DNA from: a bacterium
GTDB lineage: Bacteria > Electryoneota > JAOADG01
Assembly: GCA_963681965.1 (NCBI GenBank)
Contig: OY820579.1
Span: 3,776,001 to 3,840,000, forward strand
Length of the DNA stretch: 64,000 bases
Reading direction: 5' to 3'
Numbering within the stretch: the stretch's first letter is position 1; each line of letters opens with the position of its first letter. A program made the translations under genes and the position numbers. The notes under the pieces are model-generated. The model saw only the letters and a program-made list of their open reading frames with translations. It did not search any database and had not been told where the DNA came from. Below, in pieces: positions 1 through 64,000 of this stretch.

Positions 1-120
1 CCGTGCCTCGTCTTCTAAAGTGGAGTTGCCGCGCGAATAATAATCGATTCCTTTTTGTTCGAAAAAGTCGATCCGATTCATCTTCGCTGCAATCAAATCG
101 GATAACGTTTGCTTCAACAT
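1..120 (-). CDS. Partial (5' end only) ScdA/RIC-like protein, DUF542-like N-terminus
   Basis: Manual translation from ATG at 120: MLKQTLSDLIAAKMNRIDFFEQKGIDYYSRGNSTLEDEAR, with GAGG RBS. Resembles the ScdA_N 'GIDFCCGG..L' motif. Runs off the window. Confidence 0.5.
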   Translation of the reverse strand, partial: MLKQTLSDLIAAKMNRIDFFEQKGIDYYSRGNSTLEDEAR

Positions 121-131
121 TCTTGCCTCGT

Positions 132-164
132 AAGAAAAGAACCGATGACGTTTTCACGTCATCG
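132..164 (-). terminator. Intrinsic terminator downstream of elbB
   Basis: Minus strand CGATGACG-TGAAAA-CGTCATCG followed by GTTCTTTTCTT. Confidence 0.6.
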
Positions 165-206
165 TCATTGATAAATAAAACAATATTCGTCGGGATAAGA
201 TCTCCG

Positions 207-872
207 TCAAGCCAACGCGAGTACTTCTCCGACCAGTTTCTCGATGCCTTTTTCAACGTCGCTGATGCGGGTCTTCAGCATCCAAGCCGGTGTAGAAACA
301 ATCTTGTTGGTTCGGTCGACGACATAGTCCGTCACCGAACAACAGACGTGGCGCGCATTCATCGCTTCCAGATCCTTCGCGGAATTCGGATCGATTCCGA
401 GTGTCATCGTCACTTTCAGACCACTCTTTTCAAATACTTTCGCCACCACAACCGGACTAATACAAATTGCGCCAATCGGTTTTTTCCGTTGGTGCACTTT
501 TCGGATCAATTCCGCAACTTGCTCATCGACCGTGCAGTCGACACCATCGAAAGCATACGTTCCAATTTGTTTTGCGGCACCGAAACCACCGGGTAGAATC
601 AGTGCATCCAATTGATCTGCGATCTTGGGATCGACCGGATGAATGTTGCCGCGCACGATCCGCGCCGCTTCGATCATGACGTTGCGGGTTTCGCCCTTCA
701 TCGTCTCGCCGGTTATGTGATTAATAACCTGCGCTTGAGGCTTGTCCGGCGCCATCGCCACGACCTCAACCCCGGCACGATCCAGTACTAACAGCGTCAG
801 AATGGCTTCCTGAATTTCCGCACCATCCAAATGACCGCAACCAGCCAGAACAACACCAACTTTTTTCGCCAT
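207..872 (-). CDS. elbB: ElbB/ES1-type glyoxalase (DJ-1/PfpI superfamily)
   Basis: Motifs VLAGCGHLDGAEIQE, LPGGFGAAK, GAICISP, IVSTPAWM; start at ATG 872 with GGAG RBS. Confidence 0.92.
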   Translation of the reverse strand: MAKKVGVVLAGCGHLDGAEIQEAILTLLVLDRAGVEVVAMAPDKPQAQVINHITGETMKGETRNVMIEAARIVRGNIHPVDPKIADQLDALILPGGFGAAKQIGTYAFDGVDCTVDEQVAELIRKVHQRKKPIGAICISPVVVAKVFEKSGLKVTMTLGIDPNSAKDLEAMNARHVCCSVTDYVVDRTNKIVSTPAWMLKTRISDVEKGIEKLVGEVLALA

Positions 873-1065
873 TTCCGTCTCCGACGTAAACAACTTTAAC
901 TCTAGAAAATGGCGAAATTTCTCGACCGAAGCAACCTTTTTTCACGCGATTGATAAATGTTATCGTCCGACCGCGAAAAACCCAACCGCACCAAGTCATC
1001 GATTGGTTACGAAAAACCCCTGCTCGATAGGATGCAGGGGTTCAAATGGTTCGACTGGGTATTCA

Positions 1066-2292
1066 TTATTCCCAATACCAGACCTGCTGCAAAACGGTGG
1101 TCAATGGATAACCCGGAGGCGAGATATCCTGCAGCCGATTGTCGTACATATAATTCTTCAAATAGCCCGTCCGCGAAGTACCGGAACCTTGACCAACCGC
1201 GCCGCGCTTCTTTTGCGCCAATCCGCCGTAAATATTCAAGTAATTCGACTTGATCGAAGTATAAGTCGAATTGTAGAAATTGACCGTATTCGATGTCGAA
1301 GACTCGTTCATGCACAAAATATGCGCCATAATCGTACGATCAGTGTTGGCAACACTGTTCGTTACAGCGCAATTCAATCGAGTTACCAGCCCCAATAAGT
1401 CGGTGGAGGCGGGATTGACCCGGGGATCGGTGTTGTAAGTGATATCTCCGGTAATATTCATGTTTCCCTGCACCGCGAGCGTGTATTGCCCTTTTACTAC
1501 ACCGCTGACATTCACAGTATAGCCGGTGCTGGTTCCCGTATTGGGACCGACAAAAATAATCCCGTTGGTCGGACGAGTTGCCGCTGTCCATGCACCGGTC
1601 GAACTGGTTCTGACTTGATAAGTACCATCGGCAAGGAATTGAAGATAAAGCGTAGCAGTGTTGAAAACACGCCCACCCGCAATTGCTGCTGCGCGTAGTG
1701 AATCGGTATTTGTCGGCAAACTCATATCCGGAGCGCCCCAGTTCGGGGTTTGAGCAAAATACGGATTGGTGCCACTCGAGGCAGGGTTATAGCCTGTCGA
1801 TCCGTAGGATTGATGGCTAGAGACACTATTCATAAAGGCGGGGCGACCATCCATCGTAAAATAGGAATTCGTGTGGACGGGACCGCGCAAGGTGTCACCG
1901 GTGATAAACCGAATATTACTGCCATCGTTGTCGGTGATGTAGGCAAAACGGCTAAAAGAAGGGAATTGAAGAGTAACTTGGGCAGTATCGCGTTGGGCAC
2001 CGATTGCAGCGATACTGACCACTCGCAGTTGCGATCCACTGATACGGGTGATCGCGACGGTAAAAGTGCCGTTGCGGATAGATCCCGTTATGCCGCCTAA
2101 ACTATCCGAATGCAGCGTTAACTGATTTAATGCCCGGTTGATCCCGCTGGCAGTCAACAGCTTTAATTGCACCGCGTTTACCATCACCGATGTACTGTCC
2201 GAAACCGATTCCTGGGTCGAGCGCAATCGCGAGCCGACATATGTATATCCGACCAAAAACGCCATGACCATGATCAACGATAAGTTTCCCAT
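1066..2292 (-). CDS. PilX/GspK-like minor pilin-type protein with large C-terminal domain (DUF4900-like)
   Basis: N-terminal hydrophobic helix, 'ASGINRAL' PilX-like segment, 'GPVHTN' and 'GYLKNYMYDNRL...PPGYP' motifs; last gene of a 3-gene operon. Confidence 0.65.
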   Translation of the reverse strand: MGNLSLIMVMAFLVGYTYVGSRLRSTQESVSDSTSVMVNAVQLKLLTASGINRALNQLTLHSDSLGGITGSIRNGTFTVAITRISGSQLRVVSIAAIGAQRDTAQVTLQFPSFSRFAYITDNDGSNIRFITGDTLRGPVHTNSYFTMDGRPAFMNSVSSHQSYGSTGYNPASSGTNPYFAQTPNWGAPDMSLPTNTDSLRAAAIAGGRVFNTATLYLQFLADGTYQVRTSSTGAWTAATRPTNGIIFVGPNTGTSTGYTVNVSGVVKGQYTLAVQGNMNITGDITYNTDPRVNPASTDLLGLVTRLNCAVTNSVANTDRTIMAHILCMNESSTSNTVNFYNSTYTSIKSNYLNIYGGLAQKKRGAVGQGSGTSRTGYLKNYMYDNRLQDISPPGYPLTTVLQQVWYWE

Positions 2293-2300
2293 GGTTCACC

Positions 2301-2957
2301 TCACAAAAGATTACGGGGACGATACATTTTTTGAACGTTAATACTGGGAAATGCAGTGGTATCGGTCCAAGCCGGAGTGGTCCGCTCACCGGGCTTGGGA
2401 ATACGATACCGACTCTCGATCCGATAAGTAACGCGAATCATTTTGATTCGCAGTCGGTTCGTGGAATCGATCGGAGTACCGATTTGAACACCGTCGGCAT
2501 CGAAATAATTGAAAAAGAACCGGGTCATCCCATAAGAGACCAACTGCGATTGACCGTTTACACTACGATAGACGAAACCTTCATTGATGTTGGGGAGCGA
2601 ATCTTTCGCCGACCGACCGTTAGGAAACAACTTCGTGACTTTGTTGACAACCGGATACATGATTTGCCACTGGACACGGATCGAATCGCCGGTCGCCGCT
2701 TTCGTCGGTTTGTAGTTAAAGGCTAGGATGTTGGTATCTGCCTGAGTGATTGCCATGCGTGGTCGGATTAAACCATAACCAATCTTCAACAAATCGTAGT
2801 CCAGCAGCATTTTAATCTGTCGCGTGACAACAACCGGCATCCCTTCGGTATAGGCACGATTCGTCTCATCGGCAACCCTGCTGTTCATATTCACCAGCAA
2901 CAACAGCAGTACACCGCCGATGATCGAGGCTAACGCTAGATCGAGACCTGTATTCAT
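2301..2957 (-). CDS. PilW-like minor pilin-type protein
   Basis: N-terminal TM helix, 'LDYDLLKIGY' segment, C-terminal 'RPRNL' typical of PilW-like proteins; pilus locus context. Confidence 0.6.
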   Translation of the reverse strand: MNTGLDLALASIIGGVLLLLLVNMNSRVADETNRAYTEGMPVVVTRQIKMLLDYDLLKIGYGLIRPRMAITQADTNILAFNYKPTKAATGDSIRVQWQIMYPVVNKVTKLFPNGRSAKDSLPNINEGFVYRSVNGQSQLVSYGMTRFFFNYFDADGVQIGTPIDSTNRLRIKMIRVTYRIESRYRIPKPGERTTPAWTDTTAFPSINVQKMYRPRNLL

Positions 2958-2969
2958 CGTTTGCTCCGC

Positions 2970-3485
2970 TCAGTTAACCTGCCGTTGATCGAACAAATTC
3001 TGAAAAGTTGCGATAAAATTGAACACCAATGAACTATCGGTTAAAGAACTCATGTAGGTCGATTTGACCTTTAAGTTGATCCGCTTCGTGTACGACCGGG
3101 CAGTCAACGGTGTCGTCAGTTCGGTCGGCGAGACATAAAATACCTGCATCGTGACACGATAGGGGATGCCACCTACCGTCTGCGTGATATTGAGATTGTT
3201 GTAATCGTCCACATCGTCGAAAGTACCAGTGGAATAAGCTTCTCCGGTTTCGGCACCAAGCGATGCAACTGCCGTGAATTCCGAAGTCGTATCGGCAAGC
3301 GAATCGTTATCGAACCGTTTGTTGCGGCATTCAGTTAGGATCCGCTCACCTAGATTCAGCGCTTCGATGATCGCACTACTCTCGACCACCTTATTCGTTG
3401 TATTCTGAAGGGCACTGTTGACATTGAGTCCAATCACCCCGATCAGGATCAACGACCCGAGAACCAACATTGATTGAACGTTCAC
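2970..3485 (-). CDS. PilV-like minor pilin-type protein
   Basis: N-terminal TM helix, 'FDDVDDYN' motif, 'KRINLKV'; first gene of the operon. Confidence 0.6.
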   Translation of the reverse strand: MNVQSMLVLGSLILIGVIGLNVNSALQNTTNKVVESSAIIEALNLGERILTECRNKRFDNDSLADTTSEFTAVASLGAETGEAYSTGTFDDVDDYNNLNITQTVGGIPYRVTMQVFYVSPTELTTPLTARSYTKRINLKVKSTYMSSLTDSSLVFNFIATFQNLFDQRQVN

Positions 3486-3663
3486 GATACCTTCCGTAAC
3501 TCATGACAGATGAATTTCACAAGAAACACTACTTGCCGGAGCGATCTCAACCCACTATCGATGGACTGGAATGAAGAAAGCTCGACAACAATTCCAGTTG
3601 TTATCAAGCTACAATGTGTTAATTGTCAAGCATAGAGGAGGAGAGTGCTCTCCTAAAATATTA

Positions 3664-3679
3664 TGTGATCTGTATCACC
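3664..3679. promoter_or_regulatory. CRP/FNR-family binding box upstream of the minor pilin operon
   Basis: TGTGA-TCTGTA-TCACC versus consensus TGTGA-N6-TCACA. Confidence 0.6.
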
Positions 3680-3684
3680 TAATA

Positions 3685-4599
3685 CTAATGTGAAGACATA
3701 TTTCTGGACTGAAGTACTTGACTCGGCGTCATCGATTCACGAACCAGAGCGAGTACCCGCTTCCGAATAAAGCCACCGTAATTCAAGGTAAATTCCACCG
3801 ATGCCGAGGGTTGATCGATTCGGGTCACAAAACCGAGATAAACCGGATCGCCTTCCTTAATCGCGATCAATGCCCCTTGTTGATCCTGCATATACGCGAT
3901 CTTATTGGAGATGGCAACCAGTTTCGAGCGATCCACTTCGGCATATCCATCTTCATTTTTCGGCAGTCGTTCTGAAACCAACGGTTTGAAGGGATTCCAT
4001 TGAATCCGATTCATCGGTTCGGAAGTCGATGCAATCTCGTCCGTACCGTTTTGTGCCGCGTATGCGACGACTCGAGTATTTAGCGATACCATTTCAATCG
4101 GATGCCGGTCGTCTTCTGCTGGAGGTTTCGCATCCATCTGCATTTCGATAATCACCATCAACCGCTTGTTGGTCTCGAAATAATTCAGAAATTCGAATAG
4201 TTGCTCGAAGGTGACATCCGCCCGGAAACTGTACTTCCGCGCCGAGAGACCAAGCGTATCGCGTTGATCCTCGAATTCGAAATCGAACGGGAATGGATGT
4301 TTGGTCTTCATCACAATACTGTGAAGATACTTGTAACTAATCTTGGTGTCTTCGGTGTGCGGAAGAATTTTATTGCGATGTTGCCAGCGCGAACGCATCT
4401 CCGCCAAGTCCTTCCGACTCCGCTCGATCTCGGAAAAAATAACGGCGTCTTTCATCAGTTTGGCATCAAGGTCGCGCATCTGTAGCGTGATCTTATTCTT
4501 CGCCTTCTGTGCTGGAAAGACCAGCACAAACCAACCGATCGAATTCACGATCAAAATCAATATTGCGAGGATAATACTGTTGCGGATGGCGTACGGCAT
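3685..4599 (-). CDS. PilO-like protein with C-terminal PilP-like extension
   Basis: TM, coiled coil, 'TFEQLFEFLNYFE...RLMVI' PilO-like region, then 'WNPFKPL...IKEGDPVYLGFVTRID' PilP-like region. Confidence 0.65.
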   Translation of the reverse strand: MPYAIRNSIILAILILIVNSIGWFVLVFPAQKAKNKITLQMRDLDAKLMKDAVIFSEIERSRKDLAEMRSRWQHRNKILPHTEDTKISYKYLHSIVMKTKHPFPFDFEFEDQRDTLGLSARKYSFRADVTFEQLFEFLNYFETNKRLMVIIEMQMDAKPPAEDDRHPIEMVSLNTRVVAYAAQNGTDEIASTSEPMNRIQWNPFKPLVSERLPKNEDGYAEVDRSKLVAISNKIAYMQDQQGALIAIKEGDPVYLGFVTRIDQPSASVEFTLNYGGFIRKRVLALVRESMTPSQVLQSRNMSSH

Positions 4600-6305
4600 T
4601 AGCTTACCCCCCCGGACTTACTTCCACCCATCGCATCGGGTCGCTCGTAGTTGCTACCCGGATCGGCGGCTTTACTCGAATCCGATTCGGATCCCGGTAC
4701 AACACCCGACTTCAACGAAGTTGGATCGTGTGGCGGTTCATCCGGCGGATAAGGTATCTTCAGCTCGAATTTATAAATCGTTTTCTTCTGCACCGAGATT
4801 CGGTTGACACTTAGAATTACTGTATTGGGAAAGATCTTGGCAATATCGTTGACCCGCGACAGATACAACGATTTTCCCATCAGGGTGATGCCATGTTTGC
4901 CGGTCTGAATCGATTCGATCCAGATCGATTTGATCTTGTTTCCCTTATCGTTCAATTCCGAGAGAACGCTGCTCCAGCGATGACTGCCGATCGATAATGA
5001 ATCGGATAACTTCAGCAATCGCTGCATATCGTTAATATTGAGATTGAGGGTATCCAATTCGGAATGGAGGGCAAGATTGATCTGATCCTGCGCCTGTTTC
5101 TGAGTGAACATCCGTTTCTGGAACAACAACTCTTTCCGCTCACCGACCGATCGAAACGTGACTCCCATTGTCGAAACAAATAGTAAGGCGAGTAACAGAT
5201 AGGTATGCCACGCAAAACTCAAAACACGCTGCGACCGGCGAATCGTTTCCGGAAGCATATTCGACTTCCAGAATAATTTCGGTTCGAGCATCTTCAGTGC
5301 GATGCCGATCGAAACCGTGAATTCGGAAAGAATCGCGTGCTCTTCGGTGGATAGCAGCGAATCGTCGCAGCCGCCATTCATAATCACACGCAAGGCGGCA
5401 TGTGGGTAGCGATGTTCGAAAAATTCTCGGGCACCATTGTTCTCGACATTGCCCGAGAGCGCAAAACGGTGAACTTCGGGAATTCCCAATTCGTCTTGCT
5501 CGAAGAGAATTTTACTGGTCAATGTCTGCAATAACGATTGCGGCGAAGATCCGGTCGGGATCAGCGGTGCAACCGCGATAACTTCGTCTTCCCGCAGAAC
5601 CATCAGGTGGGTGTATTCTTTTCCGATATGGATATAGACGGTGACCTCGCCGGTTGAGGCAGGCCATTCCATATTCATCATACCGGTCAATGCTACTTCG
5701 ACCGTATCGATCAATTCGTAGCGTAATCGGGGATTCCCAAACTGATTTTTTAATTCGCCGAAGCGATCGATTAATTTAAATTTGTCGCGATGAACGAAGC
5801 ACCACGCCGGACCATTCTTCTGAATTTCGACATAGGAATTGGAGTTGGTAACTTCTTCGCCAATTATCGTTTGTGCTTCGGCGCGGACGCGTTGTCCGAA
5901 ATTGCCGGGTTTCTCGCCCGGAAGCAGTTCTCCACCATTATAGAACCGGACATTTACCGGCGAGATCGCAAACCCGAGTTTACTCTTTCCGACCGGCATA
6001 CTCTGCATCGCCGATGCAATGATGCGATCGTCGTCCTCCGACTTTTCGAACGTCTCGACCAATCCCGAAACAGCAGCCTCTAGATCGGCTCCGAATGGCG
6101 ACGCCTCAACCGCTGCCGGTTGCATCGCGTTCGCCTGATCGGGTGTATCGATCGCTGCCGTCAGCGTCAACCGTTGAATCGAGGCGATATGAACCTGCCC
6201 CTTAGATCGCACCAGTAGCGCGATCAAGAGGTCGTTCCCATCGGTTTGAAAACCGATGGCATGTGCGCCTGAGTGCGGTATAATATTCAGATTAGGGGTT
6301 TCCAT
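4599..6305 (-). CDS. PilM-PilN-like fusion protein
   Basis: Actin-like PilM region ('YIHIGKEYTHL', 'FALSG'), then 'NMLP' + TM + coiled coil + 'IWIESI...LMGKS' PilN region. Confidence 0.7.
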   Translation of the reverse strand: METPNLNIIPHSGAHAIGFQTDGNDLLIALLVRSKGQVHIASIQRLTLTAAIDTPDQANAMQPAAVEASPFGADLEAAVSGLVETFEKSEDDDRIIASAMQSMPVGKSKLGFAISPVNVRFYNGGELLPGEKPGNFGQRVRAEAQTIIGEEVTNSNSYVEIQKNGPAWCFVHRDKFKLIDRFGELKNQFGNPRLRYELIDTVEVALTGMMNMEWPASTGEVTVYIHIGKEYTHLMVLREDEVIAVAPLIPTGSSPQSLLQTLTSKILFEQDELGIPEVHRFALSGNVENNGAREFFEHRYPHAALRVIMNGGCDDSLLSTEEHAILSEFTVSIGIALKMLEPKLFWKSNMLPETIRRSQRVLSFAWHTYLLLALLFVSTMGVTFRSVGERKELLFQKRMFTQKQAQDQINLALHSELDTLNLNINDMQRLLKLSDSLSIGSHRWSSVLSELNDKGNKIKSIWIESIQTGKHGITLMGKSLYLSRVNDIAKIFPNTVILSVNRISVQKKTIYKFELKIPYPPDEPPHDPTSLKSGVVPGSESDSSKAADPGSNYERPDAMGGSKSGGVS

Positions 6306-6306
6306 A

Positions 6307-7545
6307 TCAGATCCCCGAGATGAGTTCTTGCATTCGCTTCTTGTTGTTGGCGTAATCCATCGCGATCTGTGTCGTGATGCGTCGTTGTTGGACCAATCGG
6401 CGAAGATCCTGTTCGATCGTCACCATGCCGTCGGCAGACGATTCGTGAATCATCTGATAAATTTCAGTGGTATTGTTGTTACGGATTGCCGCACGAACAC
6501 TGGAATTTATCACCAACACCTCTTTCGCCAGACAACGCTTTCCGTCCACGGTCGGAACCAGTTTCTGCGAGATAATACACTGCAAAACGTCGGCGAGTCG
6601 CATGCGAACTCGCGACTGTTCCGTATCCGGGACTTCCGCGACGATACGGTCGATCGATTCGACCGCCGATGCGGTGTGTAACGTGGAAAAGACTTTGTGT
6701 CCCGAATCGGTAATGTCCAGCGCAGTCATAATCGTTTCCGGATCGCGCATTTCTCCGATGACAATGATATCGGGGTCTTGCCGCAATGCCTGAATCGCGC
6801 CATCCTTGAATGAAACCACATCGCGACCGACTTCGCGGTGCCGGATAATACACCGTGCCGATTGGTGAATCGTTTCGATCGGCGATGCGATGATCACGAT
6901 ATGTGCGTCAACCGTCTTGTTGTTGGCATCGATGATCGAATCGAGTGTTGTCGATTTTCCCGATCCGGTAATACCGGTTACCAGCACCAAACCCAATTTA
7001 ACGTGTGCCAGCGACAATACCCGCGCGACGTTCGAGCTTAACTCCAATTCCTTGAAGGGGCGGATCGAACCGGTAATATACCGCATATTCAGCGCCAGAT
7101 GACCCATGTCGAAATAGGCGTCGGCACGAAATCGCAGTTGTTCCGGGACGTCACGACCGGGTCGCGTCGCCAGTGTTGTATACGAAAAATCGCAGTTTCG
7201 TTCTTTCCACAATGCCCAGAGTTGCGAATCGTCGAGCAAATTCAAAATCGCGATATCGGTCTGATCCGGAATATATCGCCCCGATACTTGATCGGGACTT
7301 TTGATGCCGTGTACCCGATACCAAATGTATCCACCGGAAGATGAACCACCGAAATCGATATCGCTCGCCGTGATATCGGGCATTTTCGCAACGATATCTT
7401 GAATAAATTGGAACAGCGGCTGTCGCTGTCGCCAATCGTATTTTTTCAGGATAGCAGCCATCTGCCGCAACCGTTCGACGCCGGTTGTGTAAGGGTCGAT
7501 TTCCCCTAAAATCTGGTTGGTGATATCGACCAGTTCTTGCGGCAT
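6307..7545 (-). CDS. pilT: PilT/PilU-family retraction ATPase
   Basis: Walker A GITGSGKS, ALRQDPDIIVIGEMRD, GHKVFSTLHT, AIRN motif; start ATG 7545 overlaps upstream stop (TAATG). Confidence 0.88.
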   Translation of the reverse strand: MPQELVDITNQILGEIDPYTTGVERLRQMAAILKKYDWRQRQPLFQFIQDIVAKMPDITASDIDFGGSSSGGYIWYRVHGIKSPDQVSGRYIPDQTDIAILNLLDDSQLWALWKERNCDFSYTTLATRPGRDVPEQLRFRADAYFDMGHLALNMRYITGSIRPFKELELSSNVARVLSLAHVKLGLVLVTGITGSGKSTTLDSIIDANNKTVDAHIVIIASPIETIHQSARCIIRHREVGRDVVSFKDGAIQALRQDPDIIVIGEMRDPETIMTALDITDSGHKVFSTLHTASAVESIDRIVAEVPDTEQSRVRMRLADVLQCIISQKLVPTVDGKRCLAKEVLVINSSVRAAIRNNNTTEIYQMIHESSADGMVTIEQDLRRLVQQRRITTQIAMDYANNKKRMQELISGI

Positions 7546-8930
7546 TAGTGAATAACTCCTGAAACTTGACGCATCGCCCGACCATTGTCGCCGGCAACGG
7601 CAATCGTCAACACTGTCATTGCACCGATTGCATGATCGATCGTATCCGGATCCGATAGCGTAAAGGTGAAATGCGTCCAATCATCGGACCAAGTGTCCGG
7701 GAAGATCAGGTTAATGTCGCCATTCAACGTACCGAAGGTCGAAGTCACCATGTACTGCGTTCCCGAGGACAACGGGTGATCGTAGACATCGCTCAAGGTG
7801 ATATTGAATTGCTGCATTCCGCGATTGGGAATATCGAACGTGTTCGGTACAACATTAAAGTTCCAAATCACGCCGGTCCACAAAACCGTGCCAAAAATCG
7901 AATAACGATGACCGGTGCAATCCACTGTCTGCAAGTGAACTCGCGACCAGCCACGATCGGTACTGTTGAACGGGAAGGGGTTACCGCTAAGAAGCAGTAC
8001 GCGAGACATACCGTCGATATTCGCATTGCCTTGCGGTTCCACCACACCGTGATCGGAATAGAAATAACATTGAGTTCCAACCGGTACCGGATTCGAATAC
8101 CGATCGCCAATCAGCGCTACGACCGTATCAACCCGACCCACCCAGTCGAGACCGGGATAATTAATCCGGTGGAAACCGACAGTCGTATGAACGGAATCCG
8201 GCGGACCGGTATGGACCGATAACTGCACCGGACGAGCACGAATTGTATCGTGTACCGTTGCCATGATTTGCAGAGTTCCCGGGCGGGTACCGGAAATGAC
8301 CGAAACCATTGCGCGACCATTTTCATTCGTTACTGCGGTATCGTTGCCAAGATATTCGCCACCGGTGGTGCCACCCAAAATGGAAAACCGAACCGTCGCG
8401 GAATTATTCAAATCGACCGGAACACCGCGAGTATCGCGCACTTCATAAGTCAACCGCGCAGTTTCGACTTCACCGGTTTCCCGAACGGTAATGTACGGTA
8501 CGTTGGATCCCACGAAGTAAATCGTTGCCGGAGAAGTGGAGGGTCCAGAATTGGAAGTGTCGGGATCGTCGGCAAGATTCTTCAGTGAAAGTGTCGGGAC
8601 TTGATACTTCCTGCCCGAAACGATGTAAAGCACCGTAGTATCTTTACCGTATCCACTGCCAGCCGAGGCGTACACATGAATATTTTGCTTGAGACTGTCG
8701 CCGACTTCGATAAAGAGGGTATAGTTACCGGTGGAATCGGTACCAGTTGTCACTTCCGGATACTCCACCACGCCGACCGATGCATTCGGAATACCGCGCT
8801 CGGTGCGGACATTCTGAACCGTACCGGTTAGCACAACCGACGTATCGGTAACGACACTTTTGTCCTTGCTCTTGCACCCAAGGAACGCAAGCAGGATCGA
8901 AAGGAGAATTAAATATCGCAATCGGAACAT
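7545..8930 (-). CDS. Lipoprotein with carboxypeptidase-regulatory-like and bacterial Ig-like (Big_1/invasin-like) domains
   Basis: Lipobox LAFLG-C; 'VRDTRGVPV...VRFSI...TNENGRA' and 'GDRYSNPVPVGT' Big_1-like repeats. Confidence 0.7.
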   Translation of the reverse strand: MFRLRYLILLSILLAFLGCKSKDKSVVTDTSVVLTGTVQNVRTERGIPNASVGVVEYPEVTTGTDSTGNYTLFIEVGDSLKQNIHVYASAGSGYGKDTTVLYIVSGRKYQVPTLSLKNLADDPDTSNSGPSTSPATIYFVGSNVPYITVRETGEVETARLTYEVRDTRGVPVDLNNSATVRFSILGGTTGGEYLGNDTAVTNENGRAMVSVISGTRPGTLQIMATVHDTIRARPVQLSVHTGPPDSVHTTVGFHRINYPGLDWVGRVDTVVALIGDRYSNPVPVGTQCYFYSDHGVVEPQGNANIDGMSRVLLLSGNPFPFNSTDRGWSRVHLQTVDCTGHRYSIFGTVLWTGVIWNFNVVPNTFDIPNRGMQQFNITLSDVYDHPLSSGTQYMVTSTFGTLNGDINLIFPDTWSDDWTHFTFTLSDPDTIDHAIGAMTVLTIAVAGDNGRAMRQVSGVIH

Positions 8931-8996
8931 ATCCGCTCCAGTACTAAAATTGCTTTAACAGACTAGCTTCCGCGACCGACAGTTATTGCTTCGGGA

Positions 8997-10340
8997 TCAA
9001 GTACCCGGCATCTTCGGGCGAATTACCGCAGTTTCGGACGACACCACAGTAATTGCCGTCATGACGAACATAATCAACATCGCGATCACAACCTGAATTA
9101 AATCGATGATCGTACGCAACCGGTAGGTTGTCTCTTTTTCATAATAATTCGCGACTTGCATCGCCGTCTGACGAATGGTACCGGTTTCGGCGCCGCTCCG
9201 CAACCGCGACAGCGAGTTTTCAGTGAAAACTTTCGACGCTTCGAGCGATTCGATCAATCCCTTGCCTTCTTTCAGCATCATCGGAATCGCGACATCTTTG
9301 ATTTGTAATTCGAAGTATCGGTTATTGCTTGCTTCGGCAGCGACGCGGATCGCTTCGATATTTTCACCGGAACCGCTATACAGCGAATAAAAGACCCGGC
9401 AAAATACCTCGATCGCGGTCTTGTGTGTGATACTACCAATTACCGGCACATGCAGCATGAACCGGTCGACCAGATAGCGACCGCGTTCGGTCTTGACAAA
9501 TGCCATGAATCCGATCACCGGTCCGAAACAGAGCAGTGTGATAATGATCCAATGCGCCTTCAGATAATCCGCCATATCCATTGTTGCTTTGGTCATAGGA
9601 GGTAATGGAATTTTGAATCGAAGGAACATTTCCGCTGTTTTCGGGAAAATATAACCGACATAGAAGAGCACCGCGATAAACAAAACGAGCACGGTTATCA
9701 TGGGCATAATCAATGCACTACGAAGCGATTTTTTAAATTCGGCGGTCCGTTCCAAAAACTTCGCAGTAGCATCGTAGACATCGACCATATTACCCGATTT
9801 CGAGGCAACACCGAGCATATAGGTGGTAAATTTTCCGAGTGCCGCTTCGTGCTTCCCGTAGACTTCCTTACCGTCTTTCCCTTCGCGTAAGTCTTTGCTA
9901 ACCTCACGTACAACCTCGCGGAGTGATTTACTTTGGAGGTCGTTTCCGAGCAAGTTCAGGATCTCATCGTAGGGAAGTTTTTCTCGCAATAGGTCGGAAG
10001 AGAGCCGGATAAACATCACCACGTCGTTTTGCGACGGCTTCCCCTGCATCTCGAATAGTTTGGGTGAAATACGGTGGACTTTGAATCCCAGACGTTCGAG
10101 TGCGGCACGAACCTCATCGCCGGAATAGGCTTTCTGTTCGCCTGTGATCGGCTTATCAACGCCTTTCTGGACTTTGTAGAGGAACGTACGCTTCTTGTCG
10201 ATGCGGGAAATAGTGAAGCCGTGTTTGGAAGCTAAATCGACGGCGCGTTTTTTCGCCTCAATTTTTGTAGTAGCGGAGATCACGCCCTGTACCAATTTAC
10301 CGGACGCAGTCAACCCTTGATATCGGAAATCAAAACTCAA
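8997..10340 (-). CDS. pilC: PilC/GspF-family platform protein
   Basis: T2SSF repeats, 'LRSALIMP', 'FPKTAEMF...LPPMT', 'GAETG'; likely TTG start at 10340 (ORF open to 10379). Confidence 0.88.
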   Translation of the reverse strand: MSFDFRYQGLTASGKLVQGVISATTKIEAKKRAVDLASKHGFTISRIDKKRTFLYKVQKGVDKPITGEQKAYSGDEVRAALERLGFKVHRISPKLFEMQGKPSQNDVVMFIRLSSDLLREKLPYDEILNLLGNDLQSKSLREVVREVSKDLREGKDGKEVYGKHEAALGKFTTYMLGVASKSGNMVDVYDATAKFLERTAEFKKSLRSALIMPMITVLVLFIAVLFYVGYIFPKTAEMFLRFKIPLPPMTKATMDMADYLKAHWIIITLLCFGPVIGFMAFVKTERGRYLVDRFMLHVPVIGSITHKTAIEVFCRVFYSLYSGSGENIEAIRVAAEASNNRYFELQIKDVAIPMMLKEGKGLIESLEASKVFTENSLSRLRSGAETGTIRQTAMQVANYYEKETTYRLRTIIDLIQVVIAMLIMFVMTAITVVSSETAVIRPKMPGT

Positions 10341-10642
10341 ATCAATATCCCGATTATTTACCGAGTAACAATATAACAACTTTGGACACGAGAAAACATT
10401 AGGATAACCGAATTTGTCAAATTTATCCGATTAAGAAGCGATCTCAACTTCCAATCTCTATTCCGCTAAATTTTCTCGCGTTGTGAAAGAACCAACTAAG
10501 CGAAATCGAACTCGCAAAAAATATACTTGGGATGTCACGATATAGTACAACCGGGAATCGGATTCATCAAATCGAGATTGGAATTGACGAATCTTCGGAT
10601 GTGATGAATGACCATTTCAAGAACAAGTAATTAGAATAGATT

Positions 10643-10658
10643 CGTGAGCTGGATCACA
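10643..10658. promoter_or_regulatory. CRP/FNR-family binding box upstream of the pilC operon
   Basis: CGTGA-GCTGGA-TCACA. Confidence 0.55.
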
Positions 10659-10844
10659 AATAATTCATTCTTAGCTTCGGATGAGTTGCTGCTACATAAA
10701 TTCCGATACTTCATTCAAAATTAAATAAATCCGTTAAATTTTCCGTGTCGCGTTGCGAGTAGCGCCTAGTATCATAACGATCATCACCATTGTCTTTACA
10801 TCGATCGGCTGTTATAGTATCTCTTGAAAAATGTTGTTAGCGGT

Positions 10845-10892
10845 AGTAGGAGCGGACCCCCGCGTCCGCCCGCAGGTCAGACGACGCCTGAC
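10845..10892. repeat. GTAG-type REP palindrome pair
   Basis: GTAGGAGCGGACCCCCGCGTCCGCCC then GTCAGACGACGCCTGAC; homologous to 16400-16448. Confidence 0.7.
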
Positions 10893-11106
10893 ACCGAATC
10901 ATGACAACTATTTTTCAAGAACCACTATCTCATCTCACCCGATTGATTTCCCAAAATATCCTGATCGTATCCTGAACCACGAACTGACCAGTGGAATCAA
11001 TGCATCATTTAATAAAAATGGAAAATCTATTTGCTATTGTTGTCGAATTAGTTAATATTTTCTCGTGTCGCGGATTTCGTTGGAATGTCTATCAAAGGTG
11101 TCGGTT

Positions 11107-13260
11107 ATGAAAGCAATGATCTATCGGTTGTTCATCCTCAGTTTATTTCCCCTCGCCAGCGCTTTTGCACAACCGGAATATCACTGGCAACTAGCATCCG
11201 GCAGCTATCTCAACGATCCCGGTCTGGCAATTATCACTGGTTCCGGCAATCGCATTCAAGCTATCACCGCCTATCGCATTCAAGAAACCCTCGATTCGGG
11301 TCGTCACTGGACGACACGCCTCGGTGGTACTTCGACGAATTTATCATTCTATTACGCCGATACCGGACAGACGCATTTCATCCTAGCCGGTAATACGCTC
11401 TACCGAACCACCGATAACGGCATCGAATGGAATGTCAATCGCACGAATATCACCCACGGCATTTCACTGATCAGCAGACGCTCGCGGTATTGGTTTGAAG
11501 CCGGTAGCAATAATTATGAAACGGTTTCCCGGTCGTTCAATCAGGGTCTAACTTGGCAAACGGTTTTCAGTGGCAGCTTATTCGGTTACAATTTAGTTGA
11601 ATCCGATTCCGGCACCCTGGTCTACGGCTGCACCTACGGTCCATATCGTTCAATCGATTTCGGATCGTCTTGGCAACCGATCTGTCCGATCGCATCCGGA
11701 ATTACCGAAGCGACATCGGTTCATTTTACTCGCCACTCCTCGCTGCTAACCCTGCAATACTTGTATTCCACTCGCACCTTGAAAATCTATCGCAGTACCA
11801 ATAATGGAACCAATTGGCAAAATTCAGATTCGCTCTGTTCGGTCGGAATCGCCGACAATATTCGCTGGTTTGAGTACGGCGATTCAATCTCGCTAATGAC
11901 CTCCGTCGGAGCATTTATCTCCACCAACGATGGCGTTAATTGGGCGCGTGCCACAAGCATTCCGGTAATCCCCATTTGCATCGATTCGACAGGCGGGAAG
12001 TATCGCTTCGATGACAATCAAATGGTGGTGTACCAACCCGCAATGGATTCGATCTGGCACAATATCACCTATTCGGTTCCGACTGCGAATGCCTTCAGTG
12101 GATTGCCGCAGCGACTGCAATGGCACCGCAATCGCATCCTTGCCGTCAATGTGGGAGGCATCTATTCGTCGACCGATTATGGCGATCATTGGAATCAAAC
12201 GATGAACATTCGCTCGGTGCATGTCGTATCGTTGCTGGTCGATTCATCGTCGGCAATATTTGCGGGTACCGATGCCGGGCTGTTGCGATCGGAAAACGAC
12301 GGTGAAAATTGGTCGTCGTATCCCGATTTGAATCGCGTCAAAACCATTAAGCGACTCAACAACCGTCAACTATTGATCTCGCAGGATAGTATCCTCTACC
12401 GGTCCGACGACAACGGCGACACGTGGACATCGCTTGGCAGTCCGTTTCACCAATTCGGCGCGACTGACTTTATTGCGAGTGCCTCGGGTACTTGGTTTGC
12501 CTGTGTGCAGTGTCCCACATCTGCAACCAATCCTACTGCCGGAATCTATCGCAGCCCCGATCAAGGTGACAGTTGGACTGCGAGCAATCGTGGGTTGGTG
12601 TTTCGCAACGTATCGTCGTTGGCGATTGCGCCCAACGGTTATCTATTCGCTACCGTCGATGTCAGCGGTTCAACGAGAGCAAGTGGATTATACCGCTCCA
12701 CCGACGACGGGTACAATTGGTACTACATTCTGCCCACCGAAATCGGAACCGGTCAGGGGATCAGTCCAATTTATCTCGACAGTACGGGAATGTATCTCTT
12801 CAGCAATGGAACGATTCTGCATACGACGAACTGGGGCAACAATTGGGAATCGATCAGCGATACGCTCGGATATGTTTCTCCGGTCTCTTTCTTTCGCGCT
12901 CCCACTGGCGCCTTCTTTACCAATCTCAGTGCGAAAATTTTTCGTGCATCCGGATCCACTAAGATCGTATCGCCGCACGATCCAATTTCGCTGCCGCAAC
13001 AACCCACGCTAATCGCGCCATATCCTAATCCATTCAACGCATCGACGGAGATTCGATACCAGCTTGCCCAAGCTGGAGCGGTGACACTTACCGTCTACGA
13101 CTTGACCGGTCGAGCGGTTACCGAATTGGTGAATACCCACCAGCAATCCGGCGAGTACGTCTGCCGGTTCGATGGACAGACACTGCCGTCGGGCACGTAT
13201 TTCGTGCAATTGCGGGTAGGAACAATTTCGAGGACTCAGAAAATCGTTCTGTTAAAGTAG
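11107..13260 (+). CDS. Secreted BNR/Asp-box repeat beta-propeller protein with T9SS-like C-terminal domain
   Basis: Signal peptide, many SxDxGxxW repeats, C-terminal YPNPFN...QKIVLLK. Confidence 0.85.
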   Translation: MKAMIYRLFILSLFPLASAFAQPEYHWQLASGSYLNDPGLAIITGSGNRIQAITAYRIQETLDSGRHWTTRLGGTSTNLSFYYADTGQTHFILAGNTLYRTTDNGIEWNVNRTNITHGISLISRRSRYWFEAGSNNYETVSRSFNQGLTWQTVFSGSLFGYNLVESDSGTLVYGCTYGPYRSIDFGSSWQPICPIASGITEATSVHFTRHSSLLTLQYLYSTRTLKIYRSTNNGTNWQNSDSLCSVGIADNIRWFEYGDSISLMTSVGAFISTNDGVNWARATSIPVIPICIDSTGGKYRFDDNQMVVYQPAMDSIWHNITYSVPTANAFSGLPQRLQWHRNRILAVNVGGIYSSTDYGDHWNQTMNIRSVHVVSLLVDSSSAIFAGTDAGLLRSENDGENWSSYPDLNRVKTIKRLNNRQLLISQDSILYRSDDNGDTWTSLGSPFHQFGATDFIASASGTWFACVQCPTSATNPTAGIYRSPDQGDSWTASNRGLVFRNVSSLAIAPNGYLFATVDVSGSTRASGLYRSTDDGYNWYYILPTEIGTGQGISPIYLDSTGMYLFSNGTILHTTNWGNNWESISDTLGYVSPVSFFRAPTGAFFTNLSAKIFRASGSTKIVSPHDPISLPQQPTLIAPYPNPFNASTEIRYQLAQAGAVTLTVYDLTGRAVTELVNTHQQSGEYVCRFDGQTLPSGTYFVQLRVGTISRTQKIVLLK

Positions 13261-13504
13261 TCGTAATAGACGACTGTATCCGATCTATTTTTTTATTTCT
13301 TGGATTGCGACTCAATCTAACTTATTCGACTATTCAATATTTTTTTCAAAATGCGCAATCATGGTTGCAATTCGAGAAAATAATTGCGTAATTCTGTATA
13401 GGTAAACCGATAATTCTTCTCCATCGCATTAGCAATCAGTTTAGCCACTTCAGCAACAACTTCACTTCTGTTTTTGCATCGTCAAAGAAATAGGAGACAT
13501 CAGC

Positions 13505-14821
13505 ATGATCCGAAGTTTTCTGTTACTGCTACTCACGATTCTACTCTTGACTTCCTGCACTGAAAATGATTCCAAATCGGTCACTCCGGAAACAGGCGTT
13601 CCGCTAGCACCTTCGCTTCCCGTTCCGAGCGATAGCGCAACCCAAATTGCAACACCGATTCAATTGCGCTGGACCTGTTCCGATCCCGACACCACCGATA
13701 CTTTGCGCTACGACGTTCAGATGGATACGATCAATCCACCACAAATTTCCGTGGCTCACGACCTTCGAGTAACCAACTGGACCACAGGAATTTTACGACA
13801 TGGCAAGACTTATTTTTGGAAAATTATCGCGAAAGATTTACAGGGTCATTCGGTAGCTGGTCCGGCGTGGCGCTTCACCACAGTCGGCAACAATTCTCCG
13901 CTGGCACCCTCCAATCCTGTTCCAGCCGATTCCGGTTCGGCACCCGATTCTGCTTCAGTCACTTTGCGCTGGCACTGTTCCGACCCCGACCGCGATACGC
14001 TTCGGTACACCGTCTACTTCGGAACCACCAATCCACCTACCACGGCGACCGCATCCAATCTTAGCGATACGACCGCTGCAGTTACCAATCTTCATACCGG
14101 CGTTCACTATTACTGGTATGTTGTCGCATCCGACGAACAGGGTGGTCGATCGCAAAGTTCCGTCTGGAATTTCACAATCTCGCAATTTCAAATCAAATGG
14201 GGACCCGACGGATACGGTTACACTGCAACCGACAATCGGCTCCCATATTGGCCGACAGCTTACCGGTTTCGCGATATTACATCACTCGGAACCGAGGTCA
14301 TCTATGGTGACGACATCGGTGCTTCGACTTCTTTGAATGGCATGCCGTTTCGATTTTATGGAGATGCGATTTCGGATATTTTCGTATCGACGAATGGTAA
14401 TGTTCAATTCGTTCAGTCTGGATCAAGCTCATTGTCAAATTCAACATTACCGTCTCTGAATGTACCTTCCAGCGCACTCTTTGCGTTATGGGACGATCTG
14501 ATGGGTCAGGTTTTCAAATTTCACGATGTAACTGAGAACGTTTTTTATATTCAATGGAACGGTCGACGGTTAGGGGGCGTCGCAGGAGATACAACTAGTT
14601 TTCAAATTCAGCTTCATAGTTCATCGAACGAGATTGTATTCGCTTATTCCCGAATTCTGGATTCGATAAATTCCTTGACACCTACGATCGGGATCCAGCA
14701 CAACACCGGCGCGAACAATCAATTCCTACAATGTTTTTACATCACGACTGCGGGGGTTGGATTGCCCAATCCGATGAATGGCTACATGATTCGGTTTTGC
14801 CCACCGGCTTCGATGCGGTAG
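13505..14821 (+). CDS. Lipoprotein with two fibronectin type III-like repeats
   Basis: Lipobox LLTS-C; duplicated 'LRWxCSDPD.DTLRY...YxWxxxAxD..G...WxFT'; GGAG RBS. Confidence 0.8.
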   Translation: MIRSFLLLLLTILLLTSCTENDSKSVTPETGVPLAPSLPVPSDSATQIATPIQLRWTCSDPDTTDTLRYDVQMDTINPPQISVAHDLRVTNWTTGILRHGKTYFWKIIAKDLQGHSVAGPAWRFTTVGNNSPLAPSNPVPADSGSAPDSASVTLRWHCSDPDRDTLRYTVYFGTTNPPTTATASNLSDTTAAVTNLHTGVHYYWYVVASDEQGGRSQSSVWNFTISQFQIKWGPDGYGYTATDNRLPYWPTAYRFRDITSLGTEVIYGDDIGASTSLNGMPFRFYGDAISDIFVSTNGNVQFVQSGSSSLSNSTLPSLNVPSSALFALWDDLMGQVFKFHDVTENVFYIQWNGRRLGGVAGDTTSFQIQLHSSSNEIVFAYSRILDSINSLTPTIGIQHNTGANNQFLQCFYITTAGVGLPNPMNGYMIRFCPPASMR

Positions 14822-14899
14822 CGCAACAAATTGAAGTATCCTAAAGAAAATTGTCATCACTAATTTGGGTGGGCTCTCGTGTCCACCCTTTTTTTGTAT

Positions 14900-15323
14900 G
14901 TAGGAGCGACCCACTGCGGTCACCCACATATTTTAACAGAGCGTATGGCTTACGACCCGTGGGAGCGTTCGCTCCCATTGAGGGAGGCTCGCTACCCGCC
15001 CTATCCCCGATCTACACCGAAGCGGAGTCGGAATTATGGCTTTTAACTAAATAGATTAACTTCGCTGAAGCGTTGGACTTTAGTCCATTCTCTGTTTCAT
15101 TTTCATGAATTGCGGATTGAAGACCGTATCGATAAATCAGTGTGTTTTTGGTAGGGGCGTTCTTACGCGTCCGCCCGTAACAGTTGAATTGGCAGAATTC
15201 AAAGATTGAAACTTTGAATCAAAAGATGCGGGTGTATTACTTTCAGTGAGAGCTTCACGGTTGCCATAAGCCCCTACTTTAGCTAATGCATCAGACACGG
15301 GCGGTTCGCGAACCGCCCCTACC
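14900..15323. repeat. REP cluster (several GTAG-type palindromes)
   Basis: GTAGGAGCGACCC..., GTAGGGGCGTTCTTACGCGTCCGCCC, inverted GGGCGGTTCGCGAACCGCCCCTAC. Confidence 0.75.
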
Positions 15324-15373
15324 AAAGATGTAAAGATAAATGGTTATAAACCATAATTCCGATATTCAGCAAT

Positions 15374-15407
15374 AAAAAAACGTACCCGACTTGCGCCGGG
15401 TACGTTT
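15374..15407 (-). terminator. Intrinsic terminator of pilin-like copy 1
   Basis: AAACGTACCCG/CGGGTACGTTT stem followed by a T-tract on the minus strand. Confidence 0.8.
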
Positions 15408-15429
15408 AAAAATGTACTGCCTACAGAAA

Positions 15430-15837
15430 CTACCGGGTAATCGTTGGTGTCGGAACCGCCGTTGCCGTAACACCGGCATAGGCGACCGTCACGTTTTCAC
15501 GACCGACTGCAGTAATGGTGTAAGTATTGGCGCCACGGGCGGAAATTGTAAAAGCGTCGCCGTTAGCGTTTGACCATGCCAAAGTACCGGCTGCAACCGG
15601 CTTGCCGATGATCGAGAAGTCGAACGTCGAGAAGTCGTACTGCGTTGCTGGTCCGCCAAGTACCTGTGGCTTGCGAGCCCATTGCTGGGACTGGCTGATA
15701 ATGCTCAAGCACTCTTGAATGATTGCATCTTCGTTCGCCTGCTTTGCGCTGCTTCCGAAGAGGTTAATACCGACCACCACGGCGATACCTACAATGATCA
15801 CGCCGAGAACGATCAGTAATAGTTGTTGTTGACCCAT
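15430..15837 (-). CDS. Major pilin-like protein, copy 1 (non-canonical N-terminus MGQQQLLLIVLG)
   Basis: 135 aa, N-terminal hydrophobic helix then amphipathic helix; strong RBS AAGGAG; own terminator; inside the pilus locus. Confidence 0.75.
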   Translation of the reverse strand: MGQQQLLLIVLGVIIVGIAVVVGINLFGSSAKQANEDAIIQECLSIISQSQQWARKPQVLGGPATQYDFSTFDFSIIGKPVAAGTLAWSNANGDAFTISARGANTYTITAVGRENVTVAYAGVTATAVPTPTITR

Positions 15838-15851
15838 CGTTTTCTCCTTGG

Positions 15852-15897
15852 TTTGACATTATGGCTTACTGGCACCTACCAGTTAAGCACGGAACTC
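15852..15897 (-). promoter_or_regulatory. Conserved structured 5' leader of pilin copy 1
   Basis: GCUU-A-ACUGG(UAGGUG)CCAGU-AAGC hairpin, covarying with the copy 2 leader. Confidence 0.65.
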
Positions 15898-16077
15898 GAT
15901 TCAGATACGGCTCAGTGAGCAAATCAGCGATATGAAACTTGTCAAAAAAAAATCATTTCAAAACAATCAATGCAATGATATGAGATAATTATTCTTAAAG
16001 CAATAGGTTCACTTCTCATCATATAAAAAAATCTCAGGTTTGAGAGCATCGATTCCTCAAGACTCTACAAACATTTC

Positions 16078-16093
16078 TGTGATCTAGATCACT
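16078..16093. promoter_or_regulatory. CRP-family binding box upstream of pilin copy 1
   Basis: TGTGATCTAGATCACT, 15/16 match to the symmetric CRP consensus core TGTGATCTAGATCACA. Confidence 0.7.
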
Positions 16094-16399
16094 ATTTTCG
16101 ATTTAACATCTTATGTTTGCTCTCTCATTACCTTAATCGAGACGATGAGAGTCGAACAAAACTCACACATTACTATTCACCCCCGCGAGTAATAATTTAC
16201 TTTAGGAAGCATCCTTCAACTCTTGAGAGCAAGCAGAGTAATCTGAAAAAATGGGTGTTAGGGATTAGGAGATAGGGGGTTGGGAAAAGATGGCGCTTGG
16301 TGCGTAGTGCATGGTGCTTGGTAAAAAGAAAGGGAGACTAAACTGCGGTCACCCACCTCTCACTTGTATAATATCTCTTGAAAACAAGTTGTTATTAGT

Positions 16400-17148
16400 A
16401 GTAGGGGCGGATCCCCGCGCCCGCCCGCAGGTCAGACCAAGCCTGACTATGACGCATTCGTATGTCGGAATTTATTCCGACTCCTCCTGTGTCAGAAACA
16501 GAAGAAAACATACGCAGGCTGAAGCCTGCGGCTACCCAAAATTCCAAAATTGAAAGCGGACTAAAGTCCGCCGCTACCCATCTTTTCCCACCCCCCAACT
16601 CCCATCCTGTAGGTGGCGCAAACCTCCGAACCTGCGATTCGCATCTTCTCGTGGGTCGGAATTTATTCCGACTCCTCTTTATCTGGTAGGGGCGGGTCCC
16701 CGCGCCCGCCCGCAGGTCAGACGAAGCCTGACTATGACGCATTCGTATGTCGGAATTTATTCCGACTCCTCCTATGTCAGAAACAGAAGAAAACATACGC
16801 AGGCTGAAGCCTGCGGCTACCCAAAATTCCAAAAATGAAAGCGGACTAAAGTCCGCCGCTACCCATCTTTTCCCACCCCCCAACTCCCATCCTGTAGGTG
16901 GCGCAAACCTCCGAACCTGCGATTCGCATCTTCTCGTGGGTCGGAATTTATTCCGACTCCTCTTTATCTGGTAGGGGCGGGTCCCCGCGCCCGCCCGCAG
17001 GTCAGGCGAAACCTGACTATGACGCATTCGTATGTCGGAATTTATTCCGACTCCTCCTGTGTCAGAAACAGAAGAAAACATACGCAGGTTGAAGCCTGCG
17101 GCTACCCAAAATTCCAAAAATGAAAGCGGACTAAAGTCCGCCGCTACA
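16400..17148. repeat. Tandem array of composite REP units, 285-bp period (about 2.6 units)
   Basis: Near-identical units offset by 285 bp (e.g. 16462/16747, 16613/16898), each with several palindromes. Confidence 0.92.
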
Positions 17149-17183
17149 GTAATGGTACTTTTTTAAGGTAAGAGACATCCCTA

Positions 17184-17216
17184 TAAAAAAAACGAACCCG
17201 CCAGTTGGCGGGTTCG
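17184..17216 (-). terminator. Intrinsic terminator of pilin-like copy 2
   Basis: CGAACCCGCCA/TGGCGGGTTCG stem followed by a T-tract on the minus strand. Confidence 0.8.
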
Positions 17217-17240
17217 CTGCAAATTGGTTGGGTAAATAAA

Positions 17241-17648
17241 TTACCGGGTGATAGTAGGTGTTGGAACTGCCGTTGCCGTAATACCGGCATAGGCTACCGT
17301 CACGTTTTCACGACCGACTGCGGTCAACGTGAAGGTGTTCGCGCCACGGGCGGAAATCGTAAATGCGTCGCCGTTGGCGTTCGTCCAAGCCAATGTACCG
17401 GCTGCAACTGGCTTTCCGATGATCGAGAAGTCGAACGTCGAATAGTCGTATTGTGTTGCCGGTCCACCGAGTACTTGTGGCTTGCGTGCCCATTGCTGGG
17501 ACTGGCTGATAATGCTCAAGCACTCTTGGATAATTGCGTCTTCGTTGGCTTGCTTCGCGCTGCTTCCGAAGAGATTAATACCGACGACTACGGCGATACC
17601 TACAATAATAACGCCGAGGACGATCAGTAATAGTTGTTGCTGGCCCAT
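17241..17648 (-). CDS. Major pilin-like protein, copy 2
   Basis: 130/135 aa identical to copy 1; RBS AAGGAG. Confidence 0.75.
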   Translation of the reverse strand: MGQQQLLLIVLGVIIVGIAVVVGINLFGSSAKQANEDAIIQECLSIISQSQQWARKPQVLGGPATQYDYSTFDFSIIGKPVAAGTLAWTNANGDAFTISARGANTFTLTAVGRENVTVAYAGITATAVPTPTITR

Positions 17649-17662
17649 CGTTATCTCCTTTA

Positions 17663-17708
17663 TTTGACATTAGGGCATACCGGAACCTACCGGTTATGCA
17701 CGGAACTC
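17663..17708 (-). promoter_or_regulatory. Conserved structured 5' leader of pilin copy 2
   Basis: GCAU-A-ACCGG(UAGGUU)CCGGU-AUGC hairpin. Confidence 0.65.
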
Positions 17709-17851
17709 TTCTCGAATGAGCGAACTAAGTGAGCAGCGCAGGGATCGAAACTTTTTTCTGGATAAGATCTGTTATGTTCCAGTGTCTGGGTATAAAGTAC
17801 TCGAAGTCAAATAGGACTCCAACAACTTCCTCAAAGAGCATACAAATAATA

Positions 17852-17911
17852 TGTGATCTATGAACCCCTAATAATCAATACTCTATAAATAAGAGTGTGA
17901 GGTAGATCACG
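17852..17911. promoter_or_regulatory. Two CRP-family boxes upstream of pilin copy 2
   Basis: TGTGATCTATGAACCC (17852, weak) and TGTGAGGTAGATCACG (17896). Confidence 0.55.
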
Positions 17912-17928
17912 AATAGCAAATCGCCACC

Positions 17929-19140
17929 TTATTTTTCGTCCGTCGATTGACGCATGATGTCATCGCGGCGTCCCTCAAAATGCATGCGCGAATCGCGTAA
18001 CGATTCCGTCTTGCGCGCATTCTTCACACGGGTCATTATATCGGGTTCAAGATCGACTTTCAATAAAATCACCAACTCTTTATCGGTGAAGGAAACCCGC
18101 TCGTAGCCTGCGAGATAGCGAATTCCCAAAACCCACCACGGCAGATCTTTCAAGAACGGAATACCTTTTCGGGTATTGCTTTTTTCGGTAGTATACAATC
18201 CGCCAATTGCGGATTCTTCGCCCGGTAACATCAGCAACGATGTGCTGGCTTTCGATTTGTTGATCGTCGTTGTTAGCGCACTCACTTCACCGGTGGAGCG
18301 TTCGACATCGATCTTTAAATGAATAAACGTGACATCGTGATCGACGATTACCAACGGCGATACTTGCAAAATTGTACCGGCGGAAATAAAGTTGTCAACC
18401 GTATTGCCGGCAAAATCGCGGGTCTTGATTGAGAAATCCTGACCGACCTGCACATAGCCCTGTTTCCCCGCACGGACGCGGATCTGCGGATTGGCGAGGA
18501 TCGTACCCTGACCCTTGTTCTCGAATGTCTTGACAATCCCCGAAATCGACAAAGTTTTGTCGACAGTGCGTTGAAACGTCAGGGTAAAAATATTGTTGTC
18601 GGAGACATTCGAAGCGGCATCCTGATTGGTCTGTACTTTCACGTCACCGGAGTAAATCGAACTCCAGTTGACCCCGATTTCGCGCAAAGCGTTGCGATCC
18701 GCTTCGAAAAAGATCGCTTCAATGATCACTTCGCGGTTGGACAAATCGATTACTTCGACGTCTTTGCCACCCTGTGCCGCTTTCAGCAAGGGATTGAAGA
18801 TCCGGATGTAGTTCGCACCTTCTTCGAATTCGAGTTCGTTTTTCTTGCAGATCAATTCAAGTGCGCGTCGCCACGGTTGATTGACAACTTCCACTCCGAT
18901 CTTTTTAACCACACCGGAATTGTCGATGATCACCTTGCCCTGCTTGACAGTCACGTCGTTCAACAATTTGACCGCTTGTTCCAGTTGCAAAGTTTCCGAC
19001 AGCGAGATTTTATCGTCGCCAGTTCCACCGCCCGTCCATTCGGGACGAGGCTTGGTTTGCGCGATTCCAAACGGAGCGAGCGACAAGCACATGAATAATA
19101 TTGCCAACGCAACGATTGTGTTTCTACCCGCTTGGATCAT
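17929..19140 (-). CDS. pilQ: Secretin (PilQ/GspD family), short form
   Basis: Signal peptide, 'PWRRALELI', 'ILANPQI', 'IGGLY...GIPFLKDLP', 'ELVILL'. Confidence 0.88.
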   Translation of the reverse strand: MIQAGRNTIVALAILFMCLSLAPFGIAQTKPRPEWTGGGTGDDKISLSETLQLEQAVKLLNDVTVKQGKVIIDNSGVVKKIGVEVVNQPWRRALELICKKNELEFEEGANYIRIFNPLLKAAQGGKDVEVIDLSNREVIIEAIFFEADRNALREIGVNWSSIYSGDVKVQTNQDAASNVSDNNIFTLTFQRTVDKTLSISGIVKTFENKGQGTILANPQIRVRAGKQGYVQVGQDFSIKTRDFAGNTVDNFISAGTILQVSPLVIVDHDVTFIHLKIDVERSTGEVSALTTTINKSKASTSLLMLPGEESAIGGLYTTEKSNTRKGIPFLKDLPWWVLGIRYLAGYERVSFTDKELVILLKVDLEPDIMTRVKNARKTESLRDSRMHFEGRRDDIMRQSTDEK

Positions 19141-19209
19141 ACTTCCTCCTTACCGCTTGACCGACCGGATACTATCCGATAGTTCCGATCGAAAAATTAA
19201 TAAACCCCG

Positions 19210-20133
19210 TTAATTGTCGCCGGTGGTGGTGGGATTGGTACTGGCAAAGACCTCGTGTTTGATCACGCGATCGAATGCGACATCCAGCCATTCACCCAAC
19301 TGATAGACGACATTGATCACCAGCAATTTGAACAACCGCTCTTCGCGCTGGCGGAAAAACATCAACGATTCATGCAACGGAAACCGGATAATTTTGGTCT
19401 CGGTTTCTGCCACGATCCGTACCGGACGAATGGAAAAGTTCAGTAACGCAGCGCTTCCCCAGGCATCACCGGAAAACAGATGCATAATATTGTAACCACC
19501 GCGCTCGACCGACAATCGCCCCGATAGAACGACCACCACGCCGGCGGTATTTGCCGAATCCCACACGATCTCATCGCCAGTCGCCATCACCGCTTCGCGA
19601 CCGATCGATCGGAACGCTTGATACTCCTCGCGACGCCACCCGCGGAACATCTTGGGCAACGAGGGATCGGGTTGCGATTTGCGCGATTCGATTGCGCCGA
19701 TAAACGATCGGAGTTTTTCGAGATCGGCTTCGGCGCGTTTCTTCTCGTTGATTGCGGAAATATTGTTGAAGGCGTTCCGCAACGTAATCTTCAATTCTTC
19801 CAGCGCCAATGGTTTTGCAAGAAAGTCGTAGGCGCCATGCTTCATCGCTTCGCGCATCATATCGCGGCTATCGTGTCCGGACAATACGATGATCGGCATC
19901 GGCACTTGCCGCGAATGCAGTTCGAGCATCAATTGAAATCCGCTCATCCCCGGCATCACCAGATCGGTAATGATTAAATCGAATTGGTCATGATCGATTT
20001 TCACCAGCGCTTCTTCGCCGGAATTTGCGACAGTGACTTCGAAATCGAGTTCGCGAAGCGTTGCTTCAAGGTAATTCGTGATATCGGCATCGTCGTCGAC
20101 TACCAGTATCGAATGGCGTTCGTCCGAGGTCAT
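19210..20133 (-). CDS. Response regulator: REC domain plus cyclic-nucleotide-binding-like domain
   Basis: ILVVDDD, DLVMPGMSG, GAYDFLAKP; C-terminal 'VLSGRLSV...GDAWGSAALL...IVAETETKI' CAP_ED-like region; no HTH seen. Confidence 0.8.
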   Translation of the reverse strand: MTSDERHSILVVDDDADITNYLEATLRELDFEVTVANSGEEALVKIDHDQFDLIITDLVMPGMSGFQLMLELHSRQVPMPIIVLSGHDSRDMMREAMKHGAYDFLAKPLALEELKITLRNAFNNISAINEKKRAEADLEKLRSFIGAIESRKSQPDPSLPKMFRGWRREEYQAFRSIGREAVMATGDEIVWDSANTAGVVVVLSGRLSVERGGYNIMHLFSGDAWGSAALLNFSIRPVRIVAETETKIIRFPLHESLMFFRQREERLFKLLVINVVYQLGEWLDVAFDRVIKHEVFASTNPTTTGDN

Positions 20134-21011
20134 AGCATTTCCTCCGACAACTCTTCCAACTTCTTGAACTCTTCAGGCAAGCTCTTCAATCGCGAAGTAT
20201 AGAGTTGAATCATTTGTGCGTCGGCTGACGGTAGTAGGATACGAAGTAGTTCCGGATGCTCGAGAACATCCTCGGGAGTGATTGGCGCTTCATCGCCGGG
20301 ACGCCAACTGCACATCCGATCGGAAAAGTGAATGATCCGGGTCAAGACCGGTTTGAACGAACTTTTTTCGGGATGATGATGCCACCGCAACGTTTCGATC
20401 ATCGTCGCGGAGAAGCGCCACCGTTCGGCGATGTAACCGGAGATCTCGGAGTGATCGTTTCCGAGTTCCTGAGTTTCAATTTCGCTCGGCGATTCGCCCC
20501 GCGATACGGCATCGACAATGTGACCGAATTCTTCCGGGAAATATTCGAGAATAATGATATGTCCGAGATCGTGAAGCAGACCCGCAATAAATTCCTCGCC
20601 TGCAGTCTGCTGGACTAAATCGAGTTTCTTGCACAGTAGCCGGGCGGTCAAACCGGTCATCAAACTATGTCGCCACAAAACCCGGCGATCGAACGACCGG
20701 GTACCGATATGCGCGAATGCATTCACCACACCGACACTGGACACGATGGCAATTACTTCGTTGAGACCCAGTGTAAGAAACGCAGTTTCCAGCGAACTGG
20801 TGGGTTGGCGACGACCGAAATAAGAACTGTTGGCAATGCGAAGAATGCGCGATACGAGTGCCGGATCGCGATAAACAATCTGTTTCAACGCGCTGAAATC
20901 GACATTGGGATCTTGCAGCGCGCCTAAAATTTCGTACAGGATACTCGGCAAAGTCGGCAGATTCGTCAACGAGGAGAGTTGTGCTAGAGCGTATCCGTGT
21001 TCCCGTGCCAT
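20130..21011 (-). CDS. HDOD domain protein
   Basis: LPTLP, DPALVSRILRIANS, LWRHS, AGLLHDLG, WHHHP. Confidence 0.92.
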   Translation of the reverse strand: MAREHGYALAQLSSLTNLPTLPSILYEILGALQDPNVDFSALKQIVYRDPALVSRILRIANSSYFGRRQPTSSLETAFLTLGLNEVIAIVSSVGVVNAFAHIGTRSFDRRVLWRHSLMTGLTARLLCKKLDLVQQTAGEEFIAGLLHDLGHIIILEYFPEEFGHIVDAVSRGESPSEIETQELGNDHSEISGYIAERWRFSATMIETLRWHHHPEKSSFKPVLTRIIHFSDRMCSWRPGDEAPITPEDVLEHPELLRILLPSADAQMIQLYTSRLKSLPEEFKKLEELSEEML

Positions 21012-22840
21012 TAATCCTCCGTGGTCGTAGCCACGACTTCTTCAATCGACGTGACACCTTGTTTAATTCGTTCGCGTCCACTGGCACGCAACGTAAGCAT
21101 GCCCTGCGATACTGCGATTTCACGCAACCCTTCTTCATCGATATCGGTCTTGCTGCTCAAAACCAATTGACGAATTTCGCGCGAGAAGAATAGGGCTTCG
21201 TGAATTGCTGCTCGTCCCTTGTAGCCATTGTTGCACATTTCGCAACCGACGGCTTCGTAGAACGACACATGTTCGACTTCGTCTTCGGTAAATCCGAGCA
21301 TCAAAGCCGCTTTTCGATCGTAAGTGTCGGTCGGTCGTTTACAATTTTTACAGAGTGTGCGCAAGAGTCGTTGTGCCACGATGATGTTCATCGCGGTAGC
21401 GATCAAGAACGGTTCGACGCCCATTTTGTACATACGGGAAACGGCGCTGGGAGCATCGTTCGTGTGCAGCGTCGAAAAGGTCAAGTGACCGGTGTTGGCG
21501 AGTTTCACACCGATATCCGCGGTCATCTTATCGCGCATTTCACCGACCATAACGATGTCGGGGTCGTGTCGGAGGATACCGCGAATCGCCATTTCAAAGT
21601 CGAGCGCCGCCGATAGTTTCAATTGCCGCGCGCCGCGAATCATGTATTCAACCGGGTCTTCCACCGTCAAAATACATTTTTCCGGAGTGATCACTTGGTA
21701 CAACGCTGCGAGCAGGGTCGTCGATTTACCGCTACCGGTCGGACCGGTGAGGATGACCATTCCCTGCGGTCGATTGATCGCGCGTAAAAAGTCGCGTTTC
21801 GCCTGATCGTGGAATCCGAGTTTCGATAAGTCGGTAATCACTTTCCGGTCGTCGAGAATACGAATAACGATCGATTCGTACTTCCGCTTGAAGTCCTGCG
21901 AGACGATCGGCATGATGCTGACACGGAACCGGATAATTGCATTGTCGATCGGTCGTTGAATAAAACCGTCTTGCGACGCATCCCAAATAAACCGGTCGAC
22001 GTTGCGGGTACGGTCTTTCACAACTGCCGAAATCGTTTCCGGTTTAAAATTCTCCTGGGCATACCAGAGTCGCAATTTACCGTCGACGCGGAACCAGAAT
22101 TCGGTGCGATTGCCGATTTGCGGAATGATGTGAATATCGCTCGCGCCCTGTCGCACGGCCTCGATCAAGCACCCTTCGACCAAATTGGTCAAAATCGAAC
22201 GGTTCATTTCGAGGTCGAGTGAAACCTCTTCTTCCCCTTCCTCGTCTTGCGGAGGGGGTTGGTAATCGCCGGCGATTTCCTCGATGAGTGCCAGAAATTC
22301 GTTCTGCGGCGTCTCGACTTTGTTGATCAGTAGTTCCAATTCCTTTTTCGGTGCGAACGCCAATTCGTACTTCGTCACCTTCAATTGGAATAGCAACAAA
22401 TTCAACGCGGGATCGGTCGGATCTTCAGTCAGAAAAACGACTGCTTCATTCTTGGAATAGTCGATCTTAAACGGGATTAACAGTGCCTGCTGCAATCTCT
22501 GGCTGGCTTCCTTGCCAATCGTTTCGAGATAACTGCGGATAAAATTCACGCGATATTCGTCGATCGCTTCGGTGGTTAGATCGACTTCGGTAAACCCATA
22601 AATCTGCGCGATCGACCGGAATACCTTGTCGCGATCGCAACCGATTTCCGTCGCAAGAATTTCACCCAGTCGTCTGCGATTGGGTCCTTCCCGGCGTTGG
22701 ATTTCAAGGGCATGAGAAACTTGTTCGGAGGTCGCAATATTTTCCGAAATCAGTTTCTCGCCGAGTCGGGGAACTTGAACTTCCTCAAGTCCAGTACGTT
22801 TCGCCGGACGGGTACTAGCGATGTTAGGGGATTTCAACAT
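21011..22840 (-). CDS. pilB: PilB/GspE assembly ATPase with MshEN-like N-terminus
   Basis: RLGEKL...ALEIQ...RLGEIL; ASDIHI; GPTGSGKSTT; TVEDPVEY; LRHDPDIVMVGEMRD; CxxC...CxxC. Confidence 0.92.
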   Translation of the reverse strand: MLKSPNIASTRPAKRTGLEEVQVPRLGEKLISENIATSEQVSHALEIQRREGPNRRRLGEILATEIGCDRDKVFRSIAQIYGFTEVDLTTEAIDEYRVNFIRSYLETIGKEASQRLQQALLIPFKIDYSKNEAVVFLTEDPTDPALNLLLFQLKVTKYELAFAPKKELELLINKVETPQNEFLALIEEIAGDYQPPPQDEEGEEEVSLDLEMNRSILTNLVEGCLIEAVRQGASDIHIIPQIGNRTEFWFRVDGKLRLWYAQENFKPETISAVVKDRTRNVDRFIWDASQDGFIQRPIDNAIIRFRVSIMPIVSQDFKRKYESIVIRILDDRKVITDLSKLGFHDQAKRDFLRAINRPQGMVILTGPTGSGKSTTLLAALYQVITPEKCILTVEDPVEYMIRGARQLKLSAALDFEMAIRGILRHDPDIVMVGEMRDKMTADIGVKLANTGHLTFSTLHTNDAPSAVSRMYKMGVEPFLIATAMNIIVAQRLLRTLCKNCKRPTDTYDRKAALMLGFTEDEVEHVSFYEAVGCEMCNNGYKGRAAIHEALFFSREIRQLVLSSKTDIDEEGLREIAVSQGMLTLRASGRERIKQGVTSIEEVVATTTED

Positions 22841-23118
22841 TCAAATAGTTCGTTCCGATTCTATGGTTTTCACGCTCAGATTGCGTGTTGAAAAATAGAT
22901 GGGAATAGCGACCGTATCTCGGTTTGGGGTATCGATATCGATCGTAACAACTTACATGGAATTGCTTCGGTTTTGCAAGTTGTGAAAGCGGAAATTAGCA
23001 ATTTTATGAGAACTTACAGATAACTATCGTTCCAGTCCGGTTTTCGGTGGGACGAATAGCTGCTTTTAAACGATAGGACACCCAGTGTTTACCGAAAAAG
23101 TGCCCAATATTTCAGAAT

Positions 23119-23385
23119 TTAACCCAATATTTGCGGAATAGTCGATAGGGACTTACCAATTACATGATGCCACTTATCCAAGATCGAACCGTCGCTTTCG
23201 CGAAAAAGATCGACGTAAGTGGTCACTTCCAATAGATGCCACTGCCCCGATTTATCCGCTAAGTACTTCCGGTAGTGATCCGCGAACAGTTCATATTTTG
23301 TGTGCAGATCGGTGAAAACCCCATCGCCCGAATTCATTAATTTATTGGCAACGAGCCACTGTTCCAGTTGTGTTTGTGTAATCAT
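23119..23385 (-). CDS. Hypothetical protein (88 aa)
   Basis: ATG at 23385 with GGGGGA RBS (MITQTQLEQW...). Confidence 0.55.
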   Translation of the reverse strand: MITQTQLEQWLVANKLMNSGDGVFTDLHTKYELFADHYRKYLADKSGQWHLLEVTTYVDLFRESDGSILDKWHHVIGKSLSTIPQILG

Positions 23386-23569
23386 GATTCCCCCCTGTTG
23401 CAATACTTCAAACATACATTCCGAAGACGAGCACGACAAGTAGTACGAAAATTGAACATCGGTAATTTTTGCTTGCGGAAGGGAGAGAAATATGATATGT
23501 TTTTGTGTCCAGTTAGGAATGTAGTAGAGATTAAGGGGATGTTTGTTCACTAGTCACTTTTCATTGGAT

Positions 23570-23585
23570 ATTGATCTTGGTCACT
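23570..23585. promoter_or_regulatory. Possible CRP/FNR hybrid box
   Basis: ATTGA-TCTTGG-TCACT upstream of the hypothetical-pilB unit and the divergent islet. Confidence 0.35.
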
Positions 23586-23773
23586 ATCTTAGACAAAATC
23601 TTCGAAGATCAGATTGCGCAATTGCTCAATATTTCGTTTGTCTGCCAATCGATCCTCGCGATTTCGAACAAATATAGATACAAATGAGATAATAATTAAG
23701 AGCGATCTGTAAAGAGAAAAGTGTTTTTATTTTCCTAAAGAAGAAGCTGTTAATTTTCAAAATCGGAGATCAT

Positions 23774-24790
23774 GTGTACGAAGCCAGAATACCAATAATC
23801 AAAGAATTGGAAGATGCGCGTAAATCCAAAGTCATAATTTACGTGACTGGAGACAGACCACCCAATTTCCAGACTCAAATTCACCCTGAAGTTATTGATT
23901 TTTTTGCTGATCATCTTGATCGATTTGAAACTACAGATAAAATTTCTTTATATCTGTACAGCGAAGGTGGAATCACTTTAGCAGGATGGAGTATCGTCAA
24001 CTTAATCAGACAATATTGTAACGAACTTGAAGTCATCATACCTAGAAAAGCGCATAGCACTGCAACTCTCATTGCGATCGGTGCTAACTCGATAGTTATG
24101 ACGAAACAAGCTACATTAGGTCCAGTAGATCCAAGTGTAAATGGACCATTAAATCCGATCAATCCAGCGCATCAGATACCTGGACAACCACTAACAGTAC
24201 CAATAAGTGTTGAGGCAGTTATCAGCTTTGGTCAGTTAGCACGAGATGAATTTGGTTTAAATGATAATGAACTAGAAAGAATTTATTTAAAACTGTCTGA
24301 TATGGTTCATCCGCTTGCATTGGGAGAAGTGTATCGAGCGAGAACTCAAATAAAAATGTTGGCAGGGAAATTGCTCGATCATCATATGAAAGATAAAAGC
24401 ATAAAGGAAAAAATCATTGCCTTTCTTTGTAGCGAATCTGGTAGTCATGACTATACGATCAATAAAAGAGAGGCACAAGAATTGGGTCTTCCAATTGTCG
24501 AACCAAGTGTTTCGGAATATAATATCATTAAACGTTTGTATGACGATATAAAACTTGAACTAAAATTAAAAGAACCTTTTAACCCGATAATAGAACTCGG
24601 AGAGGTTGATGAAAAGAACTATTCAGTTGCTCGATGCTTGATAGAAAGTGCATATTCAGGGTCACATAAGTTTTTTACACACGGATTGTTACGAAGGAGT
24701 GGCTTGATTGGCGGTTCTGGTCAGGTTAACGTTCCTCAAGTTATTGATTTAAGGTTGCAAGAAGGGTGGGAACATGAACGAATTCAGTAA
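23774..24790 (+). CDS. ClpP-class serine protease (SDH_sah-like family)
   Basis: SEGG, AHSTATLIAIGA, LGPVDP, SHDYTI motifs; AT-rich. Confidence 0.85.
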   Translation: MYEARIPIIKELEDARKSKVIIYVTGDRPPNFQTQIHPEVIDFFADHLDRFETTDKISLYLYSEGGITLAGWSIVNLIRQYCNELEVIIPRKAHSTATLIAIGANSIVMTKQATLGPVDPSVNGPLNPINPAHQIPGQPLTVPISVEAVISFGQLARDEFGLNDNELERIYLKLSDMVHPLALGEVYRARTQIKMLAGKLLDHHMKDKSIKEKIIAFLCSESGSHDYTINKREAQELGLPIVEPSVSEYNIIKRLYDDIKLELKLKEPFNPIIELGEVDEKNYSVARCLIESAYSGSHKFFTHGLLRRSGLIGGSGQVNVPQVIDLRLQEGWEHERIQ

Positions 24791-24980
24791 TAGCCGATTA
24801 ACAAGCTCAGGTAGTTTCTTAAATTACCAAACATATTCTTCTACAGGATGTTTTGCGCCAACATCTATGTTGCCTATAGAATATAATTTAATTCAAGACG
24901 GATTTAATGCTCTTATTGGTGCTTGGCCAGGAACCGAAACCGATGAAGAAATTGAAGATATTTTGAATGATGTTGAATGA
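24774..24980 (+). CDS. Small protein with acidic C-terminus, putative antitoxin
   Basis: 68 aa ending GAWPGTETDEEIEDILNDVE; overlaps both neighbours (ATGA coupling to the PIN gene). Confidence 0.6.
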   Translation: MNEFSNSRLTSSGSFLNYQTYSSTGCFAPTSMLPIEYNLIQDGFNALIGAWPGTETDEEIEDILNDVE

Positions 24981-25429
24981 CTCCAACATGTAGCACTTTC
25001 ATTCTAGACACGTGGGTGCTAGTCCATTATTGCCGATGGAGTGAGACTGCTCAATCAATTGAGAGCAAACTATCATTAACAACGGCTATACCAAGACCAT
25101 TGATTTGTGAAGTATCGATAGGTGAAATATTATCGATTTCTCGATATAGAAATTGGGGTAAACATAAATCAAACATTTTGAAACAAATGATCTCAAGTCT
25201 AAATATTATAAATATTTCTAACCTTGGAATTTACGAGAAATATTCAGAAATAGACGCGTTTTCTAGATCTAATGGAAGCAAGATGGGAAAAAACGATCTT
25301 TGGATCGCAGCTACATCAATTGTTTACAACTGTTGTTTATTGACTGGTGACAATGATTATAATTTATTAGCAAATAACAAAATACTACACAGAGTATTAT
25401 TTGACAAAACTGGAGCAATAATTAATTAA
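24977..25429 (+). CDS. PIN-domain (VapC-like) nuclease
   Basis: ILDT, SIGE, GKNDLWIAAT, LLTGDNDY. Confidence 0.88.
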   Translation: MTPTCSTFILDTWVLVHYCRWSETAQSIESKLSLTTAIPRPLICEVSIGEILSISRYRNWGKHKSNILKQMISSLNIINISNLGIYEKYSEIDAFSRSNGSKMGKNDLWIAATSIVYNCCLLTGDNDYNLLANNKILHRVLFDKTGAIIN

Positions 25430-25567
25430 GAGCTATAACAGAAGTTTCCTGTCAATTAATTAACTGCAATAAAATATGGTTTTTAAACGGATTAAAGTAT
25501 TTAACTATACAACAATTTCAACAATATATTAACTTGATTAAGCTTCTGAAAAAGTTCCATTTCCCCC

Positions 25568-26578
25568 CTATTCCACCACCCTAAACCCCTTCCGCTCCTC
25601 TTGGAAACGCTTAAAGGCGCGCATGGCAAACCAGATCGGATTGGTCGCTTTCTGAACCCGATACACTGGATACGGTGTTGCCCCGAGCAACCGGAAGAAC
25701 CCTTCGATGCCCGGCATCACCGACCCGCTGAAATTGTATTTCCGACCGGAATCGAGTGCATCCTTGATCATCGCATGATACACAATTAGATTGGCAAAGT
25801 TTTTACTGTTCCGGTATTTGTTCGAGACGGCACTGACGACACCCGAGGAAATGGTATCGGTATAAAGCACGTAGCTCATTGCCAATAGGTGCCGTTCGGA
25901 GTCACGCACGGCATAGGTTTTCACACAATCGTATTTCGGTTGGAACCGGAACACCTTCTGCATCGTTTCCACCGGCACGTTAAAGCCGGTCATATCGCGG
26001 GTTTCGCACAACATTTCGACAATATTTTCCGGTGTCGCCGGTTCAACGATGAGATTTCCCGCTTCGACTTCGCGCAATGCCTGTTTCAGATTCTGTTTTT
26101 TCTTCTTCGCCATCCCGCCCATGAATTCGTCGTAGGTACCTTCGGCGATATAGTGATAGCGCACATCCGTCTGAAAGCCATTCCAGATATACGGCAACAT
26201 ATCGGTTGTACCGGGGACAGTGAAATCGTACGAACCGACCTTCGGTAAGCTCGTCAATAACCGTTGTACCATTTGCAAATCATCGGTGTGCGCCGTTCCG
26301 CGCGGCGTGCGGGTCGAGGGGGTGATCAGTGGACCGATCAGCGCCGTATAGGGCAATCCGTGAAAACCGCCGATGCCGTATCGTTTGGTTTTTACCAGCG
26401 CGATTCCGCCACAGATCCGGTGCGTTTCATCGAGCAGGGTGTAGACATATAGATCGTTGCCAAATGCCGCCAACCAATCGGATGTGTGATTGATGGAACC
26501 TTCGGGATGCGACCGCACATATTGGTTCCAACTATCATATTCATCAGATGTTAGCCGATTTACCGTCCATTCTTCCAT
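25568..26578 (-). CDS. GNAT-superfamily (FemAB-like) acyltransferase
   Basis: WNQYV...H...W, 'YNFSGSVMPGIEGFFRLLGA'. Confidence 0.75.
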   Translation of the reverse strand: MEEWTVNRLTSDEYDSWNQYVRSHPEGSINHTSDWLAAFGNDLYVYTLLDETHRICGGIALVKTKRYGIGGFHGLPYTALIGPLITPSTRTPRGTAHTDDLQMVQRLLTSLPKVGSYDFTVPGTTDMLPYIWNGFQTDVRYHYIAEGTYDEFMGGMAKKKKQNLKQALREVEAGNLIVEPATPENIVEMLCETRDMTGFNVPVETMQKVFRFQPKYDCVKTYAVRDSERHLLAMSYVLYTDTISSGVVSAVSNKYRNSKNFANLIVYHAMIKDALDSGRKYNFSGSVMPGIEGFFRLLGATPYPVYRVQKATNPIWFAMRAFKRFQEERKGFRVVE

Positions 26579-26714
26579 CTCGAATAATCCCTATTGTGGC
26601 AATTCAATATAATAGATCTAATGCAATGAATCGCGCTATCTCACGTAGATTTTCGATCAATCGATCGGATAAACTACGAAAACCCGTTCTGATTGAACGG
26701 GTTTCGCATGAAAT

Positions 26715-26801
26715 TGGTGCCGGAAGGGGGACTTGAACCCCCACTCTCCGAAGAGAACTAGTCCCTGAAACTAGCGCGTCTGCCAATTCCACCATTCCGG
26801 C
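26715..26801 (-). tRNA. tRNA-Leu(CAG)
   Basis: GCCGGAA acceptor stem, CTAGT-TTCAGGG-ACTAG anticodon arm, long variable arm, GTTCAAGTC, encoded CCA. Confidence 0.97.
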
Positions 26802-26894
26802 GCGCGGAAAATATACGCTCACCGTTTCGGGAAAGCAAATCGCTTCGAACCATCGACCAGTTGAAAAGTGACGATAGACAAACTACCTTGCAGC

Positions 26895-28040
26895 ATGAAT
26901 ATTCTGGTCGCAACGTCGTCTTTTCCCCCCGAAGTCGGTGGCACGGCAGCCTATACCTTCGAAATCTGCCGCGGTCTACTCCGGCAACGCTACGACATTA
27001 CCTTGTGGACCAAATCCTCCGTCATCAAACAGGGTGAAATCCCGCCCGGTTTCGATGTCATCACCGTCGAAGATTCCCAATTCACCGCTAGCTGGTTGCG
27101 CCGTCACCGGAGCGAATTGGCATGGCAGGAAGTGCTCCGCAACGCTCCGCCCGATCTGGTGCTCGTTCCGAAACTGGACGCATTTTCCAGCGAACCGCTG
27201 TTTTGGGCACGCGAACACAAAATCCCGTTCGCAGTCATTCTTCACGGCAACGAAACCATTTCGAAGAACGATCCATTGCTCGCAGCACCCCGGATCTTCA
27301 CGGTATCGAATGCGGTACGGCAACGCCTACCCGAACCGTTAATCGATCGCTCGATCGTCATTGCGAACGGCGTCGATACGATGCGCTTTAGCGTCGGCAA
27401 GCCCGATCAATCCGCCTTGGAACGTATCGAACTACTATCAGTTCCCCCCGGCATCCTGAATGTCGGAAGCTGGCTCCCATTCAAAGGGCAAGCACTGTTA
27501 CTCGAAGCCATGACTCATCTCGAACCACCTCCCGCTGGACCGGAACTATGGCTGGTCGGCAGTGGTCCCGAAGAACGAAAGCTGCGCCAGCTTGCCGATA
27601 AATATCACCTGTTCGACCGGATTCGCTGGTTAGGTCAAATCAACGACGAAGAACTGATTTCAGTCTATCGCTCGGCACAATTCGTCGTCTTGGCATCGAA
27701 CGGAACGACTTTCGGGGCACTGGAAGGATTCGGATTACCGGTACTGGAAGCCGCTGCGTGCGGGAAACCGGCGGTAGTATCGAACAACGGTGGTCTACCT
27801 GAGGCAGTTGTCACCGGCGAAACCGGTATCGTCGTCGAAGACCCGTCGCCAGCCGCGTTTGCTGCCGCGATCAAACAACTATGGTCGCAACCAGAGTTGC
27901 GGGCGAAAATGGGGCAAGCTGCACGGGAACGTGCAACACAGGATTTTACTTGGGAAGCGATCCTGCAAAAACTGGGGCGCGAATTGCGCAAGATCATCAA
28001 CGAGAATAAACAAGCCGTCGAGAATGAGCATGAAGAATAA
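26895..28040 (+). CDS. Glycosyltransferase family 4
   Basis: FPPEVGG, NGVD, KGQ, EGFGLPVLEAAACGKP, GGLPE. Confidence 0.92.
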   Translation: MNILVATSSFPPEVGGTAAYTFEICRGLLRQRYDITLWTKSSVIKQGEIPPGFDVITVEDSQFTASWLRRHRSELAWQEVLRNAPPDLVLVPKLDAFSSEPLFWAREHKIPFAVILHGNETISKNDPLLAAPRIFTVSNAVRQRLPEPLIDRSIVIANGVDTMRFSVGKPDQSALERIELLSVPPGILNVGSWLPFKGQALLLEAMTHLEPPPAGPELWLVGSGPEERKLRQLADKYHLFDRIRWLGQINDEELISVYRSAQFVVLASNGTTFGALEGFGLPVLEAAACGKPAVVSNNGGLPEAVVTGETGIVVEDPSPAAFAAAIKQLWSQPELRAKMGQAARERATQDFTWEAILQKLGRELRKIINENKQAVENEHEE

Positions 28041-28788
28041 ACCCGAAGCGAACAAAGATGCCCTCCCTGTTCTGATTACCGGTTCCATTCAATTGGATCG
28101 CAATATTCCGATCATCGAACGCATCACCCACGACACCCCCTACGGGAAAGTGGAAGGGTATCGCTCGGAATCGTGTCTGGTCATCCTCCGCCACGGCTGG
28201 AGCAATCGCACACCTCCCCATCTGATCAATCATCGTGCCAATCTCTGGGCGGCAAAATCGCTCGGTTCGTTCGTTTTCTCGACTGGATCGGTCGGCTCGC
28301 TTGACCTCGATGCCCCTCCCGGATCGCTCGCGCTTCCCGACGATATTTTTTCGCCGTTCCACGTCGAAACCATCAGCAGCGACGAAGATCGCATCCATGT
28401 CGTACCGGAATTCGACAGCCGCCTGCGCCGAATCATCATCACCGAATTGGCTTTTGCCGACATCGAATTTATCGACGGTGGCGTCTATGCGCAGACCCGC
28501 GGTCCGCGTTTCGAAACCCGTGCCGAAATCGGTTGGCTATCGGATTATGCGCATTTTGTCGGAATGACCTGTGCCTCGGAGTTGACGATTGCCTCGGAAT
28601 TGCAATTGCCCTACGCGTTACTGGTCAGCATCGATAACTGGGGCAACGGTCTCGGTCCGAAACCGTTGACGATGGATGAGTATTTAATCGGGGTCGAACG
28701 GAATCATCAGTCGGTTTGCGAGGCAATCGGAATCATCTTGCCGGCATTGAAACGTGCCGCCGAGACCGGTTTTGGCAACGCTTCGTAA
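28024..28788 (+). CDS. MTAP/purine nucleoside phosphorylase family protein
   Basis: TPYG, LRHG, PPHLINHRAN, GSVGSL, GPRFETRAE, VGMT. Confidence 0.88.
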   Translation: MSMKNKPEANKDALPVLITGSIQLDRNIPIIERITHDTPYGKVEGYRSESCLVILRHGWSNRTPPHLINHRANLWAAKSLGSFVFSTGSVGSLDLDAPPGSLALPDDIFSPFHVETISSDEDRIHVVPEFDSRLRRIIITELAFADIEFIDGGVYAQTRGPRFETRAEIGWLSDYAHFVGMTCASELTIASELQLPYALLVSIDNWGNGLGPKPLTMDEYLIGVERNHQSVCEAIGIILPALKRAAETGFGNAS

Positions 28789-29645
28789 GCAATAATCCAC
28801 ATCGGTAGACAGCCCCAGATCGCAATCCAACCAAGTCCGTTGAGAAAGGCAATCATCGGTCCCGATTGCCGGCTCAACATCCCCGCCATGCGATAAAATT
28901 GCAGCGACTGATCGAGCATCGGATCGGTCTGATAATCTGCGAAATTGATGAATCGCGAGGCGATCGAGGCACCGACGATCGTTAACACAAATGCTGCAAC
29001 TTGTTCCAGAGTGGTGATGCGCCAGAGGATCCGTTTCATCTCTTTGGGAATATGCCGCAGAAATTTAATCCGGTCTTTCAGCGTACAGTCGCCCGATAGC
29101 GATGCCACTGCCAGCCAGCGGAAGCGCGGATAAATCACACCAATGACGATTCCGAAAATGCTCGTAACCAATCCCATCATTAACACCAGACTCGTAACCC
29201 GCAGCGCTACCGACATCGATTCCGCAACTTGAACATATTCGACCAGCAGCATCAAACTCCCACTCAATACCATCATTGTAACAGTGATTCCGAGTGCGAA
29301 ATCGAGCAATCCGGGAATAATGGTTCCGATGATGATATCGCGAGCGGTGATAGTGTGTTGCGTGCCGCGATAGATGCGCAACAACCAGAAAGTCGCAGGT
29401 GCGAGTGAAACGGCGGCGATCACAAATCCGGCGAGCGACAGTTTTAGACCGTGCCAAAACCATTGCCATTGAAATGCTGTGGAATCGATCAGTATCAGCC
29501 GGAAATCCGGTGTCTTGATCATCCCCATCCCGATCCAACCGGGGATCGAGAGCAGACTGAAAATGACGATCGGCAACCACCCTTTGCGATAGAATCGTCC
29601 GGTCTCGGCATAGATATCGTGAAAATTATCGACGTTCAGATTCAT
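28707..29645 (-). CDS. Multi-pass membrane protein
   Basis: 312 aa with several hydrophobic segments; 82-nt convergent overlap with the MTAP gene. Confidence 0.7.
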   Translation of the reverse strand: MNLNVDNFHDIYAETGRFYRKGWLPIVIFSLLSIPGWIGMGMIKTPDFRLILIDSTAFQWQWFWHGLKLSLAGFVIAAVSLAPATFWLLRIYRGTQHTITARDIIIGTIIPGLLDFALGITVTMMVLSGSLMLLVEYVQVAESMSVALRVTSLVLMMGLVTSIFGIVIGVIYPRFRWLAVASLSGDCTLKDRIKFLRHIPKEMKRILWRITTLEQVAAFVLTIVGASIASRFINFADYQTDPMLDQSLQFYRMAGMLSRQSGPMIAFLNGLGWIAIWGCLPMWIIAYEALPKPVSAARFNAGKMIPIASQTD

Positions 29646-29707
29646 TGTTTCCCATTACATGATTTGGAGCAGATATGCGGCATATACTATTTATCTTTAC
29701 ATCTTTG

Positions 29708-30026
29708 GTAGGGGCGGTTCGCGAACCGCCCGTGTCTATTCATAAGCCACAATAGGGGCGTATGGCATACTCCCATTCTTGAATTCTGTAGTAGTGCCCA
29801 ACTCCGATTGGGCGTTATTAATCTGGTATCTTGATCTGTCGTTGCGAAAGCGCCATTCGGCGCATGTGGCAACCCACTCTTTGCTTCAGTTGATCCTTCT
29901 TCTTTGATATCCGTAATTGAATACCGAATCGAATCAAAAAGATGAAAACAAATGAAGATACGCAGTCTAAAGCCTGCGGCTGCAAACGACAAAAAAAGAA
30001 CGGGCGGGCGCGGGGACCCGCCCCTA
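29708..30026. repeat. REP cluster bounded by inverted GTAGGGGCG elements
   Basis: GTAGGGGCGGTTCGCGAACCGCCC ... GGGCGGGCGCGGGGACCCGCCCCTAC, with internal palindromes. Confidence 0.8.
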
Positions 30027-30077
30027 CTAAAGCTGTAAAAATAACTTTAACAAAATCAGTGTTCCCTCTCGAATCCT

Positions 30078-30923
30078 CTATTTCATGCACCGGCAATCGT
30101 AGGTAATATAGGGAATGGTCAATCGGAATTCGCCTTGCCGTTCGGCGGCATGATTCAATCGATGTTCCAATTCGCGGAACAGCTCGGTTCGCAACGTTTC
30201 GGGTAGGATTTGTTTCCAACTTTCGAGAAATGCCAAGCGAATGAAGAAATGATTCAACATCGTGGTTCCGTCGACATACCGGAGATAGAATTTCTTCATT
30301 GTCTTCTGTCGAATCCGGAAGCCATTCTTTTCTAACAATCGATCGACTTCCGGCACCGGTCGCCGCTTCTCGTGGATATGATGCTTCACCAATTCGATCA
30401 AATCGGCAAGCTGGTACTCCAGCAATACCTCGCGTAAAATATCGTAGAATTCCGACATCGTCTCTTCGGTATTCATCGTGAATACGAGTTGGCAATTCGT
30501 TTTTGCCACACGGCGGCATTCAATCAGCACCTGAGTGAAATCGCGGACATTGTTCAAGCCGTTATTCGATACAATCAGGTCGAAGATCTCTTCGGGGAAC
30601 GGCAGGTTTTCTGCCACCCCTTCGATAATTTCGATATTCTTCAATCCGAGCAGTTTCACTTTCCAGCGGGCGCGTTCCACCGCCGCACTCCACGGATCGA
30701 TACCGTATACATTCGCCGTCGAACCCAGTCGCATTGCTAGTTCGATCAGCGGATACCCCAACCCGCAACCGATATCGAGGGCGGTACAGTCGCGAGTCAA
30801 TTTGACGGTATCAAGCAATACCTGACCGAACGGCGCCGACCAGATCGACGTATCGTCAAGCAGCGAAACGGTTTCCGGGTTCTCGGAATCGAAGGCGAGG
30901 GTGTGATCGATTTTTTCTATCAT
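30078..30923 (-). CDS. Class I SAM-dependent methyltransferase
   Basis: LDIGCGLG, GVAENLPF, FDLIVS; GAGG RBS before ATG 30923. Confidence 0.88.
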   Translation of the reverse strand: MIEKIDHTLAFDSENPETVSLLDDTSIWSAPFGQVLLDTVKLTRDCTALDIGCGLGYPLIELAMRLGSTANVYGIDPWSAAVERARWKVKLLGLKNIEIIEGVAENLPFPEEIFDLIVSNNGLNNVRDFTQVLIECRRVAKTNCQLVFTMNTEETMSEFYDILREVLLEYQLADLIELVKHHIHEKRRPVPEVDRLLEKNGFRIRQKTMKKFYLRYVDGTTMLNHFFIRLAFLESWKQILPETLRTELFRELEHRLNHAAERQGEFRLTIPYITYDCRCMK

Positions 30924-31150
30924 TGCCGGTTCCTCGAATACAACTGCGACCAATTCTTGAGGAAATGAAGTGAACCACGATCTGATATCAGGATAATCAC
31001 TGCACCAATTCTGCGCAACTACTACGACTGAACGACATATTTCAATTTATTCAAATTTTGGTTGCAATCAAAAATCAACGGTTGTATGTTACAATAGTGA
31101 TACGAATGGATCTTCTAACTGCACTGCCACCATGGGAAAGGGAACACCCG

Positions 31151-32425
31151 ATGACGCAACTTCGATTTATCCCGTCTCTATTCGTTTTGATCCTATTTCT
31201 CCTCAATTTGCAGGTCTCGTCGGCACAGGATAGTTTGAATGTACGCCGCCTTGGTCGGATCGCGTTGCCCAACCCCTGGGCAGTGACCGTCCGAGGGAAT
31301 TATGCTTATGTTGCGACCGATTCGGGACTGTCCATCGTTGGAATCGCCGATCCATCCAATCCAATTCAAATTAGCAATATCCGGTTACCAGCAAGAGCGA
31401 TGGGAGTTGCCTTGTCCGGCAATTATGCTTATGTGGCCGATTTTACTTCAGGTCTACGGATAATCGACATTAGCAATCTAGAAGCACCTACCGAAGTCGG
31501 ATTCTATAGTACTCCATCAGGTGCGGAGGATGTAGCAATCAATGGCGAGTACGCATATGTCGCAGATTATTATTCCGGTTTCCGTATCATCAATATCAGC
31601 AATCCGGCAGAACCACAACCGGTGGGATTTTACGATACACCCGGTGAAGCATGCGACGTGGTCATCTCCGGTAATTATGCCTATATCGCCGATTGGCTTT
31701 CCGGTTTACGGATCATCGATATCAGTAATCCTGAAGCACCTACCGAAGTAGGATCCTATGCTACTCTATCGGCTGCGAGAAATCTTTCGGTTGTTGGCAA
31801 TTATGCTTATGTGGCTAATTGTGGTGACGGATTGAGGATTATCGATGTCTCCAATCCAGCCGCGCCTACCCAAGTGGTATTTTTTACGATACCAAATAAT
31901 AGTTATTGGAACATCGCGATGTCAGGCAATTTACTATTTATTGCTGATGTCACAAATGGTCTTCAAGTGATAAACGTCAGCAATCCGGAACGACCTTATC
32001 GCGTAGGTTTCTACAACTTTCGATATAGTTGTGGTGTTACTGCTGTCGGCAATATCGCATATGTCACAACTTGGCATGATGGTTCACCGTCGCAATATTT
32101 AGATATCTTCGACTGTTCGCAGGCACTCGGTGTCGTTGATCGTGTCGGCGAATCCGTTCCCACCACTTTCACGTTAAAACCTAATTACCCCAATCCGTTC
32201 AATGCGACGACATCCATCCGCTATGCGATTGCGAAGAGCGGGAAGGTCGATCTGCGCGTATTCGATGTGACCGGCAAAGAGGTTGCGAAACTGGTCAATT
32301 TCGAGCAGGATCCCGGCGAGTATTCATTTACATTCGATGGCAAGAGTCTTGCCACCGGCACCTATCTCGTGCGTCTCACCGCCGGCAATTTCACCCAGAC
32401 CCAAAAGATCGTTCTCTTGAAGTAG
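31151..32425 (+). CDS. Secreted LVIVD-repeat protein with T9SS-like C-terminal domain
   Basis: Repeats 'GNYAYVAD..SGLRIIDISNP..P..VG.Y.TP'; NYPNPFN...QKIVLLK. Confidence 0.9.
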   Translation: MTQLRFIPSLFVLILFLLNLQVSSAQDSLNVRRLGRIALPNPWAVTVRGNYAYVATDSGLSIVGIADPSNPIQISNIRLPARAMGVALSGNYAYVADFTSGLRIIDISNLEAPTEVGFYSTPSGAEDVAINGEYAYVADYYSGFRIINISNPAEPQPVGFYDTPGEACDVVISGNYAYIADWLSGLRIIDISNPEAPTEVGSYATLSAARNLSVVGNYAYVANCGDGLRIIDVSNPAAPTQVVFFTIPNNSYWNIAMSGNLLFIADVTNGLQVINVSNPERPYRVGFYNFRYSCGVTAVGNIAYVTTWHDGSPSQYLDIFDCSQALGVVDRVGESVPTTFTLKPNYPNPFNATTSIRYAIAKSGKVDLRVFDVTGKEVAKLVNFEQDPGEYSFTFDGKSLATGTYLVRLTAGNFTQTQKIVLLK

Positions 32426-32457
32426 TGCCGATCTCCGAATCGGTATCTTTTTTTACT

Positions 32458-34580
32458 GTAGGGGCGTATCGCATACGCCCGAAGCGGCAGGCAGCGCCTG
32501 ACGCAAAGAATAGATGATGAGTGGTGCTATTAAAGTAGTTCACATCATGAAGTAGGGGCGGACCACCGTGTCCGCCCGCATCTTTTTTTTGTCGATGCGA
32601 ATGCGCCGTTCGGCGCATGTGGCAACCTACTCTTTTTTTCTGTTCATCCTTTTTTGGTAGCGGCGGACTTTAGTCCGCTTTCTGTTTTCTTTGTAGCCGC
32701 AGGCTTTAGCCTGCGTTTTATATTCTTGAATTTTGTATCCTGTAGAATGGGCAACCCTCCACGCCTACCCGATGAATTTTGGACACAAGAGGAGTCGGAA
32801 TAAATTCCGACCTACAGCAATACGATCGTACGATTTTTACAGTAGGGGCGGACCACCGTGTCCGCCCGCATCTTTTTTTTGTCGTTGCGAATGCGCCGTT
32901 CGGCGCATGTGGCAACCAACTCTTTACATCTTTCCCCAATCCCCACCACCTACCACCCATGACCTATCTTTTTGTAGCCGCAGGCTTCAGCCTGCGTTTT
33001 TCTTTCTTGTATCCTTTGTCCTCGAGCCCACCCGATCAATTTTGGACACAAGAGGTGGTCAGAACAAGTTCTGACCTACAGCAATACGATCGTACGATTT
33101 TTCCAGTAGGGGCGGACTCCCATGCCCGCCCGCATCTTTTTTTTTTGTCGTTGCGAATGCGCCGTTCGGCGCATGTGGCAACCTACTCTTTTTTTCTGTT
33201 CATCCTTTTTTGGTAGCGGCGGACTTTAGTCCGCTTTCTGTTTTCTTTGTAGCCGCAGGCTTCAGCCTGCGTTTTATATTCTTGAATTTTGTATCCTGTA
33301 GAATGGGCAACCCTCCACGCCTGCCCGATGAATTTTGGACACAAGAGGTGGTCAGAACAAGTTCTGACCTACAGCAATACGATCGAACAATTTTTCCAGT
33401 AGGGGCGGGCTCCCATACCCGCCCGCATCTTTTTTTTGTCGTTGCGAATGCGCCGTCCGGCGCATGTGGCAACCCACTCTTTTTTTCTGTTCATCCTTTT
33501 TTGGTAGCGGCGGACTTTAGTCCGCTTTCTGTTTTCTTTGTAGCCGCAGGCTTCAGCCTGCGTTTTTCTTTCTTGTATCCTTTATCCTCGCACCCGCCCG
33601 ATGAATTTTGGACACAAGAGGAGTCGGAATAAATTCCGACCTACAGCAATACGATCGTACGATTTTTCCAGTAGGGGCGGGCTCCCATGCCCGCCCGCAT
33701 CTTTTTTTTTGTCGTTGCGAATGCGCCGTTCGGCGCATGTGGCAACCAACTCTTTACATCTTTCCCCAATCCCCACCACCTACCACCCATGACCTATCTT
33801 TTAGTAGCCGCAGGCTTCAGCCTGCGTTTTTCTTTCTTGTATCCTTTATCCTCGAGCCTGCCCGATGAATTTTGGACACAAGAGGAGTCGGAATAAATTC
33901 CGACCTACAGCAATACGATCGTACGATTTTTCCAGTAGGGGCGGGCTCCCATGCCCGCCCGCATCTTTTTTTTGTCGTTGCGAATGCGCCGTTCGGCGCA
34001 TGTGGCAACCCACTCTTTACATCTTTCCCCAATCCCCACCACCTACAACCCATGACCTATCTTTTAGTAGCCGCAGGCTTCAGACTGCGTTTTTCTTTCT
34101 TGTATCCTTTGTCCTCGAGCCCACCCGATCAATTTTGGACACAAGAGGAGTCGGAATAAATTCCGACCTACAGCAATACGATCGTACGATTTTTACAGTA
34201 GAGGCGGGCTCCCATGCCCGCCCGCATCTTTTTTTTGTCATTGCGAATGCGCCATTCGGCGCATGTGGCAACCCCGAAGGGCTCACCGAAAGTAATCTCC
34301 TCGGGTTTTTCATTTACAAGAGTAGATTGCCACACATCGCGCGCAATGACAGAAGAAGATGCGATGAATTTGAATTTGAGGGTGTGCGATTTTAAGGGGA
34401 ATTTTCCGGACACAAGAGGATCGCAGGCTCGGAGGTCTGCGCCACCAACAAAATGGGGGTTGGGTATTGGGTGGTAGTGTTGGGAAAAGACAATAAAAGA
34501 TTCAAGAACGCTGTCTAAAACCTGCGGCAACAAAGAAAACAGATATTGAAAAAAAAAACGGACTAAAGTCCGCCGCTACC
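32458..34580. repeat. Large mosaic tandem REP array (about 6.5 units of 263-293 bp) plus flanking REPs
   Basis: GTAG(G/A)GGCG unit starts at 32552, 32842, 33106, 33399, 33671, 33935 and 34198. Confidence 0.92.
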
Positions 34581-34780
34581 AAAAGAGAAAAGAAAAAAAG
34601 TCGGAATTGAGTACTAAACTGACTGGATTTTAGTTTTATTCGATATTTACGAAAAATTCAATTTCTTAAAATATTTCTTTTGTTAGCTGTGCAATCGCAT
34701 TAAATTTATCTTCACAAGACTTCGATTTCTATCACGAATGCATTCCCTATCGACTCGATATTCATTTTGCGGGAGGAACG

Positions 34781-36226
34781 ATGATTAAGACGCTTGGCAG
34801 TATGCTTCTCCTCTGTTTGTTAGCCGGATCGGTGATCGCCAATCCGATCGGTTTCGACTTTATCACGACCGATATCAATTTTGAAACATTTTACCCGATC
34901 ATGTACAACGGCAGCCCGGTTCCATGTGGCAAGCTGATCCAAATTATTCGTCCTGCCACAACCAACGGTCCGCTCCACACGCCGATATTGACTGGCACAT
35001 CACTCGGTATGCCGGGTGAAGGGGATATACTAAGCTGTCAATTTGCGATCGGTGAAGGGGTTGGCGATATGGACGGGATGTTTGCATTGTACTTGACCGG
35101 CGAAACTGCGACTCCGATCAATACCCAAACAGCAACATCGTTGAATGCCGGAACCCGATTTTACATCCGGGTCTGGGCGGATGTCGACTACAATACTGCG
35201 TATCCGTTTCCAGCCGGAAGATATTACGCAGACGGTGGTCCCTTTGTTGTCCCGACTACCGACAGCTCGCTGTACGATATTCAAGTGAATCCGACATCTG
35301 CGAATCCCATTTGGAATAGATTTATCGAAACCCGACCATCCATCCATATCACTGAAGTGAATGGCACCACCCTTGCAAATCCTTTGAATTTCGGGTCGTC
35401 GATTCTGGGTACTCCCGTGACACATGTAATTCGAATCACTTACAATGGATTTCTGCCAGCACAACTGTTCGATTATTCGATCTCAGGCGATTTTTCGATT
35501 TCATCGGTTCACGGTCCATTCATCGGAAGTATGGGATACGGATACCGCGATGATACCCTCACCTTCACGCCCACTGCGATTGGTACCCGGACAGGAACCT
35601 ACAGTTTTTCTCACAATGGATCCAATATTCCTAATCCATACACGATCAATCTATCCGGTACCGGATTGGGAATTCCACCTCTGATCCCGCTTATTACCGA
35701 GGTGGACGGCGGTCCAATCGTTTCGCCGTTAAATTTCGGTTCGACAATCGTTGGCACGTCGCTGACTCACACGATCCGCATCACCAATACCGGCATGGCG
35801 GTATTGACACTTTCCAGCGCTTCGACAACCGGCAATTTCTCGTGTTCAACCCTTGCCAGTTCCATTACGCCGGGCGATCATCACGATGTGACATTGACAT
35901 TTTCACCGACTGTCGCCGATAATTGTGTCGGTATATTCAGCTTTTCGCATAATGGTTCTGGTAGCCCCTATACTTTGAATCTAACCGGTACCGGTTTACC
36001 GATTCCGGATCCGAACGATCTGGCAATCACACTTACCGAAACGATCAATGGCGATGCCGTATTGTCTTGGTCGGCAGTAACTGGCGCGTCGTCGTATCGG
36101 GTTTATTCGGCACCGGATCAGACGGGTCCCTGGACTTTGATTGCATCGACGGGAATCAACAGCTACACCGATTTGAATGCCACTTCCGGTATCCAAAAAG
36201 TATATCGGGTGACGGCGGCAAATTGA
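34781..36226 (+). CDS. Secreted protein with two ASH/choice-of-anchor-D Ig-like repeats and an FN3-like C-terminus
   Basis: Signal peptide; duplicated 'PLNFGS...THxIRIT...LTFxPT...FSHNGS..PYTxNLxGTG'. Confidence 0.8.
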   Translation: MIKTLGSMLLLCLLAGSVIANPIGFDFITTDINFETFYPIMYNGSPVPCGKLIQIIRPATTNGPLHTPILTGTSLGMPGEGDILSCQFAIGEGVGDMDGMFALYLTGETATPINTQTATSLNAGTRFYIRVWADVDYNTAYPFPAGRYYADGGPFVVPTTDSSLYDIQVNPTSANPIWNRFIETRPSIHITEVNGTTLANPLNFGSSILGTPVTHVIRITYNGFLPAQLFDYSISGDFSISSVHGPFIGSMGYGYRDDTLTFTPTAIGTRTGTYSFSHNGSNIPNPYTINLSGTGLGIPPLIPLITEVDGGPIVSPLNFGSTIVGTSLTHTIRITNTGMAVLTLSSASTTGNFSCSTLASSITPGDHHDVTLTFSPTVADNCVGIFSFSHNGSGSPYTLNLTGTGLPIPDPNDLAITLTETINGDAVLSWSAVTGASSYRVYSAPDQTGPWTLIASTGINSYTDLNATSGIQKVYRVTAAN

Positions 36227-36261
36227 TGGCTGCTTGAGCCGGGGAATACTATACGACTATC

Positions 36262-36288
36262 GGTGGGCGGGCTAAAAACCCGCCCATC
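36262..36288 (+). terminator. Probable terminator hairpin
   Basis: GGTGGGCGGG-CTAAAAA-CCCGCCCATC; lacks a clear U-tract. Confidence 0.4.
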
Positions 36289-36416
36289 ATCATACCGCTG
36301 ACCGAATTCTCAAGTCACAATCAATCGACGAGATTGTACTACAATATTTCATTGTGGTTTCCTTTCCTGATTATATTACCGGTAATTGATATCAATCGAA
36401 CTATTCCGAGGAACCG

Positions 36417-36995
36417 ATGTCGCGAATTACCGGAGGATTTGGCAAAGGTCGCCATCTGGTGAATGCCCCGAAAAGTCGTCCGACTTCCAGCCGTGCCCGT
36501 GAAGCACTCTTCTCGATCCTGACAGCCGATATTCCCGGCGCGATTTTCTGCGATGCCTTTGCCGGCGGCGGCAGTGTCGGAATCGAAGCGCTCTCGCGCG
36601 GCGCCGCATCCGTGTTGTTTATCGAGATCTCGCATCATGCAATCACCACGATCCACGAGAATCTCTCCCGCACCGGCTTCACGCATATCGAGCGCGACCA
36701 CTGGCGCGATGCCGAGCAACATAACGCGATCACGATGCAAGGCGATTTGTACAAATTGTCGAAACGACCTGCACCGACGGGACCAGTCGATCTCTGGTTT
36801 CTCGATCCACCGTGGACTACTTTGCAATTACCGGTCCTGCTCGGCGCAATTGAAGAGAGTCCATGGCTGGCAACTGGCGGCATCGCAATTCTTGAACACC
36901 CGACCCGGATGTCGCCTACCGATCCGGACGGATTTCAACTCATCGACCGTCGAAAATACGGCGACACCAGTTTCTCGATGTGGCAAAAAGGGTAA
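36417..36995 (+). CDS. rsmD: 16S rRNA m2G966 methyltransferase RsmD family
   Basis: RITGG.KGR, RPTS...REALF, DAFAGGGSVGIEALSRGA, FLDPPW, KYGDT. Confidence 0.9.
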   Translation: MSRITGGFGKGRHLVNAPKSRPTSSRAREALFSILTADIPGAIFCDAFAGGGSVGIEALSRGAASVLFIEISHHAITTIHENLSRTGFTHIERDHWRDAEQHNAITMQGDLYKLSKRPAPTGPVDLWFLDPPWTTLQLPVLLGAIEESPWLATGGIAILEHPTRMSPTDPDGFQLIDRRKYGDTSFSMWQKG

Positions 36996-36998
36996 TCC

Positions 36999-37967
36999 AT
37001 GAATCAGGATGAAATTCCGACCGGACCGATCCCGGAACACGGCAGTGAAACACCGTACAGCAATATCCCGACACCACCCTCGATTGGGGTGCCGGAAATG
37101 AAACGGCTCGCCCCTGAACCATTGCAGCCGTGGGTCAATAAGACGATCCGCGATACCTTCACCGGTTTTCTGCATGCGCCGATTCATATTTGCATCGCTT
37201 CTATCTTTCCGCTGCTACCCTCGCTTCTGCTGCCGAAAATCGATTTCAAGAAGATGTTCGAAGTCGGGGCAAACGGAATGCCCGATTGGTCGAAATGGAG
37301 CGAACATCTTGGCGATCTGTCGCTGTTTTTTGTCATCTCGCTGATGGCAACGCTGATTGCGTATGCGATTGCCTTTCGGTGGGCGGATCGAATGCGGTTA
37401 GAACGCTCGTTCGGGATCGAAGAATATCTTGCCGGATTGGCGTCAGTACCGCGAATCTTGTTCGCATTTCTGTTTCAGACGGTTGTATTTATCGGTGCGA
37501 TCGTTGCAACGACGCCGCTGCTCGCACTGATGTTACTGAGTGGCGCGATGTTCATTCTCTGGTTGATGGTGGTGTTGGCGGTAATGATTTACCTGCTTTA
37601 CGCCTGGGTTGCGCGCTTCGATTACTTTATGGCGGGAATGGCAGTCACCCACGAACCGATCGGCGTGCTGTTGAAGGAAATCTGGAATATGCCGAAGTGG
37701 TTGTTGCAGCGATTTCAGGTACTTTTGCTATACCGCATTCTCGCCGGGATTGTGATTACAATATTGTTCATTCCGGTTCAACTGGCACTGGCAAAATTCG
37801 AACAGTATTTACTGATTCCGAGTTATATCGTGCAGGTGGTTGCCATGGTTTTTCTAGTAACGACGGTCGTTGGATTTGTTCGCGGTCGCGACGAATGGGC
37901 GGAACTATCCGAACAGGATCCGGAGGAAAAGAAACCGGCGGTTTCAACGCGGCAGTGGGAAGTGTAA
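36999..37967 (+). CDS. Multi-pass membrane protein
   Basis: 322 aa, multiple TM segments, 3 nt after rsmD. Confidence 0.75.
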   Translation: MNQDEIPTGPIPEHGSETPYSNIPTPPSIGVPEMKRLAPEPLQPWVNKTIRDTFTGFLHAPIHICIASIFPLLPSLLLPKIDFKKMFEVGANGMPDWSKWSEHLGDLSLFFVISLMATLIAYAIAFRWADRMRLERSFGIEEYLAGLASVPRILFAFLFQTVVFIGAIVATTPLLALMLLSGAMFILWLMVVLAVMIYLLYAWVARFDYFMAGMAVTHEPIGVLLKEIWNMPKWLLQRFQVLLLYRILAGIVITILFIPVQLALAKFEQYLLIPSYIVQVVAMVFLVTTVVGFVRGRDEWAELSEQDPEEKKPAVSTRQWEV

Positions 37968-38034
37968 AGAGATATTGTATCTCAGATTTCCGCATCAGAT
38001 TTCACATCCGCGTGTCCTGCATTCTGACAGAAAT

Positions 38035-38628
38035 TTATTCCGCCTTAAAAATATATAGGATCCCGAGCGACGATGCGCCGAAATCGGCAGGCAGCGGTGG
38101 CAGCGGGTTCGCCGAAAGAATTGCGCGCATCCCCGCTTGATCGAATAGCGCATTCCCCGACTGCTTTTGGACTTTCAAATTGGTGGCACGACCGGTGCGA
38201 TCGATCGAGAAATGAATATCGGTTTCCAATCCGGGTGCTTTCGTCGGTGGAACAAACATCGCCTCGATTTTTTTCTCAACTAATTCCAGATAATAACCGT
38301 GCGGAAACGCACCATCGGTCGCGATACCAGTCGATATTCCACCGTGTTTCACTTCCCCTTTGCCCGTTCCGGTATTGGTGGTTTCGAGACTGCTGCTCTT
38401 CTCGACTTTCTCATCCGGCACACTTTTTTCGGATTTCGGAGCACTTTCCTTTTTCGGAATCAACTGTCGTTGCCGACCGGGTGCACCGCCGGAAACCAGC
38501 GACACCTGCCGATAGCCGGGACGAACCATACCCGTCTGCCGCGAGAACGTCGCATTCCACGAGGAAATGATGAACGCTCCGGCAACGATGGCATGAATAC
38601 CTGCCGAAATGACGAACGAGAGTTTCAC
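38035..38628 (-). CDS. TonB/TolA-family protein
   Basis: S-x3-H TM motif, charged linker, C-terminal 'SGNALFDQAGMRAI...PLPPLP'. Confidence 0.85.
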   Translation of the reverse strand: MKLSFVISAGIHAIVAGAFIISSWNATFSRQTGMVRPGYRQVSLVSGGAPGRQRQLIPKKESAPKSEKSVPDEKVEKSSSLETTNTGTGKGEVKHGGISTGIATDGAFPHGYYLELVEKKIEAMFVPPTKAPGLETDIHFSIDRTGRATNLKVQKQSGNALFDQAGMRAILSANPLPPLPADFGASSLGILYIFKAE

Positions 38629-39041
38629 CGTTTCTTTTTCTCCGGCATCGATTCTGTTACCAATCCCAAATCGACGACGCCTGCTTCCTTCAATAAATCG
38701 ACTATCTGCAAAATATCGCCATAAGCAATCCCGGCATCGCCCCGCAGATAAACCGGTGTATTCGGTTTACTCGAGGTGATCTGCTTGAATGCTTCAATCA
38801 AATTCTCGCGCCGTACCGGCAGCCGATCGATGAAGATCCCGCCATTCGCTTTGACCGTGACATCGATTCCTTCGCGGGTGATTGTCGGCAACGAAGTCGA
38901 TTTCGGCAGCGAGACATCCACCCCGCTCCGCAGCAACGGCGCGGTAATGATGAAGATCACCAGCAGTACGAGCATCACGTCTACTAGCGGTGTGACGTTG
39001 ATCTCGGACATCTGACGACCGTGTTCGCCCAATTTCATCAT
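38625..39041 (-). CDS. TolR/ExbD family protein
   Basis: EINVTPLVDVMLVLLVIFIITAP, RGD...YG. Confidence 0.92.
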   Translation of the reverse strand: MMKLGEHGRQMSEINVTPLVDVMLVLLVIFIITAPLLRSGVDVSLPKSTSLPTITREGIDVTVKANGGIFIDRLPVRRENLIEAFKQITSSKPNTPVYLRGDAGIAYGDILQIVDLLKEAGVVDLGLVTESMPEKKKR

Positions 39042-39667
39042 CGACCTCCGGTCACTGCCCGATTATGGAATACCAGAATGAAATCGGCGGCTTGTTCGAT
39101 TCGCCGCGCCTCATCCCGCACTCGCGCCACAAAGTAGTTGTATCCGACCACTGCCGGCACTGCGACCACCAGACCGGCGGCAGTACAGATCAAGGCTTCC
39201 GCGATTCCGGGTGCGACCACTGCAAGGTTTGGCGAGCCGTAGCGACCGATCCCGATAAATGCATCGATGATACCCCATACCGTACCGAAGAGTCCGATAA
39301 ATGGCGAGGTCGATCCGATCGTTGCCAGAATCGGCAACCCGCGTTCTATTTGACCCAGCTCCGCTTCACCGACGATCCGCGCATATCGCTCCAGTGCGGC
39401 TGGATCGGTCTCCCGCTCCGCACGCTGTGCAACTTGACGGACGGTACGTGCGGACGGCAATTTATCGAACATTCGACTTTGACTCGACCACTCGCTCCAC
39501 TGCGCAATATTCGAGATGCGCGCAATCAACTGGGGAAATCCTTTTTTCGATTTCACGAACCGGAGATACCGGTCGATAATCAAACCCCACGAGAGAATAG
39601 ATAGCAAGAGCAGTAGCAACAAGGTAAGTTGACCGACAAACGACAGTTCGGACAGACTGATCGGCAC
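39038..39667 (-). CDS. TolQ/ExbB (MotA) family protein
   Basis: LATIGSTSPFIGLFGTVWGI, VAPGIAEAL..TAAGL. Confidence 0.92.
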   Translation of the reverse strand: MPISLSELSFVGQLTLLLLLLLSILSWGLIIDRYLRFVKSKKGFPQLIARISNIAQWSEWSSQSRMFDKLPSARTVRQVAQRAERETDPAALERYARIVGEAELGQIERGLPILATIGSTSPFIGLFGTVWGIIDAFIGIGRYGSPNLAVVAPGIAEALICTAAGLVVAVPAVVGYNYFVARVRDEARRIEQAADFILVFHNRAVTGGR

Positions 39668-39920
39668 GATGCCTCCTGAAATAAAATCTGAGAATAGTAC
39701 GGATACCCACTAGATCTACGTGGAGTATCGGATCGGGCAAGTTGCAGACCTATTCCGCTGGTTCACCCGGCTTGCTCGATCCCTGTAATATACAACCGCC
39801 ATCGGAGATCTGCAGTTCCTCGGAAAGTGATTTATGAAAATTGATTTTATCGGAAGTTATGTCACGGTAGATCGGTTTCGTGGTGATACCGCCGGAAGTT
39901 CTCCTCCCGCGTCGGTTTTG

Positions 39921-40286
39921 GTAGCGGCGGACATTCGTCCGCTTTCTTTTTCGGTATCTGTTTCTGTTTTAATTCATGAATTGCGGAATGAAGACCGAAT
40001 CGATAGATCAGTGTGGTGATGGTAGGGGCGAATCGCATTCGCCCAAAGCGGCAGGCAGCGCCTGCCGCAAAGAATAGATGATCGGGTGATGTTTAATGGG
40101 GAAAAGATGGTGGCAATCGTATTGTTGTAGGTCAGAACTTGTTCTGACCACCTCTTGTGTCCGAAAAAAACGATAAAATAAAAAGAGTAGGTTGCCACAC
40201 TTCGCGCGACAAACGCGCTACGTTCGCAACGACAAAACATGATACAGGATAAAAATATACGGGCGGACACGGGGGTCCGCCCCTAC
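39921..40286. repeat. REP cluster
   Basis: GTAGCGGCGGAC.., GTAGGGGCGAATCGCATTCGCCC, GTAGGTCAGAACTTGTTCTGACC, inverted GGGCGGACACGGGGGTCCGCCCCTAC. Confidence 0.8.
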
Positions 40287-40292
40287 TTGAAA

Positions 40293-42302
40293 TCACTTCA
40301 TAAATATTATTTTCTGCGTCGCGGAATAATTACCGGCAATCATCTTCACGAAATAGACGCCGCTCGACAATCGGTACGGTTGCCAAATCACCCGCTGTGA
40401 GCCTGCCGGATAGACTTTGTCCGCTAACGTCGTCACTTCGCGACCGGCGAGGTCGTACACCTTCACCGTCACTCTGCCCGAACGCGGTATCGTAAACCGC
40501 ACCGTCGTTACCGGATTGAACGGATTCGGATAGGTCGACAGCGCATAGTCGTAGGGAAGTACCGGTTTGATCGGTTCTTTCACTCCGACATTGAAACCCT
40601 GCACCTTCAATGGTGGATAATCGGGATAGGTTAAAGTCGAATCCATCCGAATCTGATTCCGTGGGAAGCTCTGTACATACACCTGATTCAGCGTCCAATC
40701 ATTGGCACAGTTGGAACCGGAGAGCGGTCCATCGATCCAGGTCGAACCACCGGAACGATCGTCGAAATACATCACATACAGCGAATCGTTGTTGGTCACT
40801 TCCGGCAATGTCGGCCAGATTCGGCTGTGCGCACTGCCCGATGCGGCACCGGCATTCGGTGTGGTATCGGTAATCGGCGTCGGATAATACCACGTCATAC
40901 CGGTATCGGTAGAAACGGTCACCCAGACATTCCCGCAGGGGTAGCCATTGGCACTGGTATCGTCTTCGGCATACCGCGTGAATGCGCAATACAATTTGTC
41001 GTCGGTGGAAATCGAGAGCGAGGTTCGATCGATCGTCGTGCGATAATATTGATTGTAATAATTCGGTGCCGCAAACCACCAACCGTCGGCAACCACCGAG
41101 AAGGTGTCGGGATGCGCATCGGTCCAGTGGTAATAAAGCGTCGGGAAATAGTTACCGCGACTGATCGGCGGTGTACGCGGTCGCTGCGTCGTGTCGATCG
41201 TCATATCCTCGATCACGCGAATGCAGTTAAAGACGATGTGCAAATGATCCTGATTGTCATACACCATCGCGGCATCGTTCATGAACCGGAACGTGTCGCC
41301 GGCAGCCGCCAGCGTGTCGTCGTCGAGATTGAAGCGATCCCAGCTCCATCCGCGGAAGCGGGTAATGTTGTTGGTCGAATCGTCGAAATTCCATGTCGAG
41401 CCGCCATTGGTCGAACGTGCAATCCAGAGGTCGTTGCAATATTCGGTGATTTGGAAATTGCGCCATCCCGCTTGATCGACGTACGCATTCGGAATCATCG
41501 TCGACGGCCACGCAATCGCCACTTTATCCGATATGCGCGAAGATGCGAGAGCATAGGAGTGTTCGAACGAGCGGAACGCATACGACCACGCCTGCGAATT
41601 GTGGACACCGGTGTCGGAACGGGCATAGAACAGCCGGAAGTATCCGAGTGAACGCCCGCCGTCGCGATTTCGACCGATGAGATGCGCACGGTTTTGATGG
41701 TCGATCGTCATCATCGGCCAGTTGATCGAGTCGTTCGGGAGCGCTTCGGGATTCGGTACCGTTACACGCCGGAAGGCACTGAGTTGATAGTCGTCGTCGA
41801 CACCGATCAACGTCGGCGTCGATACCGGTGCTTCCACCGGATGGTGCGCCGCAACCACTGCTCGTCCGTCGGGAAGCAGATCGATCGAGGGGAAACCTGA
41901 ACCGGTACCGTTGAACACTACCGATGGGGTCGACCAGCCGCCATTCGGTTCGCGGTAATTGTAGGAGATCACTCGATCGCCATTTCCCGAAGCACGCGCA
42001 TTCATCCAAGTGACATGCATTCCGCCGAGTGTGTCGCGTTCGAGATAGCGATTGTGGGCACCACGGCTGAACCAGTCGAGCCACGTCGAACCGACTACCC
42101 ATGCGGTATTCAATTCATCGGTCGAACGCACCGGACCGACCACAGTCGGCGTGGTTTCAGGTAAATTGGTCGGAATTGCCGGTTCGTAATCCGGTCGCGC
42201 CAGCAGTCGGACATTGTCGGATTTCAACGGACGCAATGCAATCGCTGGAAATACCAGGATCCCAATCGTCAAGAGTACTACTATCAGAATTCCAAATTTC
42301 AT
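40293..42302 (-). CDS. Secreted Asp-box protein with T9SS-like CTD, paralog 1 (669 aa)
   Basis: Signal peptide MKFGILIVV after GGAGG RBS; STNGGSTW and STDTGMTW; YPNPFN...QKIIFMK. Confidence 0.85.
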   Translation of the reverse strand: MKFGILIVVLLTIGILVFPAIALRPLKSDNVRLLARPDYEPAIPTNLPETTPTVVGPVRSTDELNTAWVVGSTWLDWFSRGAHNRYLERDTLGGMHVTWMNARASGNGDRVISYNYREPNGGWSTPSVVFNGTGSGFPSIDLLPDGRAVVAAHHPVEAPVSTPTLIGVDDDYQLSAFRRVTVPNPEALPNDSINWPMMTIDHQNRAHLIGRNRDGGRSLGYFRLFYARSDTGVHNSQAWSYAFRSFEHSYALASSRISDKVAIAWPSTMIPNAYVDQAGWRNFQITEYCNDLWIARSTNGGSTWNFDDSTNNITRFRGWSWDRFNLDDDTLAAAGDTFRFMNDAAMVYDNQDHLHIVFNCIRVIEDMTIDTTQRPRTPPISRGNYFPTLYYHWTDAHPDTFSVVADGWWFAAPNYYNQYYRTTIDRTSLSISTDDKLYCAFTRYAEDDTSANGYPCGNVWVTVSTDTGMTWYYPTPITDTTPNAGAASGSAHSRIWPTLPEVTNNDSLYVMYFDDRSGGSTWIDGPLSGSNCANDWTLNQVYVQSFPRNQIRMDSTLTYPDYPPLKVQGFNVGVKEPIKPVLPYDYALSTYPNPFNPVTTVRFTIPRSGRVTVKVYDLAGREVTTLADKVYPAGSQRVIWQPYRLSSGVYFVKMIAGNYSATQKIIFMK

Positions 42303-42613
42303 TACCCCTCCACGGTCATCTGCTGAATATCGTATCTCGGAATGAATTCCGACTCCATCTGTGTCTTGTGGGCAGTACTGCCGATCTCCGAATCGGCGCT
42401 TTTTTTTATCTTTTGTTGATCCTTTTCTCTTTTCAATCTGAAATAACAAGAAAAAGACTACATGATGCCCGATCGGAGTTGGGCAGCAGTGCCGATCTGT
42501 TAACCAGCATTCCCGATTGTTTCATTATAATTCGTTGGAAACCAAAACTCAAGAAAAAAGTATCGGCGCAGACGAATTTTCACCTGCGCCGTGTAAGATA
42601 TTGAAACACCCGT

Positions 42614-44959
42614 CTATTTCAGGAACACAACTTTCTGAGTCGCAGTGTATCTACCGGCAGTCATCTTCACAAAATAGACGCCGCTCGATAGTCGCTCCGG
42701 ACGCCAAGTAATACGCTGCTCACCGGCATTGTAGACATCATCTGCCAGCGTCGCAATCTCCCGCCCGGCAATATCGTATACCTTCAGCGTCACCCGCTCG
42801 CGCTGTGGAAGCGCGAACTGGATCGTTGTAGTAGGGTTGAAGGGATTCGGAGCGGCAGAATACATCGCATATTCGTGTGGAAGATTGGTGTTCTGCTCCT
42901 CCACCTTCACCAAACCGACCAGATGATTGTAAGGCGTGATTTCAAATATATCCGGATTGGTCAATACCGATATCCGGAGTCGCAGCGTCTGTCCGATTAA
43001 TTCTTCAGGAATATTACACAGGCTAGAACCAGCCGAGATAAGTGGTGTAGCGATTCTACGCCATAAGATATCCGGATAATTGACGCAGATATCGATCGCA
43101 AGATGATTAGTATCGCTGAGATGATCGTAACCCCACTGTACCCAGAATGGATTACTTAATACTTCATCGAATAACGGATTGGTCATCCAAACGACAGGGG
43201 TATTGACATCATATTCATAATGTATCTTCAAGGACGGATACTCGGGATACTGCAAGGTGGAATCGCTGTGAATTGCGCTTCTGGCAACAGATTGTACATA
43301 CACTTGATTCAAAGTCCAGTCATTTTGAAGTGGTGAAGGGGTAGTGTTTCCATCGACCCAAGCCGAACCACCGGAGCGATCGTCGAAATACATGATGTAT
43401 AGCGAATCGTTGTCGATGGTTTCCGGCATCGATGGCCAGATCCGGCTGTGCGCATTTCCAGAAATCGCGCCAGCATTATTGGTGGTATCGGTAATCGGCG
43501 TCGGTCGATACCATGTTGCACCATTATCATTCGAGTGAGTCACCCAGACATTCCCGCACGCATACCCGTTAGCACTGGTGTCGATATGATTGATCGGATT
43601 TCCATACATCGTGTAGGCGCAATACAATTCATTGTTCGACGCAATCGATAAACTCATCCGGTCGATCGTTGTCCGGGTTTCCTGACGCCACCGTGGCGGT
43701 TGGCGATCGTCCCGTGCTGTCGGCCACCACCAGCCATCGGCGACGACCGTAAAGGTATCGGGATTCGCATCCGTCCAGTGATACAGTAACGTTGGCGTAA
43801 AACCAGTACGTTTGACTGCTGGGATACGTGGATTGACATTAATATTGACTGTATAATCCTCATACAACTGGCAGATATTGAAGACAATATGCAGATTGTC
43901 GTTATTGTCGTACAACATTGCGCTGGTATTGATAAACCGGAAGGTGTCACCCGCTGCCCAAAGGGTATCGTGGTTATGCGATAACGCAAATTTCTCCTGA
44001 TCCCAGATTCGGAATTTTGTGATGTTGTTGTGAAGTGTATCGTCGAAATTCCAGGTCGTACCGCCATCGGTAGATTGCGCGATCCAGAGATCGTTATTGT
44101 AATCTTGTACTAGAAATCCCCGCCATCCGGGTTGATCGGCATACCCATTGGGAATCGCGGTCTGTGCCCAGGCGACAGCGACTTTATTCGAGGTTCGCGA
44201 TGATGCCAGCGCTACTGCGGGATAATAAGTACGGATCGCATGTGTGAATGGAGTAAAATTACGCTGCATCGTATCGCTTCTGGTATAATAAAAGCGGTAA
44301 CTGGATTCATTGGAACTATTGTAGAAGCGTCGCGCCATGACATGCACGACATCGTTGCGGTCGACGACCAGACAAGGATTGTAAAAGGTATCTGCCCATT
44401 CATGCTCAGGTGTCGGGAGTATTTCGTACCGGAAGCGAGATTGTTGATAGCCGGTATCGATCGCAATCAACGAGGCATATCCTGATATTGGCGAAACTGC
44501 AGGTACCGACTGATGTGCGCTAAGAACAGCTTTGCCATCGGAGAGAATTTCCTGCTGATTGTATCCGGCTCCATTGTCAAACACCTGCGTGGGAGTCGAC
44601 CAACTACCATTCGGAGCGCGGTAGCAATAATTCACAATGCGATTACCTAGCGGATTCCGATGATTCATCCAACTCGCATGAAGACCACCGGCACTGTCTC
44701 GCTGCAGAAACCGATTATGCGAACCATGAGAAAAGAAATCGGTATAGGTCGCACCGATTTGCCAGGTCTCATTCAATTCATCCGTAGCGCGGATCGGTCC
44801 CACTGCCGGTTCCGCGGGCATCGGCTGCGACGGAGTGCGTGCTTCATCGATCATCTGCGGCGCTGCCGGAAGTGCGGGATTGACCGTTTCGACAGTTCGG
44901 ATTGCCAATACTGCAGTGGCAATTATTCCCATCAAGATTGTTACGAGTAACCTTCTCAT
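42614..44959 (-). CDS. Secreted Asp-box protein with T9SS-like CTD, paralog 2 (781 aa)
   Basis: Start MRRLLVT after GGAGG; same core as paralog 1; PNPFN CTD. Confidence 0.85.
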   Translation of the reverse strand: MRRLLVTILMGIIATAVLAIRTVETVNPALPAAPQMIDEARTPSQPMPAEPAVGPIRATDELNETWQIGATYTDFFSHGSHNRFLQRDSAGGLHASWMNHRNPLGNRIVNYCYRAPNGSWSTPTQVFDNGAGYNQQEILSDGKAVLSAHQSVPAVSPISGYASLIAIDTGYQQSRFRYEILPTPEHEWADTFYNPCLVVDRNDVVHVMARRFYNSSNESSYRFYYTRSDTMQRNFTPFTHAIRTYYPAVALASSRTSNKVAVAWAQTAIPNGYADQPGWRGFLVQDYNNDLWIAQSTDGGTTWNFDDTLHNNITKFRIWDQEKFALSHNHDTLWAAGDTFRFINTSAMLYDNNDNLHIVFNICQLYEDYTVNINVNPRIPAVKRTGFTPTLLYHWTDANPDTFTVVADGWWWPTARDDRQPPRWRQETRTTIDRMSLSIASNNELYCAYTMYGNPINHIDTSANGYACGNVWVTHSNDNGATWYRPTPITDTTNNAGAISGNAHSRIWPSMPETIDNDSLYIMYFDDRSGGSAWVDGNTTPSPLQNDWTLNQVYVQSVARSAIHSDSTLQYPEYPSLKIHYEYDVNTPVVWMTNPLFDEVLSNPFWVQWGYDHLSDTNHLAIDICVNYPDILWRRIATPLISAGSSLCNIPEELIGQTLRLRISVLTNPDIFEITPYNHLVGLVKVEEQNTNLPHEYAMYSAAPNPFNPTTTIQFALPQRERVTLKVYDIAGREIATLADDVYNAGEQRITWRPERLSSGVYFVKMTAGRYTATQKVVFLK

Positions 44960-44999
44960 ACCGGTACCCTCCGTCGATTTCTTCAGTTCATCGACTTCT

Positions 45000-45333
45000 G
45001 TATGTCGGAATTTATTCCGACACTTTTTTTTGATGGTAGGGGCGGTTCGCGAACCGCCCGTGTCCTTCATTTTCACCACCAATTATATCTCTCACCCATT
45101 CCTATCCTGTTGGTGGCGCAGACCTTCGAGCCTGCGATCGTAGGGGCGAACCACAAAGTGCTCGCTGAAGGCAATCGCATTCGCCTCTATGTGATCAAGA
45201 TGCACAATCTGATAAAGAGGAGATTGCTTCGTCATTCCACTTCGGAAGTGCTACGCACGTTCCTACGTTTCATTCCTCGCAACGACAAATCAAGATACAA
45301 GATTCGGGAGGCCGCGGAGGGCCTCCCCTACTA
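45000..45333. repeat. REP cluster; the first ~140 bp is duplicated at 48044-48182
   Basis: GTATGTCGGAATTTATTCCGAC...GTAGGGGCGGTTCGCGAACCGCCC...GGTGGCGCAGACC; near-identical at both sites. Confidence 0.85.
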
Positions 45334-45339
45334 CAAGAA

Positions 45340-47973
45340 TCATTTCATGAACACGACTTTCTGCGTTGCAGAGTATCTGCCGGCAGTCATCTTCACAAAA
45401 TAAACACCACTCGACAACCGGTATGGACGCCAGGTGATGCGCTGCTCGCCGGCATTGTAGATGTTGTCCGCCAGCGTCGCAATCTCCCTCCCGGCAATAT
45501 CGTACGCCTTCACCGTCACCCGCTCGCGGAACGGAATCGCGAACCGGATCGTCGTATACGGATTGAATGGATTCGGCGATGCCGGTGATAACCGATAGGA
45601 TGTCAGCAACTGAGTGTGTGGCTCCTTCACATCCGATACCAATCGCAAATTCACCGGACTCAGGTCGTACAATTCAACATTGTTCAATATTGAAATTCGG
45701 ATCCGAGCCGTGCTCGTCGTAAGCAGCGAGTCGCGGTACCAGACAAGCGAATCGCGATGAATCGGCACGACGCTGACGGTACTCCAATTCCCCACTGGGA
45801 AGTCGCGATTCAAGTCAACCCGGATATGACTGGTATCGAAAATCATCAGATGCGAATAATCGTACCAATCCCATTTCAACGTGATCGGATTCTGCAAACA
45901 TGCATCCGAATTGGTCAGGAGACGGAGCATAATCAACGACGAATCGCGGGGAATGATATCATTCGCTAGAATGCTGAAGATTTCTGGAAATTCACCAAGC
46001 GATATTTTGAATTTCAGCCGCTTGAGATTGACGTCGCGATCGAATGTCCAGTTAAATCCACCCGCACTCACCGGAGCAAAACCGATCGGTTCCCAATCGC
46101 CATAAGGATAATTCCGATTGAATTGAATCTCGACCATTGCTGCCGTATCGACATTTTGTACAGTCCATTGAATCCGGGCAGGATTACCGACATACCCTCG
46201 CGTATTCGGTATCACCAACTGCATTTGCGGATTCCGGTAGCTGACGTGTAGCGGTGGAAAAGTCGGGTACCGGAGGGTAGAATCGCTCCGAACACGATCG
46301 CGACTAAATGTTTGAACGTAGACCCGATTCTGTGTCCAATCAGTTCGGAGTACCGAACCGGAATCCATCCCATCGATCATCGCCGATCCACCGGAGCGAT
46401 CGTCAAAATACATAATGTAGAGCGAATCGTTGTCGACGACTTCCGGCATCGACGGCCAGATGTAACTGTTTGCGAATCCAGATGTCGCACCAGCGTTATT
46501 GGTCGTATCGGAAACAGGAGTGGGATAAAACCAGGACAATCCATTGTCGACGGAGTGTGTCACCCAAACGTTGCCGCAGGGATAGCCGTTGGCACTGGTA
46601 TCGATCGGATTCCGGGGATTCCCGTAGCGGGTGAAGACGCAGTACAATTCGTTATTCGTCGCAATCGACAGACTGAATCGATCAATGGTCGTGCGGTATT
46701 GTTGCAACCAACGGGGCGATGTGCGGTCATCGACCGGTGCTGGATACCACCAGCCATCGGCGACGACGGAGTAATTATACGGAGACGCATCGGTCCAGTG
46801 GTAGAGCAAAGTTGGTGAATAACCGATACGACCTACCGGAGGCGTGTGTTGTCCTGCCGTGTCGATGGTGTAATCTTCGAACAATTGACAGACATTGAAT
46901 ATTACATGCAGATGGTCGTAATTGTCATACACCATTGCTGCAATATTGACGAAGCGCAAGGTATCACCGGCAGCACCTAGTATATCGCGATTGCCGCTAG
47001 CATTGAAGCGCTGCCAGCTCCAATTTCGGAATTGCGTGATGTTATTGCGGGGATCGTCAAAATTCCAAGTCGTCCCGCCATCAGTCGACTGTGCCACCCA
47101 AAGATCGTTGTTATAACTCTGGGCGAGCGTGCCATTCCAACCACCTGGAGTCGTGTATCCATTCGGGATCACTGTCTGTGCCCAGGCGACCGCTACTTTA
47201 TTGGAGATCCGCGAAGTGGCAACAGCATACGACGGCTGAAATGAACGGAATGCGTAACTAAAATTCTGCGGATTAGTTTGATTGGAATCCGTCCGAGAAT
47301 AAAAAACTCGATAGTATGGGATATTTCTCCCGCCATCCAAATCGCGGGAGAAAATGTGTACCCTATTTCGTCGATCGACGGTACCCGAAGGAAACTCGAA
47401 AGTATCGAGTGGTAACGAAATTGGATTCGGCACAATTTCTCTACGAAAACCACAAATTTGATAATCTTCATCGATACCAATGACGCTTCGGTACCCTGAA
47501 TGGATTGGTTCATGTGCCAATACCACCGCTCGACCATCCCGTAAGCACTCCTGCTGGTTGAAGCCGGCACCAAGAGAAAATACCGATGAATTAGTCCCCC
47601 ACCATGCACCACCCCAAGGTTCTCGGAAAGTATAGGAAACAATACGGTCATTAGCATTGTTTGGGATTCGATAGTTCATCCAGGAAATATGCAGTCCACC
47701 CATTGTATCACGCTCGATGAAGCGATTGTGCGAGCCGTACGAGAAGAAGTCGGCATAGGTCGAGCCAACCTGCCAGATGGAATTGATTTCATCGGTTGCT
47801 GCTATGGGACCAACCGGTAAAGGAGTTTGTGCAGGAGATTCACTAGTCGATGTCGCTTCCGATAGTTGCAATGCCGGTGCCCGCAGTGCCGGATTTACGC
47901 GCGGAATTGGTCGAAGCGCAAAACCGGTAGTTGCGACTGCAATCAGGAGCAATATTGAAATTATCAATTTCAT
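45340..47973 (-). CDS. Secreted Asp-box protein with T9SS-like CTD, paralog 3 (877 aa)
   Basis: Start MKLIISILL after GGAGG; same core; CTD. Confidence 0.85.
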   Translation of the reverse strand: MKLIISILLLIAVATTGFALRPIPRVNPALRAPALQLSEATSTSESPAQTPLPVGPIAATDEINSIWQVGSTYADFFSYGSHNRFIERDTMGGLHISWMNYRIPNNANDRIVSYTFREPWGGAWWGTNSSVFSLGAGFNQQECLRDGRAVVLAHEPIHSGYRSVIGIDEDYQICGFRREIVPNPISLPLDTFEFPSGTVDRRNRVHIFSRDLDGGRNIPYYRVFYSRTDSNQTNPQNFSYAFRSFQPSYAVATSRISNKVAVAWAQTVIPNGYTTPGGWNGTLAQSYNNDLWVAQSTDGGTTWNFDDPRNNITQFRNWSWQRFNASGNRDILGAAGDTLRFVNIAAMVYDNYDHLHVIFNVCQLFEDYTIDTAGQHTPPVGRIGYSPTLLYHWTDASPYNYSVVADGWWYPAPVDDRTSPRWLQQYRTTIDRFSLSIATNNELYCVFTRYGNPRNPIDTSANGYPCGNVWVTHSVDNGLSWFYPTPVSDTTNNAGATSGFANSYIWPSMPEVVDNDSLYIMYFDDRSGGSAMIDGMDSGSVLRTDWTQNRVYVQTFSRDRVRSDSTLRYPTFPPLHVSYRNPQMQLVIPNTRGYVGNPARIQWTVQNVDTAAMVEIQFNRNYPYGDWEPIGFAPVSAGGFNWTFDRDVNLKRLKFKISLGEFPEIFSILANDIIPRDSSLIMLRLLTNSDACLQNPITLKWDWYDYSHLMIFDTSHIRVDLNRDFPVGNWSTVSVVPIHRDSLVWYRDSLLTTSTARIRISILNNVELYDLSPVNLRLVSDVKEPHTQLLTSYRLSPASPNPFNPYTTIRFAIPFRERVTVKAYDIAGREIATLADNIYNAGEQRITWRPYRLSSGVYFVKMTAGRYSATQKVVFMK

Positions 47974-48043
47974 GGCGCACCTCCATCGCACGTACGTCCA
48001 ACAATATACCGGTTTTTCGATCGAATGTTCAGCATTTATTTCC

Positions 48044-48231
48044 GTATGTCGGAATTTATTCCGACTCTTTTTTTTGATGGTAGGGGCGGTTCGCGAACCG
48101 CCCGTGTCCTTCATTTTCACCACCAATTATATCTCTCACCCATTCCTATCCTGTTGGTGGCGCAGACCTCCGAGCCTGCGATCCTCTTGAGTCCAAAGAA
48201 CACAGGCGGACACGGGGGTCCGCCCCTACTA
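48044..48231. repeat. REP cluster (direct repeat of 45000-45140)
   Basis: Near-identical sequence including the non-palindromic linkers. Confidence 0.85.
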
Positions 48232-48237
48232 CAAGAA

Positions 48238-50916
48238 TCATTTCATGAAGACAACTTTCTGCGTCGCAGAGTATCTGCCGGCAGTCATCTTCACAAAATA
48301 GACACCACTCGACAACCGGTACGGACGCCAGGTGATGCGCTGCTCGCCGGCATTGTAGATGTTGTCCGCCAGCGTCGCAATTTCCCGACCGGCAATATCG
48401 TATACCTTCACCGTCACTCGCTCGCGGAATGGAATCGCGAACCGGATCGTCGTATACGGATTGAACGGATTCGGATATGCCGGATGCAGCGAATATTGCG
48501 AAATCACCGGATTCACCGGATCGTTCACACCGGCAACGATATAGTACAAGTGCTGCGATACATCACTCAGCGTCGGATCGCGCAACAATGAAATCCGGAA
48601 CCGGACATTGGCATTTTCAAACGACGGATCCCAGCGCCACTGCACCGTATCGTTCGTGATCGGCACATCCCGCAAGATCGTCCATGCCCCATCTGGAAAA
48701 TTACGATTCACTTCGATCCGCACCGAATCGGTATTGCGAATTCGAGTACCCGCCACATCGAAATAGTCCCACTGCAATATAATCGGATTGGTCAGATACA
48801 GTGCCGTCGGAGATACCAGTCGCAACGTCTGCAGCAGCGAGTCGCGCGGCGCATTATCGTCCGACAAGACATCGACGACAGTGGGATTCGATGCCAGTGA
48901 AATGCGGAACCGCATGCGCAACAAATTGTACTCTTCCTCGAACGTCCAATTGTATGTTCGGGTAGTGATCGGCACGTTATCGATCAACTCCCAGGCACCA
49001 TCGGGATAATCGCGGTTCAATTCGATATTGACTCGCGCCGTTGAATCGATTTGCCGGAACAACCAATTGAATTGGATTGGATTATCGAGATACAATCCCG
49101 CCGTCGGTGCAGTCAATCGCAGGATCGGCGCATTCGGATCGAATCGGTAGCTGCAGCGTAATCCCGGATAGTCGGGATAGTGCAAGGTGCTGTCGGTGCG
49201 AATCGCACTGCGTGCCACCGTTTGCACATACACTTGATTCAGCGTCCAATCGTTGGTGATGGTCGAACCATCCTGACCGCCATCGACCCACGCCGACCCA
49301 CCGGAGCGATCGTCGAAATACATGATGTAGAGCGAATCGTTGTCGATGGTTTCCGGCAGCGACGGCCAGATCCGGCTGTGTGCCGTGCCGGATGCGGCAC
49401 CGCGATTGTTCGTCGTATCGGTGATCGGAGTCGGATGATACCAGGTCGTACCGTTATCGACCGAATGCGTCACCCAGACATTCCCGCAGGGATACCCGTT
49501 GGCACTGGTGTCGATATGACTGACCGGATTGCCATACATCGTGTAGGCACAATACAATTCGTTGTCCGTTGCAACCGAAATACTCATCCTGTCGATCGTC
49601 GTTCGAAATTCCTGTCGCCACCGCGGCGGCGTGCGGTTATCCAACGTGACCGGCCACCACCAGCCATCGGCAACCACACTGAACGTATCGGGATGAGCAT
49701 CCGTCCAGTGATACAGAAATGTCGGCATCAAGCCTACCCGTTTCACTGGCGGGACGCGCGGACGAATACCGGCGGTATCCACCGTCAAATCTTCGACAAA
49801 CCGGCAGACATTGAAAATGATGTGAAGATTGTCGTTGTTGTCGTAAACCATCGCACTGGTATTGATGAACCGGAACGTGTCGCCGGCTGCCCAGAGCGTA
49901 TCCAGATGATCGGATTGCGCGAATCGTTCCTCACTCCAGACCCGGAATTTGGTGATGTTGTTGTGCACTGCATCGTCGAAATTCCACGATGCACCGCCGT
50001 CCGTCGATTGGGCAATCCAGAGATCGTTGTTGTATTCGGAAACTAAAAATCCCGTCCAACCGTGAAGATCGGTATATCCGTCCGGGATGGCGGTTTGCGG
50101 CCAGGACACTGCGACTTTATTCGATATCCGCGATGCCGCCAGCGCATACGATGGCTGGAAGCAGCGAAACGCATACGAGAAATTCGTCGGATTTCCCTGC
50201 ATATTGTCGGTACGCGAATAGAATACCCGATTGTAGGGAATATTCCTGCCGCCATCCTTATCGCGTGCGAAGACGTGCACGACGTCGTTGCGATCGACAG
50301 CGATACTCGGCCAGTTGATCGAATCGGTGGGTAACGTCGTTGGATTGGGAATATTCGCCAAAAAGAATCCAGCAGCCTGATAATCGCAATCGGAGGCAAC
50401 TGTCGAGACATAGCCACCGGGACGAGTTGCCGTCGCCGCGACGGAGTGATGCGCGCCGATCACAGCAATTCCTGAAGAGAGGATCTCCATCTGATTGAAT
50501 CCGGCGCCGAGATCGATCGCGGATCCATAATTCCACCAGATCGGTGTATCGGAAGTATCATAAGCTGCATAGTTGACAGTTCGTGCGCCGTTAGCCGACT
50601 GATGATTCATCCACGACGCATGCATTCCGCCGAGCGCATCGCGCTGCAGAAAACGATTGTATGCGCCGTAAGAGAAGAAGTCGGTAAAGGTGGTACCGAT
50701 CTGATACAGACAATCCACTTCATCGGTCGAGCGCACCGGTCCAACTTGCGACGGAGTGATCGGGAGAATGAGTGGGGTTGGAGGTTCTTGAGTTACTTGT
50801 CGGGAATAAATAGACACGGTTGGATCGCCCGGTGCCACCGGTCGAATGGCAAATGCGACGAATATCGCACAAAGCACCAGCGAAACCGTAAAGAGCAAGC
50901 GAAGTTGCGGTTTCAT
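48238..50916 (-). CDS. Secreted Asp-box protein with T9SS-like CTD, paralog 4 (892 aa)
   Basis: Signal peptide, AAGGAG RBS, same core, CTD. Confidence 0.87.
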   Translation of the reverse strand: MKPQLRLLFTVSLVLCAIFVAFAIRPVAPGDPTVSIYSRQVTQEPPTPLILPITPSQVGPVRSTDEVDCLYQIGTTFTDFFSYGAYNRFLQRDALGGMHASWMNHQSANGARTVNYAAYDTSDTPIWWNYGSAIDLGAGFNQMEILSSGIAVIGAHHSVAATATRPGGYVSTVASDCDYQAAGFFLANIPNPTTLPTDSINWPSIAVDRNDVVHVFARDKDGGRNIPYNRVFYSRTDNMQGNPTNFSYAFRCFQPSYALAASRISNKVAVSWPQTAIPDGYTDLHGWTGFLVSEYNNDLWIAQSTDGGASWNFDDAVHNNITKFRVWSEERFAQSDHLDTLWAAGDTFRFINTSAMVYDNNDNLHIIFNVCRFVEDLTVDTAGIRPRVPPVKRVGLMPTFLYHWTDAHPDTFSVVADGWWWPVTLDNRTPPRWRQEFRTTIDRMSISVATDNELYCAYTMYGNPVSHIDTSANGYPCGNVWVTHSVDNGTTWYHPTPITDTTNNRGAASGTAHSRIWPSLPETIDNDSLYIMYFDDRSGGSAWVDGGQDGSTITNDWTLNQVYVQTVARSAIRTDSTLHYPDYPGLRCSYRFDPNAPILRLTAPTAGLYLDNPIQFNWLFRQIDSTARVNIELNRDYPDGAWELIDNVPITTRTYNWTFEEEYNLLRMRFRISLASNPTVVDVLSDDNAPRDSLLQTLRLVSPTALYLTNPIILQWDYFDVAGTRIRNTDSVRIEVNRNFPDGAWTILRDVPITNDTVQWRWDPSFENANVRFRISLLRDPTLSDVSQHLYYIVAGVNDPVNPVISQYSLHPAYPNPFNPYTTIRFAIPFRERVTVKVYDIAGREIATLADNIYNAGEQRITWRPYRLSSGVYFVKMTAGRYSATQKVVFMK

Positions 50917-51160
50917 GATAACTCCTTTCGGGAATATTCAAAGTGAGCTTATTTTTGAGCTATCGTTAGTTATATAGTACAAAAGCCGGCAGGAAATAAC
51001 AATTGAAAATATGAATTCCGATTTTTTTCGGTATGATCTACGCACACGGCAAAACAGTTAATTCTTATTTTTCAGGTATTTAGTTATTCTATAAGTTGAT
51101 AGAATACTATTTTAAATATTAATAGATTATAATCGCGGCAATCATCTTTTTCGATCATTT

Positions 51161-51473
51161 GTAGCCGCAGGCTTCAGCCTGCGATTTTTTCTTGATTTTT
51201 TTATCCTGCAGTAGGGGCGGGCTCCCACGCCCGCCCGTTCTTGCATCTTTCTGTATCCAGATTTGTAGTTGCGAACGAAGTCAGCCGTTTCGGCTGACGA
51301 AGTGTGGAAACCTCCTCTTTTTAGTAGGGGCGGGCTCCCACGCCCGCCCGATCATTTTTTTAGACACAAGAGGAGTCGGAATAAATTCCGACCTACGGAA
51401 AAGATATGTGGTGGGTGATAGGGATTAGGAAAAGACGAAAAGATACCAGATCGGGCGGGCATGGGAGCCCTAC
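51161..51473. repeat. REP cluster (direct repeat with 54075-54295)
   Basis: GTAGCCGCAGGCTTCAGCCTGCG-linker-GTAGGGGCGGGCTCCCACGCCCGCCCG, GACACAAGAGGAGTCGGAATAAATTCCGACCTAC. Confidence 0.85.
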
Positions 51474-51506
51474 CCAACTGTCTACATTCATCGAAATCGC
51501 TGTCAA

Positions 51507-53870
51507 TTACCGGTAACAGTCCCACACTCGAATCGAAAGGTCGGAACCGCACACCGCCAAATGTGCACCATCGGGACTGATTGCCAGCGAGGTCACAATA
51601 TTCAAACCGGGATTCAAGGTGTACCGATACGTTCCATTCGCAATCGTCCAGAAATTAATGCTCCCGTTGCTTGGTGATGCACCGACGAGAAATGAATTCG
51701 ACGGGAAGAAACTGAAACCATTTCTCACGATCATCGTTGAAGGGGAATACATATGTCGAAGAATAGTCAAATCGGTCGCACTCAGAATCGCAATATCGAA
51801 TTGACATGCAACTGCGAGCATTGACCCGGAAGAATCGCAGCAAACCGCAGAAATATTTGTTAGTTCTTGATTTCGAAAGAGCGAACCATCGGAGATTCGG
51901 TACAGATAGATGTATCGATCGGAGTTGCAAATCAACATCGATCCGGATTGATTGAAATTGATGCCCTGTAATATCGAAGGATTGCTGATCGTCTGTTCGA
52001 GCGACCAGTCGGATGTTCGGTAGATTCGAACTTGGAATGAATTATACGCCAATACGGCGATTTTCGATCCATCGCGACTGACTGCCAACGCGACGATATT
52101 ACTGGTTTCTTGCGGAAAAGTATGACGCAGCGTTCCCGAAGGAACACTCCACAACTGCACGTAACCATCTGAAGTTCCGACATAGAGCAGGCTGTCGGAT
52201 AGACCGAATGTCAATGCAGTAATCACGTGTCCACTATTATCGATGGTGTTGATCGGGTTATTGGTATTTGTCCAGAGTCGAATCGTCGCATCGAATCCAC
52301 CACTCGCTAAAATGGATCCACTCGGACTATACCTGACACAATTGACCTGATCGCTGTGACCGGTCAGAACTGAAGGACTGTAACATGGAATTGGTGATAT
52401 TCGCTTGGTCACGCAGTCACTATTGTAAATTGAAACGACCGTCGAATCGTGAATAAAACCGGTTTTGTCAAAGTAGATAACATGATTGTAACCACTGCGA
52501 AGGCGCATCGTCGAAAATGTACCGGTCGACGAAGTATAAACGGTGTCAGCCGATTCAGCGCAGATTACGCGAACGTTAGCGACTGGCGTCTGATCGATTT
52601 CGTTGCAGACATACCCCGAAAGAATGCCGTAATTCGGGTAGAGCTGGGGATATAAAATCGCTGTATCATTTTCGGTAATTGCGACATTGTGATATGTTTG
52701 TCGCATATAGAATGAGCTGATTACTTCTAGATCGTAATATCCGACAGGAACGGAATCGAATTGGGCAATTCCTAAGGAATTCGTGTATGCGTCGCCATCC
52801 GCCGGCTCGGTAAGATGAAAGAGAATTGTATTGACGGGAAGTTGTCCGGAAGAATCCCGTGCGATCAAACGGAGCGATCCGACAGCTAAGTTAGTCATCG
52901 AAAAATTAACTTCGGCAGTGTCATTTTCAACCACATTGGCGAATTGCCGATTTTCTTCAAATCCAAAACCATTGGCAACAACCGAATATGTTCCGGTAGG
53001 AATATTGCGAAGGGAATACTTTCCATCCGAAGCGACATACACTGTATCAGATGGTGGAATTGTGGTGATTTTTACATTCGAACATCCATACCGGGATCGC
53101 GCCGGATTCGCTCTACCGGAAATCATCCCAACATCGACGGTGAAATCGATCATATGTGGAATTGTGGCATTGTACCGTACCTGATAATTACCATACCGGA
53201 GTAGACCGTGCCGGTAAATACAAACTTTCGGTGTGACATCGACATTGGTAATCGTAAAGAAACCGAATTGATCGCTGACCGTCATACTATCACGATAAGA
53301 GCCGGTTGAGATATATATTGGCAATCCTGAAATCGGGCTTGATGAGGAGTTGCGAATAACACCACCTAGCGTATTCAATCCTGCCGTCGGTTTGATCCAA
53401 AGATCGGCATAAGTCGATCGCGAATCGGAATCGAATGTGCTCCATTCCGTTCGCAGCACATTACCTTCCAGTTGTACTGTCATCAGCGTCGAATCGCCAT
53501 GCCGAAACGATGCATCCACGGAATCGAAATACATGACGAACCGATTGACCGATCGCCAAACCAAGCGTCCCAATTTCGTTCGGGAACTGTTATTGCTGTA
53601 ATAGGAATATGCATAGCTGCAGGAATCGGAGGCAATCGTCAACTCTTCAATTTTCATCCCCATCAAGCTACAACTGACAGTGTTGTTATATCGGAGTGTG
53701 GCGGTTGCGATGTGAATCCACGATCCTTGAAGTTGAGCGATCGAGTTTACCGGAATTCTGTTCGAATTGTTCACACTGTTATCGTCGTCTTTTTGGCAAC
53801 TAAATAAGAGGAGTGATCCGATCAGAACGATGATTGAAAACGTTAATCGGTGGAGATTGTAACGATTCAT
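51507..53870 (-). CDS. Lipoprotein with carboxypeptidase-regulatory-like repeats and a C-terminal WD40 propeller
   Basis: Lipobox LLFS-C; 'LTGHSDQVNCVRYSPSGSILASGGFDATIRLW', 'AISPDG...IRVWD'. Confidence 0.85.
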   Translation of the reverse strand: MNRYNLHRLTFSIIVLIGSLLLFSCQKDDDNSVNNSNRIPVNSIAQLQGSWIHIATATLRYNNTVSCSLMGMKIEELTIASDSCSYAYSYYSNNSSRTKLGRLVWRSVNRFVMYFDSVDASFRHGDSTLMTVQLEGNVLRTEWSTFDSDSRSTYADLWIKPTAGLNTLGGVIRNSSSSPISGLPIYISTGSYRDSMTVSDQFGFFTITNVDVTPKVCIYRHGLLRYGNYQVRYNATIPHMIDFTVDVGMISGRANPARSRYGCSNVKITTIPPSDTVYVASDGKYSLRNIPTGTYSVVANGFGFEENRQFANVVENDTAEVNFSMTNLAVGSLRLIARDSSGQLPVNTILFHLTEPADGDAYTNSLGIAQFDSVPVGYYDLEVISSFYMRQTYHNVAITENDTAILYPQLYPNYGILSGYVCNEIDQTPVANVRVICAESADTVYTSSTGTFSTMRLRSGYNHVIYFDKTGFIHDSTVVSIYNSDCVTKRISPIPCYSPSVLTGHSDQVNCVRYSPSGSILASGGFDATIRLWTNTNNPINTIDNSGHVITALTFGLSDSLLYVGTSDGYVQLWSVPSGTLRHTFPQETSNIVALAVSRDGSKIAVLAYNSFQVRIYRTSDWSLEQTISNPSILQGINFNQSGSMLICNSDRYIYLYRISDGSLFRNQELTNISAVCCDSSGSMLAVACQFDIAILSATDLTILRHMYSPSTMIVRNGFSFFPSNSFLVGASPSNGSINFWTIANGTYRYTLNPGLNIVTSLAISPDGAHLAVCGSDLSIRVWDCYR

Positions 53871-54038
53871 AGTAGCTCCGATATTTCGAAGGTTGGTAGT
53901 ATTTAAAATATACAATCTTATCGAAAGAAAAAAGCGCGTCTATCAATTATCAACAATTATTTCGGAATATCTCATTATTGGAGTGTACCTACAGGATGGG
54001 TGGTAGGTGATGGTTCGAGGGTGGTAGGTAAAAGAAGG

Positions 54039-54470
54039 GTAACGGCGGACTTTAGTCCGCATTATGTTTTCTGCGTAGCTGCAGGCTTCAGCCTGCGATT
54101 TTTTTCTTGATTTTTTTATCCTGCAGTAGGGGCGGGCTCCCACGCCCGCCCGATCATTTTTAGACACAAGAGGAGTCGGAATAGATAGGTATTGTGTGGT
54201 GGGAGAGGATACAAAAAGACACAAGAACGGGCCGGCTCCCACGCCCGCCCGATCATTTTTAGACACAAGAGGAGTCGGAATAAATTCCGACCTACACCAA
54301 TGCAATTGCAGACACAGGAGGTGGTCAGAACAAGTTCTGACCTACGTAAAAGAAAGCGCTCGCAGGCTCGAAGGTTCGTTGTTTTTTTCCGTAGGGGCGT
54401 ATGGCATACGCCCAAAGCGTCAGGCAGCGCCTGACGCCGTCTTTGGTGGCGCAGGCTCGAAGACTTGCGC
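54039..54470. repeat. REP cluster
   Basis: Same palindrome classes as the other clusters, with an internal partial duplication. Confidence 0.85.
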
Positions 54471-54521
54471 TCTTTGTAATCGGAGGTTAGACGCAGCCTG
54501 ACAATTCTAAATTGTAAGACG

Positions 54522-54553
54522 AAAAAAAAGGCGCAGCTTTCACTGCGCCTTTT
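54522..54553 (-). terminator. Intrinsic terminator of paralog 5
   Basis: AAAAGGCGCAG/CTGCGCCTTTT stem plus T-tract. Confidence 0.8.
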
Positions 54554-54570
54554 CTCTACAGAAAAACTAC

Positions 54571-57246
54571 TTACTTCATGAAGATTACTTTTTCGGTCTT
54601 GACAGTATGACCGGCAGTCATCTTGATAAAGTACACGCCACTCGCCAATCGGTTCGGACGCCAGGTAATACGCTGCTCGCCGGCATTGAACACGTTGTCG
54701 ACCAACGTGCCAACTTCCTTACCGGTGATGTCGTATGCCTTGATCGTTACGCGATCGCGCAACGGAATGGCAAATCGAATCGTGGTGTACGGATTGAACG
54801 GATTCGGATATGCCGGCTTCAACTGATAGGTCGAAACGACACTCTTCGTCGGATTTTCATTCACACCGGCAACGATATTGTAAGTCTGCCAAGTGATATC
54901 GCTCACCGTAGGATCGCGTTGAATCGAAATCCGGAACTTCACGTTAGTAGCATTCAAGTACGATTCATCCCAACGCCACATCATCGTATCGTTGGTAATC
55001 GGCGCTGTATTGATCAGCGACCACTGACCATTCGGATAATTGCGCATGACTTCGATCCGGACGGTGTCGGTCGTACGAATATCGCCATTGGTAGTGGTGT
55101 CGATATAATCCCACTGCAACGTGACGGGATTCGTCAAATATGAATTGGAAGGAAAGACCAATCGAATCGTTGCCAACGATAAATCGCGCGGTGCGTCGTC
55201 GGAAGAAATAATGTCGCTGACATTCGTATTGGCAAGCAGCGTAATCCGGAACCGGACACGCAGCAAGTTGTATTCTTCTTCGAATGCCCACGAGTAAGTC
55301 GTGTCGCTCGCCAATGGCGTGTCGATCAATTCCCACTCGCCGTCGGGATAATCGCGATTCAATTCGAGTTTGACATGGCAAGTATCGGCAATACGACGAT
55401 ACAACCAATTGAAGGTGATCGGGTTATTCAAGTACAAGCCGCCGGCAGGACCGGTAAAGCGCAAAATCGGCGCATTCGGGTCGAACCGATAACTGCAACG
55501 TAACGGCGGATAGTCCGGATACGTCAACGTGGCGGTGCTGTGAATGGCACTGCGTGCCACCGACGTCACGTATACTTGATTTTGCGTCCAGTCGTTCGCA
55601 AGCGGCGAACCGGTCTGCTGACCGTCGATCCATGCCGAACCACCGGAACGATCGTCGATGTACATAATGTAAAGCGAGTCGTTGTCGACCACTTCCGGCA
55701 TTGACGGCCAGATGCGGCTGTGCGCCGAACCGGATGCCGCACCGGCGTTATTCGTCGTGTCGGTAACCGGAGTCGGTTCATACCAGGTGGCACCGTTGTC
55801 GACCGAGTGCGTGACCCAGATATTCGCGCAAGCGTAACCGTTGGCGCTGGTGTCGACTTCGGAATCCTTGTTGCCGTACTGCGAATAGGCACAATACAAT
55901 TCGTTGTTGGTCGCAACCGAAATGCTCATGCGGTCGATCGTCGTGCGATATTCCTGACGCCAGCGTGGCGGCGTACGTCCATCGTATACAATCGGCCACC
56001 ACCAACCGTCGGCGACGATCGAGAAAGTATCGGGAGCGGCACTTGACCAGTGATACATATAAGTCGGCATAAATTCGACGCGCCATACCGGCGGAACGCG
56101 CGGTCGGACAGTCGTGTCGGTGGACAAGTCTTCCAGGAACCGGTTGACGGTGAAGACGATGTGCAAGTTGTCGTTGTTGTCGTAAACCATTGCAGTCGCA
56201 TTGAAGAAGCGGAACGTATCGCCTGCTGCCCAAAGCGTGTCAAGGTTTTCCGACTGCGTGAAGCGATCCCAGTTCCAGACGCGGAATTTCGTGATATTGT
56301 TGTGCAGCGTATCGTCGAAGTTCCATGACGCGCCGCCATCGGTCGACTGCGCAGCCCACAAGTCGTTGTTGTAATCGCTCACGAGGAAGCCGCTCCAGCC
56401 GTGCAAATCTTCGTAACCGCCGGGAATGGCGGTTTGCGGCCATGCGACTGCAACTTTATTGGAAATGCGCGAAGTCGCCATCGCATACGACGGCATGAAG
56501 CAACGGAATGCATAGGAGAATGCGGACGGATTCGATTGATTGGCATCGGTACGGCTGTAATAAATACGGGCGTATTCAATATTTCTGCCACCGTCTTTGT
56601 TGCGTGCGAACATGTGTCCGACATTATTGCGATCCATCGCAACGCTCGGCCAGTTGATCGAGTCGTTGGGAAGTGTCGCGGGATTCGGAATAATTTGAGT
56701 TCGGAAACCGGAAATCTGGTAGTCTTCGTCGACTGCGATCAGCGACATGAATCCGGGAGGGTTGCCGGTCGGTTCGTGTGCACCGATCACGGCGCGACCG
56801 TCGGTCAGTATTTCCTGCTGGCTGAAGCCGGCACCGGCTGCGACTGCAGAACCGGGGATCGACCATGCGCCGTTCGGCGGTTCGCGGAAGTTGTAAGAGA
56901 CCACGCGGTCGGTCGAGCTATTCGGCGTGCGGTGGTTCATCCACGATGTGTGAAGACCGCCCATCGTGTCGCGTTGGATCAGACGGTTGTGGGAACCGTA
57001 TGAGAAAAAGTCGGTATAAGTAGTACCAATTTGCACCGTCGAGTTGACTTCGTCGACTGACCGTACCGGACCAACGGGTGCCGGAGGCAGTGGATGATTC
57101 AACGGAACCGGCGCTGGATCCTGTAATAGTTGGCGCGACATCGACGGAGTACGGGGATCGCTGAGATGCTGTTTCCGTACGCCGAACGCTACTGCAACCA
57201 ATCCCAACACCAACAGCACTAACACTATCTTAGCTGGTATTTTCAT
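54571..57246 (-). CDS. Secreted Asp-box protein with T9SS-like CTD, paralog 5 (891 aa)
   Basis: Signal peptide; RBS region nearly identical to paralog 4; same core; CTD. Confidence 0.87.
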   Translation of the reverse strand: MKIPAKIVLVLLVLGLVAVAFGVRKQHLSDPRTPSMSRQLLQDPAPVPLNHPLPPAPVGPVRSVDEVNSTVQIGTTYTDFFSYGSHNRLIQRDTMGGLHTSWMNHRTPNSSTDRVVSYNFREPPNGAWSIPGSAVAAGAGFSQQEILTDGRAVIGAHEPTGNPPGFMSLIAVDEDYQISGFRTQIIPNPATLPNDSINWPSVAMDRNNVGHMFARNKDGGRNIEYARIYYSRTDANQSNPSAFSYAFRCFMPSYAMATSRISNKVAVAWPQTAIPGGYEDLHGWSGFLVSDYNNDLWAAQSTDGGASWNFDDTLHNNITKFRVWNWDRFTQSENLDTLWAAGDTFRFFNATAMVYDNNDNLHIVFTVNRFLEDLSTDTTVRPRVPPVWRVEFMPTYMYHWSSAAPDTFSIVADGWWWPIVYDGRTPPRWRQEYRTTIDRMSISVATNNELYCAYSQYGNKDSEVDTSANGYACANIWVTHSVDNGATWYEPTPVTDTTNNAGAASGSAHSRIWPSMPEVVDNDSLYIMYIDDRSGGSAWIDGQQTGSPLANDWTQNQVYVTSVARSAIHSTATLTYPDYPPLRCSYRFDPNAPILRFTGPAGGLYLNNPITFNWLYRRIADTCHVKLELNRDYPDGEWELIDTPLASDTTYSWAFEEEYNLLRVRFRITLLANTNVSDIISSDDAPRDLSLATIRLVFPSNSYLTNPVTLQWDYIDTTTNGDIRTTDTVRIEVMRNYPNGQWSLINTAPITNDTMMWRWDESYLNATNVKFRISIQRDPTVSDITWQTYNIVAGVNENPTKSVVSTYQLKPAYPNPFNPYTTIRFAIPLRDRVTIKAYDITGKEVGTLVDNVFNAGEQRITWRPNRLASGVYFIKMTAGHTVKTEKVIFMK

Positions 57247-57661
57247 GATAACTCCTTTCCGAAGTTACTGAGTAAGCATGTGAGTTACCGCTTTAACAAA
57301 AAAAGTACCAAAATTGTACAGATGTAACAACCCTGTTCAATAGTTAGCAGATAATATATAGAAGAACTTGCGAAATCCCTCATCGAGTGCGATCAAAATT
57401 CGCACGAATTAACAATTAGATAAAAAAACGCCTCGACTCCCTCTAAGGGAGGCGCTCACCTACAGTGATACGGTTGCGACGCCGTTGCAATTGTGATTCT
57501 TGCACATCATTTTTTTCGCTCATTTTTTTGGATCCATCCGACCGGGAAAAGATTAAAAACGATTCAATCGTCTTGCGAAAGTTTCGAGGATTAGCTTAGT
57601 TTATCGAAATAATGCGCTACTGGAGAAAAAATGGAGCCGTTAGTATAATCAATTTCGTGCA

Positions 57662-57892
57662 ATGCAAGGATTTTCTTATCGATTCGAAGTTACCAATCGA
57701 AAACTACTCACCCGTGATTTTGATACAACAACTCCTTGGATAAATCCAATCGACTCTATCACTCTTGCCCGCGTTAATGAAGCCTCTCAAGAACTCAACC
57801 TACCCGAATCCGAGATTCGCGCTCGCTACGAAGCGATCGCCGAGAAAATTCCGATCAAATTGGCGTGGAAACCGGAAACTTGGAATCGATAG
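57662..57892 (+). CDS. Hypothetical protein (76 aa)
   Basis: ATG-started ORF convergent with the MetE-like gene; TATAAT upstream; weak RBS. Confidence 0.45.
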   Translation: MQGFSYRFEVTNRKLLTRDFDTTTPWINPIDSITLARVNEASQELNLPESEIRARYEAIAEKIPIKLAWKPETWNR

Positions 57893-57898
57893 CGAAAA

Positions 57899-59080
57899 TT
57901 ATTTGGAATATTTATTGCGCAGAATCTTCGCCGCTTCTACTATCTGGCGGAGCTTTGCTGTGGCGGTGGCATCGTCGTTGACACAGCGATTGGAGAAGGT
58001 CCCGAAACCGCAATCGGGATTGAGGAAAATCTTTTCCGGTGGGAAAAATTCCAGCGCGCGTTCGACGCGCTGCACGATCGTAGCGACCGGCTCGATATCG
58101 TAGCCGCGCGGATTCACTACGCCCAGCCCCAATTCGCGACCGCGTAATTCCTGAGCGACTGCCGACAATTCACCCGCCCGCGGCGTGGCAAATTCCAGCA
58201 CAAATTGATCGACATTCATCCGCGCCAGTGCCGGTGCAAGCGGTGCATAATCGCCCGTGAGCAACACCTCGTCGCAACGACTCCAGTTGCCACGGCAAAT
58301 ATGAATCCCCGTACGAATCCCGCTCACCCCGTGTACCACACGGTTGATCAGTTCGACAGCGTAGTCGAGTTCCGCACCCGCGTCCCGGCGGGTCGCCAAC
58401 GTCGCTCACATGAAAGTGCGGCGATCCTTCTCCTTCGAGAGGATGACTTCCGTCAATACCGGTTCGTCGAATTGCACCATCGCACAACCGGCATCGCGCA
58501 GCTCCGTCAATTCGTCGTGCAACATCGCTACGATGTCGTCCGCCATGTCGGTTTTGTCGCGATACGCCGATTTCGAATAAGCGGTCACCCACATCGAGCG
58601 CGTCAACAGATACGGTCCGGGCAATGTCGCCTTCACCGGTAAATCGGTGAGACTCGCAACATACTCGAATTCGCGCACCGCCAACGGTTCGCGCCGCGAC
58701 AGCTTACCGGTACAGGTCGGATTCCGAATCGCCGACGCCGGTACATCCAGCGTCGCCAACATCTCTTCGAATCCGGCTTTGTCCTCGACGGTATCGAGCA
58801 TATCCGCCAGCGACATCAACGCCGCGCCATCCACCCGCTCGGTCAGGAACGAATAGAAATTGTCGCGATGATGTTCGCCATCGACCACCAAATCGACGCC
58901 GGCATCTTCCTGAATCCGAATTGTCCGCGCAATTTCTTCACGCGCAATCTGCTCGAATTCCGGAGTCGCCAGTTTCCCGACGCGACGATCGCGCAACGCG
59001 CGCAACATCTTCTCGGACCGGATCCACGAACCGACTTGTGTCACTGGAAATAGCGGTAGTTTGCGTGTTGCCGTCTTCAT
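57899..59080 (-). CDS. Cobalamin-independent methionine synthase II (MetE C-terminal-like) family protein with in-frame UGA at codon 225 (predicted selenocysteine)
   Basis: ORFs 58406..59080 and 57899..58399 share one frame (RTFM-TGA-ATLATRR). The joined 393-aa protein has VGSW, DGE, LPGP, QFDEP, HICRGNW, VLEF, NPDCGF. Confidence 0.8.
58374..58408 (-). promoter_or_regulatory. SECIS-like hairpin after the in-frame UGA
   Basis: UGA-GCGACGUUG-GC(G)ACCCGC-CGGGAC-GCGGGUGC; apical loop begins 18 nt after UGA with G at loop position 2. Confidence 0.65.
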
Positions 59081-59823
59081 ACCACCACCATCTTCGTTGT
59101 GAGTTCAGTTGCTTTCGCGAGCGTCGTTGCCAATGGTGAGCGCCGCAGTGTATCGTCCCACGCTCCGCGTAAAATTTTCTCGTCCGCGAAACTGGTGACG
59201 TAACACTTCAACTCGATTGCCGCGAACGACGGATCGCCGTCCTCGCTGCCAAGATGCGCCATGACATTGTGCAGTCGTCCGTTGACCGTGATTTCGACAT
59301 CGTCGACTTCCAACTGTCGTCGCGAACAGGCACCGAAGTAACCCGTTGCCAAATCGCCTGCAAGTGCTGACAGTAGGTATTCCACCGCCGACGGATGCGC
59401 ATCGCGTTCTTCGAAACTGGCGGCTTGACCGATGTCGAGCGCGAAGTTGCGAAAGTACGCGCTGCTCTTCTGTCCGCCGGTTGATCGTACCCGTACGCGC
59501 CATTCATAGGCTTTCGCACGTTCGCGATCGGCTGCCAGTTGACACGCTTCCTCCGCGGCGATTTTCGCACCGCGTCGCACGAAGTAACGCATGGTCCGTT
59601 CACCCGGAAGACTTCCAAGGAACTCGTGACCGACCATCCGGCACCACGGCGGTAAATCGTCAGCCACCGTCGATTCGCTGCTGCGCATTTCGAGGATGCC
59701 GTCCACCGGTACGCGAAGCATCGCTTCCCGGATCAACAGCACCAGTCCCGAACCGCAGTCGAGGTCGCCGCCATCGAACAGGTGATCGGCGTTCAAAGTA
59801 CGGAGTGTCGATTCATCCAGCAT
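59077..59823 (-). CDS. TusA/SirA-like sulfur carrier fused to an OsmC-like domain
   Basis: N-terminal 'FDGGDLDCG...DDLPPWCRMVGH'; C-terminal 'PSAVEYLLSALAG...VEITVNG...RSPLATTL'. Confidence 0.82.
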   Translation of the reverse strand: MLDESTLRTLNADHLFDGGDLDCGSGLVLLIREAMLRVPVDGILEMRSSESTVADDLPPWCRMVGHEFLGSLPGERTMRYFVRRGAKIAAEEACQLAADRERAKAYEWRVRVRSTGGQKSSAYFRNFALDIGQAASFEERDAHPSAVEYLLSALAGDLATGYFGACSRRQLEVDDVEITVNGRLHNVMAHLGSEDGDPSFAAIELKCYVTSFADEKILRGAWDDTLRRSPLATTLAKATELTTKMVVV

Positions 59824-59829
59824 GATGTA

Positions 59830-60195
59830 TTAGTAGCACACGCAGGGCGAACCGTTCGACAGCCATTCGACCAATGCCGCGCCGCCAGCCGGTTGCGCGC
59901 CTGCGATCAGCATATCGTCGGTGATGTTCCGCTTCTTCATACACGGTGTGCAGACATAAATCTTGCCGCCGCCGTTGACGAATTTTTCGATCAATTCGTT
60001 CAAGGGCAGGAACGGAGCACCGGCATTCACTTTCGCCGCTTCCCCTTTGGCAGCTGCCCAGACGCCATCGGCACTCAAAAACACCATCGTGTCTTTTTCG
60101 CTGCCGAGAGCCGCATTCGCAACCACAAAACCGAGGGTTGCCTTGTCTTCGTTGTCGTGGGTATGGGTAATACTCACACAGAAGGTCTTGCTCAT
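59830..60195 (-). CDS. DsrE family protein
   Basis: VFLSADGV, GGKIYVCTPCMKKR, AGGAALVE; ATG 60195 overlaps upstream TGA. Confidence 0.88.
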   Translation of the reverse strand: MSKTFCVSITHTHDNEDKATLGFVVANAALGSEKDTMVFLSADGVWAAAKGEAAKVNAGAPFLPLNELIEKFVNGGGKIYVCTPCMKKRNITDDMLIAGAQPAGGAALVEWLSNGSPCVCY

Positions 60196-60443
60196 TCGTT
60201 GTCTCCTGATTCGGATTTCTTTTGAATCAAATAGAATGGGTGTTGCTTGATCAGTAGTGCGTTGCCCGTCGACCAGCACCACGCCGGAATATCGATGCCG
60301 GCTCCGCTGTCGAGTGCGCGTACGCATACTTTCGGCGAACCGGACAGCGTCTTGAAATACGCCAGCAGGTCGCAGATCAGCGTGCTGCAACTCTTGTCGC
60401 CGCCGTCATAGGTAACGTCGTATTGCCAATCGTCGGGGTACAT
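60192..60443 (-). CDS. TusA/SirA-like small sulfur carrier
   Basis: 'YDGGDKSC...DIPAWCWSTGNAL', 83 aa from ATG 60443. Confidence 0.78.
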   Translation of the reverse strand: MYPDDWQYDVTYDGGDKSCSTLICDLLAYFKTLSGSPKVCVRALDSGAGIDIPAWCWSTGNALLIKQHPFYLIQKKSESGDNE

Positions 60444-60834
60444 CGAAAATTCTCGAAAGAAACAAGAGGATGAATGTAGTGGAGAGAATTGCAAATCGAA
60501 AGTCGAAACATTCTTCTGCAAAAAATATTGTGTAAGGAATAGTCAATACTAAACACGCACTACTACCGTGTGAATTTAATTCCAGCGAATATCACGAATT
60601 CCGTTCGCGAAGCGGGACGCGAGTGTTTATTCCGATCATTTTACCGTCCTCGAACATACCTCTTCGACGCCTGGAGTCGGCTCCAGAAGTGCCGCAGTTC
60701 ATTGTTTCGCGTGCAAATAGTTTTTTGCGCACTGATCCGATGGGCAATAATTCTAAGACCTGTTTGCTGAGATCGATCTCTACTCGCGTATCGATGTCAT
60801 TGCGATTCTAATCGAGGATGTGTGAAAATATTCT

Positions 60835-61926
60835 TTACGACAATCCGAGCACACGCCCGATTTTCCGGAAGCTGACGAATTTGAAGACCCACTGGATCTT
60901 CGCAAATATGCTCCCCTTCATTGTTAGAAAGCGGATGCCCATCAACAGCACCAGAATCACCGTCAACACGAGTCGCACCAAGCCGTTGTGCGACACCGTG
61001 AAGCGCTCGTAATCGAATTTCTTCGGATGACTCACCGGCGGCAATTTGGGATCGCGGAATTTGACCCATGCCGGCAATTTGATTTCCGACTTGTCGTACA
61101 CATTCGGCAGCGGAACGGCGAAATTGAAAAAATTCTGGAATAATTTTTCTTCGTCGATTTTCGGATTGATCTTGCTCGATTGGTCTTTCCAGATCACCAC
61201 CATCAGGTCGGCGCAATCCGGTTCGTATGGTTTGCGCTCCGCCAATTTCGGAATCAGTTTTGCCGCTTCGTCGCGGGAGATCTGCGTTTCATCCATCATG
61301 CCGACGATCTTGCTGGCATTGAGTGTCTCGACATTGCTGCCGAAAATGGCGCGGAAATCGTCGGGATGAAAATAAGTGCGTTCGGCATGACTCTTGTCGA
61401 GATCGCGCAACGACATGCGGCACCAGCGCTCGGTGGTGTAGGGGCTGCATTCCAGCGTCGTGATCACCACCGCCTTGCGGGCGACGCGATATGCTTCCAT
61501 CAGACCTTGTACCGGATCGAACAGGTGCTCGATCACTTCGCTCAAAATCACGATGTCGATACTGTTGTCTTCGAAGGGGAGTCCGTGAATGTCGGCGGGT
61601 AGTGCCGGAATGGAAAACAGCTCGTTGCAGCGCGTGCACGCGTTGTCGGACAATTCGGTCATGATTGAATCGATGCCGAGGAATTTCTTTGCCAGTGCCG
61701 CGATATACCCTTCGCCACCGCCGATATCGACCAGCGTCGAACCATTGATCCGGTTCAACTGCTGGAGAATCGCATAAGCGATCGTCATCCGCATGGTGTG
61801 GTTGCGTTCGGACGGTTGGACACCGAAGCCGTAGATCGGGCGATGCGCCTCATAGCGACCTTCGGCGACACCGCGGTCGTAGCGTTCGTCGAGCCATTTT
61901 TTGGTAACGGTGGTGTATTCGTTCAC
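60835..61926 (-). CDS. Class I SAM-dependent methyltransferase with C-terminal TM segment
   Basis: VDIGGGEG, ADIHGLPF, SEVIEHL, EAYRVA. Confidence 0.85.
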   Translation of the reverse strand: MNEYTTVTKKWLDERYDRGVAEGRYEAHRPIYGFGVQPSERNHTMRMTIAYAILQQLNRINGSTLVDIGGGEGYIAALAKKFLGIDSIMTELSDNACTRCNELFSIPALPADIHGLPFEDNSIDIVILSEVIEHLFDPVQGLMEAYRVARKAVVITTLECSPYTTERWCRMSLRDLDKSHAERTYFHPDDFRAIFGSNVETLNASKIVGMMDETQISRDEAAKLIPKLAERKPYEPDCADLMVVIWKDQSSKINPKIDEEKLFQNFFNFAVPLPNVYDKSEIKLPAWVKFRDPKLPPVSHPKKFDYERFTVSHNGLVRLVLTVILVLLMGIRFLTMKGSIFAKIQWVFKFVSFRKIGRVLGLS

Positions 61927-62124
61927 GGATACTCCCGGTTAGATCAGAAATTCGCTGCCGATCAATCAATCAGTGCAATATATACTAGATCAAAGTATAT
62001 TTCCAGCGATTGCGCGGCGTCAGAATGAGATACGAATAATTTCAAACCGCGCACCATTTTGTTTGTAAACAGACTCTGCCGGTCGTATAATAATTCCGAT
62101 ACCAGCTATCCGACCGGAGCCGCC

Positions 62125-64000
62125 ATGACTTTCCGCCATCGCAGATTTCCACAATCAATGCTCGCTTTTGCGACGACACTCGTTTTCGCTCTGTCGTTTT
62201 TGCTTTCATTACTCCCGCAACGAACATTTGCCGTGTCGGTGCAATCGACACGCCTTCCGCACCCGTTCCAGTTTACCGAGAACAAAGGGCAGTGGGATTC
62301 CGCCGTCCTCTACAAATGCGAGGTGCGCCGCGACGGATTCACCTGGTTCCTTGAGCGCGATGGTGTCACCCTCGTCACGAGTGTAATTGATTCCTCAAAA
62401 ACGATAGACGCCAGTAGGGGCGGCTCCCCGCGGACGCCCGCAAGCGGCAACGACGTTGCCGCCGTAGGGGCGTATGGCATACGCCCTGATCATGAATCCT
62501 TTCCATTAAAATCTCACGCGCTCAAATTTAAATTTGTCGATTCCCGTAGGGGCGAACCACAAAGTGCTCGCCGAAGGCAATCGCATTCGCCCCTATCTGT
62601 TCAAGATGCTCTCACTTGTCGTTGCGAGGAACGCAGCGAAGGATCGTCCGCCGCAGGCGGAAAGCCGCAGCGAAGTGACGAAGCAACCTACTCTTTAAAT
62701 GAATCAAAGACACAGGAGGAGATTACCTTCGGTGAGCCCTTCGGGGTTGCTTCGTCATTCCACTTCGGAAGTGCTTCGCACGTTCCTTCGTTCATTCCTC
62801 GCAAATACAAAATCAGGATTCAAGATACAAGATTAGGGCGAATGCGATTCGCCCCTACAGAAAAATATTCGACACAAGAGGAAGTCGGAATAAATTCCGA
62901 CCTACCCTTCGCGCAAGCGAAGTGGATCGACACACAAGGCGAACTTTCGTGGCACAATAATTATTTTCTCGGGAATGATTCGTCGAAATGGGCATCGGAT
63001 TGTCGCAACTTTACCCGCGTGGTATATCATGATGTCTGGGAGGGTATCGATGTTGAGTGGTATGAGAGCAAGGGACATCTCGAATTCGATTTCGTCGTGC
63101 ATCCCGGTGCCGATCCCAAGCAAATCAAGATGGTATGCGAAGGGTTGGAAGGAGATATTCTTTTCCGTAGGTCAGGTTTTAACCTGACCTCTTTAAACAC
63201 AAACTCTCAAATGGTCAGAATAAATTCTGACCTACAGTTACAAGATGAACTTTCGCTTCCCACTTCCCTCGGTGAACTACGGATGTCGATTCCGGGCGCA
63301 TACCAAACCACTGCAAATGGCGCTCGTGGAAACGCTGTCACGGCACAATTCACAATCGTGGCAGAAAATCTCTTCGCGATCGATATGCCAAATGGGTATG
63401 ATCCAACCCTAACGCTCCGAATCGATCCGCTGGTGTATAGCACATACATTGGCAGCTCTGGCAGCGACGATATTCGTGGTATTATCGTTAACAACGATAA
63501 TACTTGTATCGCTACGGGAATTATTATGGGAGATCCCCAAAATTTCCCAGTAACAGCCGGCGCTTTCGATACTACTCTGAATGGAAGCGACGATTGTTAT
63601 GTCTTGAAACTGAACAGCAATGGGACGCGAATTGTCTTTTGCACAATCATCGGCGGTAATAGTATTGATAATTCATGGGGAATTTCCAGTGATGGAAACA
63701 ATGGTGCTATTATCACAGGTGTAACTTATAGTTCGAATTTTCCGTCGACAAATGGAATTCGGTTGTGGGGTGGGAGTGATTTCTTTCTTACTCGAATTAA
63801 TAATACCGGCTCTCGATTGATTTATAGCACATTCTTCGGTGGATCTGATTGGGATTATGCATATGGATTAATGGCAGATGGAACTGGAGGAGCGATTGTG
63901 TGTGGTTTAACATCTAGTGTCGATTTTCCGATAATTAATGAGGGCTTTGATACAAGTTACAACGGTAATTGCGATGGTTTTATAACCCAAATCAATAGTA
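62125..64000 (+). CDS. Secreted SBBP beta-propeller repeat protein (partial) with in-frame REP insertions
   Basis: Absent from the ORF track. Manual frame-1 translation is open from ATG 62125 (GGAG RBS) to the window end: FTENKGQW, NYFLGND.SKW, EFDFVVHPGADP, LRIDPLVYSTYIG, FPVTAGAFD. Confidence 0.88.
   Translation, partial: MTFRHRRFPQSMLAFATTLVFALSFLLSLLPQRTFAVSVQSTRLPHPFQFTENKGQWDSAVLYKCEVRRDGFTWFLERDGVTLVTSVIDSSKTIDASRGGSPRTPASGNDVAAVGAYGIRPDHESFPLKSHALKFKFVDSRRGEPQSARRRQSHSPLSVQDALTCRCEERSEGSSAAGGKPQRSDEATYSLNESKTQEEITFGEPFGVASSFHFGSASHVPSFIPRKYKIRIQDTRLGRMRFAPTEKYSTQEEVGINSDLPFAQAKWIDTQGELSWHNNYFLGNDSSKWASDCRNFTRVVYHDVWEGIDVEWYESKGHLEFDFVVHPGADPKQIKMVCEGLEGDILFRRSGFNLTSLNTNSQMVRINSDLQLQDELSLPTSLGELRMSIPGAYQTTANGARGNAVTAQFTIVAENLFAIDMPNGYDPTLTLRIDPLVYSTYIGSSGSDDIRGIIVNNDNTCIATGIIMGDPQNFPVTAGAFDTTLNGSDDCYVLKLNSNGTRIVFCTIIGGNSIDNSWGISSDGNNGAIITGVTYSSNFPSTNGIRLWGGSDFFLTRINNTGSRLIYSTFFGGSDWDYAYGLMADGTGGAIVCGLTSSVDFPIINEGFDTSYNGNCDGFITQINS

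What the first reader, a model, noticed from the sequence alone, without database searches (positions are those of the whole stretch)
57899..59080. Candidate selenoprotein: MetE-like enzyme with in-frame UGA and SECIS-like hairpin
Seen: the two 'split' ORFs form one frame interrupted only by TGA at 58408-58406 (RTFM*ATLA). Both halves look intact, and the Zn-ligand motifs HxC (HICRG) and NPDCGF lie after the UGA. A GC-rich hairpin ACCCGC/GCGGGU with a G-rich loop starts 12 nt after the codon. Established: bacterial SECIS elements lie just 3' of the UGA inside the CDS, with a G early in the apical loop. Inference: the UGA encodes Sec at a position additional to the canonical Zn ligands. I recall homologs having Cys here (RTFMC) but have not verified it. 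MetE-like proteins are not among the selenoprotein families I know well. A TGY->TGA nonsense change or sequencing error remains possible.
Basis: partly seen in the sequence, partly recalled or inferred. Interest (0 to 1): 0.92.

Follow-up and report, generated by a model that had tools for sequence, protein, structure and literature searches.

The report
Selenocysteine in a MetE-like enzyme
The apparent stop codon inside this methionine-synthase-like gene is almost certainly read as selenocysteine, which defines a widespread selenium enzyme family that is missing from current catalogues and whose chemistry is still unknown.

Summary
The minus-strand frame 59080-57899 is open except for TGA at 58408-58406 (codon 225). 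It encodes a 393-residue single-barrel MetE-like protein (PF01717).

- **Cys/Sec pair:** the TGA aligns with Cys in 119 of 120 full-length homologs; the other row has a gap.
- **Recurrence:** TGA sits at the same codon in 2 relatives, in 13 of 13 other species genomes from at least 7 named phyla, and in 66 of 80 metagenome loci.
- **SECIS hairpin:** ACCCGC-CGKGAY-GCGGGU starts 12 nt after the TGA and meets every published bacterial SECIS constraint. Its four stem codons are the only frozen synonymous sites in the gene. It shows wobble and two compensatory changes.
- **Machinery:** the genome has tRNA-Sec, selA, selB and a Sec-containing selD.

The zinc ligands and homocysteine-binding residues of MetE are all kept. 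Sec225 lies in a family-specific loop. The gene usually follows three cysteine-pair carrier genes (TusA-like, DsrE, TusA-OsmC).

I found no MetE-like family in a 2026 inventory of 119 prokaryotic selenoprotein families. The reaction catalysed is unknown. Earlier notes of this scan describe the same family on other genomes.

The parts
57899..59080 (-). MetE-like selenoprotein gene: 393 codons, a single (beta/alpha)8 barrel of the cobalamin-independent methionine synthase catalytic domain
   Evidence: PF01717 matches at E 7.5e-39 over residues 11-385. The AlphaFold2 model has pLDDT 86.9 and pTM 0.90. The best Foldseek matches are MetE C-terminal barrels, led by 4ztx at E 8.8e-24. It is the only PF01717 gene in the genome.
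58406..58408 (-). UGA codon 225, read as selenocysteine
   Evidence: It aligns with Cys in 119 of 120 homologs. TGA is at this codon in 16 of 16 genome copies and in 66 of 80 metagenome loci.
58376..58393 (-). Bacterial SECIS hairpin: 6-bp stem ACCCGC/GCGGGU with 6-nt loop CGGGAC, 12 nt after the UGA. A possible lower stem extends it to 58370-58399.
   Evidence: It folds at -9.8 kcal/mol. Across 77 distinct sequences 94.6% of stem cells are paired, with U.G, G.U and two C-G to U-A changes. Synonymous sites are frozen only in the stem codons.
58712..58714 (-). Cys123, a second family-specific cysteine that aligns to the hairpin capping the MetE active site
   Evidence: It is Cys in 208 of 214 family members, and Val in the five Cys-form proteins of a sister family. 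It aligns to the PPII segment of T. maritima MetE.
58010..58303 (-). Span holding the four zinc-ligand codons: H260 (58303-58301), C262 (58297-58295), E296 (58195-58193) and C357 (58012-58010)
   Evidence: All four are conserved in 214 of 214 sequences. They align to the MetE zinc ligands (residue roles from PMC539065, and PMC7857596).
59077..59823 (-). TusA-like/OsmC-like fusion gene. Its TGA stop overlaps the ATG of the selenoprotein gene (ATGA).
   Evidence: OsmC PF02566 matches at E 1.2e-8. Cys23 and Cys61 are invariant. It lies directly upstream in 47 of 58 loci that have enough flank.
59830..60195 (-). DsrE-family gene with a conserved CxxC motif
   Evidence: PF02635 matches at E 7.3e-16. 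C82 and C85 are Cys in 57 of 57 hits. It is present upstream in 43 of 58 loci.
60192..60443 (-). Small TusA-like gene (83 codons), first gene of the cassette
   Evidence: C19 and C56 are conserved in 51 of 51 and 53 of 54 hits. It is present upstream in 35 of 58 loci. It has no Pfam hit at E 0.01.

Best explanation
**What is shown by comparison.** UGA at codon 225 is recoded as selenocysteine by the standard bacterial route. A SECIS hairpin inside the coding sequence, 12 nt downstream, would recruit SelB carrying Sec-tRNA(Sec). The product is one 393-residue protein, not two fragments.

**What the protein is.** It is a single-barrel zinc enzyme of the MetE catalytic-domain fold. It keeps the four zinc ligands, the three homocysteine-binding residues and the two pterin-contacting residues of the MetE C-terminal barrel.

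**Inferred role of Sec225 (about even odds).** Sec225 replaces an otherwise universal Cys on a loop of about 13 residues that canonical MetE lacks. The loop follows the DEP loop on the active-site face. I infer that this residue is a second catalytic centre, either nucleophilic or redox-active. It would act on the zinc-bound homocysteine-type substrate or on its reaction partner. It would then be recycled through Se-S/S-S exchange with the cysteine-pair carrier proteins encoded just upstream (TusA-like, DsrE with CxxC, TusA-OsmC). The actual substrate and reaction are not known.
For: **Cys/Sec pair.** Cys aligns in 119 of 120 homologs, with RTFMCA invariant.

**Recurrence of TGA at this codon.**
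- G000, G001 (72% identity) and G003 (67% identity) carry it. Five Cys-form proteins occur in a sister family.
- 13 of 13 species-representative genomes carry it. Their record titles name Anaerolineae, Acidobacteriota, 'proteobacterium', Verrucomicrobiales, Myxococcales, Gemmatimonadota and Desulfoprunum.
- 66 of 80 metagenome loci carry it.

**SECIS constraints** (PMC13188914, passage) are all met.
- The loop is 6 nt and the stem 6 bp.
- G is at loop position 2 and is followed by G or U in all 77 sequences.
- The spacing is 18 nt and the energy -9.8 kcal/mol.

**RNA-level selection.**
- Only stem codons 230, 231, 234 and 235 have frozen synonymous sites, out of 143 columns tested.
- Pairing is kept by 3 U.G, by 8 G.U (at the cost of an Ala-to-Val change) and by 2 C-G to U-A double changes, one of which also costs Gly-to-Ser.
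- L047 and L048 have a different sequence that folds into a hairpin at the same place.
- L113 has a different peptide but the same hairpin, shifted by one codon.
- Sec forms always read RRDAG or RRDVG here. Cys forms have Pro at position 234 in 107 of 120.

**Machinery.**
- The genome has tRNA-Sec, selA, selB and a Sec-containing selD.
- selA scores above its cut-off in 14 of the 15 other Sec-form genomes. The fifteenth has only a fragment at a contig end.

**TGA is still a stop in this operon.** It ends the gene just upstream.

**Active-site residues.** S18, E69, D205, W164, H260, C262, E296 and C357 are conserved in 212-214 of 214 sequences, and E211 in 213 of 214. They were mapped through to residues described in PMC539065 and PMC7857596.

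**Carrier genes.** They lie upstream in 47, 43 and 35 of 58 loci, and each keeps a conserved Cys pair.
Against: - There is no direct evidence of selenium in the protein.
- Folding energy alone is not better than shuffles in this G+C-rich gene.
- Strict covariation is thin because the stem is almost invariant. Only 2 cells have a change on both sides, and 57 of 500 shuffles reach the count of pairs with such a change. The outer A-U pair is broken in 21 of 77 sequences.
- No Rfam family matched at the operons.
- The five Cys-form relatives also have selA, so its presence does not discriminate between the two forms.
- The two runs whose contigs match perfectly may include the assembly's own source.

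For the mechanistic part:
- The Sec loop is the least confident part of the model, with pLDDT 55-62 for residues 211-230. I had no coordinates with which to measure distances.
- Cys123 is Val in five proteins that keep Cys225 and the carriers. An obligatory intramolecular 123-225 pair is therefore unlikely.
- About a fifth of loci lack the carriers. Seventeen loci have a PhnD-like gene next to the enzyme instead.
Confidence: 0.9

Rival explanations
1. The TGA is a recent nonsense mutation or a sequencing or assembly error, so the gene is broken.
For: A TGY-to-TGA change needs only one base. Standard ORF calling splits the gene into pieces of 224 and 166 codons.
Against: The same codon is TGA in 16 of 16 genome copies at 59-72% protein identity and in 66 of 80 metagenome loci. 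Both halves stay conserved: 70-74% and 62-70% identity in the two relatives. Contigs from runs of two studies show no difference.
Confidence: 0.01
2. UGA terminates translation and the second half is made separately from the TTG two codons later, giving a naturally split enzyme.
For: A TTG lies at 58399, directly after the stop. Split MetE proteins exist in some archaea (section headings of PMC7857596).
Against: The next possible start in other Sec-form loci lies 4 to about 140 nt after the TGA (ORF starts), so no conserved restart exists. The hairpin is conserved at the RNA level. The break falls inside one barrel and exactly at an invariant Cys.
Confidence: 0.02
3. UGA is read through as another residue (Trp, Cys or Gly) by a suppressor tRNA or an altered genetic code.
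For: Some bacteria reassign UGA. Cys would fit the alignment.
Against: TGA ends the gene immediately upstream in the same operon. A dedicated tRNA-Sec, selA, selB and selD are present. Simple read-through would not need the conserved hairpin.
Confidence: 0.03
4. On function: the enzyme is an ordinary folate- and B12-independent 'core' methionine synthase. Cys/Sec225 would only protect or regulate the zinc site and would not take part in catalysis.
For: All zinc ligands and homocysteine-binding residues used by Price et al. to recognise methionine synthases are present. The fold matches MetE, MesD (3rpd) and 1ypx.
Against: - The genome already has a full-length MetH at 1064 bits.
- No NCBIfam methionine-synthase model reaches its cut-off; the best scores 185 bits against 406.
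- Residue 225 is Cys or Sec in 213 of 214 sequences, and costly Sec is used in most of one clade.
- Linkage to three cysteine-pair proteins is not known to me for any methionine synthase (recalled, not searched).
Confidence: 0.2
5. On function: Sec225 is a metal or metalloid ligand. It could be an extra or alternative ligand of the zinc, or a binding site for Se, As or Hg species that the enzyme alkylates or dealkylates.
For: Several recently listed selenoproteins are metal-binding or organometallic enzymes (Table 1 of PMC13188914). The loop follows E211 on the active-site face.
Against: The four canonical zinc ligands, including Glu296, are invariant, so no ligand position is free in the resting state. 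No metal-resistance genes recur beside the gene.
Confidence: 0.12

Closest known systems
Canonical cobalamin-independent methionine synthase MetE, C-terminal catalytic barrel (T. maritima 1t7l/1xdj, N. crassa 4ztx)
   Same: It has the same fold: Foldseek E 8.8e-24 with query TM-score 0.73, and profile E 4.6e-34. It keeps the zinc ligands His, Cys, Glu and Cys. It keeps the homocysteine binders Ser, Glu and Asp. It keeps the equivalents of Trp539 and Glu583 that contact the pterin.
   Different: It has only one barrel and no N-terminal folate-tail domain. Sequence identity is 23-24%. A loop insertion of about 13 residues carries Cys/Sec225. It has an extra Cys123, and DNF replaces the DMV motif. 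The gene is linked to cysteine-pair carrier genes.
Core methionine synthases MesA-MesD, especially MesD with MesX (Price et al. 2021, PMC7857596; structure 3RPD)
   Same: These are also single-barrel enzymes of about 340-390 residues with the zinc and homocysteine residues conserved. 3rpd is a structural match at E 1.2e-21.
   Different: It is no closer to 3rpd (20% identity) than to MetE itself. MesX (PF08908) was not found in this 99.9%-complete genome, although that search rang in none of the 14 control genomes either. No Sec or equivalent extra Cys is described in the sections of that paper that I read (abstract and section 11).
Established bacterial selenoprotein genes with an in-frame bSECIS, such as selD of this same genome and E. 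coli fdhF
   Same: They share a UGA aligned to Cys in homologs and a hairpin just downstream inside the coding sequence with G early in a small loop. selD of this genome has a hairpin at similar spacing. They depend on selA, selB, selC and selD.
   Different: The protein family is different. MetE-like proteins are not among the 119 families or subfamilies of Table 1 in PMC13188914.
DsrE-like and OsmC-like selenoproteins and the TusA/DsrE sulfur relay
   Same: The neighbouring genes belong to these folds. Both folds have Sec-containing members in the 2026 inventory.
   Different: Here the neighbours are Cys forms with no in-frame TGA. The TusA-like domains have CGSG or CSTL where, as I recall it, TusA has CPxP, and they score below the TusA cut-off (24.5 bits against 78). 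The OsmC domain has no invariant Cys.

Membership tests
Bacterial selenoprotein gene (criteria as summarised in PMC13188914) | In-frame UGA aligned with a conserved Cys of homologs (Cys/Sec pair) | tested here: met
   Cys aligns in 119 of 120 homologs and the other row has a gap. Across 214 family members the position holds 75 Sec, 138 Cys and 1 gap.
Bacterial selenoprotein gene (criteria as summarised in PMC13188914) | [quoted passage not shown] | tested here: met
   TGA is present in 2 relatives, in 13 of 13 genome-contig loci and in 66 of 80 metagenome loci.
Bacterial selenoprotein gene (criteria as summarised in PMC13188914) | bSECIS geometry: apical loop 3-9 nt, upper stem 4-16 bp, G in the first two loop positions followed by G or U, 16-37 nt from UGA to the loop, MFE at or below -7.5 kcal/mol | tested here: met
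   The loop is 6 nt (CGKGAY) and the stem 6 bp (a 5-bp G-C core is always kept except in L047/L048). The spacing is 18 nt and the energy -9.8 kcal/mol. The criteria are quoted.
Bacterial selenoprotein gene (criteria as summarised in PMC13188914) | Sec machinery in the same genome (selC, selA, selB, selD) | tested here: met
   All four are found, each above its curated cut-off.
Bacterial selenoprotein gene (criteria as summarised in PMC13188914) | Selenium physically present in the protein | not testable with these tools
   This needs 75Se labelling or mass spectrometry. No RNA or proteome data were available.
MetE / core methionine synthase (functional residues of Price et al. 2021) | Zinc ligands His-Cys-Glu/Asp-Cys | tested here: met
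   H260, C262, E296 and C357 are present in 214 of 214 sequences, as aligned.
MetE / core methionine synthase (functional residues of Price et al. 2021) | Homocysteine-binding Ser, Glu and Asp | tested here: met
   S18 is present in 212 of 214 sequences, and E69 and D205 in 214 of 214.
MetE / core methionine synthase (functional residues of Price et al. 2021) | Score above the curated cut-off of an NCBIfam methionine-synthase model | tested here: not met
   The best model, NF003317, scores 185.3 bits against a cut-off of 406. TIGR01371 scores 127 against 930.
MetE / core methionine synthase (functional residues of Price et al. 2021) | Methionine synthase activity | not testable with these tools
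   This needs an enzyme assay or genetic complementation. The genome also has MetH.
Canonical two-barrel MetE | N-terminal barrel that binds the folate polyglutamate tail | tested here: not met
   The protein has 393 residues and aligns only to residues 432-765 of 4ztx.
MesD/MesX system | MesX (DUF1852, PF08908) partner | tested here: inconclusive
   There is no match in the own genome, which is 99.91% complete. The family also rang in none of the 14 control genomes, so the search is unvalidated.
TusA sulfur carrier | TusA family score (the conserved Cys-Pro-x-Pro motif is recalled, not from a call) | tested here: not met
   NF001423 scores 24.5 bits against a cut-off of 78 for the fusion. The small protein has no Pfam hit. 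The motifs read DCGSG and SCSTL.

The most novel reading that the evidence does not exclude
The family would be a two-centre (zinc plus selenium) enzyme carrying out a reaction not yet described for the MetE fold. Examples would be a reductive step or a sulfur- or selenium-transfer step on homocysteine, methionine or a close analogue. Sec225 would form a covalent Se-S or Se-C intermediate with the zinc-bound substrate. A dedicated three-protein dithiol relay (TusA-like, DsrE-CxxC, TusA-OsmC) would regenerate it. This would be a folate- and B12-independent branch of sulfur amino-acid metabolism present in many phyla.
Probability: 0.35. Interest if true: 0.9.

Novelty: new member of a known kind. 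Interest (0 to 1): 0.78.

Why it matters
The gene adds a widespread family to the prokaryotic selenoproteome: at least 7 phyla are named in record titles, and many metagenome loci carry it. A May 2026 inventory of 119 families and subfamilies does not list this family.

Gene callers systematically split these genes in two. The protein database I searched returned only Cys forms at full length.

Selenocysteine usually marks the catalytic residue. It therefore points to residue 225 as the key to an uncharacterised branch of the methionine-synthase superfamily, one that keeps an intact homocysteine/zinc site yet travels with cysteine-pair carrier proteins.

That makes the enzyme's chemistry directly testable, through U225C and U225A variants, candidate methyl donors and carrier-dependent assays.

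Tried and rejected
**Energy alone.** Folding energy does not set the hairpin apart from shuffles. I relied on comparative evidence instead.

**Rfam.** A gathering-threshold scan of 19 loci found nothing at the operons. No riboswitch precedes them. The only hits were two cobalamin riboswitches downstream of the gene in L090.

**Neighbourhood clustering.** Clustering raw ORFs was swamped by shadow ORFs in G+C-rich DNA. I replaced it with targeted tblastn.

**Upstream methyltransferase.** The SAM-methyltransferase gene at 60835-61926 is not a conserved neighbour; it gave one weak hit in 101 loci.

**Sec in the carriers.** I found no in-frame TGA in the carrier genes.

**selA as a discriminator.** Cys-form relatives have selA too.

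**Promoter and terminator scan.** It found nothing above expectation: 4 promoter-like sites against 2.3 expected.

**Expression.** No RNA holder was listed. Runs X4 and X5 do not cover 58211-58421, so they say nothing about the TGA.

**Distances in the model.** The structure tool returns no coordinates, so I could not measure how far residue 225, Cys123 and the zinc site lie from each other.

**Literature.** Searches found no MetE-like selenoprotein. One search was spoiled because 'MetE' matched 'meteorological'.

I read these sources:
- Table 1 of PMC13188914 in full.
- Term searches only in PMC9312934, PMC12013277, PMC13326102, bioRxiv 10.1101/2022.07.06.499078, PMC8318568, PMC9402790 and PMC10418091.
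- Passages of PMC7005905 and PMC539065.
- The abstract and section 11 of PMC7857596.

Supplements were closed. The supplementary gene lists of deep-Sep (PMC12013277) and BSepDB (PMC13326102) could contain this family without my seeing it. PMC9879109 is not held; I searched its preprint instead.
Full report
**Observation.** On the minus strand, 59080-57899 is a single frame of 393 codons broken only by TGA at 58408-58406, codon 225, in the context RTFM-U-ATLA. Standard ORF calling gives two pieces of 224 and 166 codons. Twelve nucleotides after the TGA lies ACCCGC (58393-58388), then CGGGAC, then GCGGGU (58381-58376). This hairpin folds at -9.8 kcal/mol. Its energy is not remarkable for this G+C-rich gene. 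The z-score is -0.16 for a 66-nt window and -1.75 for the hairpin alone. The case therefore rests on comparison.

**The protein.** The read-through product matches the catalytic domain of cobalamin-independent methionine synthase (PF01717, E 7.5e-39, residues 11-385).
- An AlphaFold2 model built on 59 sequences is confident overall (pLDDT 86.9, pTM 0.90). Residues 211-230 around the Sec are the exception, at pLDDT 55-62.
- The model's best structural matches are MetE C-terminal barrels, led by 4ztx at E 8.8e-24. They are followed by the single-barrel proteins 3rpd and 1ypx.
- A profile search of the PDB aligned the family to MetE. I read residue roles from Pejchal and Ludwig (PMC539065, passages) and Price et al. 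(PMC7857596, section 11). The family keeps the following:
  - the zinc ligands H260, C262, E296 and C357;
  - the homocysteine binders S18, E69 and D205;
  - W164 and E211, which are the equivalents of the pterin-contacting Trp539 and Glu583.
- These residues are conserved in 212-214 of 214 family sequences.
- Residue 225 lies in an insertion of about 13 residues after the DEP loop that MetE lacks.
- No NCBIfam methionine-synthase model reaches its cut-off.
- The genome has a full-length MetH and no other PF01717 gene.

**Cys/Sec pair and recurrence.**
- Among 120 full-length homologs from the protein database (57-64% identity), column 225 is Cys in 119 and a gap in one. RTFMCA is invariant.
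- A six-frame search of 60 relatives found TGA at this codon in a congener (72% identity) and in another genus of the family (67%). It found Cys in five genomes of a sister family; the 'stops' reported there are terminal.
- A scan of species-representative genomes returned 13 loci. All 13 have TGA at codon 225. Their record titles name Anaerolineae, Acidobacteriota, 'proteobacterium', Verrucomicrobiales, Myxococcales, Gemmatimonadota and Desulfoprunum.
- A metagenome scan gave 66 loci with TGA, 13 with TGC and 1 with TGT. It was seeded with the Sec-form alignment and kept the best 80 of 539 confirmed matches, so it is biased towards that clade.

**The hairpin is selected as RNA.**
- In the 16 genome copies I examined 143 codon columns that are conserved and four- or six-fold degenerate. 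Their mean codon entropy is 1.58 bits. Only four columns fall below 0.6 bits, and they are codons 230, 231, 234 and 235, which form the stem. The four codons just before the stem vary freely.
- In 77 distinct TGA-bearing sequences, 94.6% of stem cells pair. Sliding the partner by 1-3 columns drops this to 29-49%.
- Variation within the stem keeps pairing:
  - three C-G to U.G changes;
  - eight G-C to G.U changes, which cost an Ala-to-Val replacement;
  - two C-G to U-A double changes (L086 and L113), one of which also costs Gly-to-Ser.
- The outer A-U pair is not conserved; it is broken in 21 of 77 sequences.
- L047 and L048 have a different sequence that folds into a longer hairpin at the same place.
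- L113 has a different peptide and a one-codon shift but the same hairpin.
- Strict covariation statistics are weak because the stem hardly varies. 57 of 500 shuffles reach the count of pairs changed on both sides.
- Cys forms are free of the constraint. They have Pro at position 234 in 107 of 120, where Sec forms need GCG or GUG.
- The element meets every constraint of the published bacterial SECIS model (PMC13188914, figure legend read). The loop is 3-9 nt and the stem 4-16 bp. G is among the first two loop bases and is followed by G or U. The distance from the UGA is 18 nt and the energy is at or below -7.5 kcal/mol.

**Machinery and code.**
- The single-contig genome (4.24 Mb, 99.9% complete) has a tRNA-Sec with anticodon TCA.
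- It has selA, selB and selD, each above its cut-off.
- selD itself has an in-frame TGA followed by a hairpin.
- TGA ends the gene immediately upstream, overlapping the start codon as ATGA. TGA is therefore not reassigned globally.
- selA is above its cut-off in 14 of the 15 other Sec-form genomes. The fifteenth has only a fragment at a contig end.
- The five Cys-form relatives also have selA, so this is a necessary condition met and not a discriminator.
- Contigs of runs from two studies cover the whole gene with no difference. One or both may be the source of the assembly.

**Evolution.** I built a quick maximum-likelihood tree of 52 rows. These were what remained of 214 after I dropped rows at least 80% identical to a kept one. 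The tree splits the family into a Cys-only clade of 9 rows and a clade of 31 Sec plus 12 Cys forms. At least three Sec/Cys changes are needed. The root is not known. The columns around residue 225 were not removed, which could pull the Sec forms together slightly.

**Genomic context.**
- The gene is the last of four closely packed genes:
  - a small TusA-like gene (60443-60192);
  - a DsrE-family gene (60195-59830);
  - a TusA-like/OsmC-like fusion (59823-59077);
  - the selenoprotein gene.
- Among 58 loci with at least 1500 nt upstream, the fusion is present upstream in 47, DsrE in 43 and the small TusA-like gene in 35.
- Each carrier keeps a cysteine pair: C19/C56, C82-x-x-C85 and C23/C61. 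None has an in-frame TGA.
- Seventeen loci, mostly of the Cys-only clade but including five Sec forms, instead have a PhnD-like (PF12974) gene next to the enzyme. Nine of them also have an acyl-CoA-dehydrogenase-like gene.
- Cys123 is Cys in 208 of 214 sequences. It is Val in the five sister-family proteins that keep Cys225 and all the carriers. A fixed intramolecular 123-225 pair is therefore unlikely.

**Interpretation.**
- Shown by comparison: the UGA encodes selenocysteine through an ordinary bacterial SECIS, and the gene is intact.
- Inferred: residue 225 is a catalytic nucleophile or redox centre next to an intact zinc/homocysteine site, and it exchanges with the cysteine-pair carriers.
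- Not known: the substrate, the other reactant, and whether methionine is the product.

**Novelty.**
- I read all of Table 1 of a May 2026 review that lists 119 prokaryotic selenoprotein families and subfamilies. It has no MetE-like or PF01717 entry.
- Term searches in four other selenoproteome papers and seven library searches found none either.
- Supplements were closed, so large supplementary gene lists could hold it.
- Earlier notes of this scan describe the same family and operon on other genomes. I re-derived the main points independently here.

Noticed in passing
L090:4723-5210: Two tandem cobalamin riboswitch aptamers (113 and 123 bits) lie just downstream of a Sec-form MetE-like gene in one metagenome locus. 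They presumably control the next gene.
   Followed up: no
L041:3138-3950, L122:987-2983, L103:4269-5117 and 14 further loci: There is a second recurring neighbourhood. A PhnD-like (PF12974) protein with no obvious signal peptide lies next to the MetE-like gene, often with an acyl-CoA-dehydrogenase-like gene. This is mostly in the Cys-only clade but also in five Sec forms.
   Followed up: partly
outside the window: G000:C1:4177383-4178309 (locus L018): selD of this genome is itself a selenoprotein (…FSDCAG-U-AAKIG…), with a hairpin after its UGA at a spacing similar to that of the MetE-like gene.
   Followed up: partly
window 60835-61926 (-): A SAM-dependent methyltransferase gene (Methyltransf_11, E 2.4e-13) lies about 390 nt upstream of the cassette on the same strand. 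It is not a conserved neighbour: only one weak hit in 101 loci.
   Followed up: partly
window 57662-57892 (+): A small convergent ORF of 76 codons matches the Pfam family wHTH-HSP90_Na-assoc (E 2.3e-6).
   Followed up: no
window 58211-58421: Contigs of two further runs (X4, X5) match the gene perfectly on both sides but break in this stretch, with unrelated loose ends. The stretch includes the TGA and the hairpin. This may reflect strain variation or assembly breaks.
   Followed up: no
protein P0006 (377 aa, database homolog): This is the one homolog with a gap at RTFMC. It continues with the Sec-form peptide TLATRRDAGS, so it is probably a Sec form that a gene caller handled oddly.
   Followed up: no
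L025-L029 (genomes G018, G048, G042, G022, G038): The Cys-form proteins of a sister family in the same phylum have Val instead of Cys123. They still keep Cys225 and the whole carrier cassette.
   Followed up: yes
window 54571-57246 (-): A large 891-codon ORF lies downstream of the cassette. Its C-terminal tail looks, from memory, like a type IX secretion sorting domain. I did not test this.
   Followed up: no
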